DNA of 64,000 bases from Zancudomyces culisetae HAW-14-8 (Eukaryota > Fungi > Kickxellomycota), in the NCBI GenBank assembly GCA_052426225.1, contig JBNJNM010000007.1, positions 496,001 to 560,000 of the forward strand, read 5' to 3'. Shown here piece by piece: positions 1-64,000 of this stretch. Both the position numbers and the translations under genes were made by a program. A model generated the notes under the pieces. That model did no database searches. It saw nothing but the letters and a program-made list of their open reading frames with translations, and was not told the DNA's origin. Numbering within the stretch: the first letter of the stretch is position 1; every line of letters begins with the position of its first letter.

Positions 1-1767
1 TTTAATAATCCGCGAGCCGTTCAGGAAATTTCTGATTTTATAAAGACAATTATACTTGAGGATGTTTTGGGTGGAAGTCCGAGTAAATACAAAAAAGATA
101 CCCGTGATTTAGTAGCTTGCATACTGGGGTATATCTGCTTGGGTGTCACTGATAATGACCCTATACATGATGGTAGAATGGCATCATTGAATATGTCACA
201 CCAGCTTCCAATGAGGCTCCTGGAGTATATAAGTAAAAACGACATACTCTTTGACGAAGAGATATACACAAAGATGATTACATCTATGATTTCTAGACCG
301 AGCAAGGGGGTGCTAGCGAATAATAATATTCTGAGGTTATCCGATGACCAGCTGACGCAGGTGTTAAAGTTGTATAATGAATATGTAAAGAAAAAAGCGT
401 CTAAAAGTACTCAGGTATCAATAACTGTGTTAAAATCTCTTGGACTGCGGTTAGGCAAACCCAAAACATTTTATAATATTCTGAATTGTTTGAATCTTGA
501 AAATTTTCCAAAGGAAAAATGTGTTGAACTATGTACAATTATATACACAATGTATATTGAATACGGACTTGGTGATACCCCACTGGCAGAAGTTTTGGAT
601 CTTTATACTTCTGAACTAGAAAAATACCAAAATGTTGAAAATATCAATGGCTACTATATCAATATATTTCTACAGAGCCTCTTTTTGAAAATAATGGATG
701 ACAATTCTCCTATCAATGATCGAGTTACGGTTATTAACTTTCTTCCAAAGTTTTACAATGAAACTATCAAAAATAAGCTGAATATCAAACCTGACAAATT
801 TATGATTTCAATAATTCTCGGGATCTTGAGTAAGCTAAAAGTACTATCTTTTGTATCCACCCCGTCTGATGCCAGGAACTATGAAAAGATTGTTCTTCAG
901 ATGCTTGATGACATTGTAAACAAGGATTTGGAGCTTTATCATATCAAAATTAATATTGTTTTGATTAATTCAATACTCAGAGTATACGGGAAATACTATG
1001 ATACTCTTGATGGTCCATATCTAGCAAACACAAACACAAACACAAACCAAATACAAAACCAAACCCAAAACCAAACTCAAAACCAAACTCAAAACCAAAC
1101 TCAAAACCAAGAGGTGAACGAAAACAACGATACGTTATTTTCATTGTTTGGGACTATGCTTTTGAGAACAGCATATATCAAACCTGCGCTAAAGAAAAAA
1201 CACAAGCTTTCAAATGTATATGAAAACATAATAAACATTAGCAACTTTCAAGAAAATGATCATGAAAACACAAAAGTCAAAGATTTTAAGCTCTTTAGAT
1301 TATCTCATTATACTTGGGAATCTAAACATTATCTCAGGTTGCTAACCACTCCACATAACAACAACAACAACAATAATAATGAAGTCGGAGAACATTATAT
1401 TATTAATAATAATGAGTATGTAGATAAGAATATTGATATAGATGGAAATACTTTTACAAGAAAAAACGAGTATTTAAAGAAAAAAATGAGACACATCTCA
1501 CCAAACACAAGCACTTTCAACATAGTATTATATAACCTATTACACCATCATCACGATATAATCTCTGCAATCAATGTTTTCCATTTTATGGAACAAAAGA
1601 GCAGAAATCAAAAACATGGAAGCCAGTCGTTTTTAGTTCAGTGTGAACCAAATATAATCACTGCAAAAATATTTTATAATTACTTTAAGTATCAGGCAAA
1701 TTCGGCTTCAGGAATCAAATGGGTACAAAAATGGACAAAGAAATACGGAATCGGTTGGGTGTCATAA
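1..1767 (+). CDS. Pentatricopeptide-repeat (PPR)-like protein, probably mitochondrial RNA-binding; 5' end lies outside the window
   Basis: Frame is open from base 1, so the ORF-track start at 67 (TTG) is not the real start. PPR-like motifs: KPDKFMISIILGILSK, NIVLINSILRVYGK, SPNTSTFNIVLYNLL..AINVFHFMEQK, EPNIITAKIFYNYF. Confidence 0.6.
   Translation, partial: FNNPRAVQEISDFIKTIILEDVLGGSPSKYKKDTRDLVACILGYICLGVTDNDPIHDGRMASLNMSHQLPMRLLEYISKNDILFDEEIYTKMITSMISRPSKGVLANNNILRLSDDQLTQVLKLYNEYVKKKASKSTQVSITVLKSLGLRLGKPKTFYNILNCLNLENFPKEKCVELCTIIYTMYIEYGLGDTPLAEVLDLYTSELEKYQNVENINGYYINIFLQSLFLKIMDDNSPINDRVTVINFLPKFYNETIKNKLNIKPDKFMISIILGILSKLKVLSFVSTPSDARNYEKIVLQMLDDIVNKDLELYHIKINIVLINSILRVYGKYYDTLDGPYLANTNTNTNQIQNQTQNQTQNQTQNQTQNQEVNENNDTLFSLFGTMLLRTAYIKPALKKKHKLSNVYENIINISNFQENDHENTKVKDFKLFRLSHYTWESKHYLRLLTTPHNNNNNNNNEVGEHYIINNNEYVDKNIDIDGNTFTRKNEYLKKKMRHISPNTSTFNIVLYNLLHHHHDIISAINVFHFMEQKSRNQKHGSQSFLVQCEPNIITAKIFYNYFKYQANSASGIKWVQKWTKKYGIGWVS
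1021..1110 (+). repeat. Coding tandem repeat (ACAAAC)n followed by 12-bp (AACCAAACTCAA)n, encoding NTNT/NQTQ
   Basis: Directly visible; translates to NTNTNTNQIQNQTQNQTQNQTQNQTQNQ. Confidence 0.9.
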
Positions 1768-1935
1768 CTAGGGTTCGAGACTGATGATGTTAGGGTGGGA
1801 AAGAGAAGAATAAAGAGAATGAGTATGAGAATGAGAATGTGGGATTTTTGGATGACAGGATTTGGATTTGGATTTGGATTCGGATTTGCTGTCCGTTTAA
1901 ATTAAAAAAGCAACCAGAAACTATCTGAAATTAAA

Positions 1936-3864
1936 TTATGGTTTAACTATTGCGGAATGCGACCTCAACCGTGAAAATATAAAGGCTCGCTTAGGGCCAA
2001 TGTCGTCGATTCTTGGCGATTTTTCCGGTTCGCCAGCAACCAAATTAGACATTGACATGGATAAATTGACACTGCTGCTATCACGTATGGAGCTGGCCAA
2101 ATCAGACCCATTGCTAATTGGACGAGGGAAGGTCACTAGCGAATCATTTTTTATTAGATTGTTATTGTGATCGAGTTGGCTATTGAAATTATCATCGTTG
2201 CCATTACCACTACCACCACCAACACTGTCACCATTGCTGTCATTATTATTATTAGTATTATTAGTATTATTATTAGCATTAATATCATCGTTAGTATTAG
2301 CATTAGTATCAGCATTAGTGTTAGTGTTAGTGTTATCGTTTAGACCATGGCTGTGTCCATTATTTGTTAATAGATTTGCTTTAGATAAACTCGGTTCCAA
2401 TGTTGCTGCAAAATCCAAAACCCCCAACCTTGCATAAAACATACAAAGCCTTAATCTGATCAATTCACCAAATAGTCGTTGATTCTCATGGGTAAAATAA
2501 CCCCTCCTTAAAAACCTTACAAATCCATAAAACTCGCATACTGTGACTATTCTGTCTCTACAACTTTTGTCTATCTGCGTCCACTGTTCCTCTGCCTTCA
2601 ATCCTAGTTTGATCCTGTATGTACAACTACCTTCCTTCCCACATGCCACACATCCATATGGATTTGCTGGAATTTGTCCACTGAGTCTTTCCCAAAGCAT
2701 TGCTCTTCCCGTAGAAAGTAATTTGCTTCCCTTACCCTCGTCCGGTGATTGTGGAACTCCATCTCTATTGGCACTTGTTGCTTTGGTTTCCTCTACTATC
2801 AATGTATTCGCTCCTATGGCTTCTAAAATATTCCTTGATGAGATTCTGGGTCGAGGTCCAAACTTTAGTGTTGCCTCCACATCCTCATCAATCACCTGTC
2901 TGAAAAACTTGTTGTTCTGCCACTTAAACGCCATACTATTGTCCCTAATTTCATGTAAAAACTCCAGGAATTCGTTATAGATAAGCACATCGGTATATTT
3001 GCCTATTTCCTTGGCATTGTATATTTGTACAGAGTCTTTTGTCATTTCCCCACTTTTACTACCATCGCCTTCATTACTACTATTACTTATACCGTCCTCC
3101 TCACTCTCCTTATTAGTTTGCTCCTCATATAGGCTGTGAATTCGCTCCTTCAGCTCTGCACTCTGTAGTCGTTCGCTATTTAACTGTTCCTCCATTTCCC
3201 CTATCTTTCGCTCCAAAATCACCACCTTTCGTTCCGTTTGCTTTACCTTTTTTCTCTCGTCTGCAACCATCGAGTTGGCCTGCTCAAAAAGCTTTCGGCT
3301 CAGCTCCTCAAGTTCAGCCTCCACCATCTCTTTTGCATATGCCACTTCAGCTGTTTCGTTTACTTGATCTACTATTTTATCATTCATTTGTGCTAGTGAG
3401 TATTGCAAAGCCTTAATTTTCTCCTTTTGCTCTTCGTCTTTTTGCATCCGGTTTTGTAACTGCTCCTCTAGCTCCCTTATCTTATTCAAGTAAATCACCT
3501 CCTTTTCCTCCCGTTCAAGATTTCTACTACTTTCCTCAGCATATATTTCCAAATTCATCGCTCTTTTCTCTAAAAGCAGCTTTATTCCTTTAGCGCCCCC
3601 TGCTTCTGCCTTGATTTCCCTCTTTTGTTGCAGATTCGTCTCTTGAGTATACTCTTTTGCTTTTTCAATACTTTCAAGCATATCGTTTATGTTCAACTGA
3701 AGCTTTTCCATACTGTCCTTTGGTACAGTATCGGCAAGCTTCCCATCGACTTGATTTGCATGCAAATCTGAACTAGCTTTTTTCTTCATTGGTTTCTTCT
3801 TTGCATCCAGGCTCTTTTCTTTCTGTAGCTTATCCCTTAATATAAATGAGTTGGCATGTATCAT
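1936..3864 (-). CDS. SEC2: Rab guanine-nucleotide exchange factor Sec2
   Basis: Sec2 coiled-coil signature VEAELEELSRKLFEQANSMVADER; EDVEATLKF; CVACG and CRDRIVTVCEFYGFVRFLRRG..LRLCMFYARLG as in fungal Sec2/Rabin8. Intronless, 642 aa. Confidence 0.9.
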   Translation of the reverse strand: MIHANSFILRDKLQKEKSLDAKKKPMKKKASSDLHANQVDGKLADTVPKDSMEKLQLNINDMLESIEKAKEYTQETNLQQKREIKAEAGGAKGIKLLLEKRAMNLEIYAEESSRNLEREEKEVIYLNKIRELEEQLQNRMQKDEEQKEKIKALQYSLAQMNDKIVDQVNETAEVAYAKEMVEAELEELSRKLFEQANSMVADERKKVKQTERKVVILERKIGEMEEQLNSERLQSAELKERIHSLYEEQTNKESEEDGISNSSNEGDGSKSGEMTKDSVQIYNAKEIGKYTDVLIYNEFLEFLHEIRDNSMAFKWQNNKFFRQVIDEDVEATLKFGPRPRISSRNILEAIGANTLIVEETKATSANRDGVPQSPDEGKGSKLLSTGRAMLWERLSGQIPANPYGCVACGKEGSCTYRIKLGLKAEEQWTQIDKSCRDRIVTVCEFYGFVRFLRRGYFTHENQRLFGELIRLRLCMFYARLGVLDFAATLEPSLSKANLLTNNGHSHGLNDNTNTNTNADTNANTNDDINANNNTNNTNNNNDSNGDSVGGGSGNGNDDNFNSQLDHNNNLIKNDSLVTFPRPISNGSDLASSIRDSSSVNLSMSMSNLVAGEPEKSPRIDDIGPKRAFIFSRLRSHSAIVKP

Positions 3865-6800
3865 TTTATTTTGCCTCCCACAACAAATACTTTCTTTGTA
3901 CGAGTTGTTTCTACCTCTACTATTTTTATTGAATGTACCTTACAACCCACTTTCGGTTATTCAATTTTGTTTCTCTTTTTACCTTTTATAATTGCCTTTA
4001 GTTTTGTCCTTTTACTTTGCTTCACTTTGTTGTAAAGGATTGAGTAATAATATCCCACTTTTATTTTTCAAAAGATTGTTGTATTGGTAATTCCACCAAC
4101 AGTAATTTCATTTGGCCACTACGTAGAAAACTGAATTCAAAAATGTTCTTTTACGCTTAATACACCATACAGTAAACTTTTTAAAACTATACTTTTGTTT
4201 TAACTACAAGGAATATATATTCATGTTGAACAAATATTAATTTACGACTAATGTTTGGTCATGTATCAAAGTTTTCTTCCCCCAAAAAATAAAAAAGATT
4301 AAAAAAGCACTTTACTACTAAAAAAAAAAAAAAAAAAAGTAGCCCAACCATTTTTGCCAATTAATTTTACTTGTTGTTTTTTCGTGATGGAATTTTTCTA
4401 GTTTTTTTTTCTTTTTGCGGAAAATTTGGTAAAAAGCCCAAAAGCAACTATTCTTTATTATAACTCACCCAACTCACCTACTAATCCACCCACTCCTACA
4501 GCTAACATTAGTTTCGTAAATCAATTCTGTGTGCCCAGAAAAATGTAAAGCTGGTCAAAACCGGTAGTAGTTTTTTACAATTTGAAACAATGTTATATCC
4601 CATTTTCAAAACTTGTTTATGTAAACATGATCTTTTTTTTCTACGCTCATTTTCCTCATTATTAGATAATAGCAGCTTTTAATTAGCAGCTAATTACCAC
4701 TTAATAGACCAGGCTTAGTCAACCAACTTTATTTTCTTGTCTCCTGCGTAATAATTTTCTTACATTGCCATAAAAAAAAAACAGGATGTATTTAGCTGTC
4801 GAATAGTAACAACCAAAAATCACACCGTAGCTAATAGCTATTAGTTCATATCCTATTAATCCTGCATCTAATGATGTTTTTCTTCTTCTCTCTCACCTCT
4901 CACTCCTTCAGTTCATAAAACTATAACTGCGCTTGAATGGTTTTTGTTTTTTGCAAATTCTTCGCAACTGGTTAGAGTTTGTAAGTTTGTAAATCAACTC
5001 ATGTATGAGTGTATACCTTAGTGATAGAACTCGTTGCATCTAACCACTGACTAATATTTTTGTTTCATACAAAAGTGCTGTAAAAAAAAACACAACATGT
5101 TTCCCGTCTAAAACAGCCGTACTTTCCTCTGCCTCCCCCTTTTTTTTCCGCCCACGATATTCCAGCAAATCACTTGAAAGCTTCCAAATCGTGTGAAGAA
5201 TCATCTATTTTTTGCTGGCTTAACGACCTCCAATCTTTTTAGCACTGTTCTTGGTTTTATTTATTTGTTCGCATTTGCCATAAATTAGTTCCACCATTTT
5301 CGTTTGTAAATGACCTTGTGGTATTAATATGAATCCACAAGTTTTTTTTTATTTCAGAAAAGTAAAAATAAAATTTTTTTTTTTTGTATCACAAGTAATA
5401 ATCTCAAATTTCATCAGCAGATAGAAATATTTGTTTGATTTCGTTTTGCCTAAATCAGCAAATACCAATGAAAATTGAACCCACGTGCGACTAATATGAT
5501 CATTGCTGTAACAAAGGTGTTATTATAAAAAAAGCTCAACACTATTTCCTCACCACTTGTATATCTTGTGTTTTTTGTTTTTCGTTTTTATTTTTTTAAT
5601 AGGCCCTGGAATTAGCTACACATCAACGTGCCCCTGATCTTGAATATCCACATTGGTTTACATCTCAGCCCTTGAGGATGCTTGTGAGGATTACTAGTAC
5701 CAGTAACACTATACCATATGAGCATACTCCCACCATAGAACACGCACATACATATCCAGTTGTTTATTTCAAGCTCAAACACAATTTGTGATGGGTAACA
5801 CACATGAGCATACCATGACAAATTCCGTTTTGTTTTTTTTTTTCATCTAGTTTATTTTCCCTTAATATTTACCATCCCACGTAATTGGTGTAGTGACATA
5901 TTAATTAATGTAAACTAGTCAATTATGTACATTACCATAAATACTATGCCAAATATTTATACACGGAATTTAGAAAGTTTTAAAGCATGGCTTGAGCTCC
6001 CTACCTGTTTTTTTTTTGAACTTTTAGTTTATAGGTGTTTAGTTGCATTAATTGTCCAACTTTTCAAAAAATATATAAGAAACAATAAATCTGAAATGTG
6101 GTTAAAAAAGAGATGTGGTCTTATTTCCCATACCATCATATTTTTTTTAGAACTAATTCCAACTTCAAATTAGACGCGTAAAAATAATTATGTTACAAAT
6201 CTCTCAGTTGGTCAATTTACAGCATGTCTAAACATTAACACTGTTACTGACATATGTATGTACGTTTAACATTTGAAAGGGGGATGTTCAACGAATATGT
6301 CATTCTGCAATACCACTTTTATATCTACGGTAAAGCTATAGCAGCTAGACATAAAATATATACCAATTTGATAAGAACACATGTCACGTTGATCCATTTT
6401 TGAATTCTACTCATGTTGATGTTAGTTTTCGCTTTCATTGTCTCAATGTCCATTTATGAATAATCAACTCTTGTATTTTCTATTTTAAATGTTACAAATA
6501 TTTTCTGGTTAAATCATACATGTGTAGATACAAGTAAATGAATAAATCGTTTCACCTATATTCGGTTCAACTTTTTGACATTTTACTTGTTTTGTAAATG
6601 TGTATTCTCGCATCCAGAATGACCCTTAGCTTGGTATATTTTACATTCTTTCTGTTCATTAGAGCATTAATAGAATCAAAAATCCAAAAAAAAAAATTAG
6701 TAAACTTCAATATTGTGCTAAATTATAACAATGGGTTGTTCTTGATACACATTCGAAATACTGGGCTAGTAGCATTAAAGACAGTTATGAGCTGAAAAAT

Positions 6801-7267
6801 ACCAAAACAAGTATAACACCCCCAACTATTCCTTTTTTTTTTTGCAGATATAGGTGCGGAGAAGAAAATATATATTATATATGCGTACTGATATTTTCCG
6901 AGTTCAATAACTCGTTATGCAGCTATTGTCAGCATACTCATACAATAAAAACCAAATTAACTCGTAATATGATAAAAAAATAGTAGGTAACATCTCATTT
7001 ATAGTAACGCTATATTCAAGTTACTAGGTAGCTGTTGGATTTTACTACTTTGGATTAATCTAAGTAGATGAAGAATAAAGCACTATATAATATCCTGTGT
7101 TATAGTATATGTATAATACAAATATACTTAGACCAGAATATTTCGGGGAGGGGGAGAGATAGGAGTATAATCACCAAAATCATAGTTTCATAGTTTGGTG
7201 ATTACTGCTTCCTATACCTAGTGGTGAAAAGCAATACTATAGAAGGCGTCTTAAAAATAGCACATAC

Positions 7268-7281
7268 AAAAAGTATATAAG
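7268..7281 (+). promoter_or_regulatory. Putative TATA box (AAAAAGTATATAAG) of the orphan gene at 7455
   Basis: TATATAAG about 175 bp upstream of the ATG; the identical 14-mer precedes the glutaredoxin gene. Confidence 0.45.
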
Positions 7282-7454
7282 ATTGTGAGTTGTTTTGCTA
7301 TTAATCTTATTTTTCAAAAACAAAACAAGACACTTTGTTTATAAAAGCGGTAATATCAATAGATACTTCCATACTAGTTACCAGCATAGAAAAATAATTT
7401 TTGTTTCAACGTTCAAAATAAAGAGTAAAAATAAAAGAAAAACTGAATTCAAAT

Positions 7455-8415
7455 ATGCAATACGATTTGGCCCTCAAGTTGGTATGCAACGATACTCCTT
7501 CAGAAATGACACTAGTTGAAAACAGAAGAGTATTATATGATGTAAAAGTGATGCTGCGAGGGATTATTGATCGGTTTGATCTCCTAGATGCCGAAGGCCG
7601 TCCACTATTTCCACGAGGTAAATATATTTACCACCACTCATTATTATTATTATTTTGGAAACGTATGTGCTTGAATAGTTTTTACAGAAACAACAACAAT
7701 ATATAAAACTGTATATAAAAACCTCGCTTAAAAAACTATAGGAAATAAGGATGGGTATGCTTGTCTCAAAATGGTAAAGAAGGTAACACTTGCACGAAAT
7801 ATCAGTGCTGTGGACTTTACATTGGCTATGCCTGAGTTTGCAGAAAAAATTACCAAAATCACTCGTGTGATGAGCGAATATTGTAAATTCGCGTTTAACA
7901 GTTCACACTACCTTCAAAAAGAAGCACCAAAGCACCTAGATCTCGATGAGATAGTTGATCCAACAAAATATCTTCACTTACTAACTCAACCTCCCTCAGT
8001 CACAAATTTTGACAACATGGCAAAAGTATGTGAGTGTGAGTGTGAATGTGGTGTCTTTAGAAAGAGTATTTTATTCAAATCCAAGATTGATGGTCTCGAA
8101 ATTTTTGCTGAAAGCCCGTATGAAAAAGAAGAAATAATCAAAAAAAAAAGAGAATTGAGAAGACCCTTCAATAGAATCATCCTAAACACCTCAATGAACA
8201 GTACCTATACAACCCTCGATACGTATATAGATACATTTGACGAGTTTCTGACCACTCATATTTTTGATAATGACATGTATTTTGAAGAAGAAGGGGGGCA
8301 CAAAATAATTCTGAGGTTCACGAAGGCGCACCCTGCGGTAGAATGCACGTCTGAGGAGATACTAGATAGTTTGATGTATATTTTCCCTGAAATATGCGAT
8401 TTAGACGACTTTTAA
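7455..8415 (+). CDS. Hypothetical (orphan) protein, 296 aa, 2 exons (7455-7617, 7688-8415)
   Basis: A phase-1 intron GTAAAT..TTTACAG (7618-7687) joins the 83-aa and 214-aa ORFs in frame with no stop. No family recognised. Confidence 0.65.
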
Positions 8416-8839
8416 ATAGTCAAATAGAAAAGATAATATGGGATGATTAAAAACCATAATATCACTACTAGGTTAGTATGCAACATCAGCTAGCCCATGT
8501 TTTGTATGTTTTTATTTTTAACATTTTTAAATTGTACTGCATTTTCCAATATAGAAACATTAAATTGAAATCCAAGTATGTAAAAAACGATATTTATAAA
8601 TCACCAAATGTGAGCTACCATATTCAAATTGATATTAAAACAAAATAAATCACTATCAATCCACAAAAATTACTTGTTGAAAAGATATACAAAATGTATA
8701 TGCAGACAAAAGAATGTGCTTATAGCACAAATGATGAAGTTTGATATTCAATAAGGAAAGGAAGCTAGTTAAGAATACACGAGTAAGCACAAACAGCTGT
8801 TTGTGATACATTGGGTGATGTGATTTTTCGAAGAACGGC

Positions 8840-10068
8840 TTATTTAAACATGCGGATGTATGCTAAAAATACGTATAAATAAAAACGTTATTATTTACAC
8901 ATACCGAACATAACTTTTTTAATATGCAAGGGTATAACTGCAAAGGAAAGATAAAAAGGCATCAAAACCAAATACAACGGCCAAGTAAATACTCATTTAA
9001 ACTCATTGAATAATGTAAAACAAGTGGTCGAAAGGATATGAGGAAAGGCGACTTACCTAGAATCAACGCTCCAGCACCAGTTATGGTACCTAGTTGTTAG
9101 AGTAACAAATTTATACAGGTGTTAGGAATAATAATATCATTGAACAAACTGTTTAAAAAAAGGAAGGGGGAGGTGCGAATATAAAATACAATAACCGAAT
9201 AATAAATAAAAGAGCACATACCAAACATGTATTGCAAGATCTGAAACTTTATGGCTTCCATTTGTAGCCTTAACGAGCTGATTTCCTGTTCGATTTTGGA
9301 ATCTGCCTTTTTAATCTTGATTTCTTGATTTGCCTGTTCGTCTCGTGTCCTACCCTTTTCGAGACTCATATCAAGCCTTACAGAAGCCTGTGATTTTGAA
9401 ATTTCTTCGCGTAAAAGTTGTTTCAGCTTTCCAATCTCAGCAGAAAGTCGCTCGTTCTCGGCCTTCATTATCGAAAAGTCTGTTTTTTCAATCATTTGAA
9501 TCTCAGACTTTAGTTGTTCAAAATCTATTTTATACGTCGACATTTTCTAACGAAAATATGGAAGTGAGTGTATATGTTAGCGTACTGACTTGATAATTAA
9601 TTAGCAGTGCGCCTGAATAAATGAATACAGAAAGTAAAGGAAATGTGTCAATATGAGTATGAATATGAGTATGAATATAAATATGGTATGTTTGGCGTTA
9701 CTCTTTCTTGATCGGTTTTAGTTACCAGGTTTTTTAGCATTCCATCATTGCTAGCCAAAGAAAAAAATATTATAATAAGGTGAGAAAATTCGAAAGAGAA
9801 GTCATATAATGACGAGGCAGATTTGTACTAGTTGTTATAGATACCTTTCGTTAATAACCTGATTAAGGATGCCAACTATGCTTGTGGATTGCTCCTTTGA
9901 AAACCCAGCCTGGATTAATTTCGAATTTACAGAGTACGTGTCAAAGGGATGTCTAGGAGCAACGTAAAACCGCTTTTGATGCCGCAATAGACTTTTCGAC
10001 AGAGCTATACAGCTATTCCTAAAAGAGGTGTGAAATTTAAAATTTTTATAAAGCATCTTTAGTTTCAT
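8840..10068 (-). CDS. FMP32: DUF1640 / Fmp32 (CCDC90/MCUR1-family) mitochondrial coiled-coil protein, 217 aa, 5 exons (10068-9845, 9750-9702, 9546-9222, 9089-9057, 8862-8840)
   Basis: Mitochondrial-type N-terminus, HPFDTY..L..AGFSKEQS, SVRLDMSLEKGR, and C-terminal TM segment ILQYMFGTITGAGALILAYIRMFK. Exon lengths sum to 654 nt, in frame. Confidence 0.85.
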
Positions 10069-10892
10069 TTATCTTTGCAAGGATAGTTTGAGTAGAAGAT
10101 AAATGGTTAAATGTGTCAGAGTAAAATACGAAAATGTACAAGTCTTGAAAAAAAAGCGTCTTGAATACCTCGTCAAGCGATGATTCATTGTTTCTTTGCT
10201 TTAGGTGAATGCTGTGGCTATACTTTGTTTTAATTTAGTAATATATTGTGGTTTTTCCAATTTTTTTTATTGCAAAGGATAATGCAAGTTTAAAGTTGGA
10301 GCTTGGACCTTGGCACTCCAAAAAAAAAAAGCACAACCCAGAAAAAAATGTGTTGTAGCTCATATTTTCGCAAATTGCTTGCAAAGTAGAAACAGAGAAA
10401 TCCGCCTTGTAAGGAATGCTACTCGCCAATAATGTTTCGGGATTGACTTTAAACGATTTGAAAGTGATTTGTGCTAAAACAGCAGCTAAATTCATTTTAT
10501 CAACCAAGATACCACTTGATTAAAACACGATATGCCACAATTACATACAAAGAGCGGAGTTCAAACTAGATGTATTAAGAGAGAAAGAAAAGTTAAGGTC
10601 CAGTAACTCTACCCCCCTCTCCCAGGCGACCAACACTTTGTTCACCCTATTTTATTGCCATAGCGTTATGCTTGTTGTGAGAGATATATCAAAGTGGTAG
10701 ATGAGTCTGATACTAGGCCTTAGAAAATACATTTTATTCATTAAACGAATAAAGAAAACCGTCTATTTAGGACTATAACATCAAAAATGAACCCGAAAAA
10801 AGAACCACTTTTTGAAAGATAATCGCCATTTTGCTGACTAGCCCAAATTTCCAGTAGCATTCCGAAATCGCAAACCGATAGCGAGCCAGCAG

Positions 10893-12263
10893 CTAAATCT
10901 TGTCAAGTGGCCTGTTGAATCCGCCCTTTCTATTCATATACTGTCTATATTTTCGCGCCTTTACAATTTTTGCCGCGCCAGGATGATTACCAAACACCTC
11001 TTTACCCTAAATAAACAAATCCTGGTTAATAAATTACGGTTACAAGGGAGATATGTAAAAATATATGTTTAACTGTATTACTTTTGTAGAGTCAAAGCCA
11101 GAAAATCCCATTATCTCGGCCAAAAGTGAGCTAGAGTTGTCCACAGTTTCATCTAGGAAAAGAAAACCCCATTAGTTTTAAAAAATATGCCAAAAAAGTT
11201 AATTCAATTTACCAACTATGTAAAAACAAAGGCATAAATGTCAAAGCTTACCAGATTTGCTCCTAATGGATGACAATATCATTATATTTAGAAATAAAAA
11301 TGTTTTAGAGTTCTGTTTTGTAAAAATGAGGTTTGAACAAAGATATAATCGAATTGAATGCTCTGGTTGGGTATACATATTATGAATAGTGTGTATGTGT
11401 AGATTCCTACCTTTTAGATTCACCCTCCAGACTAGTTGGTGATACCGAGCGCTCTAAAAAAATCATTTGGTTAGTACGAAAGCCGTGTAAGTAAACACAA
11501 AAATATATGCAAATCTTTGTAGCTCACCTTTCCTTTTGTTTGCTATAAGTGTGGTATTCATGTTGTTAGGGGAAATATTTATTGATAGTAAGAATAGAAC
11601 ACTTTCATTCGACATGCTGCAATAAATAATTATATTTAGCTTGTTGAGCGAAAACAATACTAAAACTAGATTTCCAGTACTTACTTGACTGTAGTAACGT
11701 TGATTCATGTTCTTTTTTGTCATGTGGTTTTCTTTCGTCGATCCTGGTATGTCTTGGTGAACAAGAACGAGATTGAGAACGGGAGCGGGAGCGAAAACTA
11801 CTATCCCTAGACCGGTCCCTTTTTCTATCATAAGCACGTTGCCTGCTACTATAGTCACGTCTCCTAGAATAGCCTAACAAATTAGACTAAATTTTAGTAC
11901 TTTTGCCACTAGACACAGGGAGAGAAATTGACTATTTGTATGATTTTGCTTCATTTTATTATTATTTTTATTTTTACCTGGGCTTCTGGATCTACTACGA
12001 CTTCTACCAGGACTATAGCTCCTTTCTGTCCTCTTTCTATCTCTACCGCTTCTGGATTCTCTGTATCGCTCTCTACTACTTCTTCTCGCCCTTTTAGATG
12101 AATCCTCGCGTTCCCGACTTCGGCTGCGAGAATGTGTCCTGGTTCGCTTTCTAGACGCGTCACCCCTCACTGGCGATTTGGAAACGGATCGATCCCTTCT
12201 GGATGTACGTCGCGAATCAGGGTTTTCTCTATTATTTTTCGTGTATTTCGAGGCAGTGTCCAT
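10893..12263 (-). CDS. SNRNP27: U4/U6.U5 tri-snRNP 27-kDa protein (RS-rich plus DUF1777), 237 aa, 6 exons (12263-11978, 11873-11685, 11453-11411, 11262-11252, 11152-11082, 11006-10893)
   Basis: RS-rich N-terminus; spliced C-terminus [40 protein letters not shown] is the family hallmark. Exons sum to 714 nt. Confidence 0.88.
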
Positions 12264-12615
12264 ATTCGCTCAAATGTATTAGTTGGAATTGCTCTTATTT
12301 TGTGGGATTTGTATTTATTTTTAATGGAATAATTTCACAAACTCGATAGAAATTATTCTGTGAAAGTGGAAAGAAATGAAAATCCGAAAATGTGAAAAAA
12401 AGTGATGATTTTCATGTAATTTGCTACTCAGTGCCTGATTTATAAAGTTTATTTCTGAAAACCTAAATGTATTTTCGTGACTTCTAGAATATATATTTAT
12501 ATATCGAATATACGTTAGTATCCACGGTAAAATTCATAAGAACACTTTATAAACCAACTGAATACATTTGATAAAGAGGTCATCAGTATAATAAAATAAA
12601 AAAAAGAGTACGAAA

Positions 12616-13782
12616 ATGGCAGAAAGAAAAAGTGTGAACAAGTATTACCCGCCAGACTGGGACCCTAGCAAGGGTAGTATAAATGCATATGTGGGACAAC
12701 ACCCACTAAGAGATAGAGCCAGAAAACTGGATCAAGGAATACTTATTATAAGGTAGAAACGCAAAGTCTATAGCCTTTCATTTTGCTATTGATCCGATTC
12801 TTGCGGTATTTGTAGTGAAATAATTATGCTACTAAAATAGATTTGAAATGCCATTTAATATATGGTGTGAGGGCTGTGGAGAAATGATAGCTACTGGGAT
12901 AAGATTTAATGCAGAAAAGAAAAAAATAGGCAATTATTACAGCACACCAGTTTACAGCTTCAGGATGAAGTGTAGATTCTGTGGAAACTGGATTGAAATT
13001 CATACAGATCCAAAGGTAAGACTAGTTTAGCCTATTTGGCTAGTTTTATGGATATGTATAACTCTGATTTACAACTTTGGATTGGAAATGAAGGAAAAAA
13101 ATAATAAGCTTTTGGCTTTTATGATAGAACTCCAAGTACACAGTTATTGAGGGAGCAAAGAAAAAGACAGAGGAAGAGGATGGTGAAGGGGAAGAAAAAA
13201 GTAAGAGAAGAATATATTGATGATTGATGCAATAGTTTCATGTTTTTTAAACGCAATGATGGGTTGTGTAGAGATGTATATATATATATAAACAAATATA
13301 AACATAATAATAATTAAATAAATCTAGGAAAACTACATGAGGAGAAGAAAAGAAGAATGACAGACGCGATATTCGAGCTGGAAAGAAAGAAAAAAGACGA
13401 AGAGAAGAAAAAGCGAGACGAGGAGAGGATCCAGCAGTTGATGATGGATAACAACAACAAGTGGGAGAATAGCGGCCGAATGAACAGCATTCTAAGGGAC
13501 AAATTCCGAACGAAAAAAAAGGAGAGGGAAGCCAAACAAGCGGAAAACGACAAGATTATTAACAAATACAGATTGGGCGTTACCCAGCTGCAGGAACCAA
13601 GCGAAGAAGACAATGTTCAGGCAAAGAAGGTTAGGCTTGACCGCTTGTCATCAAAAGATAACAGAAAGCTAAACGAGTTGAAGAAAGCCGCAGCAATTTC
13701 GACTGAGGAGGAGAAGGGAAAAAGCGCAGCCTCGAGGCATCTCAGAAAACTTGCAGCCCAAAAACATAATTTTTTCACATAA
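12616..13782 (+). CDS. CCDC130: Splicing factor CCDC130/YJU2B (Saf4/Yju2 family), 279 aa, 4 exons (12616-12752, 12841-13015, 13128-13200, 13328-13782)
   Basis: MAERKSVNKYYPPDWDP..HPLRDRARKLDQGILIIRFEMPFNIWCEGC..GIRFNAEKKKIGNYYSTP..RMKCRFC..IHTDPKN. Exons sum to 840 nt. Confidence 0.9.
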
Positions 13783-13797
13783 AGCCAAAAGTTTACA

Positions 13798-14999
13798 TTA
13801 CTTCCTGCTGCGTTGTGGAGCAGTGGACCATCCAAAGTTTGCGTGAATCACAAACCGCCTTAATGGCTTTTTACGAAAAGAAGTTGTTACAACACCCGCC
13901 TCAGATTTTGGCCCACCCTGGAATGATGATGCCTCGCTTAATAGAGGAGTATTTGTGTGTGATAGGAACCCCATATACATACCCCGTTGTGGAATTTGCA
14001 ACTGCAATGACTGTTGCTGTTGCTTTATAGGCTGCACGGAGAGTCTCCGAGCGAGCGAATTGAGTTTGGCTGTGCTGTTGCGTTCGCACGCTTCTTTGCA
14101 CCTTTGCCAGTCGTCGTGGAGGAAGGTATCCATCAAGGCCATTGCCCCAGGTGCCTCCGACTCTGACTTGAACATCCGTTCAGCATTGATATCGGCATCC
14201 TGCATGTCTTTCTCCACAAGCGTCTCTAGATCTTCCATGTCTGTGTTCAGGCTTTTACGGCTCATTTCGTGCACTATCTTTGGCAAATCTTCCTCAAAAA
14301 GCTTCTCTAAAACCTTTTCGATATTTCTTTGTATCTCCCTCTCTACGCTTTTAAAACTTGCAAAGCTGCTTTCCACTTTCACCGAAACCATTGGGTTATT
14401 CTTGAAGACCAGTGTTACACCTCCCCGCTTAGACACGGACAACACTATTATTCCGTTGAGTTTAACCTCAGAAATCTTTAGAAACATGGGTACAATCAAT
14501 GGTAGCCCCGCCGCGACCATTTCTATTCTTGGGAATGTTGGTAGATCGTGTTCATACTCGGGAACTGGATTCGCTTGAACCTTGGTTTGAAACACTAGAC
14601 GTAAGTTTCCATCATAGGTCATTTTAAAGATTGCTTTAAACTTTTCTTCATCTAAATCTGTGACTTCCAATATCTCCAGTATTGGTGCCTATTATTGTAT
14701 AGATGTTTTTTTTAATTAAAAAAAAGGCATACTTTTTATATTAAATGCGAAGCGGGCACTCGATGCATATTAATTCAGCTATACATCAATTTCTATAAAG
14801 AGTAAATAGAAACACGTGTAAGCGGTATCTTTATATGTTATCCTACCTTTTCACCGAAATGCAAGTCCGATACTTTAATTTCGCCCACAATATTTTCTGG
14901 CAATTTTTCTGCATTCTTCTGTAAAGCCTTTGACAGCAGTATTCTTATTTCTTCAATGTACTCGGGTTTAAAATCGCCCCACTTGAATCTGAATGCCAT
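13798..14999 (-). CDS. MDM34: ERMES subunit Mdm34 (SMP domain), 347 aa, 2 exons (14999-14847, 14688-13798)
   Basis: MAFRFKWGDF..NIVGEIKVSDLHFGEKAPILEILEV..QTKVQANP..PLIVPMFLKISEVKLNGIIVL..GVTLVFKNNP..VKVESSF..EDLPKIVHEMS. Confidence 0.9.
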
Positions 15000-17744
15000 A
15001 TTATTTGATTTCTAGACTTTTATCATTACAATTACTTATCACTTTGCTGCATAAAAAAAAACCAATTCTTAAATTTGGTTTTATCTTGTGTAGAGTTGTA
15101 TTATATGCTTTCTATTTATGTTTATTTTTTTTCTAGGCACATTTTGCTCGGCTTTAAATGTAAAAACTATGTTTTTTTATCCAAATTATCACTAAATGTT
15201 CTGTCCTAATGAACGCTTTTTTCTGAACAGAGCAATGTCAGAACAATCCAGTCCTTATCTAAGTGTGATGGTAGCTAGCCAACAAATTCCTGGAACTCTT
15301 TTTTTCGTGCTTCAAAAAAAAAAATTTTTTTTTTGGTTTAATGGTCTTATAATGCGAGACTTGAAGAAAATAAGTATGATTTGTGTAAGCTAAATAATTT
15401 TATCACGTGCGAAACCCAAAGCACTCTTGGGAGGCAGTACCCATATCCGTGCAAATATTACGCATTGATTGCAAATTCGCCATAGGCCTATTACAGCACA
15501 GCTTTTTTATCCACAATTTCCTATTTAGTTCTCAAATCAAAGTGAGGAAAATTCACAATAAGTGTTGGCTTGGTGTTTTTTTGATTTTATCATAGCCATA
15601 CATTGTGAGCATTCCATACATAATATACCCAGTATTAACCTAAACAATGTCACACATGTTTGATTTGTATTTCAATTCTTAGCTATCATACCAAAGGTTT
15701 TAATCCTATATCTTTCTAACAATAGATTATCAGTTACAGTAATAAAACTTGGAGCATCTAGCATTTAGTAAATAGAATGGAGTCAAGACTTGTGTGATAG
15801 CTAGTTTCTTAGTCGTATACGACTATGTATTTACGTATTTCTACCTCATACTTTAACTTTACCCTAAACTCTGGTTTATGTACCAGACACTTTCCAAGTA
15901 TTGCATGCTGGCTGGTCAAAGCAATTTTCTCTCAACTGTTATCACGTTGTTTTTTATTATTGTTATTATTAAACTTCAGGTTTTAGTTTCCCGCAACTAT
16001 ATAGCAGACCAATCCATAATTGAATAAATATGGCGTGACACCTATTGTTTTGCTCTAATATGTGAAACTTGATAATATTCAACACAACTAATTATAACTA
16101 GAAAAGAAAGTTTAGTACTGGCCCGAGTATATGTACGCAATTGTAAAATTCCCTCAATATTTTTTTATCCACTTAGAATGTGTAAATGAAAAAGTGAGTG
16201 AAAAAAAATCAATGGAATGGATAAATCGCAAATTTGGTTTCAATAAAAGCAGTCTAACCAAAACAAAAACGACAGCTAGATTCTGCATTTTTGTTATACA
16301 CTAACCAACCCTTTACCTGTAAAGTGCATTTAGAGTGTAGTTTAATTTATACATTAAATTTTCTCACAATTTGGCTTCATATAGCTACATACACATATCC
16401 ATAATTCGGCGATGCATGAACTGGTTTAATCTAACTTGTATCATTCATAAGTACTCTGGTGTTACTATGTACAATTCTTTGGTGTGACAATGAACCTTTT
16501 AGTAGGCCTATAATTGCTACTCTACAGTGGCAAAACAAAAGAGCAAGTAGTTTTTCATATGGTTATATTGGTAGCTCAAATTTTCCTACCACCAGAACTT
16601 ATTGTTCATGATTTTGATTTACTGTTGAAGCTCTGCATAGGTAGTAGACTGGCTAGACTGGCGTTTCTAGTATGATCTGCGGTTGATTACATTGGAAAAG
16701 CAACAGCTAGACTCCTCGCTCGCCACCATTAACGGAAAGCCTTATTTAAATAAAATGAAGGATTTAATCTAGATCATATGCACATTAACATAGAAATACT
16801 TGTATATTTTCAAGTGTTTAATATTTGGTTTGCATTATTTTAATGGTATAATAAACTTTTAATTAAGCTATTGTTTATACTGGTGCTGATAAGCTCAAAA
16901 CCTATCTTTTTTTCATCTGCCTAAACCAGTCAAATGGAAGTGTGTATATTACTATACTAGCAAAAATCCACGTTTTTCTAGAATTAATTTCAGTTGATCT
17001 AGATTCCAAGAGCCACAATGATCATTACATTAAATACATTTAAGGTAATATATCCGATATGAACATATCCGTTGCATTTATTTTAATTTATCCGAATATA
17101 CCAGTAGTAAAGCCAATCAGCTGACTGAGGCTATTACACCTTTTTTCCACCTCACTTTTCTTTTTTTGCATTAAATATTAAAAGTCAATGGCTCTAGTCA
17201 CGGATTAATTATACCTTACTACTCATACACATGTCGCCATAAACCTAGTTTCGAACATATTTGCTTAATCGAATATATATTACGCATTAATTTTAAGAAA
17301 TCCGCTTTATTAACATTGATTTACAAGTGTCTGTCAGCCTCTAGGAAACGAAAGCAAATGATCGATGTAATATAAATCTAATAAAGTAGTTTTGTAATTC
17401 AGAAAAACATACTTGCAAATGCAATATTAAACTGTTGAGTTACGGCTACTTAGAGGCTCTTCTAATATTATATCCCAGAGCTAGAGTTGGCTACTCAAGC
17501 ATACGCACATAATTAAGTGCTAGCCCTAGGCACGATATGCTTGAAACATGGTTCATTTAAACTATTGTATAGCTTATTGCGCCTAGTTGCGATTTACACA
17601 TGAATTTTAATATAACTGCAAACTCACTTTTACAAGCCCGCCAAAACAATCTACAGAGCAATCAACTTTCTTAACTATGTATGTATATATGTTTCTAAAT
17701 ATGATTAAGACTATACTTGATATAGTAAAAAAAAGTGTGACGAG

Positions 17745-17758
17745 AAAAAGTATATAAG
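17745..17758 (+). promoter_or_regulatory. Putative TATA box (AAAAAGTATATAAG) of the glutaredoxin gene
   Basis: About 95 bp upstream of the ATG, followed by a pyrimidine-rich stretch and an A-rich leader. Confidence 0.55.
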
Positions 17759-17851
17759 GCATGGAAAAACCTCCGTTCTGTTCTACCTTATCTACTCCAC
17801 TCTCTACTGGAAATAGTATACAAAAAAAAACAACTCAAGAACTAACTCAAA

Positions 17852-18151
17852 ATGAAGATGGTAAAGGACCAAATCAAGGCTACTATCAGCAGCAACCCTG
17901 TTGTCATGTACTCAAAGTCAACTTGCCCACAGTGCACCCAGGCCAAGACTGACCTCGAGAAGAACAACCTCAAGGCCAAGATCATCGAGATCGATACTGC
18001 TGACAACGGAAGAGAGATCCAAAAGGCCCTCAAGGAGTTGACCCGCAAGGACACTGTCCCAAGCATTTTTATCAACAAGAGACACATCGGAGGTGCCAAC
18101 GAGTTGTCCAAGAAGCTTGCTTCCGGAGAACTCAAGCAAATGCTCGAATAA
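17852..18151 (+). CDS. Dithiol glutaredoxin (CPQC active site), 99 aa, intronless
   Basis: VVMYSKSTCPQC, TVPSIFINKRHIGG, and C-terminal SGELKQML. C/G-ending codon bias resembles RPS15, suggesting high expression. Confidence 0.92.
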   Translation: MKMVKDQIKATISSNPVVMYSKSTCPQCTQAKTDLEKNNLKAKIIEIDTADNGREIQKALKELTRKDTVPSIFINKRHIGGANELSKKLASGELKQMLE

Positions 18152-19408
18152 GAGGTTCACCCATTCTTGATTTATAGGTATCATTTCTTTTGAAAGTTCC
18201 ATTCACCTAAATAAATCGCATCGTTCTCCAAAATGATAATGTTTTTTTTTTCTGCAAATATGCATCACATAAGTGTAAGGCGTAGTGTTAAAGGTACCTC
18301 TTTTGACTTTTTACGTAATTCTCATGAGAGGTTTAGAATGTTCGATTGGCTCTATTAGGGACCGGGTGTGTGTATAGATTTACACAGAAGTCTGTGCTTA
18401 GATAGGCTCTAGGTATATTTCTGGAAACTACGGCTATAAGCACACAAAAAAAAAGTATTTGACCATTCGTAGTTAATAACCAAGAAATGCGATATTGTCA
18501 TCAATTGCCAATGCTAATGGGCAAATGGTTGAAAATGGTGGTTTTGTGTTGCGAATTGGAGCATCAGTGAAAATACTGCCTACAGAGTATTAGCTAATCC
18601 ACGCCTTTTAGAAAGAAAGTATTTTATTTCCCGATGTTTAATCAACTCCCACTATCTGGCATACATTTCAGGCAAAGTTTACAAAATTTACTATCTTTTA
18701 TACAAAAGCGTGATTTTTGATGAAACGAGCGGAGCCAATCATCCGGTAGTGACTGTGCATTTTTTCTAACAACACTATCTAAATGTTTCATCCAGGGCTT
18801 TCTATTACTTTGGCTCTGAAATACCCAAGTCAATGCCACATAGTGCAAGATCACATGCAGTTTCAAACAGACTTACATTTAGCTCTATTAAATGCCTATT
18901 CAGGACAAGCAAGTAGATAGAAATACCCGATCCGGATAAGGGGTCGATAAGTTTTATAGTTTCAAAGATGAAGGGAAAATGTTGTTGCAATCGAAATGAA
19001 ATACAAATTGTAGAGTGTTCATCCAAAAGCTGGATAGCACAGGCTAATTACAACATGTATCAAGGCGTGTAGTCGCAAATGGACTTTAAATAGCTCTTAA
19101 AGGTTCAAGCCGTTGATTTCCAATGATTTACTTTCACATTTGACTATATTATATAACTTTTGAAACACAATATATTTGTTTGAACTGAAAGAGGGAAACA
19201 AGGAATCAAAATGCTGAAAGAAGGGAGAAAAAAGGGGGGGGGAGGAAAGTACAGATTAGTTTGAATAAGGTCTGACAAACATACATCGCCATACTTTCCG
19301 TTTTATTAAGATATAAATGCCCCCATTGTTCCACTTTTTGCGGCTATCATTATAACACTTATTATTGCTACCAATCTATCCACATCAAAAGTTTACTAAC
19401 TTTTAAAA

Positions 19409-20870
19409 ATGAAAAGATTAGAAATAACAAATATTTTGGTACTTGTTCTCGGTGCCATATGTAAATCAGGTGCTGAGCTGATAGAGCTAAACAAAGTAAC
19501 TGATGTAAGCTCACCACAATTTTATTGCCAGGCAGACTTTCCAAGTGTCAACAATTACACTCCACTAGAAAACAGCAAACTGATATTTGTGCAAACGGTG
19601 TTCAGACACGGTGATAGAACACCGACTTATATTGCACCGGGTGATACCACAGATTGGAATATTTGTAATTACAAGAACTACATCAATGAAGCCCAGGATG
19701 CAGCAAAGAGCGGTTTAGGCACAAGGATAAAGGCATACACTCAATACTCTAGCACAAAGCAGCTAAACTACACCGGAATATTCTGGAAGGGAAATTGTCA
19801 ACGTGGGCAACTTAGTGTAAAAGGCGCAAATCAATTAGAGACATTAGGAAGTGAGTTAAGAAAGATCTATGTCGATAAGTTGCAGTTTTTGGACAGTGAA
19901 TTGAAGGATGCAAATATAAAAGTCCGCCATACATATGTTTCGTAAGTACTAAATATTGTACACTCTAACCAAATACTTTAACTAATATTTTTTAAAAAAT
20001 AACTATAAAAATAGCCGGACTCTAGCCTCCGCAGAAAGCTTTATAGGTGGATTATACCCTCCGGAATGTGGTGGCGATGGAAGAGTGGATTTTGTTATCG
20101 TACCACAGGAAATAGATAGTATGTTCATCAATACTGCTCTTTGTCCCCGACTTTCCCAAATTAGATCTATGATGAAAAGTACAACCAAATACCAGACATA
20201 CTTTAACAGTACCTATGCCGATTTTGTGAGGCTAAACAAAATCTTAAAGTACTCACCACAAACAGCTACAAACTCATCAATCGCATTTGTTCTTGCCGCT
20301 GACGTTTTTTTGCCCATCGAGTGTAACAATAAACCAAAGTTGTGCAGTGATGGAACCTGCGTTACTGATGGTGATGTCGCACTATCCTCAAGCAACACGC
20401 AACTCGAATTCCAAGATCTTAGACACTTCAGTCCTTATTCTCAAGAGTTTAATCGGTTGACAGGTGGGGCCATGCTATCACAACTTCTTGATGAACTCTC
20501 ATATCAAATAAACTACTCGGCTAATGCAAAATCATCCGATGAACAAAGCACCCGCCCAGTACGCATGAGCGTGTACTCAGGTCATGATGAAACAATTGCT
20601 GGTATTTTGAGTATATTTAAGGTAAAGAATCTCGAAGCATATCTGCCACCTTATGCCTCAAGCATAATTACTGAAGTCTGGCAAAATGATCTTGATAAAA
20701 AGTACTACCTCAGAATAATGTACAATGGCAAAACTGTCGCTCTGCTTCCAAATAGCGAAACACAAGCTCTTTGGTGTGACATGAACAAGTGTGACTGGGA
20801 CACCTATCGGGACTATATTTCAAAATCTGTACCAACAGACCTCTACCAAGAGTGCAAAGTGAAACAGTAG
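19409..20870 (+). CDS. Secreted/vacuolar histidine acid phosphatase (branch 2, ACP2/ACP6-like), 462 aa, 2 exons (19409-19941, 20015-20870)
   Basis: Signal peptide, RHGDRTP catalytic motif, GQLS, RTLASA, SGHDET and PPYAS. Intron GTAAGT..ACTAAT..ATAG restores the frame. Confidence 0.9.
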
Positions 20871-22040
20871 TGGCTTATTTCTACTACCTGTTCTAGGCTT
20901 ATTTTGTTTTTTTATTTTTTATTCAAACACAAGATGTAGTAGTTATTTTCTCTCACAACACATACTTTACACAATAAAATCAACAGGTATATGATATCAA
21001 AATGGTTTTTTTTACTTCTATTAATTCTGGCACTAATGATGACAAAAAACAACAATGTTAGGGTGGATGCATTATACCATTGTGTATTAGTAAGAAAGGT
21101 TGATTCACTCCTTGTCAGATTAGTGTGAAATATATCACAAATATCATGTATTATAAATTGGCCCAACGACCCCTTTCCCTCTCCCCCTCCTCCTGTATTG
21201 ATTACAGCACTACACGTGCAGATACGGTAGTAAAATTGCATTTGTTTCTTTTTTTAGGGGGGGACGATTGGGTTGCAACTCTGTAACGTCCAATATAGTT
21301 GCAATACACAAAATGCAAAATTAGCAAACCACATGGTATGCCGATTAGTCTTTAAGACACTGTTGGCATTGGAGTTGGTGTTTTAGTCAATTTAAGTTTC
21401 TAGTGCCTAAAAAAATATTTTTCGGAATAGTTTGGGCGATTAAAAATGCCTATTGAGCTTTTCACATGCTGTCCTGAAAATGCGCATACAATCTTTAAAC
21501 TAGGGGCTACCCTTACAATTCGAGAAATACCAGGGATCATTAAAGGCAAAAGTCCACGAATAGCAACTAATAGCGTTAAAAGTCAGAAGCCCAAATTTTT
21601 ATTGGGAGAAATAGCCTACAAAAAGCAAGTTAATCAGATTAGTGGTGGAGCGGATCTTAAATAACTGTAGCACTGGTTGTGAAAAATAGCAGCAAATCAA
21701 ACAAAAAAATTTTTTTTAAATGCATCTTTTGTTTACGACGCTTTTTCATAAGCAATTCAATAATAGGCAGAATTGAACTGGTGACATAAGTTTAATAAAT
21801 CGATGAAGTCTTATTTGCCACTAAAAAAATTTTTCTATTTAAATCGATAAAAGAGGAGAAAATTCGGCACATGAAAATGAGCTAACAGAAGCTTAGACAA
21901 GAAAATAGACAGTATATATGTACGCCTTAAGGAACGTAAGTGCTATAAAACACCATACGAGACAAGCTGTTTCTATCGCTAGTAGAAAAAACTTCTATTC
22001 AATAAATTCAAAGAATACACCAAGCAAATTCACCAAAAAA

Positions 22041-23551
22041 ATGGAAAAAGTTTGTGTATACGGTTCTGGTAATTGGTAAGTTGTTCTAACCTTTTGCTGT
22101 TTAAGCTGACAATTTGAAGACACAATCACATATTTTGTGGAAAAGCAGCAAGAATTATAAAAAAAAAGGTGTTGAATGTCTAAAGCTTGGAATGTGTAGC
22201 CCAGAAAAACACAACGTTTTTTGTGAGACATATGTATACATCTCGATTGAAAAAAACGAGTTATTGTTAAGCCTGGACAAAAGCTGAGGAAGGGGAGGGG
22301 GGAGAATGATTGTATATATGTTTATTTCTTTGTGGAGATCTAACAGGAATGCGAAGTGCACAAGTATAACGAAAATATTATAATTGATAGGGGTACCACT
22401 GCGGCCAGAATTATAGCCGAGAATATAGTAAAATATCCAAATGAGTTCAACAAAACTGTCACATTTTATGTTCACCCTATGGATGTAAATGGTAAACAGC
22501 TGACAGATATTATCAACGAGACTCATGAGAATGTAAAATATCTTCCAGGTTACAAAATACCTGAAAACGTAGTTGCAACATCAGATATCAACGAAGCCCT
22601 AAAGGATGTAACAATGATGGTTTTGGTGGTTCCCCACCAGTTTTTGGACGGATCATTAAAACAAATCATTGATTGTATTGACGGGCCAAATGGCGAGAAT
22701 GCCAAAAATAGAAAACTTAAAAAAGTCATTTCATTGATTAAGGGTTTGACTATTACTGAGGAAAACATTGAAACCATTACTCAATTTGTTGAACGCAAGT
22801 TGAATATTAAAGCAAGCGTTTTGAGCGGAGCAAATGTAGCAACTGAAATTGCAAGTAGGGAGTTTTCAGAAACTACTATTGGATACCATGACTTGGAAGA
22901 AGCCAAACAATGGAAAAAGCTCTTTGAAACTGACTACTTCCTTGTCAGATGTATTGAAGATGTCTATGGAGTTGAAGTATGCGGTGCACTGAAAAACATC
23001 GTAGCTGTCGGTGTTGGAATTGCAGAAGGATTAGGGTAAGTTTGGAAGTGGAATGTGAGAGGTGGGAGCAAAGGTAGATTACAAGGGTTTTGCCTTTTAT
23101 TTTCTGCATACCCTTTCTCTAAAAAAAAAAGCGTTACTAAAGTTTTATGAAAAAAAATAGATGTGGAGGTAATGCAAAGGCTGCAATCATACGTGAGGGG
23201 TTAATGGAAACAAATAATTTTGGTAAACATGCGTTTAATACATTCAGAAACGCCACCCTGGTAGAGAGTTGTGGAATGGCTGATATGATTGCGTCCAGCA
23301 TAGGCGGACGAAATTACAGACTCAGTGCAGAATTTGTAAGAACAGGAAAGTCATTTGATGTGCTCGAAAACGAGCTCATAGGCGGACAAAAGCTACAGGG
23401 CCCTTCCACTTCGTTGGAGGTGTATTTGTTTTTGAAAGCATCCAATATGCTCGATAAATTCCCATTGTTTGTCAACATTTACAGAATATGTTATGAGAAA
23501 GCACCCCCAGCTTCAATCTTTAACTACGCAATGATTAACAGTCAACTCTAA
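22041..23551 (+). CDS. GPD1: NAD-dependent glycerol-3-phosphate dehydrogenase, 356 aa, 3 exons (22041-22075, 22391-23035, 23161-23551)
   Basis: KVCVYGSGNWGT, ENVKYLPG, VPHQF, ISLIKG, LSGANVA, VEVCGALKNIVA, ESCGMADMIAS..GGRN, GQKLQG. Exons sum to 1071 nt. Confidence 0.95.
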
Positions 23552-23605
23552 ATAAAATGAGTGAAAGCAAAAAAAGAAAGTGGTGGAAGGGCCTATGTAT
23601 ATTCT

Positions 23606-26393
<2,788 letters not shown>

Positions 26394-28859
26394 TTTTCCT
26401 GTTTTGTAGACAGATTTAAACACTTGTTTTTAATAGTAGTTGTAGTTTTAGTTGTAGTTGTGTCTATCTGTATGTGTATATGTGTGTATATAGACGTTAT
26501 CCAGGTCAAGTATCGAAAATGTAACACGCAACTGTGATTAAAAGTTCAAGCTGGAAAGTAAAAACGAAAAGCAACAAACGAACTGGGCATTGGTTTATTA
26601 TCGGTGTTTTCGCTTTCGGTTTTTGCGCTTTCTTGAGTTTTTGAAGTACCAGGATTCGCAATTTGCAATTCGTCAATTCGCCAATTCGCCAGCTCATTAA
26701 TTGGCCAATTATCAATGCATACTTAACATAATCACAGTTCATTGCACAAATCGAATATGTGATTTGTTCATTCAAAGATTCAATGTTTATGATTCAACCC
26801 AACTTCAGGCTGCAAATAATATTCTTCCATCCTCCATCTTTCATCTTTCATCTTTCATCTTCCATCCTCCATCTTCCATCTTCCATCCTCCACCTTCCAT
26901 CTTTCATCTTCCATCTTTCACAATATACCTACATAGACATAGACATAGACATAGACATACCCAAACCAACCACAACACCAACCACAATACCAATAGTTGG
27001 GTATAAGCGCACTCTTTGTGAGGTTATTAATATTTTACTCACCAGAATCTTGCAATAGCTTTTCAAAAAAAAATTCTAAACTAGCTATGTGTAAATATAG
27101 ATACTATTTTCTATATAATTGTAATTGTAAAACATCTTGTATACTATTACTTTAAACCATTTCTTTTATTTATTTGGTATAGTTGGTCAGATTTCGTTAT
27201 TATTTTTCATCATCTTTCAAATAACACATTTCAGGTTTTATCCTGCTAGTTATTTTTATCCTCAGTTAAAAATAAAATTTTGGCTAAAATTCATCATATG
27301 ATATTTTTTATTTTACACCAACAAGTATTAAAGACTTATAACTCGAGAAATAATATATAATCCGATAGGCATGACACTCTGTCTTCCAGTATTTGAAGCA
27401 GGTAGTTGTGAAGTTAACAAGCACATTCTCCCTTCATGTTAGAATTTGTCTCGTCAGAATTTTGCTTAGGTACATTTCCTATGGGAATACTGACCACCGT
27501 ATTGTTATAAAGTGGCTAGCTTACAACTGTTAAGTTAGGTAAGAGTTGCACCATCATCATTATTTGGATCTGCATTTCTAGCTTGAGTTAATACTTTGTT
27601 GGCCTATTAATATATACTTGCCTTAATTTGTATTGGCTTAAGTTTTCTTTTATTCTTTTTTTTGCCATGTACACTTTGTAGTATGGTGGTACTTTTTTGA
27701 AGATAAAAATTTAAGCATTGTTTTTGAATATGCCGACATAATCGATGATGCATTCTATGCATGTTGAATCCGTATATCTAGGACATTTAAGTTTCCTACC
27801 CTCTTCCATTTCTAAAACTAGAATATTTTCCTATTCCCATATTCAAAGAATTCATGTATCCATGCACAATGGCCTAGAATGCTTGTACCCTCTTTGTATA
27901 CTCAAGCTTTTTACGGCTTCTTTAGAAACGAATGAGTAGAAAATGCAGTTTTTATTTTAAAAAATAAAGGAAACTAGTGCCGCTTTCTAATATTTCCGCA
28001 TTTTATGACCATGAGTCAAAGCACAGTTTAGGTTGTGGTAGTTGATTGATATTGCATGTATTCCTCTATATGTTGATATCAACAACGTGTTCTTTATAAT
28101 TTATATAACCGCTTTTTTTTCTGAACCAATAGATTCTGATTTTTTGATGGATTATGATAATCTGATTTTGCAGTAAATTACCGCACTGCACTGCGTTGTT
28201 GTAAAAAATTTCTTTTCGTTGGTATATATCCCTATTTGTCTAATTTACAGGCCATCTGAGGTATAAATACATTAATTAAACTGCTGAATTAGCTTGCACC
28301 AGTAACCAAACAATGAATATTGTAAATTATACAATTTCTCGTCCTTTAAAAGTAGATGGAGGCTCTCAAGGCTTTGAGAGAGTGATGAGAGGGGAATAGA
28401 ATAACCATTAAGGGTAGAAAATCCTCGTCAATATAATACAAACTGATCAAGTTATCTACTGAAAAGGCATTCTTTCCCTTTCCCTTTTCCTTTTTCCTTC
28501 TCATCCCTTGTTTTTCAGCATTTTGCACTTTCTGTTTCTACTACCTCACAAGCCACCATCGACAGGGTCTATTTAAACAGTATATGTGATTGTCCTGATA
28601 TCTCCTTTTTAATCGAGCACTTTTTGAACAATTAAATGATAATTATCTCGTGAAGTTATAGGGTACACATTTTTATTTTTATACAAAGAATAGTTTACAG
28701 ATGCTAAAAATAAAATATAATAATGCGAAAATCAGTAAATTTAGTAGATTGTTTGAAAATGCATTTAAAAAATATCTCTGGTGGGTCTCCATAACAATTT
28801 TGATTGTTTACAAAGTCTATTCTAACTATCAGCTTGGTCCCAAATCAAAAAAAATTATG

Positions 28860-30959
28860 CTAGTCAGTGCTAGATCCAATCAATCTGGGATTGGGGAATA
28901 TAAGCCTGAAAAAAGAGCTTACAAACGCTGCAGTATTATCGTTTAGTGATAAGGCATTTTTGGAAGGTTTAGAAAGCAGGTTTGAAATCTGAACCCTGCT
29001 AGAGCCTCCATACATATCTTTATCTTTATTCCGTGTTATAAATGTGTCCATCTTTTTGTACTTTTGAGTGTTGGATTTGTTATTGGAAAACAAGAAGTTT
29101 TCGTAAACATGTTCTATGATGATATTGTGTAGCGCTGAGTTGTCCAAAAAGCACAGGCTTTCTATAAAATCAACAGAGGTTGATGAATAATCCATGTAGT
29201 ACGTCAGCAGCATACACCTTAAGGCCACAGCAGGGCTTGATAAGAGGCAGCATACGTATCCTGTGGATGCTGGTGTACCAACAGTGAACCAAGGATTGAT
29301 GTCATTATCAGTTATTGCAGTGCTTAAAATGATGTTAGGCACCGATTCGACTATTTTGTTAGCTTCATGAATGCGCTCTTTGGTTGTGGTCAGATGGTTG
29401 AAATATTCGTGAAACATTCCCTTATTCTGCAGTTTTGGTTCTGTACTTGTGAGTAGTTGGAGTAAAAACTCTTTGCCTTCAACGACTTGACTGTAGTTAG
29501 GATGGTCTCTGACGGTTGCTGCGTTAAGCAATGGATACATAAGCCAGTGGACTATAATATAAATGTTTAGATCCATATGGGCTGCTGGAATGTTATTAAC
29601 ACCCCACCTAAGAATTCTAATTCCTTCTAAGGCATAATCGACACACAGCATTTTTGCTATTTGGACCCGCCATGGTTCATTAGCAAAATATGGTAAAAGT
29701 GAAATTTCGGTCAAGCATAGCTGGGTAGCTGCATTAAGCAAAACAACATGCAAATTCCACAACTGGAAAAGCAAACATTTAACAGAGGTCTCGTCAATCA
29801 AAAGAAAGTTTGCATTTTCACATAATTTAAGCTTTTGAAGTGTGTCAAATGTATACATTTTCAGCATCTTTGTAACCTTATTAACTTGTTTTGAAATCAC
29901 TGTATACTTATTAAAGTCGAGTTGATAATCCTTTTTGACAAAAGAACTTCTTTGGTTTCGGAAAGAAGTAGCTCTATTGTGTATAGCGAAAACTATGCAT
30001 TTTATCCTTGTAATATCTGTGTTTATTCTTCTACTTTCACTTGTTCTAATTAGCTCCTTATTTTCGACAGTTGCAAGTGGATTGGATCCCACGTGCATTA
30101 TTGCATTCCTCCATTCGTAATCATTTTGTGGAAGCCTATTTGCACTCTTACAGAGTCCCCCGTAGAATGTTTGTTTGAATATACCAAACAAGATACTGGT
30201 ACCTAGGTATGTCATCCAAAAGATTCTTCGCTTGAATTCCATTTCACTTTTACCCTGCTCGGACCGCCGGAATTTGAAGCTTGAACCAGCGTCTATCTTG
30301 TGTAATCCAAGCATGATACATGCATTATAGCACTTCATCGAATCTGCGTGTGTGGCATGGCTAAACCTGTTGCAATTTCTATACTCACACAAGGCTTGAC
30401 GACACCATATGTGATTCAACCGTGGCTTATGAAGTTTGTCATCAAGCGTTTTCCTTACATAGTTTGCCATTCTTTCTATCTTTTTGGCGTTTAGGCTCTT
30501 TGGAACTTTAGCAGCAGGCAAAGATTGTGAACCAAGAATTAATATCGTGTAAATCATGTACTTTGGAAGTCTTAGCTTTTTGATATTTGCAACTAAGATG
30601 GGTGTTCTAACTGGTATCATGAGGTTTGGCGATGTAAACGCACTAATATCTATTGCCTCTATCATGAAATCCACAAGCTTGACTAAATGGACTTTGAGGT
30701 CCTCATCATAGTATGCTTCATAGCTAAAATCTCCATTTTCTACAACTTTAAATAAAGCATGTTCGTATATATCTTCGTATACTTTATCAAAATCCCCCAT
30801 TTCATTGCCATTCGTAACCTTCAATCGTTTATTGTTGGCTATAATGGTGTGTATGTTCATAGCCTTGGTACCTATGCTAATAACAAGATTTCTAACCCTG
30901 TTTATGGTTATCATTCTGTTTTTTTTTATTATTGGTTTTTTCACTGGTACTTGGTTCAT
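28860..30959 (-). CDS. Fungal-specific transcription-factor (middle homology domain)-like protein, 699 aa, intronless; no Zn2Cys6 cluster visible
   Basis: CIMLGLHKID..EMEFKRRIFWMTY..RLPQNDYEW resembles the Fungal_trans/MHD signature. C-terminal VQISNLL resembles the ISxLL tail common in fungal TFs. Confidence 0.6.
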   Translation of the reverse strand: MNQVPVKKPIIKKNRMITINRVRNLVISIGTKAMNIHTIIANNKRLKVTNGNEMGDFDKVYEDIYEHALFKVVENGDFSYEAYYDEDLKVHLVKLVDFMIEAIDISAFTSPNLMIPVRTPILVANIKKLRLPKYMIYTILILGSQSLPAAKVPKSLNAKKIERMANYVRKTLDDKLHKPRLNHIWCRQALCEYRNCNRFSHATHADSMKCYNACIMLGLHKIDAGSSFKFRRSEQGKSEMEFKRRIFWMTYLGTSILFGIFKQTFYGGLCKSANRLPQNDYEWRNAIMHVGSNPLATVENKELIRTSESRRINTDITRIKCIVFAIHNRATSFRNQRSSFVKKDYQLDFNKYTVISKQVNKVTKMLKMYTFDTLQKLKLCENANFLLIDETSVKCLLFQLWNLHVVLLNAATQLCLTEISLLPYFANEPWRVQIAKMLCVDYALEGIRILRWGVNNIPAAHMDLNIYIIVHWLMYPLLNAATVRDHPNYSQVVEGKEFLLQLLTSTEPKLQNKGMFHEYFNHLTTTKERIHEANKIVESVPNIILSTAITDNDINPWFTVGTPASTGYVCCLLSSPAVALRCMLLTYYMDYSSTSVDFIESLCFLDNSALHNIIIEHVYENFLFSNNKSNTQKYKKMDTFITRNKDKDMYGGSSRVQISNLLSKPSKNALSLNDNTAAFVSSFFRLIFPNPRLIGSSTD

Positions 30960-33786
30960 TTTGAGTTTAACTATCGTGTTGTGTTGTGATGCTAATTGAT
31001 GTGTTATGTTGTGCTGCTAGCTCTGGATGGAGGGGGGAGGTGGTTGAACCTGGGATCTGTAGTTATTTTCTCTCTTTAGTGAATGAAATATCGATTTTTT
31101 CCGGCTAAGATGAGCCCTTAATTTCTTAACTTCTTTTTTTCTCCTAGAATTTTTTTTTTGGAAAAACACTATGCAGTGAGGGCAAAATTAAACGGGATAC
31201 ACTCACAAGTCTTTGATTTCTAGTCTATTTATGCCTTCGATAATGTGAAAGCCAAGACGAATGTTTCACTATCGTGGTGTTGTTAAATTTTTTCCTAGGA
31301 TGGAGGGGGTGGATCCACAATAAGTTGACGCGTGTTTACTTTTAATATTCGGGGTAAATTTAAGTTAAAAGGGTAAATTATATTTTTTGATTGTGGTTTC
31401 CCTAAAAGAATTTTTGTCTACGGATTATCTTACCCTTTATATTTAAAAAAAATCGAGCAAATCTTTTGAAAAGCGAAAAGTAATAAAATGTAAAAACGGC
31501 TTAATGTGGATTGAAACAAGCACGAACAATCAACAGCAATTTTCAAACACTTTTTTGATATTTAAACAATGCAATTAATCAAAAAAAAATTGTTTTTTAA
31601 TGCTTTTAAATTTCTTGTTTTTCAAGAGATGTATGGTATAATCATAAGGAACTTGGGATTTATCGAAAAAGTGATATAACATTTGTTATTAATCTATTCG
31701 TTAATTACTAAAAACCACAATAAGCAATCGTAAAAGGTTCATCGTGTATGAAGTATTACAAACCCATTAGTCATACAGACCTTTGCATTATTCATTGTGT
31801 CTAGAAAAAGCTATAACAAAGAAAAAAGTCGGCTAGCGAACTAAATCCTACCAATTTCCGAAGAGTAAAACTTTTGGTGGTAACAATTGTCAATCTTCCT
31901 ATGAAACACCTCCTTTACCGATAGAAAATATTCAGAAAAATGTGAAATTGGTTTCAGTCATTTTCCATTGGGGAAATTATCTTTGCCGATTTTTAGTCCA
32001 TCTCGGACTTGTGACGCTTTAGTAATTGCGATATTAAACTCGCATTTTTATATTATTTCATTTGCGGAAACCATCAAAGAAGCACATTTTTTCCGAGATG
32101 TATTATTTGCACAATATTTGTAATATTTCTAAAAATGGATAGCTGATTAGAAAAAAACGTTAAATTACTAGAAAACACAGTCATTTATTCTAGTTCACTC
32201 AATAAAACTATACTACCTGTACTATCGGCCATTTTATTTATAAACAACTAATTCATGTTCTTTGTAGATATCCTCTAATTAAAAAATAGTAGTTATATAA
32301 ACCGATAATTATTTTTAGTGGTGGGAAAAGCTTTATAAAATTTGATAGGAAAAGTTATTAATTGCAAAAGTAAAAGCTCACCAATTAAATCTAAAAAACC
32401 TTACCACTTCTTTGGTATTATTACACCTCCGTGTTGAAAAGACATTGGATAGATGGTGGGGTTATAATCGAAATTGGACCCATCTGGTACACCAAGTGTT
32501 TCCAAAAAAAAAAATAATTAACGCCATTCCACTTTCTTTCGGCTTCCCAAAAACTTCGTGCCTAGCAAACTTTGGTCCAGGACGGAAGGGGAGGAACGAG
32601 GGGAGATGGGGGAAGTTAAATTGTGTCTTTCGGCAATTAGCAGTGGGTGGAAAAATTCTGGCATGAATTCCAGTTGTGGAAGCCACCCTTTAATACAAAT
32701 TGGTTACTGAATCCTGAAAAATATCAAAAAGATAAAGCACCAAATTTTCTTCCAGCAGTTTCCTATAGCTTTACTGCAAAGAGCTTGATACTTGATACAC
32801 GTAATAGATAATAAAAAAAGTAACTAAAAAAACTGCAACACTGGTGATTACAGTGTTCCTGATATTGCCTAATATACCCCAGAATACTAAAATGATACAT
32901 TTTTTCTGTTATTATTCACAAATATAGGTATTTAGACACTCATTTCAAGCTATTCTGCTCTTTAACTTTTTAGTGGTCCAAAACTGGAGTCACAACTGAG
33001 CACGTTTATTGTCGTGTAACGTAGATGATTTACTCACCTAAAAAAAATTTTCGTTTTATCTTTACTATGGTAAAGTATTTGGTAAAGTGAAAAACGATTA
33101 CAAAAAAACATCATATACTAACTAAACAAACACGATCTTCTCCTTTCGGCCTCTTAAAATCTCCATATCCGAAAATCATAAGATCAAATAGAGTGGAACT
33201 TTACTGATTTTTTTCAATACTTGGTAACAAAGTAAAAAGGGTCTGATGATAATCCAGGTTGTGAAAATCTACCTGCTTTCTAACAAATAATTTTCAACTG
33301 TTTTTTTTCACCCTTTCTTACATGACGGATTCTTGGCTTTTCTGCTTTGGTTTTGTGAAACTCCCGAGTTTACCAAACTTCATGGTCGTCCAAAATCAAA
33401 ATTCCACTTTCTAGCAATGCATATACATGTATATATTTTTTTGATATTTCCTGCCTGAATAACCATCAGTCTCGACATGATCTGGTAATATAACAAGTTA
33501 GATGTCCTTATAACATAGTCGCTGAGGATTAGCCCCTGCCCCTTCTCACTACTTTACACAATCTAACTATCAACTCTTACTCGTGTACTCTCGTCCTTCC
33601 CTCATCGAAAATACACATACATTCTCTTCAGTCTAAAACCATGCACATTTCTCCCCCACCCAAGTAACCACAATATTGAACGCAAATTATAGAATAAAGA
33701 GTTCTTTAATATATAAATTTCATTTTGTATAAATGTATATAGAAAAAACAACACAAAGCTAAGCAGCTATAACAAAAATAAAACAT

Positions 33787-34851
33787 TTATTTAAGAGGAA
33801 TGAAACGAGATGAACTGGTGGCACCAATACCAGGACGACCGTGCTTTACAGGTTTGTAGGAGATTGAGAATTCAGCCAAGTAGTAACCAATCATCTCTGG
33901 CTTGATTTCAATCTGATTGAAAGTCTTTCCGTTGTACACACCAACAATGGATCCTACCATCTCGGGGATGATGATCATGTTTCTAAGATGGGTCTTTACA
34001 ACATCTGGCTTCTCACCTTCGACGGCTTCGCTCTTGGCCTTGCGCAACTTCTTGATCAAACCCATTGGCTTGCGCTTGATACCGCGGTTAAACTTTCTGC
34101 GGGCACGAGCGTGGAGGAGTGACATGAACTATAATGGTTTTTCAAACAAGTTTTAAAAGCAGCTCTTACGATATTTAAAGCAAAACAAGATGTTCATTCC
34201 TCATGGTTATACAAAGTTCATGGGTAAAGAAAAGCAGACAAATAATACTAACCTCTTCACTTGGCATATCCAAGAGTTGGTCGAGTTCAATACCTCTGTA
34301 TGAGAATTTACGGAAGGTTCTCTTCTTCTTTAGGTCAGTAGCGTCAGCCTATTTATATTATAGCGTGTATATTTAGTTTCCAATCCGATTAAAAAATGAT
34401 GAGTTTGTATATTTGTTCTATGTTCAAAGTATGGTTTTGCCCTTCTTTTTCCTCTCTGAATTGTAGATAGTTATGCCATTTCATGTAAAAGATAGGACTG
34501 GTTACGGGGCAACGATTTAAAAAAATATCTTTTAAAAAGAACAGGTAAAAACGGTTCGATGCGACAGAATAGTCCACACACTCCTGGGTTTTAATATTCG
34601 ACTAAAATTTGACACATACAAGTACCACTCAAACATAGAATCGTTAATAACCCTTAGCAATGTGTGTTGAATCCAATTTAAACCTGATCAATTCATTAAG
34701 TCAATAATTTGAATCCGTAAATTAAACCTGCAAAACAGTGCCCCATAGCCAGCCTTGAATCCAATTGATTTTCCTGATACCATAACCTTAGAATCGTCTT
34801 ATTATACTCTTTCCTAGTAACATATATTATGCGAAATTGATTACTTACCAT
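33787..34851 (-). CDS. RPS15: 40S ribosomal protein S15 (uS19), 146 aa, 3 exons (34851-34849 = ATG only, 34348-34253, 34128-33787)
   Basis: [77 protein letters not shown]. First donor is ATG|GTAAGT. Confidence 0.96.
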
Positions 34852-35691
34852 CTTGATATTACTCTTTGAATATTTGTTTTAATTCAGTAAGAATTATATA
34901 TTAAAGATTAAAAGAATCTTTATTCTCTATATTGTTTTTATTTTTCTTCCTGGAGTGTGATGGCGAATTTCAATAAACGTAAAATATAGCCATATTATTG
35001 GTCAGAAAATTTAGCAAATTTTTAGCATGCTGAAAAAAAATTTTTTTTCTATGTGTTTGGTAAAGCAAATGTAACGGAAAAAAACACGAGTAAGCCGCGC
35101 TTTGCCACTCAGATTATTTTTCCACTGCCAGTTTTTTCCCTGGGTTTGTGGGGGGGGGGGAGTAGAGAACGAGTATGAATTGGAGTTGCAGTTGTAGTTG
35201 TAGTTGTAACCACAAAGTTTAGAGATTGGAATTTCAAATAAAAGTCTCTATTGGCCTTAGCCCATGAATGCCTAAAAAGTGGGAGTTGAAACAAAAATGA
35301 AAACAGTAGAATGAGCTTGGAATAAATAAAAGGTGATAAATGTAAATAGTTCAAGAAAACAAAAAAAAAACAGAGCTTCAAGCCAGGTTCGGGATTAAAT
35401 ACCATTTTATGTTGAATTTACTCTCCAGATTGTAAAGGTGCGCGTCAGTATTTGCAAAAGAACGGCTATCCACTACAGCAAAGTGATTATCTTTTTTTTT
35501 GTTTTAAAAACCAAAAGACAGGTTCTGGGTAGGGAACAATAAAAGAAATACAAAACAGAAAAACAAGGATACAAAAGCTCGAAATTTGGAATTTTCTACC
35601 TTAGACACTCGTCAACAAAACACTCTATTTATTTTCTAATATAGATTTGTAAAGGGGAACAAAAGAAAAGAAAGAACACAAAGAAATAAAT

Positions 35692-36627
35692 ATGGGAGCC
35701 GCTACAAATCAACGAATACAAGAAGTATGGCAAGATAATTTGGAGGAGGAATTTGGAAAAATTCGCGAACTGTTGAGGGAATACAAACATATTTCAATGG
35801 ATACAGAATTTCCAGGGGTAGTGGCAAGACCTATAGGAAAGTTCGAATCCTCTTCGGATTACCATTACCAGCTGATGAGGAGCAATGTAGATATATTGAA
35901 GCTAATACAACTTGGGTTGACATTGAGTGACAGAGATGGAAACTTGCCCTCGGGTATATGCACTTGGCAATTTAATTTCAAGTTTTCACTGCTGGAGGAT
36001 ATGTATGCACAGGATTCGATAGATTTGTTAACAAACAGCGGAATTGATTTTTCGAAAAACGAAGAATATGGGATAGAAGTAGCGCACTTTGCAGAATTGT
36101 TGATAGAAAGCGGAATGGTGTTATTACCCGAGTGTTATTGGATTTCATATCATTCAGGATATGACTTTGGATATCTAATAAAAATATTAACAAATCAACA
36201 ATTACCCTCAAAAGAAGCCGAATTTTTTGAAATGCTGGATATATATTTTCCAAGGCTATATGATATAAAATATTTGATGAAGGGATGTAAAATTCATAAG
36301 AGCTCGGGGCTTGGAGGTATAAGTGGAGGTGGAGGAACTAACGGAGGTGGAAGCAATAGCGTCGGAGCAGGGGGGAGTGGAAGTGGAGGAGCAGGAGCAG
36401 GAGCAGGGGGAACAGGTGGCGGAGGGATGATGGGTATAGGCGGAGGTTTACAGGATATTGCCGAAGAATTGAATGTGGTGCGGATAGGTATGCAACACCA
36501 AGCAGGAAGTGATAGTCTGTTGACAGCAGCAACATTTTTCAAGCTTAGGGAAAGATATTTTGAAAACATTATTGACAATTCGAAATATTTAGGACATTTG
36601 TATGGGCTGGAAAAAAAGTATTATTAG
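35692..36627 (+). CDS. CAF1: CCR4-NOT deadenylase subunit Caf1/Pop2 (CNOT7/8), with a Gly-rich insertion
   Basis: SMDTEFPGVVARPIG, NVDILKLIQLGLT, WQFNFKF, HSGYDFGYL, YDIKYL, HQAGSDSLLT (DEDD nuclease). Confidence 0.95.
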   Translation: MGAATNQRIQEVWQDNLEEEFGKIRELLREYKHISMDTEFPGVVARPIGKFESSSDYHYQLMRSNVDILKLIQLGLTLSDRDGNLPSGICTWQFNFKFSLLEDMYAQDSIDLLTNSGIDFSKNEEYGIEVAHFAELLIESGMVLLPECYWISYHSGYDFGYLIKILTNQQLPSKEAEFFEMLDIYFPRLYDIKYLMKGCKIHKSSGLGGISGGGGTNGGGSNSVGAGGSGSGGAGAGAGGTGGGGMMGIGGGLQDIAEELNVVRIGMQHQAGSDSLLTAATFFKLRERYFENIIDNSKYLGHLYGLEKKYY

Positions 36628-36764
36628 TTTTTGTTTTTGTTTTTGTTTTGTATGTTTAAGCATTAAATAAACCAGATTAAAAAATTCTAGACAAGAGGTG
36701 GAGGAAAGGGAAATGGGAGGAAAAAAACAAAAGAAAAAAAAGAGCGGGGGGGGGGGGGAGAGAA

Positions 36765-39155
36765 CTAAACAAGCCTCAAAACACGATTTGCGGATACTGG
36801 TTTTTTAGATGAGTCTGTTTTGGATGTGGAACTGTTATTCGCACGGCTTGAACTTGGTCTAGAAAGTGCAGGAAACTCTTCAGCATTACGAGTTTGTTTT
36901 GGTACTGGTTGGGATGAAGATGGTTGCATCCACTGAGCCTTTGAAGGCAGGGTGGATTGTTTAGAGGTGTTTGCGTTTGTGTTTCCACTCCCAGTAGAGC
37001 CGTCAACACGGGTGGTGGTCTGAGTGGTAGTCTTTGCAGAAACTGATGGTTTAGGCTTAGGAGAAGACTTAGGAGGAGGAGCAACAATCTGAGTATATTG
37101 TGGCTTGTTTTTCGGTTTAGATTTTTTAGTGGAAGAAACACTCTGACTTTGATTTTGACTTTGGTTTTTACTTCCATTTACTTCACCTTTACTCAACAAT
37201 TTGGGTTTTCCTTTTCCAAAATCTAAAACAGCGGATTTAGAAGTTGATGGAGCCAAAGACGGAAACTCTTCTTCTCTACCAAGCCCGCGAGAACCAAGAT
37301 TCGTTCCACTGGTTGCCACCACAGCCGCCGATGACGGTAATGGCGAATTGAACTGCGATACCTTAACAGATTTGATGTTTCTGTTGGTGCCTTTGCCGGT
37401 TTGTTGGCGTGCTACAATGTTGCTAAAAGCAACAATCGCTGGTTTTTTAGAGTTTGCCGCTGAAGAAATTCCTGGTAAAGGCATTAGCGCCGGGAACTGA
37501 TTTTTTTTTATCTTACTGTTGTTTAAGGCTTCTCTTAACCCATCCTTTGTCTGTTCGTCAAAGCTCAGATTCAACAACTTCTTGACAAGTTGGCTCATAA
37601 TATTAAACCTTTCATTGTTGTTCTCATTTCCATGAATAATAGCTTCTTCCAAATTATCAATGTAATCTTGGCAGCTGATTTCATTGTTTTTCAGCTCGGC
37701 TGTAAACTTCTTAAATAATGCAATTTCCCCCTGGTTGTTTTCTGTCACACTAATTATATAGTCCATTACTTCGCTATGCGCCCTCAACTCTTCCTCACTA
37801 ACCTCTTCTATCGGCGTATTGCTGCTCGCTGGCTCTGAAAGCATTCCAAATCCCTCTGGCTTCCTACGCATCGCAAGCTCATTACCCTTGCCCCTCCCAT
37901 TGCCACGGCCCCGTTGGTTAGACTCATCATCTGCCCTAACATTTTTATCTCTGTTCTTTGATCTACTTGCTCCCCCCTGTTCTTCTGCTCGCTGTTGGTT
38001 GTAGCTGATGTCTATGTTGATCTTCTTGGACTCCCACTTAGCCTTTTGTCCGACTATATTCTGACCATGAACCTCGCGTTCGTGACTTTTGTAATCTATT
38101 TCATTTCCAAACACCACAAATTTTTGTTCCAAACATTCAGGATATCTACATGGATAATGTTTATCCTCAAAATGATCCAACAAGTCCCGATAATCTCGAT
38201 AATACACGTATCTATCTACATTATTTTGTAAACATATAAAACATTGTTCGTGTTTGTTTCTGCAGTGTTCGTAGAGCGCATCTTTATCATAGTACCATAA
38301 ATTACAAAAACCACAGTTTGGATGCCCTGTGAAGTCCTTCTGGTTTCCTTGCTTATAATGTCGATCCAGCTGATTTGAAAAAAACGTTTCCATTTCTATT
38401 GGAAATACCTTTTTGTTATTTAAACATATCGTACATAGTTCTCGACCGTGGGCTCCTCTTATGTGGTTTATTAATCCCTCCATTCCTTCCTTGTCCGTAT
38501 ATCTACACGTTTTCATCGGACAACTGAAGCCCAGCAGCCTTTTTCCATACTCATATGCTGCTCTCCCGACATATACAACCCCTATCCCATCCTCTGTTCT
38601 CTCTTCCTTATCCCCCTTTATCTGCACCTTATAATTTTCGAATTTCTCTAACCTTTTCGCTGTTATTATAACTTTGCTCTGTTCAACCTATTTGTTTATG
38701 TATCATTTAATTGTAGTTTTGGTCTACCCCTTTTACTCTGCCTATTGTAAAATAAACATTTCAAGAACAAACACTCAATTAAAAGTTGGCTTTGAATCGC
38801 AGCTTTTCGCATTAATTACCTTGCAAAATGGACACGCATTGTTTTTGAAAAGCGACCGTATTCTCAACACACATCTTATACAGTATACATGGTTGCATTT
38901 TCCTATTCCCCAAAACTTTTCTTCATTTGCACATATATGACACACTTTCTCTTCGCTTTCTGCCCATTTATCCTTCATTCGATCAGAAGCACTCATGCCA
39001 GACTTTTTACCCCCTCCCCCGGCTTTTGGTCCTCCACCGGAATCTGGGTTTCCTTTTTCACTGGTTTTGTTTTCTCTTTGCCTTCTTTGCTGTTGTTGTC
39101 CCATTCCTCGTTTTTTCTCCATATTTGGCTGATCCTTACTGTTTTCTTGCTCCAT
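36765..39155 (-). CDS. HEL2: E3 ubiquitin ligase Hel2/ZNF598 (ribosome quality control), 752 aa, 2 exons (39155-38820, 38687-36765)
   Basis: RING CHIC..CNHVYCIRCVLRIR..CPFCK, followed by C2H2-like fingers (FTGHPNCGFC..LYEHCRNKHEQCFIC; HFEDKHYPC..CLEQKFVVF) and repeated EEFP(S/A)L motifs. Confidence 0.9.
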
Positions 39156-40583
39156 TTTTCCGCGTTCCTTTATTCACCTTTATACTTTTGTATTATTTTT
39201 TTCTTAATTTGTGTTTTTTAAAGTAGTTTTCTCGCTTAATGCTCTCGTTTCAGATAAGAATTGTAAAACTCCTCCCTCTTTAACCTTTGCTGATTTCTCA
39301 CACACTCAAGGGTATTTATGTGTATTATCTTTTTTTCTATTTCACCGCTTTTATGTTATATTTTATTTGTACCCTTTAATTCGTAATCCCAGAATGAGAC
39401 AATCGAAAAAAAATTTTCAGTTCCATTTCCGTTGGGAATTCACGCAGCAAAAGAAAAAATTACCTGTACACATATATATAAAGAGTTGAAAAATCGGAAT
39501 TTATAAGCCAACTTTTAATTGTTTTGCCATTTTCTCGACCTTGATTTTTAATTATAAATCGTTTTAGATGCACTCGATTCTTTTTTTCAAGCTGCAGCAC
39601 ACAAAGTTAACCATTTTTGACATACTGGCAAACGTCCAAAGCGTGTCCCTGCGTGATAGCTTTTTGCCCTTTTGTTTTTGATAGGAAACAGTTCATCATT
39701 GTGGATTCTGTAATATGTGTTGTTAATAGCATAACCTCAATGTTACTTGTGGTAGCCTATCTTCTCATATGCTTTACTGAACAGGGAAATGGACAAAGTA
39801 GGTTTGCCCAAGCAAGAAAAATACTCGTATCTCTACTTGATGATCGCTGAAATACGTTTTATGTTAGAAATATTATTTTCTAGTTCAATTTCACAGTTTT
39901 GCACTTTAGCAGGGAAACAAATTAATTGGCTCTGCTAGAATATGAGGAGCTTCACGCTTTCTACAATGTATTCGGGAATATCTCGTAAGTGCTTACAGCT
40001 TTATATACACTTCGATTTCATTGCTGAGCCGTCTCGAGTATTATGCCTTTTAGCAAACCAGCACTTTAACAGTGGTCTATTAACACCATTAAAACTTGAA
40101 TATAAAATCTAGGATGTTGTGGATTTGATGGATTTGTTTTATTTAATTTTAATTTTAGCAGAGAAATAGAACAGTGAGCAGTGGCTGGACAACTCAAAAA
40201 GTAGCGAATTGTGGGAGAGGGGGTAATAGGGAAACTTGAAAGGCTAAAGAATCATCTTTTTTTTTTTGATTGATGCTGGTTATTTGAAATGCTTTGTTAA
40301 TATAATGTTTTTATGTTTATATGACCTGTATTCAAAAATATAGCACAAAACATACTATACCAAGAAAAAAGACATATTTTCACTGCCTTTTATATGGGAG
40401 TTGGCTACAGATAAACAGAATCTAAAGATGAGCAATTACTAACTCTTAAATTAATCACATAGAAAAAGTAAGCAGCAAAAAAACAAACAAAAGCATAAGC
40501 AAACTAAAATAGAAAAGAAAAAAAACAAAAACAAAAAAGAAAAGAAAGAAAAGGGTGTCATTTACACCAAAAGCACACAACTA

Positions 40584-42747
40584 ATGGGAATCACAGGATT
40601 ATTGGGATTGCTAAAGGAGGCTCAGGAGGAGGTGAATCTTAATTGCTTTGCTGGAAAGACTGTTGGTGTTGACGGATACGTATGGCTACACAAGGGCGCC
40701 TTTACCTGTGCTACAGAACTAGCGCTACAGCGGCCCACTTCTAGGTTTGTAACTTTTCTTTGTAACATATATATATATATATTTTTTTTTATAAAGAACA
40801 ACAAAGCAATCAAATAAAATAAAACACACGGTTCTGATAAGTTTGCACTAATATTATAGATATGTTGACTATGTGGTGAAGAAAATAAGGATGCTGCAAG
40901 CCTATGGCATCAAACCATATATTGTGTTTGATGGTGCAAACCTACTGTCAAAGAAAAAAACCGAGGTGGAAAGAAAAGGGTAATATTCTAATTTCATAAA
41001 TCTTGCCGTTACACCACTAACAAACAAAAAGAGAAAGAAAATAACAAATCGAATACACTGTTTCTAAAAAACAGAAATCGAAAAATCAATTTTGAAAAGG
41101 GAATATCATTGTGGGAAGCGGGGAATAAGAAAGAGGCAACCAGATACTTTCAGCGATCCATAAACATTACCCCGGAAATAGCCTGGAATGTCATCAAGGT
41201 AGATATTTATTTTGTATTTATACCTAGCTTTCCAGGGAAAGAGAGAGAGAGAGAGTGTGTGTGTATGTAAATTTCTCAAATTGTTCCACAAGGTATAGTA
41301 AAATATCACTAATGTCGAGATAAATGACAAATATTACACTAGGAACTGAAGAAAATGGGAATAGAGTATTTAGTAGCACCATACGAAGCAGACGCTCAAC
41401 TAGCATTTCTAGAGAAAAGGGGAATTGTTGACTTTATTATTACCGAGGACAGTGATATGTTGGCGTTTGGGTGCAAAAAAGTTGTGTTCAAACTAGATGA
41501 TACAGGAAACGGGATTCTTTTTGACAGAGAAAATCTTAAGCTAGTAAAAACGATTTCGCTTGCTACCTTTACAAACGAATCATTCAGGCACATGTGTATA
41601 CTTTCGGGTTGTGACTACCTGGATTCAGTTCACAATGTCGCACTCAAAAAAGCGCACAAGTACTTGCTGCAAAACAAACAAATTTCAAAAGTAGTACACT
41701 TGATGCGCTGTGATGGGTTAAATGTACCTCCAGACTACTTGCGGATGTTTGATATTGCAGATAAGACCTTTTTACATCAAAAGGTGTTTGATCCTATTGA
41801 AAAGAGACTGCGTCATCTTGAAGATTTGTCCGAAAACGTTGATTCCGAAATTTTGAAGTATTTTGGCGATCTGGATGATGATGAGATAGCTCATCATATT
41901 GCCATAGGTGAAATAGATCCATCAACACATCGTCCTTTTGCTGATTCTTCGTGTTTAGAAAATTCCACTCCCAAAGATAACCTTCTCTCGCGATGGGTAA
42001 AGCTCCATTCTTTTATATTTTTTACGGCACATATTTTATTGCCGAAATGTCTCAACCTCCTAAATTATCTAAATATAGATACGACCAAAACCCGCTCTGA
42101 AAGGACATTCAAGCGAACCAATACGTAAGAATCCTATTTTTTTTCATATTTATCTTACCAGTAATAGACACTTATATTCAACACATATCCTTCCTATAGT
42201 ACACAAGTCACACGGAGATCATTCTAAAACTACGGATAAGCCACCGACTCCTTCATACATAACACCTACAAACAGAACCACCACCATTTGTACATCTTCT
42301 TTCCGTTCCTTCTCTCGTTCCCCATCCGTCACATCGTCTGCGTCGTCTACAACATCATCAGTAACTACCACGCCCACATCCAATACCATTTCCTCCTTTT
42401 TCTCTTCATCCACATCTACATCCACATCCAAATCTATGTCACTTTTTCCCGCTAACATTCCACTCGGCCCAAAACGATTGTTCAGCAGCACTTCTTTGAC
42501 AGAGTCCAGGGCAGGCTTACTCACCTCGGATTTTCAAGTCAAACGGAGAAAGTCTTCTATTGAACCAGATACAAACCGCACTGAAAAACTGTCCCGCTTT
42601 TTCTCCAGCTCAATACTACATACACCATCAATTAAACTTTCTTCCACTTCAAAGCCAATTAATGGCTCGCGTTCAAGTTCTATCAATCTGTCTCCAACCG
42701 AATCCATTAAAATCTCTTCAATACTAAAACCTACAAAAAAACCATAG
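40584..42747 (+). CDS. EXO1: Exonuclease 1 (XPG/Rad2 family), 550 aa, 6 exons (40584-40744, 40860-40979, 41075-41198, 41343-41996, 42079-42124, 42200-42747)
   Basis: MGITGLL..GVDGYVWLHKGAFTCA, VFDGANL, VAPYEADAQLAFL, ITEDSDML, CILSGCDYL, TFLHQKVFDP; SRFF motif in the tail. The last two exons are less certain. Confidence 0.9.
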
Positions 42748-43209
42748 TACAACATCCAGCTTTACCCTGCCCTTAAAATTTGTCACTTGTTTTCGCTTTT
42801 TTTTCTCTTTTTTTTTTTAGCTCCATCACCACCTTTAGTACCGGTACCATATTACTGGTGTTCAAGTACTTCATATTTTAAGACGCAAAACTTGTACATA
42901 AATAAACAATACACATTCTTCTTTGTACTTTACTTTTCATAACTTGTGTACTAATAACACTCCAACAAAAATAGTAGTGAACTATCCAAAATCGACACTT
43001 TATACGTTGTCATCCAATTGATCTTTTCTTATCAAAAAAAATTACATTTTGATTTGGTGATCGTGTGAACTTTTATAAACTACATGACTCAAGGAAACTA
43101 TATCTGAATTCAACTTGGACTTGTCATTTATATTTTTGAAAATAATAATACTTCATCCATCCATATAAATCGAGTCAGTTAAGGGGCAGTGAATCAGATA
43201 TAGAAAGAA

Positions 43210-45212
43210 ATGCTAAATCCAAGAATCTGCAAAAACATTTCAAAATTGGCGTTGGCTAGTCGAATCAAACCTAACACATCCCATCTTTTTCACGAAAATG
43301 AAATTACTCTGTATATACCAAACACCAATCCAACTCTATTTCCAAAACCAGCTCTGCATGATTCGAAACGAAAATATAGCACTGAAATTTACAAAAATCT
43401 CCTTGATAAACAAAAAAACAGGTATATGTTCTGCTACTTGGTCTGCTTTAATATTTATTTGTTTTGCAATTGTATATACAACTTGTGCTATAAGTGGTAA
43501 AATAATACATAATTAAAAGATGCTCACTTGAATGAATTTAAACTCATACCAATAGCGAGTTAAAACCGGTGGATTTGTGGAAACTGGACGTTGAAGGTGG
43601 GATTTCTTGAATTTCTATTGATAAATAGTACTTTTTACTTATTAGGAAATATGTTTCGTTGGATTCAACGTATAATTCAACTATACACCTACCCATCTAA
43701 AAATTCTAGATTTATTGCCCAGCGACCAAATAATTGACAATTTTCTTACTAGTATTGAGAACAAATTGACAAAAGACCAGATTCTTCAAATAACTACTGG
43801 ATATTTAAAGCTCCATAACAGTACCGAGTCTGATGGAGAAGAATTAATCAAATCATACAGGAACGATTGGGAATCAAGCTTACAAACAGGTAAATATATG
43901 TTTATTTACAATCAAGAGTATTTGAGTATACATTATCCAGTCTCAGATGCATTAACTAATCAAATAAAAAACCCTCTTGGCGTTAGTATGCAAAAGTGAC
44001 TACCAGCTTATTACAAGGTTAGCAAATATCCTATTTCAGACAGTACAAGAAAAATCACTCTCGATGGAGCTATACCAGTATGCAAGGAAAATGGGTGACA
44101 ATGATGCAGCTTTTAGTTTGGCATCGATAAAGTATTTAGGTAATTAAAGAAATTTTTAACAAATATACTTACTATTTTTCAATCGAACAGTGACTCGCCA
44201 GAGCTACACAATCACTTAACTAGTATTGAAACTTATAACATTTATGTAACTGTTATATTTTTTACTCCTCTATTTAGGTTCGGGCGGTGTTGAAAAAGAT
44301 CCTGAATACTCAAAAAAAGAGCTTTACGCACTATCTAAAAAAGGACATCCATATGCGCAGCTCAATTACGCTACAATTTTGATTAAAGAGGATCCAGTTA
44401 AATACAAAGCTCAGATTGAGGAACTTTTGACGCTGGCTTGTAAATATGGTCTTGCAAGAGCTCACCTCAAACTAGGAGAGCTGTACAAAAACGGAAAAGT
44501 GCTGGATAAAAATTTTGAATTGGCTAAAAAGCATTTGGAATTAGCCGTCTCAAAGGATATGCATGAGGCAATTTTCTTGCTTGGTGATATGTATTCAAAG
44601 GGGGAGGGCCTGGTTAACAACCAACCCGACTACGCACAAGCCTTTGAACATTTCAAAGATGCTGCTTCCAAAGGAGTAGTCGAAGCCCAATACAACCTGG
44701 GTGTTTATTACCTGAATGGATTTGGCGTTGAAAAAAATGTCGACTTGGCTGTTGAGTATTGGGAAATGGCCTCGATGCAGGGTTTCCCATTAGCTGCATT
44801 GAATCTTGCAAAGCTGTACATGGAAGGTCTGCAGGCCGATTCAGAATCGAAGGCTAACCCGGATGGAACAACCACCATCAATCCATCGAAGCGCATTGGT
44901 TTTAAAGCTCCGCTATTCGAGAAGGACTACGTTAAAGCCAAAAACTACATTTATGCGGCCAAAAGCCTAGGGAAAGGAACATTTATAGAGCAAGATGCAA
45001 ACAATCTCTTGCAAAAGCTTGCAGTACGTTCTGGTGATTCAAAGATCCCCACTGAGCGAATTGCTCGCGCAGGAACTGCCACTGATATTAACGCCAATGC
45101 CAATGTTAACACCAAAGGCAATACCAACTCATCTATATCTGCTACTAGAGCATCGAAAGGATATAAAGTTGTTGAAAAAAAGAGCAGTGGTGGAAAATGC
45201 AGCGTTATGTGA
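43210..45212 (+). CDS. Sel1-like-repeat (SLR) protein, 506 aa, 5 exons (43210-43421, 43556-43596, 43710-43889, 43987-44139, 44278-45212), ending in CaaX (CSVM)
   Basis: SLR repeats AHLKLGELYKNGKVLDKNFELAKKHLELA, AIFLLGDMYSKGEG..AFEHFKDAASKG and EAQYNLGVYYLNGFGVEKNVDLAVEYWEMASMQG. Exons sum to 1521 nt, in frame. Confidence 0.8.
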
Positions 45213-45418
45213 AGGAGCTGATATACCTATTCTAACTATCATGTTTTAATACTGTGTTTCAAAATAACAAGAAATAGTCCCTGTGTATTTACAAAATAAA
45301 AACTAAATCCAGTTAAGACTATTTTGAAAGAGAATATAAAAATGTTCTATTTATACCCATATTTAAGTCTAATAGGGTCAACTTAAAACAACCTGTACAA
45401 AATCTAGCGTCTATGGCT

Positions 45419-45952
45419 CTAGTTACTATCTATGACACGAACTAGCTGGTTTGATTTGTGTCTGACGTACTTAACATCTAATTTGGTTACAGTGATCAAG
45501 ATTGGTCTCGAAGTTCGTGTTTTTAGCTTAGACTTTACCACTGCGGAATCAGACCTTCTATAGTCGTTTTTCAGAATCTTATCAGATAGTGCTCCACTAG
45601 TCTTAACAGTTATATTGTTTGTAAAAGGGGTTTCTGCATACTTTTTCTTTTCTCTCCTCTGTATCCGCGGAAGCTTTTCTTGGTAGTTTTTATCATTCCA
45701 CTCGTTTATTGAATAACGCCTCGTTAAAGTTACTCCTGACATAGGTTTATCAGCAAGCATATCTTTATTTTCCGTACACATTGGCTGTGCTAACAAGCCC
45801 ATTAAATATAAATGAAGAAGAAAATATTGTTTAGTAAAAATAAAAACAGGAAGCAGGCAGTGTATAAATAGAATAGCATCATACCTATAGCTAAGACACG
45901 GATTATGAGTAAACGCTCAATCGAGTTGTAAATATTGGTGTGAACTTTTATT
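45419..45952 (-). CDS. Hypothetical basic ORF segment, possibly 3' exons of the 46375 gene or a pseudogene
   Basis: 127-aa open frame preceded by an in-phase GTATGA..TTGTTAG intron and a 68-nt exon. I found no convincing upstream donor of the required phase. Confidence 0.3.
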
Positions 45953-46375
45953 CTAGATTATGAGCTGCAATGTGGGAAATATTAAATAGTAGTACGAAGT
46001 ATGGTTTTTCTGAAAGATATCGCCAGGTGTTGATATTAACTTTATTTTGGCACATCGATATTATCAAAATGGTTGGGTATTGATAAAATTGAAAAGACTG
46101 TGCGAGTTCTGGTTTCAACGAGTTAACACCATGCCAATTCCACGATGTGTCAAAACTGATGGTATTTTTGGTAACTTCTCTATTCATAGTAAATATCCTT
46201 TTTTTAAAAGATCCCACAAGTGTGCCTTCTTGATGGCCAATTTTATCATATGGCATTGTATTTGTGATGATATCTGTGTATTAGTACACATGAACCAAAT
46301 AAAAAGGCTGACGTTAATATTAAAATGCTAACCAGAGACCGAAAATACAAAGAGTATAGTCCATAAAAAAAACAT
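45948..46375 (-). CDS. Hypothetical small protein with hydrophobic N-terminus, ~122 aa, 2 exons (46375-46333, 46273-45948); may continue into the ORF ending at 45419
   Basis: MFFLWTILFVFSVS is joined in phase, by a 59-nt intron (GTTAGC..ACTAAT..ACAG), to the 102-aa ORF. No homology recognised. Confidence 0.35.
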
Positions 46376-47128
46376 TATTCAGGGAAAAGTGCACAATATT
46401 TTAGTCAAATACATTACAAGATCCTGGTGAGTAAAATATTAATAACCCCACAAAGAGTGCGCTTATACCCAACTATTGGTATTGTGGTTGATGTTGTGGT
46501 TGGTTTGGGTATGTCTATGTCTATGTCTATGTAGGTATATTGTGAAAGATGGAAGATGAAAGATGGAAGGTGGAGGATGGAAGATGGAGGATGGAGGATG
46601 GAAGATGGAGGATGGAGGATGGAAGATGAAAGATGAAAGATGAAAGATGAAAGATGAAAGATGGAGGATGGAAGAATATTATTTGCAGCCTGAAGTTGGG
46701 TTGAATCATAAACATTGAATCTTTGAATGAACAAATCACATATTCGATTTGTGCAATGAACTGTGATTATGTTAAGTATGCATTGATAATTGGCCAACTA
46801 ATGAGCTGGCGAATTGGCGAATTGACGAATTGACGAATTGACGAATTGACGAATTGCAAATTGCGAATCCTGGTACTTCAAAAACTCAAGAAAGCGCAAA
46901 AACCGAAAGCGAAAACACCGATAATAAACCAATGCCCAGTTCGTTTGTTGCTTTTCGTTTTTACTTTCCAGCTTGAACTTTTAATCACAGTTGCGTGTTA
47001 CATTTTCGATACTTGACCTGGATAACGTCTATATACACACATATACACATACAGATAGACACAACTACAACTAAAACTACAACTACTATTAAAAACAAGT
47101 GTTTAAATCTGTCTACAAAACAGGAAAA

Positions 47129-49916
<2,788 letters not shown>

Positions 49917-50712
49917 AGAATATACATAGGCCCTTTCATTATAATTGTCGTTTTTTTATCTCGTTTTTAAATTTTTTTTCTGATTTGGTATATTGTTATT
50001 CATCCGTGGCATTTATTCTTTTTTCTTTGCGCAATACTGCGTTGAAAATAAATGTCTCTAATTAGGGTGTATTTATTGTCGATTCTGCTAGTCTTGTAGT
50101 GATATTTTCAGATTCCTGTATTCACGGAGTTTTATTGTTTATTGAATCCCAAGATAATTAGGCGAACTAGTAACTAAAAGTCACTATTTTCAGTATTGAT
50201 GAGCATATTAGGCTGGCCATTCAATTCCCATGTTCATCATGTCCCCGTCAAGTTTTTATACCATTAGTTGTTTAGGTTTAAAGATCTTGGATTATGTCAA
50301 CCTGTTATGTGGTTTTAATAACTATTAGAACCATCTAGCTAACTATGGATAATAAAATTAATTTTTTTAATTGCCGATGCAACTAGTTAGTGTAAACCAG
50401 TTACTGAGACTTTCCTTATTTATTTTTTATCCATTTCACATTGGAGGTAATGGGATCATATATGGAAATGTGAGAATGTCAAACACTATTTAATAATTGA
50501 AGAAACTTGTTGTACTCGTTTTTATATTAACTTTCTTGAACTCTGGTTTTATTTTTCCCTGTTTCTTTTTCCTTTTCTTAGTATTATTATGTTTTACAAT
50601 TTCTTTAAAAGGGTCTATTAATCCAAACACGTCAAGGACATATAGTTCTGTTTTGGTGTTGCTAATAAACAAGAAAACAAAAAACTGGCTGTAACACCCA
50701 ACTTTAAGAAAA

Positions 50713-51156
50713 ATGGTTGCACTGAGAAAACTGATTACAATAATATGGTTCATGTGGGTTACATTAGGCAGTGAACAGAACAAGATTGAAAAACTTTTAA
50801 AAAATAATTTTAATGAAAAACTCGTACAAGCAACAGATGAGGCTGTAGTAAAATTCATGATACCGTGGTGTGGATATTGTAAGAGTACTATGATACCATG
50901 GTGTGGATACTGCAAGAGTATGAAGGCACCATTTGAACATGCAACTAGTGCAGTTAGTTCAATGGGGAGGAATGTCATGTTTGGGGAAGTAGATTGTGCT
51001 GCTGAAAGAGAACTTTGTGATACAAATGGGATAACAGCATTTCCAACCATGGTTATTTATCGTGTGGGTGGTGGAAATGATAAAACAAAACTAGTGGGAT
51101 ATCGCAATGGCGATACATTTCTGACAGAGGTTAAACGCGAACTTGGATTCGAATAG
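50713..51156 (+). CDS. Single-domain PDI-type thioredoxin-fold protein with signal peptide and tandemly duplicated WCGYC site, 147 aa
   Basis: Signal-like MVALRKLITIIWFMWVTLG; VVKFMIPWCGYCKSTMIPWCGYCKSMKAPFE; FGEVDCAAERELC; cis-Pro loop GITAFPTMVIY. No HDEL/KDEL. Confidence 0.85.
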   Translation: MVALRKLITIIWFMWVTLGSEQNKIEKLLKNNFNEKLVQATDEAVVKFMIPWCGYCKSTMIPWCGYCKSMKAPFEHATSAVSSMGRNVMFGEVDCAAERELCDTNGITAFPTMVIYRVGGGNDKTKLVGYRNGDTFLTEVKRELGFE

Positions 51157-51499
51157 GATGAGTGCAAAGTAGCGAGAGTAATGCAGCGCTAGTATATTTT
51201 ACTGACGCCTTTATATCTATATATATATATTGGCGTTTATTAGCTTTTTATTCTTATTTTGAAAAATCTAGGTCGATATTATGTAGTGTTTACTATCTAG
51301 TATCATGTATGCGTCCTGAATAAAATTACAATCGATAAAATATTCGTCATATTGTTCTAGATCAACAAGAAACTTTAGCTAGATTTAGCTAGAAGACGGA
51401 TTTAAGCTTTTTTTTTAATAGAAAATATCTAAATGGAAAGAGGTATAGGTATATGATATAACTAATAAGGGAGCAAGTGGATATTGTCAGGGGTTCAAG

Positions 51500-54400
51500 C
51501 TATGAAAGGAGTTTATAGAGCAGCTTAGATTTTACATTGCCATCATCTCTATTATAGGTACCCTTGGCATTGGAACAGCGGTCATCATGTTCAGGAAAAT
51601 CCATAGCAAGCAAGTCAAGAAATGAGCAGTTGAGAAATGTAGGGTTTTTAGATTTGGGGTCCTGAGCAAGGTTTGGCAATAGGAACGATGGGGTAGGGAT
51701 ATGGGTATGAATATGGGTATGCTGAGCTTGTCCAAGTTGCGTTTGGTTGTAGGGGGAGGAGTCGATGTTAGATGAAAAAATGTGTAAAAGCGACCAAAAA
51801 TAATTGGTAAATGAGAGAATGGAAAAATTACTAGTGCATCTATTTCCATTATTACTACCACCAATATCACTTGTTGTTGTTGCCGCTGCTGTTGGGTTTG
51901 GATTTGGAAGATATATAGGAAACAAAGATATCAAGAATAGAGATACAGAAAGACGGGAGGGTTTTTGCGGGCAAGGTTGCGATAAACTTGATGGTAAATC
52001 GTTGGTTGAATTGAAGATGGGGGTGTGTGAAGTCATTGAAAGCAAATGTTTTGCAAAGTTAAGGTGTTTGGAAATGTGAAAAGTATTGACTTGAATAAAC
52101 CGCGTATCAATGTTATTTGGATCTGTTGTCGACGGCTGGGTAAGTTGATCATCATCATCATCATCCTCATCCTCGTCATCGTTATCACCATCAATGTGAT
52201 CAATGTTGTAGTCGTTGGCTTCAGTATTTGAGTGTTGGTTTTGGTGTCTATTTTTGCTTGTTTTTGGATATAATACAGAAGGGTAAAATGCGTCAACATG
52301 GTTAATAATATCAAGTAGATAAAATCCACTATCAATATTGTTGTTGTTGCTAGTAGTAATATTGGTGGAATCGTCGGATTGGAGTACACCAATATTTACC
52401 AAGCCCACACAGACGCAGAGAAGAGATAAATGAGTTAACAGCTCATGTTTTACAGAGTTAAGTATACTATCTATAGTGATATTATCTGATTCGGGGGTTC
52501 TTGAGGGTTTGAATAAGTTTATAAAATAAACGATACATTCGAGTAACAAATTGGTACAAGCGGGATTGCGGGAACCCAGATTATACAGAGAAATGGAAAG
52601 TAAACAGGAGGAGAGACAAGTGGTGTATGTGGATAAGAGATTGTCAGCATCACTGAACCCCAAGAGATCAATAACAGAGAGAGAAAACACATCGTTTGCA
52701 GAATTAATGTTGAGAATGTTGGTGAGAGGGATGGGGATTAGAGTTAAAAGGGCTGATTTATTGGAAATACCAGCTAACGAGTCAAAATTAATCAAGTTTG
52801 AAGCCAGAATTCTGAGAAATAGCGATTCAGTAGTAAGCGCCAGAATGGTTTGAATGGAGGTAAACGGAGAGGAAATCTGGGAGGAAATTGAGGCATCATT
52901 AGAATCCAAATAAACCAAAGAAAGCGCTACAAGTGCTGCAGGTTCTCTAACTAGCGAGCTGAGTGCCATTTTTGCAGGAGTAGTGGTAGTGGTAGTGGAA
53001 GAAGAAGATGATGAGGTAAGCCTGTAAGTAAAATCAAATAAGGATTGGTTATTTAGTAACGAGAGTAAAGTGGTTGATAGCGAAGGAACGAGGTTGTGTA
53101 GAGTTGAAGATGTAAAAACCGAGGCTTGTGATTGTGACGGTTGTTTTTTCTGCTGTTGGGTATCGAGTAAATTAAAAATTAGACCTAAAGCAAATCCACA
53201 AGAGAGATTATACTGGGACTGGGCGACAATTTGATCCATAGTATTTTCGCTATAGTCATATTTGCTGCTCAGCACACCAAATGAGTCAAGTTCACGGACC
53301 AAATACTCTACAAACCTGTGGCTTTTGTGTAAAGGAAACGTAATCGCCAAGCCCAGGACTGCGCTGCTCTGGACCACTAGACTTGGACTCATCAAAGATG
53401 TAGTTTCTGCATCATTCGTGCTGTTTAAAATGCTGTCAGTATCATTAATGGTGTCTAAAAAGTTGTATATATTGGAAGGTTCGTTCGTATCATTAAACGA
53501 GGAACTCGGAATGCCATTGACCAGAGTATTTGAAAGTCTGGGCAAATGTAGTTTTAGCAAGTTGATTATGTTTTGGGTATTTGAAACCCCATGCTGGATA
53601 GATTTCGACAATAAAATGGCAGATTTGACGATATCATTGTTGCTATCATTTAGGTCCTCAATCAATTGCCACAATTCTATAGTTTCTACTGGATTGTGAG
53701 CGTTCAAGGATAAAGCCACGCTGTATAATAAAGCAGCATATGTTATTATTGCATTTTTGTTTGCTTCAACAGCATCCTTGTACAGTTGATCGGATATGGG
53801 AACCGATTTTATGAGCTGGTTCGTATCTGGCCGATTTACAAGTATCCATGATGCATCAAGGTTGGTATTTCTACCACTTATAGAGTGGTTGCCTTTTGAT
53901 GGTGAAAAGATGCTCATAGTATACGACATTGCATTCATGAATACTGCTTCATTGATTATTGGTTGGGTTATCTCGGATCGTTTAGCGATTGCAGTAATAG
54001 CTTGGACTTTGGTCTTTATCTGCACAGATAGATCCAAACTTGGTATTTCCAAGGGTTTATGAGGGTTTAGTACGTTTTTTAACGTGTTATGGTAGTTTGT
54101 GTATATCCAAATTGGTAGTGATAGATTTCGAATGGCTGTATTCACTACTCGGCGTTTTGAAGTTGCGGTGTACTGGAATGAGCCAATATCCAACTCGGCA
54201 TGTTTTTCTGTGATATTAGCATCGTTATTATCATTACTATTACCATTAATGTTAATATTGTTATTGTTATTGTTATTGTTATTGTTATTGTTATTGTTAT
54301 CAGTTAATCTAAGGTTACAGAATAATATTTTTTTATTCTTGCTTATAAAGGAGTTATATTCTTGAATAGTTCCAAAAATAGCCAGTTTCAAACCATCATT

Positions 54401-56902
54401 AAAATATTTGGCCTGTTCGTTTGCAATAATACGATTTAAAGCAATCAAGTTAACATCGAGTTGTTCTGATAATGTATTGTCAATACCAAGATTTCCAACC
54501 CGACAGAGTTTTTTCATATGGATATATGTTTTTACCACTGAAATTGCCAGTTTTGTAGCACATAAAATGTCATCTTGGTCATAAATTGGTACAATTCCAG
54601 TAAAACTACATTCCACACACCTGTTTTCATTTAAGCTTTTTTCACCGCATTTACACCGATTACAGGGTGGTATATGCGACGTTGAATTAGTGTCAATGCT
54701 TATATATAAGGAAAGGAAATGTTTTTGAACATCTGTAAGCGTTGGGAAATCTGGTACTTTTAGATAATCTAGGCTAGCACTAGATGGGTTTGAAAGTATC
54801 AGTTGGTACAGAATCCAGTTTCTAAAACATAGCGGTTCTAGCATCCTTGATAAGGTGGTGCCATCCCCACCAGCATTGTGTTCATTAATTTTGTCCAAAT
54901 CCAGCTGGTTTTCAGATTGCAAACCGGAGATTATTGATTTGTAGTATTGTGTGTAGTTGTTTTCTCCGAGTAATCTGGAATATTGGTATAAAAATTCGGT
55001 AAAATGATATAAACTTTTGGTCCAATTGTTGAATAAAACAAGCTCATCTTGAAAGACCAAGTTCAAAGTTACAAGAAGAGCTCTTTGTAGTGATTGTTCT
55101 TGTTGTCTTTGGTTATCACTATCACTATCACTATCACTGTTATTATTGTGTACATTAGAGAATTGATTTTTTAGTAAATTGGTTAATATTTCCCACTCCA
55201 TATAATCTAGTTTTTCCATTTCATTGTATAATATATCGCCCAATTGACCAGGCACAGATCCAGACCCAGACCCAGACCCAGATTCGAGTGAATAAGTCGA
55301 GTTGCGGACCTCTGTATAAAATTCATATACAAAACTATAATACAAGGATTTATGTAGAACAAACGAGAGGCTCTTTAGTGTTTTTACCACTAGCAAATTG
55401 TGCACATACAAGTTGATTTCGATTCGATGAGTTTTATCAAATAGGTAGTACCCATTACCAAGATATTCGATTCTAGTTTCTTGGTTTGAATTGTTGTTAA
55501 AAGCGTTATTTATACCAAAAGATGGCTCCAAAGAACAAAAGGGAGTAATAATTGTGTTGGAGAGACTATTTTGATTATGTTTAGGTACTGGCAGATACTG
55601 GTCTTTACCAAATACAAGTAGTACCTTGTTTGTTTCCGTAACAAGTAGATATACATTGGGTACCAAAAGTCGTTGGTGGGTGTTGTTTTTGGCACCTTTA
55701 TTATAAAATTCACAAATATCTACAACATTGCGTATTTCGTATTCATAGTTATAATTACAGGAATGAAGAATATCAATACGTTGATTGTTGGCACCAATAT
55801 CGTAAACTCGCAAAACCTTCTTTTCACGATCTAGCACAACCAGAGCATTTTCATTTGATGTGCAATGTCCACCACCGACACTTATTACTTTTATACGATC
55901 GGTAAGAGCAAGTGGTAGTGTGGAAGAAGAATCGAGACGCAATTCACAGTGTTTGGTTGAGATATACGTTTTTTTATTCATAGTGTCTTTTGAGCTCGAA
56001 CTTTGGATATTGTATACGTGAATATAGTTTTGATAGCTGTGTAAAGAGACTTGTATGGATATCAATATAACCAATTTACCCGACATCCAAGACTTTTGAG
56101 TAGAAATAGGCTGATCGAGGTTTGGGATAAAATGCAGGATTTTGTACTTTGGAATATTCTTCTTTTTGTGTAACTTTAAAGAGTCTTGATTATTGTTTGG
56201 ATTAGTTGTATCGTGAATACTGGATGTAGAGTCACAGGTTATTGGTATATTAACAATATGTTGTTCCAAGCCGTAAATATCTTCGAGTAAACAAAACGTA
56301 AGGTTAGACACAACAGGCTGGTGATTCTGTGCAAGTTGTAGAGACTTTGGGGTTTGTGGAATTTGATACATAAAGCCACAGTCTAGAGCCACAAGCCTGG
56401 TATCTAGGGTATCAATGGTGTGAGCATAACCGGGAGTTATACACAATGTGGTTAAATCTAGGCTATTGTAGTTCCGATTTTCTAGGTACAAATCTAGAGT
56501 GTTGTCATCATACAGTACACATAACCCAACCAGCGTTCGATCTTCGTCAAGCCCTTCGGTTTTATTTACAAAATATTGGGGTGGCTGTTGTGAACTAGTG
56601 TTTGTAGCTGATTCTTTCTCACTAGTTTTTTGAAATTGGTAATTTTCCTCGCTAAGGTTTTTCGATGTATTGAATTTACAAAATAGAAATTGTTTGACAA
56701 CACCATATTCATTGACCCTCACATCTGGATAGCCATAAATACGGGGGGATAAAGTCTGTTGAAAATTTTTGGTGGAAATAGATTGAAACAAACGACCATT
56801 TTTGGTCCAAATCAAGGTATGGTTAGGTTGATAAAAGGCAACGTTTTCGACGTTTTTATGTACAAGTGTTGTGGTTGGATATTTTCTCGTTCGTGTTGGC
56901 AT
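51500..56902 (-). CDS. APC1: Anaphase-promoting complex subunit 1 (highly diverged), 1800 aa, intronless
   Basis: Colinear Apc1 PC-region blocks: LDASWILVNRP, LLKLHLP, VQSSAVLGLA..HRFVEYLVRELD, YNLSCGFALGLI, PAALVALSLVYLDSND, LFLRILASNLINFDSL, SCLLSISLYNLGSRN. Confidence 0.75.
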   Translation of the reverse strand: MPTRTRKYPTTTLVHKNVENVAFYQPNHTLIWTKNGRLFQSISTKNFQQTLSPRIYGYPDVRVNEYGVVKQFLFCKFNTSKNLSEENYQFQKTSEKESATNTSSQQPPQYFVNKTEGLDEDRTLVGLCVLYDDNTLDLYLENRNYNSLDLTTLCITPGYAHTIDTLDTRLVALDCGFMYQIPQTPKSLQLAQNHQPVVSNLTFCLLEDIYGLEQHIVNIPITCDSTSSIHDTTNPNNNQDSLKLHKKKNIPKYKILHFIPNLDQPISTQKSWMSGKLVILISIQVSLHSYQNYIHVYNIQSSSSKDTMNKKTYISTKHCELRLDSSSTLPLALTDRIKVISVGGGHCTSNENALVVLDREKKVLRVYDIGANNQRIDILHSCNYNYEYEIRNVVDICEFYNKGAKNNTHQRLLVPNVYLLVTETNKVLLVFGKDQYLPVPKHNQNSLSNTIITPFCSLEPSFGINNAFNNNSNQETRIEYLGNGYYLFDKTHRIEINLYVHNLLVVKTLKSLSFVLHKSLYYSFVYEFYTEVRNSTYSLESGSGSGSGSVPGQLGDILYNEMEKLDYMEWEILTNLLKNQFSNVHNNNSDSDSDSDNQRQQEQSLQRALLVTLNLVFQDELVLFNNWTKSLYHFTEFLYQYSRLLGENNYTQYYKSIISGLQSENQLDLDKINEHNAGGDGTTLSRMLEPLCFRNWILYQLILSNPSSASLDYLKVPDFPTLTDVQKHFLSLYISIDTNSTSHIPPCNRCKCGEKSLNENRCVECSFTGIVPIYDQDDILCATKLAISVVKTYIHMKKLCRVGNLGIDNTLSEQLDVNLIALNRIIANEQAKYFNDGLKLAIFGTIQEYNSFISKNKKILFCNLRLTDNNNNNNNNNNNNNNININGNSNDNNDANITEKHAELDIGSFQYTATSKRRVVNTAIRNLSLPIWIYTNYHNTLKNVLNPHKPLEIPSLDLSVQIKTKVQAITAIAKRSEITQPIINEAVFMNAMSYTMSIFSPSKGNHSISGRNTNLDASWILVNRPDTNQLIKSVPISDQLYKDAVEANKNAIITYAALLYSVALSLNAHNPVETIELWQLIEDLNDSNNDIVKSAILLSKSIQHGVSNTQNIINLLKLHLPRLSNTLVNGIPSSSFNDTNEPSNIYNFLDTINDTDSILNSTNDAETTSLMSPSLVVQSSAVLGLAITFPLHKSHRFVEYLVRELDSFGVLSSKYDYSENTMDQIVAQSQYNLSCGFALGLIFNLLDTQQQKKQPSQSQASVFTSSTLHNLVPSLSTTLLSLLNNQSLFDFTYRLTSSSSSSTTTTTTPAKMALSSLVREPAALVALSLVYLDSNDASISSQISSPFTSIQTILALTTESLFLRILASNLINFDSLAGISNKSALLTLIPIPLTNILNINSANDVFSLSVIDLLGFSDADNLLSTYTTCLSSCLLSISLYNLGSRNPACTNLLLECIVYFINLFKPSRTPESDNITIDSILNSVKHELLTHLSLLCVCVGLVNIGVLQSDDSTNITTSNNNNIDSGFYLLDIINHVDAFYPSVLYPKTSKNRHQNQHSNTEANDYNIDHIDGDNDDEDEDDDDDDQLTQPSTTDPNNIDTRFIQVNTFHISKHLNFAKHLLSMTSHTPIFNSTNDLPSSLSQPCPQKPSRLSVSLFLISLFPIYLPNPNPTAAATTTSDIGGSNNGNRCTSNFSILSFTNYFWSLLHIFSSNIDSSPYNQTQLGQAQHTHIHTHIPTPSFLLPNLAQDPKSKNPTFLNCSFLDLLAMDFPEHDDRCSNAKGTYNRDDGNVKSKLLYKLLS
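54257..54300 (-). repeat. (AAC/AAT)n microsatellite encoding a poly-Asn tract in APC1
   Basis: Plus strand reads (TTGTTA)n; translation shows about 15 consecutive Asn. Confidence 0.9.
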
Positions 56903-58141
56903 TTTATTTTATTTTTTGATTATAAACCCTTGGTGGTGGCGGTGATGGTGGTAGGGAGCGGTTGTTTTTTTATATTTTTTATATTTTGTTTTGAAAAATA
57001 CATTTAGTCATATGAATAATATAATAGTTTTGATATATTATTTTATAATATATCAAGCAAAAACATCAAAAAAATAAATGAACAAATGTAAATAACAATC
57101 GTAAATATCAGGCTAATAAAAAAATCTACCAATTTTCTTACATGATTCAAAATAGTAAACAAAAAAAAAAGTCTTGCAAAACTATCTTAAAATACTAAAA
57201 GTATAATGAACAAAAAAAAGGAACAGAGGCGGCAAATACCGATACTGTGATCTAGTTTCATTCTAGTACCATTGTTATATAGGATTAAAATTAAACCAAA
57301 CGAAAACAGGAAAACATCATATATTAGAACTACATTTATGTACATAAAACACAACAGGTTTGATATATTGACTCAGATTGAATATATGATTTGTATTGCA
57401 CATGTTGCTTTCTACTCTGCTATAATCTAGCATGCTGACTAAATTTGTAGGATCCAGTGTGTGTGGGAGAGGAGGAGGTGGGGAGCAAGGGAATAGTAGT
57501 AGGGCAATATCAATTTTTTTGGCCTGAATGTTTAAAGCAAGTTTATTTTTATTTTTATAAAATGCCTAGTAAATGTACAGGCAAAATGGAGGTAATATTT
57601 TGATTGGTTTTATTATTCCACCGCCCATTTCCGTCATCTCATTTCCCTTCCCCTCCCTTCCCTTCCTTTCTCTTCCTCACGACCTACTTTTTTATTATTT
57701 TCATCTCCCCCTCTTTACTCTGTTATGACTTGACTCTCCACTATTACAGTTTTTTTTCTCACTTTTTTTTTATAAACATTTTAGGGAATTTTGAATATTT
57801 TTCAATCTCAACTAATAAACCAAAACAACAACAACTGCAATTACAACAAAAAAAATAATTAAAAAAAAGGTAAATAAAAATTAAAATAAATGGGATTACG
57901 TATTATAGTTTTTTTTTTTTTGAGACAAATAAAGAAAATATAAACATACAAACTTCAATATATAACAAAATAACAAAAAGGCAAAAATAAAGGGTATAAA
58001 GGGGATAGTTAATAAAGGAGCAAAATGATTCAAGAAGAACATAAAGAAACCAAATTTATAGAAGGCAAGTTGGGAAAAAGCTAATAGATTAGAAATAAAA
58101 AGCATCTGGTACTAATAAATCTAATAGCAATTTTAATATAA

Positions 58142-59590
58142 ATGAATATAGATTTGGAAAAATGCATACGGCTTATAAGCAAAGGAGTGGAAAAGACAGA
58201 AAAGATATACGTGCAACGAGCATTACGTGAAGTTCCAAAGCTGCGAAAAAAGACAGATGGAGAGGTGTTGGCACGAGTGGTTCGAGAATTGAAACAAAAG
58301 AAATTGGGAGAAAAAGAAAATTGGCAAGCAGTGATGGAAGTGGTGGCAAGTAATGTGGAGCAAGTTGGAAGAAAGGGCAGTGAGGGGGTTGAAAAGATGG
58401 AAGGGGTTGAGGAAAGTGGGAAAGAAGAGGAGCAGGGACGGGTTGTTGGGGCAGTTGAGGAAAAAAACAAAGTGGAGGTAGCAATGTTTATGGGGATGGT
58501 GGGGATGATATATTTGCTAGACCAAAAAGAGAAGGATAGAGCAGTTAAAGTGAGCAATGTGGTACTCAGAGAGGCAAAAGGGGAGTATAGAGCAATAAGT
58601 GAGGCGATAATGGCGCAGATATATTTCTATTACTCGCGGGTATATGAAGAGCGAGGACAGCTTGAGGAGATTCGAGGAGAGTTGTTGGTGGGGTTACAGA
58701 GGGCAATGCAGGAAGGGTACGAGGAAGTACAAGGGATGGTGGTAACGTTGGGGTTGCGCAATTATATACAGTACAAGCTGTACAACCAGGCGTCAAAGTT
58801 GATGGGGAGATGTGCATATCCATACAAGAGCAGCAGTAATAATATGACGGCAAGATATCTGTACTATGCAGGATTGGTGCAGGCGATAGAACTGGAATAT
58901 TCAAAGGCACACATGAATTTGCAGGATGCAAGTAGGAAAGTGAGTTTTTCAAGAGGCAGTGCGGGGTTCTTGCAGCAAGTATACAAGGCAATGGTGGTGG
59001 TTGGATTGTTGATGGGAGAGATAGTGGAGAAGGGAATGATTCACAACAACAAGTATTTGAAGAAACCATTGCGGGGATATTTGGAGTTGGTTAGGGCGGT
59101 GAGAACAGGAAAATTGGCAGAGTTTCAAGAGGTGGTGGAGCGACACCATGAGCAGTTTTTGAAGGATGGGCTGATGTTGTTGATTATGCGATTGAGACAC
59201 AATGTAATCAAGGCAGGAATCCGGGCGATATGTACGGCGTATCGACGGATATCGCTGCGAGATATATGCTTGAAGTTGCATTTGGATAGTGAAGAAGATG
59301 CAGAGTATATAGTGAGCAAAGCGATATACGACAAGGTAGTTTCGGAGGCAACAATAGTGCACGAAAAGGGATATGTAGAAACACGAGTAGCAGGGGATAT
59401 GTATGGAAGTGGCAAGCCACAGGAATTGTTTGATGCAAGAATAGGGTTCTGTTTGGGAGTATATAACGATAGCGTACGGGCAATGAGATATCCCGACAGT
59501 GCGATTGAAACGATTGAGAGCAAAATGCCAATTGAACTTGAGGAAGACGATGATGGAGATAGTGACGAAAGTGATTTGGACATGTTTTAA
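58142..59590 (+). CDS. RPN3: 26S proteasome lid subunit Rpn3 (PSMD3), 482 aa, intronless
   Basis: IYFYYSRVYE, LRNYIQYKLYNQASKL, ARYLYYAGLVQAIELEY, RLRHNVIKAGIR..YRRISLRDICLKLHLDSEEDAEYIVSKAI (PCI domain), SVRAMRYP. Confidence 0.93.
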   Translation: MNIDLEKCIRLISKGVEKTEKIYVQRALREVPKLRKKTDGEVLARVVRELKQKKLGEKENWQAVMEVVASNVEQVGRKGSEGVEKMEGVEESGKEEEQGRVVGAVEEKNKVEVAMFMGMVGMIYLLDQKEKDRAVKVSNVVLREAKGEYRAISEAIMAQIYFYYSRVYEERGQLEEIRGELLVGLQRAMQEGYEEVQGMVVTLGLRNYIQYKLYNQASKLMGRCAYPYKSSSNNMTARYLYYAGLVQAIELEYSKAHMNLQDASRKVSFSRGSAGFLQQVYKAMVVVGLLMGEIVEKGMIHNNKYLKKPLRGYLELVRAVRTGKLAEFQEVVERHHEQFLKDGLMLLIMRLRHNVIKAGIRAICTAYRRISLRDICLKLHLDSEEDAEYIVSKAIYDKVVSEATIVHEKGYVETRVAGDMYGSGKPQELFDARIGFCLGVYNDSVRAMRYPDSAIETIESKMPIELEEDDDGDSDESDLDMF

Positions 59591-59617
59591 ATATTATAAA
59601 GTTTTTTATATATGAAA

Positions 59618-61672
59618 TTAAATTCTATTATTGATTAGTTTAGTAAATAAAAGAAAGTCATCATTGGAAGAAGAATATAAGGATTCAGCTAGAGAATAAG
59701 TTCGGATGATTCCATTAGTGTCTCCTGTGGCGATTAGTCGACCGGCATTACCAAACGCCAATTTATTAAGTCCAGCCAATGGTAATGATGACGACTTGTT
59801 GTTAATGGATGTAGATTCAATTGGGACTTCAGGATTGGTAGATAAATCAAATAGAGACAAAGATCCAGCAGCATCAACAGCAGCAAACACACAAGGATGA
59901 GAAGGAGACCATTTGGCATCCATCACATAATCCGAAAAAGTATCAATCGCATGGATACTGCGGACATTAAGGCGTCGGTTCTGGGCATCGGAAGTAACCA
60001 AAGCCGAACTTGGCCGCAAACCAGCTCGGTGTTTGAATAGGCGGACCGACCAATCAAACGACGCCGTCAACACAATATCGGAAAAGTTGGGGTGGACATG
60101 CAGAGCCGAAATGCGGCTGGTGTGGCCAACATAGCGATCCGAACCCAACCCAGCTCTTGCTCCTGCTTTGTCAACACGACTGCCACTATAAACATTTCCA
60201 TCGTGTCCACCTGCCCAAAATGTATCGCTACTTGCAAAATCTATTCCCGATACATCTGTAAGCGCCAGTTGCTCAATCGGTGCAGCCAACATATCCATCT
60301 GCCACACACTCATTGCTCCGTCTGTACTCGTCGTTACCATCATCCGGTTCTGCCGGCTCCCCACCAGCCGAACTGCAAAAATCGGCTGCGAATGGCCTGA
60401 ATTGCTGCGTCCCACCGGTGAACTCCCTGCTCGAATATCCCATATTACCACCTGGCCCGAATACGTTGCTCCGACTATTGTTGTTGGTGAATATTCGTCC
60501 ATTGCCACACTCAAAACATCCGAATTGCTATAAAACCGGTATTCCGGCCGTTCTTTTAAATGAAGATTCCACACTTCAACCATTCCATCCTGCTCACTCG
60601 GTGCCATCACATCTCGGTTATAACTAACTGCTAACAACTCGCTATGTTTACTACTAAACGCCAAATCTGTCACGCTACGCCCGCCTTCGCCCCCCTTCTT
60701 GTTACTGCCAAATTCCCGCTGCAACTCCATCAGACTTTCCTTTGCCTCGTCTCCTACCTCCGCCGCTCCATAATCTATCGTAATATCATAATCCTCATCC
60801 AATGCCCGCTCAATAATCTTGCTACCTCGCTCTACTGCCCGGTACACATCCTCACTCAGTACTTCCAGCACTTGTTGCTCCTTCAGTATTTCAACCTGCT
60901 TATCTTTTTCTCGTTGGCTAGCCTCCCTCTTGGCTTCCGCCAACTCTTGTTCTGTACGCCGTCGCTCTTGTTGAACTGCCTCTTTTACCTTTTCCTCTAC
61001 ATTCTCCGAACTTACCAACCCCTTCAGTTTTTGCACTCTTGCCAATATTTCTTCCTCATCCTCTTCTGTCACCACTTGGATCTCTTTGTGATATGTTACT
61101 TTTTCCTTGGGCGCTAAATCATATACCACTGCTGAAAATGTACTCAGCTCTACCACCGGCACTTTTCTTTCTTCAGCTCCCTTTGTCCCCATCCTCTCTA
61201 TATCCATACTATTTCCTCCTCCTCCTCCTCCTCTGCTACTGGCACTATCGCTCTTCCCTATACTACTTCCAACACTGCTACTCTTATCCAGCTCCATCCC
61301 GCCCTCATTACTCTCGTATGTTTTGTTTTGCATTTTTCCTTGCTGTCCACCTATGCTTTCCCCCGACATTACTCCAGGTTCTTGATTGCCTACCCGTTCA
61401 CTCTCAGTTTTGTTAACCATCGTATTGGTACTAACTCGCACTCCCGTATCTCCGCTCTCCCGCTCGCCCACCAGAGAATTCACCAACTCTTCAATATTCC
61501 TACTTTTCACTTCACCTACTCCCCCAGCCCCAGCTCCAGCTCCTACTCCTCCTGCTCCTGCTCCTCCTGCTTGCCTGGTATTCAAAAGTTGTTGCCTTCT
61601 TTCTTCTCTAGCCCGCCGCAATTCTGCCAATTTGGCTCGTTTTTTTTCTAATTCCCCTCTTCTACTCTCCAT
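59618..61672 (-). CDS. PAC11: Cytoplasmic dynein intermediate chain (WD40), 684 aa, intronless
   Basis: RRGELEKKRAKLAELRRAREER N-terminus, VTYHKEIQ light-chain site, KIIERALDEDYDI, WD40 repeats GATYSGQVVIWD, LTASFDWSVRL, YVMDAKWSPSHPCVFA. Confidence 0.9.
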   Translation of the reverse strand: MESRRGELEKKRAKLAELRRAREERRQQLLNTRQAGGAGAGGVGAGAGAGGVGEVKSRNIEELVNSLVGERESGDTGVRVSTNTMVNKTESERVGNQEPGVMSGESIGGQQGKMQNKTYESNEGGMELDKSSSVGSSIGKSDSASSRGGGGGGNSMDIERMGTKGAEERKVPVVELSTFSAVVYDLAPKEKVTYHKEIQVVTEEDEEEILARVQKLKGLVSSENVEEKVKEAVQQERRRTEQELAEAKREASQREKDKQVEILKEQQVLEVLSEDVYRAVERGSKIIERALDEDYDITIDYGAAEVGDEAKESLMELQREFGSNKKGGEGGRSVTDLAFSSKHSELLAVSYNRDVMAPSEQDGMVEVWNLHLKERPEYRFYSNSDVLSVAMDEYSPTTIVGATYSGQVVIWDIRAGSSPVGRSNSGHSQPIFAVRLVGSRQNRMMVTTSTDGAMSVWQMDMLAAPIEQLALTDVSGIDFASSDTFWAGGHDGNVYSGSRVDKAGARAGLGSDRYVGHTSRISALHVHPNFSDIVLTASFDWSVRLFKHRAGLRPSSALVTSDAQNRRLNVRSIHAIDTFSDYVMDAKWSPSHPCVFAAVDAAGSLSLFDLSTNPEVPIESTSINNKSSSLPLAGLNKLAFGNAGRLIATGDTNGIIRTYSLAESLYSSSNDDFLLFTKLINNRI

Positions 61673-61919
61673 TCTTGTTTTCTTTTTTTATATTATTTTA
61701 TTTTATTTTATTATTTTACTTTTTACTCGTTATTTTAGCCACCAACATATTATTTTATTTTTATTTTTTTTTCCCACTTGAAAATATTATTTATCAACTA
61801 ATAGCGCTAATAAAAACTAAATTCAAGATTACTCTCACCACATTATTGTAAACAAACCATATTTTTACTTTTTAAATTCCCGTTTCTTCAATCGTTTTTT
61901 TTTATTACCAATAATTTCC

Positions 61920-61951
61920 TCCCAACACCCAACACCCAACACCCAACACCC
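61920..61951. repeat. (CCCAACA)4 tandem repeat in the intergenic region between the dynein intermediate chain and SPT2 genes
   Basis: Directly visible. Confidence 0.85.
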
Positions 61952-62352
61952 TATTTTCACACCCCTCGCCTATCCCCTCTCCACACTCTCACCCTCACTC
62001 CCACCAAAAAACTCAATTTTACTCCCCCTTCCCTCTACCTGCCCTTTCTAATCTCTAAATTATCACATACTTCATTGTGAACACTTCATAGTCATTCCCC
62101 TCTTAATTAGTGTATCAATGTCTCTTTATATTCTTCCTTTTTATGCTTTTCAAAAAGATCATTTAAACAGTTGAAAATAAAAACTATAATAATATCGTTA
62201 AAAATCCAAAACCCATATAAAACTGAAAATAAAGAAAAGCTATAAAAATATAAAATATAGTCTATTATCCACATCTTCCCACCCGCTTCATCACTTTTTC
62301 TTTTTCTTTTTCTTTTTTTTTAAAAAAAAAAGGAAATAAAAGAGAAATTCAA

Positions 62353-63945
62353 CTATTTTCCTTTTGCCCTCATACTCTTCTGCTTTTGTGCCTGTTTATA
62401 TCTTCTTTCCTCCTCTAACTCTCGCTGTTCCTCAATCATATCCTCCAATTTTGCAATCTTCAAACTACGATGTTCCTCTTGGTTCAGATAATCTATGCTC
62501 GCCTCCATATCTGAACTATCACCATCATCATCATACCCCGCTATTCGCCGCCTCTTTGCCCCGCCATCATTATATCGTCTAGCATCATACCCCGTGATTT
62601 TATACAATTCTTTTCTATAATCAAGATTTCCACCCCCACCCCCACTCCCTCTTCCTCCTCTACTATAACCACTTGCATCACTTTCGTCCTCATCGGATAC
62701 TATAAACCCATCCATTGAATCATACTCATCCTCTTCTTCATATCTTGATCTTCGCTTCGGTTCATATGCTGGTCTCTTTGTGCTTCTTGCATTTGCAGAC
62801 ATGCTTATAGATTTATTCGCCTTATATGACCTGCTCAAGCTACTTGATTCGTATCTCTCCCTACTGCTGCCTCTGCTTTCGGCTCTACTATCAATACCAA
62901 CACCCTTACTACTACTTTTCCAACCATACTCACTTTTTGCTGTTCTATCGGGTGTTAGTGATCGTTTTGACCTTTCTTTTGGCCGCTCTTTTAGTTTTTG
63001 TTTAACTCCAAACCGGTCCAATTCCTGTACCACTTTTCTCTCCTTCTTTTCCTCGGAAATACTCAATGACTTGACTTTTGACGGATCCAACTTTTTTTCT
63101 GTTCTTTTAACTCCACCGTTATCCACCACTCTATTCGCCCTACTATTATCTCTCGAAAGCCCATTCCCTTCCCTGCCATCTCTACCATTATTTCCAGCGG
63201 AACTCCTTGATAAACTAGCATTCGCTCTACTCATTTGTAGCTCCTTATCCCTTTTCATTTTGCTCTTTGCACTCTCCATCATTCGAATCGGTATCCCACT
63301 TTTTCCTACAGTTTTAGCCCCCGCCACTCCTCCTCTAGCTTCCTCTCCAACTCGGCTCTTGATTCCCGAACCTAGACCCAATCTAGATCCAAGTCCTCCA
63401 CTACCACCCATTCTACTCATTCCACTACCAACACCCTCCTTACTCTTATCCTTATAAAGTGCTTGTCCCTTTGACGCTGCATTTTTCATCAACTCTTTAT
63501 ATGTCAAGTGTCGCTTCTTGCTATCGGACACATCTTTATCTTTGGTCGTTTCCACCATCCTTTTTGCTTCTCGTTGTATACCTGCTCTATTTTCTACACT
63601 CCCTTTCCTCTGTGTTTCATTGCTAGCACCATCACTTTTACTGCCATACTTGCTCCTTTCAAGGCTTTTTCCTATTGAAGCTTGGCTAGGTTTGCTATAC
63701 CCTCTCGACTCTAGTCCTTCTCGCTCCCTTTTCTCCCGTTGTTGTTGCTGTTGCTGCTGCTGTTGCTGTTGTGTCCTTTTTTGCAGTATTTCTTGTTTCT
63801 CCCTTTCTATCCTTCTATCCCGTTCCAATTGCGCCACGCTGTACAATCTCTCTCCTTTACGTACTCCACCACCAGCACCTCCTCCTCCCCCACCTGTTTC
63901 TCCCTTTACCATGCTCAACAACTTGTTGAAATCTAAATTTTGCAT
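62353..63945 (-). CDS. SPT2: SPT2-family chromatin protein / histone chaperone, 530 aa, intronless
   Basis: LTYKELMKNA; C-terminal SPT2 domain YDSMDGFIVSDE..ELYKITGYD..DSSDMEASIDYLNQEEHRSLKIAKLEDMIEE; poly-Q and G/S/R-rich middle. Confidence 0.82.
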   Translation of the reverse strand: MQNLDFNKLLSMVKGETGGGGGGAGGGVRKGERLYSVAQLERDRRIEREKQEILQKRTQQQQQQQQQQQREKREREGLESRGYSKPSQASIGKSLERSKYGSKSDGASNETQRKGSVENRAGIQREAKRMVETTKDKDVSDSKKRHLTYKELMKNAASKGQALYKDKSKEGVGSGMSRMGGSGGLGSRLGLGSGIKSRVGEEARGGVAGAKTVGKSGIPIRMMESAKSKMKRDKELQMSRANASLSRSSAGNNGRDGREGNGLSRDNSRANRVVDNGGVKRTEKKLDPSKVKSLSISEEKKERKVVQELDRFGVKQKLKERPKERSKRSLTPDRTAKSEYGWKSSSKGVGIDSRAESRGSSRERYESSSLSRSYKANKSISMSANARSTKRPAYEPKRRSRYEEEDEYDSMDGFIVSDEDESDASGYSRGGRGSGGGGGNLDYRKELYKITGYDARRYNDGGAKRRRIAGYDDDGDSSDMEASIDYLNQEEHRSLKIAKLEDMIEEQRELEEERRYKQAQKQKSMRAKGK

Positions 63946-64000
63946 TTTTTTTCTATTCTATTCTATTCTATTCTATTCTTCTTTTTTTCTTTTCCCTCTA

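Follow-up and report, generated by a model that had tools for sequence, protein, structure and literature searches.

No part of the thioredoxin fold is better conserved or more closely studied than the junction between strand and helix on which the CxxC motif resides. Among described systems, the a-type catalytic domains of ERp46/TXNDC5 and P5/PDIA6 come closest to the protein reported here, which shares with them the fold, as judged from sequence and prediction, the FxxPWCGxCK active-site segment, the cis-Pro loop and the VDC...LC cysteine pair, and with the PDI family a hydrophobic N-terminus as a putative targeting segment. While ERp46 possesses three such domains and P5 two plus a b domain, the present protein has one catalytic domain per chain, is devoid of KDEL/HDEL, shows Tyr where the CxxC motif usually has His and carries the active-site segment twice. 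It is encoded by Zancudomyces culisetae, a Harpellales fungus that inhabits the gut of larval mosquitoes and blackflies, on a stretch of 64,000 nucleotides of strain HAW-14-8 (contig JBNJNM010000007.1, positions 496,001 to 560,000, forward strand), the whole of which is called the window throughout.

The features of the gene and of its two paralogues are collected in Table 1. A stop codon is located six codons 5' of the ATG, the open frame amounting to 153 aa, and the gene model in assembly GCA_001969505.1 likewise comprises 147 aa. The product matches PF00085 with 78.8 bits (E 3.5e-22; gathering cut-off 23.5) over one domain, which bears out the thioredoxin-fold identity assigned in an earlier reading of the DNA letters (the sequence-only reading) and specifies it as a single domain of the PDI type. 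Sequence matches in the PDB are the catalytic domains of TXNDC5/ERp46, PDI, PDIA3, PDIA4, PDIA6 and ERdj5, with TXNDC5 on top (8.7e-32, summed over its three domains). The columns of P62, W63, C64, C67, C95, C102, P111 and T112 are invariant or nearly invariant when the window protein is aligned with 109 homologous domains. The cysteine pair VDC...(L/V)C, which follows strand beta3, is typical of ERp46/P5-type catalytic domains and, by analogy with known ERp46/P5 structures, C95 and C102 would form a structural disulfide. On every sequence and fold criterion that could be tested, the window protein belongs to the thioredoxin fold and resembles the catalytic domains of the ERp46/P5 type.

Table 1. 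Positions and basis of assignment of the gene, its sequence features and its two in-genome paralogues (window positions, unless another locus is named).
Feature	Position	Strand	Basis or description
PDI-family thioredoxin-fold gene, single domain, 147 aa	50713..51156 (stop codon included)	+	Intronless ORF, PF00085, PDB sequence matches
Hydrophobic N-terminal segment MVALRKLITIIWFMWVTLGS, probable signal peptide	50713..50772	+	Read from sequence
Repeat copy 1, MIPWCGYCKST, residues 49-59, C53/C56	50857..50889	+	Tandem Repeats Finder, codon comparison, AlphaFold
Repeat copy 2, MIPWCGYCKSM, residues 60-70, C64/C67	50890..50922	+	Aligned homologues, AlphaFold
C95...C102 pair (VDCAAERELC)	50995..51018	+	At least 90% kept in 110-row alignment; also in both paralogues
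P111-T112, cis-proline loop (AFPTM) facing active site	51043..51048	+	P111 invariant, T112 nearly so in 110-row alignment
Paralogue P0151	L002:1483-1899, contig C11	-	Single-domain PDI-like, signal-like N-terminus
Paralogue P0152	L003:1462-1893, contig C8	+	Single-domain PDI-like, signal-like N-terminus

The N-terminus is probably a signal peptide, with a small-residue site TLG/SE where the equivalent N-termini of the paralogues end in LG/LA, and the AlphaFold model described below places a helix at residues 3-17 (pLDDT 62-75). The C-terminus reads RELGFE. The proposal of a secreted or ER-type protein without HDEL, made in the sequence-only reading, agrees with these termini as read from the sequence, and our best guess is that the product would act as a thiol-disulfide oxidoreductase of the secretory pathway.

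In this gene a 33-bp in-frame tandem duplication has doubled MIPWCGYCKS at the junction of the central beta strand and helix alpha2. Tandem Repeats Finder reports for 50857-50922 a period of 33 with 1.9 copies, 90% matches and 0 indels; a 33-nt repeat of such length and identity is far beyond chance in a 64-kb window, where it is also the sole repeat with a period >28 that is located inside a conserved domain. Both units are in frame and give rise to C53-G-Y-C56, seven residues and C64-G-Y-C67, with the WCGYC motifs 11 residues apart, so that two WCGYC reside in one domain, where a PF00085 domain has a single active-site motif. The units differ at 5 of 33 bases, three in codons 1-10 (CCG/CCA, TAT/TAC and TGT/TGC, all synonymous third-position transitions) and two in codon 11, which is ACT (Thr) in copy 1 and ATG (Met) in copy 2. 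The two units had been quoted exactly and in frame by the sequence-only reading, and codon comparison verifies its further statements of three synonymous-only differences in ten codons and of a CxxC-x7-CxxC spacing. An intron that removes one copy was considered by enumeration of all GT-AG pairs around the repeat and rejected, as no in-frame pair keeps both strand and helix. As no GT-AG intron yields an intact single-motif protein, both copies would be translated if the gene is expressed as annotated.

From the single sequence, AlphaFold delivered an uninformative model (pLDDT 43.6), while the model built with a 110-row alignment, in which homologues are aligned onto copy 2 with the register consequently biased towards copy 2, reached a pLDDT of 85.6 and a pTM of 0.77. 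In this model, residues 43-49 (EAVVKFM) form a strand, 50-64 a loop and 65-83 a helix, and the remainder completes a normal thioredoxin fold with a central sheet and flanking helices; Foldseek retrieves with probability 1.00 PDI a, ERp46 Trx2 and Trx3, P5 a0 and a, and ERdj5 Trx4. Helix alpha2 starts directly after C64; in the alignments, homologues show a gap at copy 1, and copy 2 is the aligned PWCxxC. We infer from the model that copy 2 takes up the canonical catalytic site, where the helix begins, opposite the cis-Pro111 loop, and that copy 1 forms an 11-residue surface loop beside it, predicted with moderate confidence (mean pLDDT 66 for residues 51-60). The earlier suggestion that the strand leads into copy 1 and the helix follows copy 2 matches this alignment-based model, with its register biased to copy 2.

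The HAW-14-8 assembly consists of 26 contigs (27.2 Mb) obtained by PacBio HiFi sequencing, RNA-seq exists for this strain, and the older Z. culisetae draft is an Illumina assembly of strain COL-18-3 (PMC12611240). Comparison of the window with the COL-18-3 draft (GCA_001969505.1) over 1.48 kb of the locus displayed approximately 20 substitutions and 3 indels, that is about 1.5% divergence, distributed as 1.9% upstream, 1.35% in the coding sequence (6/444 positions) and 1.2% downstream. The nearest database protein is the COL-18-3 protein P0001, of the same length and with 145/147 residues identical. The 66-nt repeat is base-for-base identical in COL-18-3, its three internal synonymous differences included. 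The duplication is a true genomic feature common to two diverged Z. culisetae strains.

With respect to the neighbourhood, the thioredoxin gene begins 775 nt past the right arm of a perfect inverted repeat of 3127 nt (23584-26710 and 46812-49938), the arms of which are 20.1 kb apart. Contig LSSK01000975 of the Illumina draft ends at approximately window position 50022, 84 nt outside the arm, as expected if short reads could not cross the repeat. Downstream, with 343 nt between the stop codons, a convergent Apc1-like gene (1800 aa; 51500-56902, minus strand) harbours extended stretches of Asn, Ser/Thr and Asp as well as hexamers repeated in frame. In-frame tandem repeats with periods of 6-15 occur in neighbouring coding regions at 54256-54300, 55255-55283, 61534-61571 and 63738-63772, and the genome seems prone to slippage within genes.

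The closest relatives of the window protein are two paralogues in the same genome, P0151 (138 aa, WCGGC) and P0152 (143 aa, WCGFC), which are also annotated in the COL-18-3 draft. They share with it a signal-like N-terminus, one domain, a length of about 140 aa, the lack of a retention signal (their C-termini read ...ERKKV and ...SARK, without HDEL/KDEL) and membership in one clade, but are only 26-33% identical to it and have a single motif each, a state of the relatives that the sequence-only reading had named, together with a lack of transcription, as a ground for refutation. The usual CGHC motif is absent from all three members of the trio. A maximum likelihood tree computed for 45 domains pairs the window protein with P0151 (99/89), with P0152 as the next to join (98/51), and shows branch lengths of 1.53 for the window gene and 1.36 and 0.90 for the other two versus a median of 0.94. 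As both clade partners have a single motif, the doubling is placed on the terminal branch that leads to the window gene alone, within a trio of fast-evolving genes.

Outside Z. culisetae, no member of the trio was found in the searches made. Word-index searches with the protein and with an alignment of the three paralogues recovered only Z. culisetae proteins and distant thioredoxins, and an exhaustive search of representatives gave 3376 matches at E<=0.001, the best 150 of which are multi-domain PDIs, with no other protein of about 140 aa above approximately 80 bits. Synteny was approached via Rpn3 of Smittium simulii and S. culicis, fetched with 10-kb flanks. In S. culicis LSSM01000516.1 (10001-18660), Rpn3, an SPT2-domain gene and an ECT1-like cytidylyltransferase gene adjoin each other and all have counterparts within the window, and micro-synteny is partly conserved over a very deep divergence, the identity of Rpn3 between the genera being 44-53%. 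Neither Apc1 nor the thioredoxin gene was found at this locus, and tblastn detected no thioredoxin within the 10-kb flanks of S. culicis Rpn3, a negative result that says little as lineages with such Rpn3 identity are very distant. The nearest sequenced relatives are too distant for the duplication to be dated by them.

The arrangement is rare. Among the best 150 of the 3376 relatives (about 500 CxxC-bearing domains), P0001 alone has a doubled motif, with two CxxC within 20 residues. The strict doubled pattern, WCGxCK-(2-10 residues)-PWCGxCK, gave upon back-translation 0 matches in JGI metagenome contigs and 0 in IMG/VR. Loci retrieved with loose patterns were filtered for frame and subsequently scored against the thioredoxin profile: a looser doubled WCxxCK occurs at 120 or more metagenome loci, none in a thioredoxin fold among the matches listed, and at 20 loci in viral contigs, none in a thioredoxin fold, while the loose DNA pattern occurs at at least 120 loci in prokaryotic genomes, where the matches listed are GC-rich or simple-repeat chance matches and none is in a thioredoxin fold. 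These absences are suggestive only and weak for fungi, as the DNA collections scanned hold few eukaryotes. Literature searches yielded no description of an active site duplicated within one thioredoxin domain. The claim of novelty in the sequence-only reading has thus held over about 500 domains, the DNA pattern scans and the literature, and the feature is real and rare, a two-motif departure within a known fold. One metagenome locus (contig Ga0268261_10039227, 2307-2889) reads as repeated WCSHCK units and weakly matches the thioredoxin profile; it was rejected as a doubled thioredoxin, being a 33-nt satellite open in several frames, and it warns that matches to a doubled-CxxC pattern can be non-coding repeats.

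The reading that we prefer, held tentatively and at somewhat less than an even chance, is that of a PDI-like oxidoreductase in which C64/C67 are catalytic, C53/C56 reside on a flexible loop and the doubled form has long been retained. The gene would produce a single-domain PDI-like oxidoreductase of the secretory pathway, with the C64/C67 pair of copy 2 as the catalytic pair in standard geometry and the C53/C56 pair of copy 1 on a flexible loop of 11 residues immediately beside it. The doubled form would probably be expressed, and tolerated or useful rather than freshly broken. As the loop pair is predicted so close to the catalytic pair, dithiol exchange would be expected, and by analogy the loop dithiol of copy 1 may exchange with C64/C67, acting as a shuttle within the protein or as a disulfide of regulatory or resolving function; an internal disulfide relay had been put forward in the sequence-only reading, likewise as a conjecture. 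A stronger version, that selection has kept copy 1 as a mobile shuttle, a regulatory disulfide or a four-cysteine metal site exchanging with copy 2, we regard as unlikely; if true, it would amount to a natural two-step redox relay built into a single PDI domain of 13 kDa in a gut-dwelling fungus.

The age of the duplication and the constraint on the copies were approached by the Nei-Gojobori method, which counts 4.33 synonymous and 25.67 non-synonymous sites in the ten codons common to the copies and gives dN = 0 and dS = 1.92 between copy 1 and copy 2. Between the strains, the whole coding sequence shows dN = 0.0057 and dS = 0.0456 (omega about 0.125), based on E43G and T78A as the only replacements plus four synonymous changes. 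Silent-site divergence is at face value about forty times greater between the copies than between the strains, and with a dS of about 1.9 versus 0.046 the duplication seems to predate the split of the strains by far. Two steps are required at the junction codon, the shortest path being ATG -> ACG -> ACT, which fits an old event and a less constrained linker residue. Three random substitutions would all be synonymous with P = 0.003-0.013, depending on transition bias, in a test that rests on three to five substitutions picked after the fact; constraint on both copies at the protein level is suggested by this pattern, but the suggestion is thin. Of the hint at selection in the sequence-only reading, the synonymous-only pattern and its improbability under neutrality stand, while the step to selection competes with another account, in which two templates that had diverged beforehand would yield the same pattern without selection on the doubled state. 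Complete identity of ten residues in a surface loop may fit a young duplication from diverged templates at least as well as it fits long-term selection.

The alternative that survives best, and which we consider a serious possibility without expecting it to be correct, is that of a tolerated passenger insertion, by which replication slippage or unequal exchange has added 11 residues at a junction accessible from the surface, in a redundant paralogue that evolves fast. Copy 1 would have no role, the protein would work via copy 2 or be dispensable, and the synonymous-only pattern would be due to chance or to diverged templates, for instance alleles with silent differences only that recombined unequally. 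Short tandem repeats abound in the genome, some of them in frame within neighbouring genes, redundancy is provided by the two single-motif paralogues and several multi-domain PDIs, and the terminal branch of the gene is long (1.53 versus the median of 0.94). Identity of all ten loop residues is easier to understand if the copies are young, a surface loop gives no obvious reason to keep Met, Ile, Pro, Trp, Gly, Tyr, Lys and Ser, and just three substitutions make up the sample. On the other hand, such templates would need to be unusually far apart, with three differences in 30 nt, about 10%, compared with about 1.5% between the known strains. A donor paralogue for the second copy was considered and rejected, as the 121-nt stretch around the repeat is without a second copy in the window's own genome (27.09 Mb, 25 contigs). 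The outcome of three synonymous changes out of three is improbable under neutrality at the P values given above, and purifying selection acts on the remainder of the gene between the strains at the omega reported, with two non-synonymous and four synonymous changes. If copy 1 is inert, the feature would be a mere curiosity of a repeat-prone genome.

That the gene is instead silent or decaying, the duplication having broken the fold and the ORF being merely still unbroken, has a low probability in our estimation. No orthologue was found by the word-index and exhaustive representative searches, and the branch in the maximum likelihood tree is long, as would suit decay, but the ORF is intact in two strains with a surplus of synonymous (four) over non-synonymous (two) differences, all hallmark residues of the fold are retained, and a dS of about 1.9 corresponds to a long time without frameshift, stop or replacement in the motif.

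Only a slim chance is given to a metal site, an idea of the sequence-only reading, in which the four cysteines would bind Zn or an Fe-S cluster instead of forming two redox pairs. Four cysteines in CxxC-x7-CxxC spacing and the presence of a zinc-bound ERp44 structure among the Foldseek matches are consistent with such a site; [2Fe-2S] clusters can be ligated by glutaredoxins of the CGYC type and by engineered thioredoxins, and in E. coli thioredoxin 2 additional CxxC pairs bind Zn. However, the model predicts C64/C67 in standard redox geometry at the helix N-terminus, the Zn-binding thioredoxins known so far do so by means of a finger of its own at the N-terminus, in which two additional CxxC pairs reside, and an Fe-S cluster would not be expected in a protein of the secretory pathway. 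The weakest alternative, an assembly artefact by which two alleles or paralogues were joined, a caveat raised already in the sequence-only reading, is very unlikely and retains hardly any credence, since the same structure is present in the HiFi assembly of one strain and the Illumina assembly of the other and the repeat stretch is unique in the genome, without a close paralogue to mis-join.

A naturally occurring protein in which an insertion of 11 residues repeating the whole motif at the strand-helix junction has been tolerated, and perhaps put to use, represents a ready-made experiment on the tolerance of active-site geometry, and it bears on whether a nearby second dithiol alters redox potential or substrate handling. 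It also illustrates, on a small scale, what can be read from divergence confined to synonymous sites inside a micro-duplication, and where such a reading finds its limits. With respect to known systems beyond the PDI family, E. coli thioredoxin 2 (TrxC) is comparable in having more cysteine pairs than the catalytic one. The extra pairs of TrxC constitute a separate N-terminal zinc finger, whereas the window protein has one extra CxxC, which is an in-domain copy of the active site, and assignment as a zinc-finger thioredoxin of the Trx2 type was rejected as only one extra CxxC is present and resides inside the domain. The shuttle loops of Ero1, Erv2 and DsbB are alike in concept only, as a cysteine pair on a flexible loop exchanges there with a rigid CxxC, in the way that C53/C56 might exchange with C64/C67; these enzymes have unrelated folds, depend on flavin or quinone and are not homologous to the window protein.
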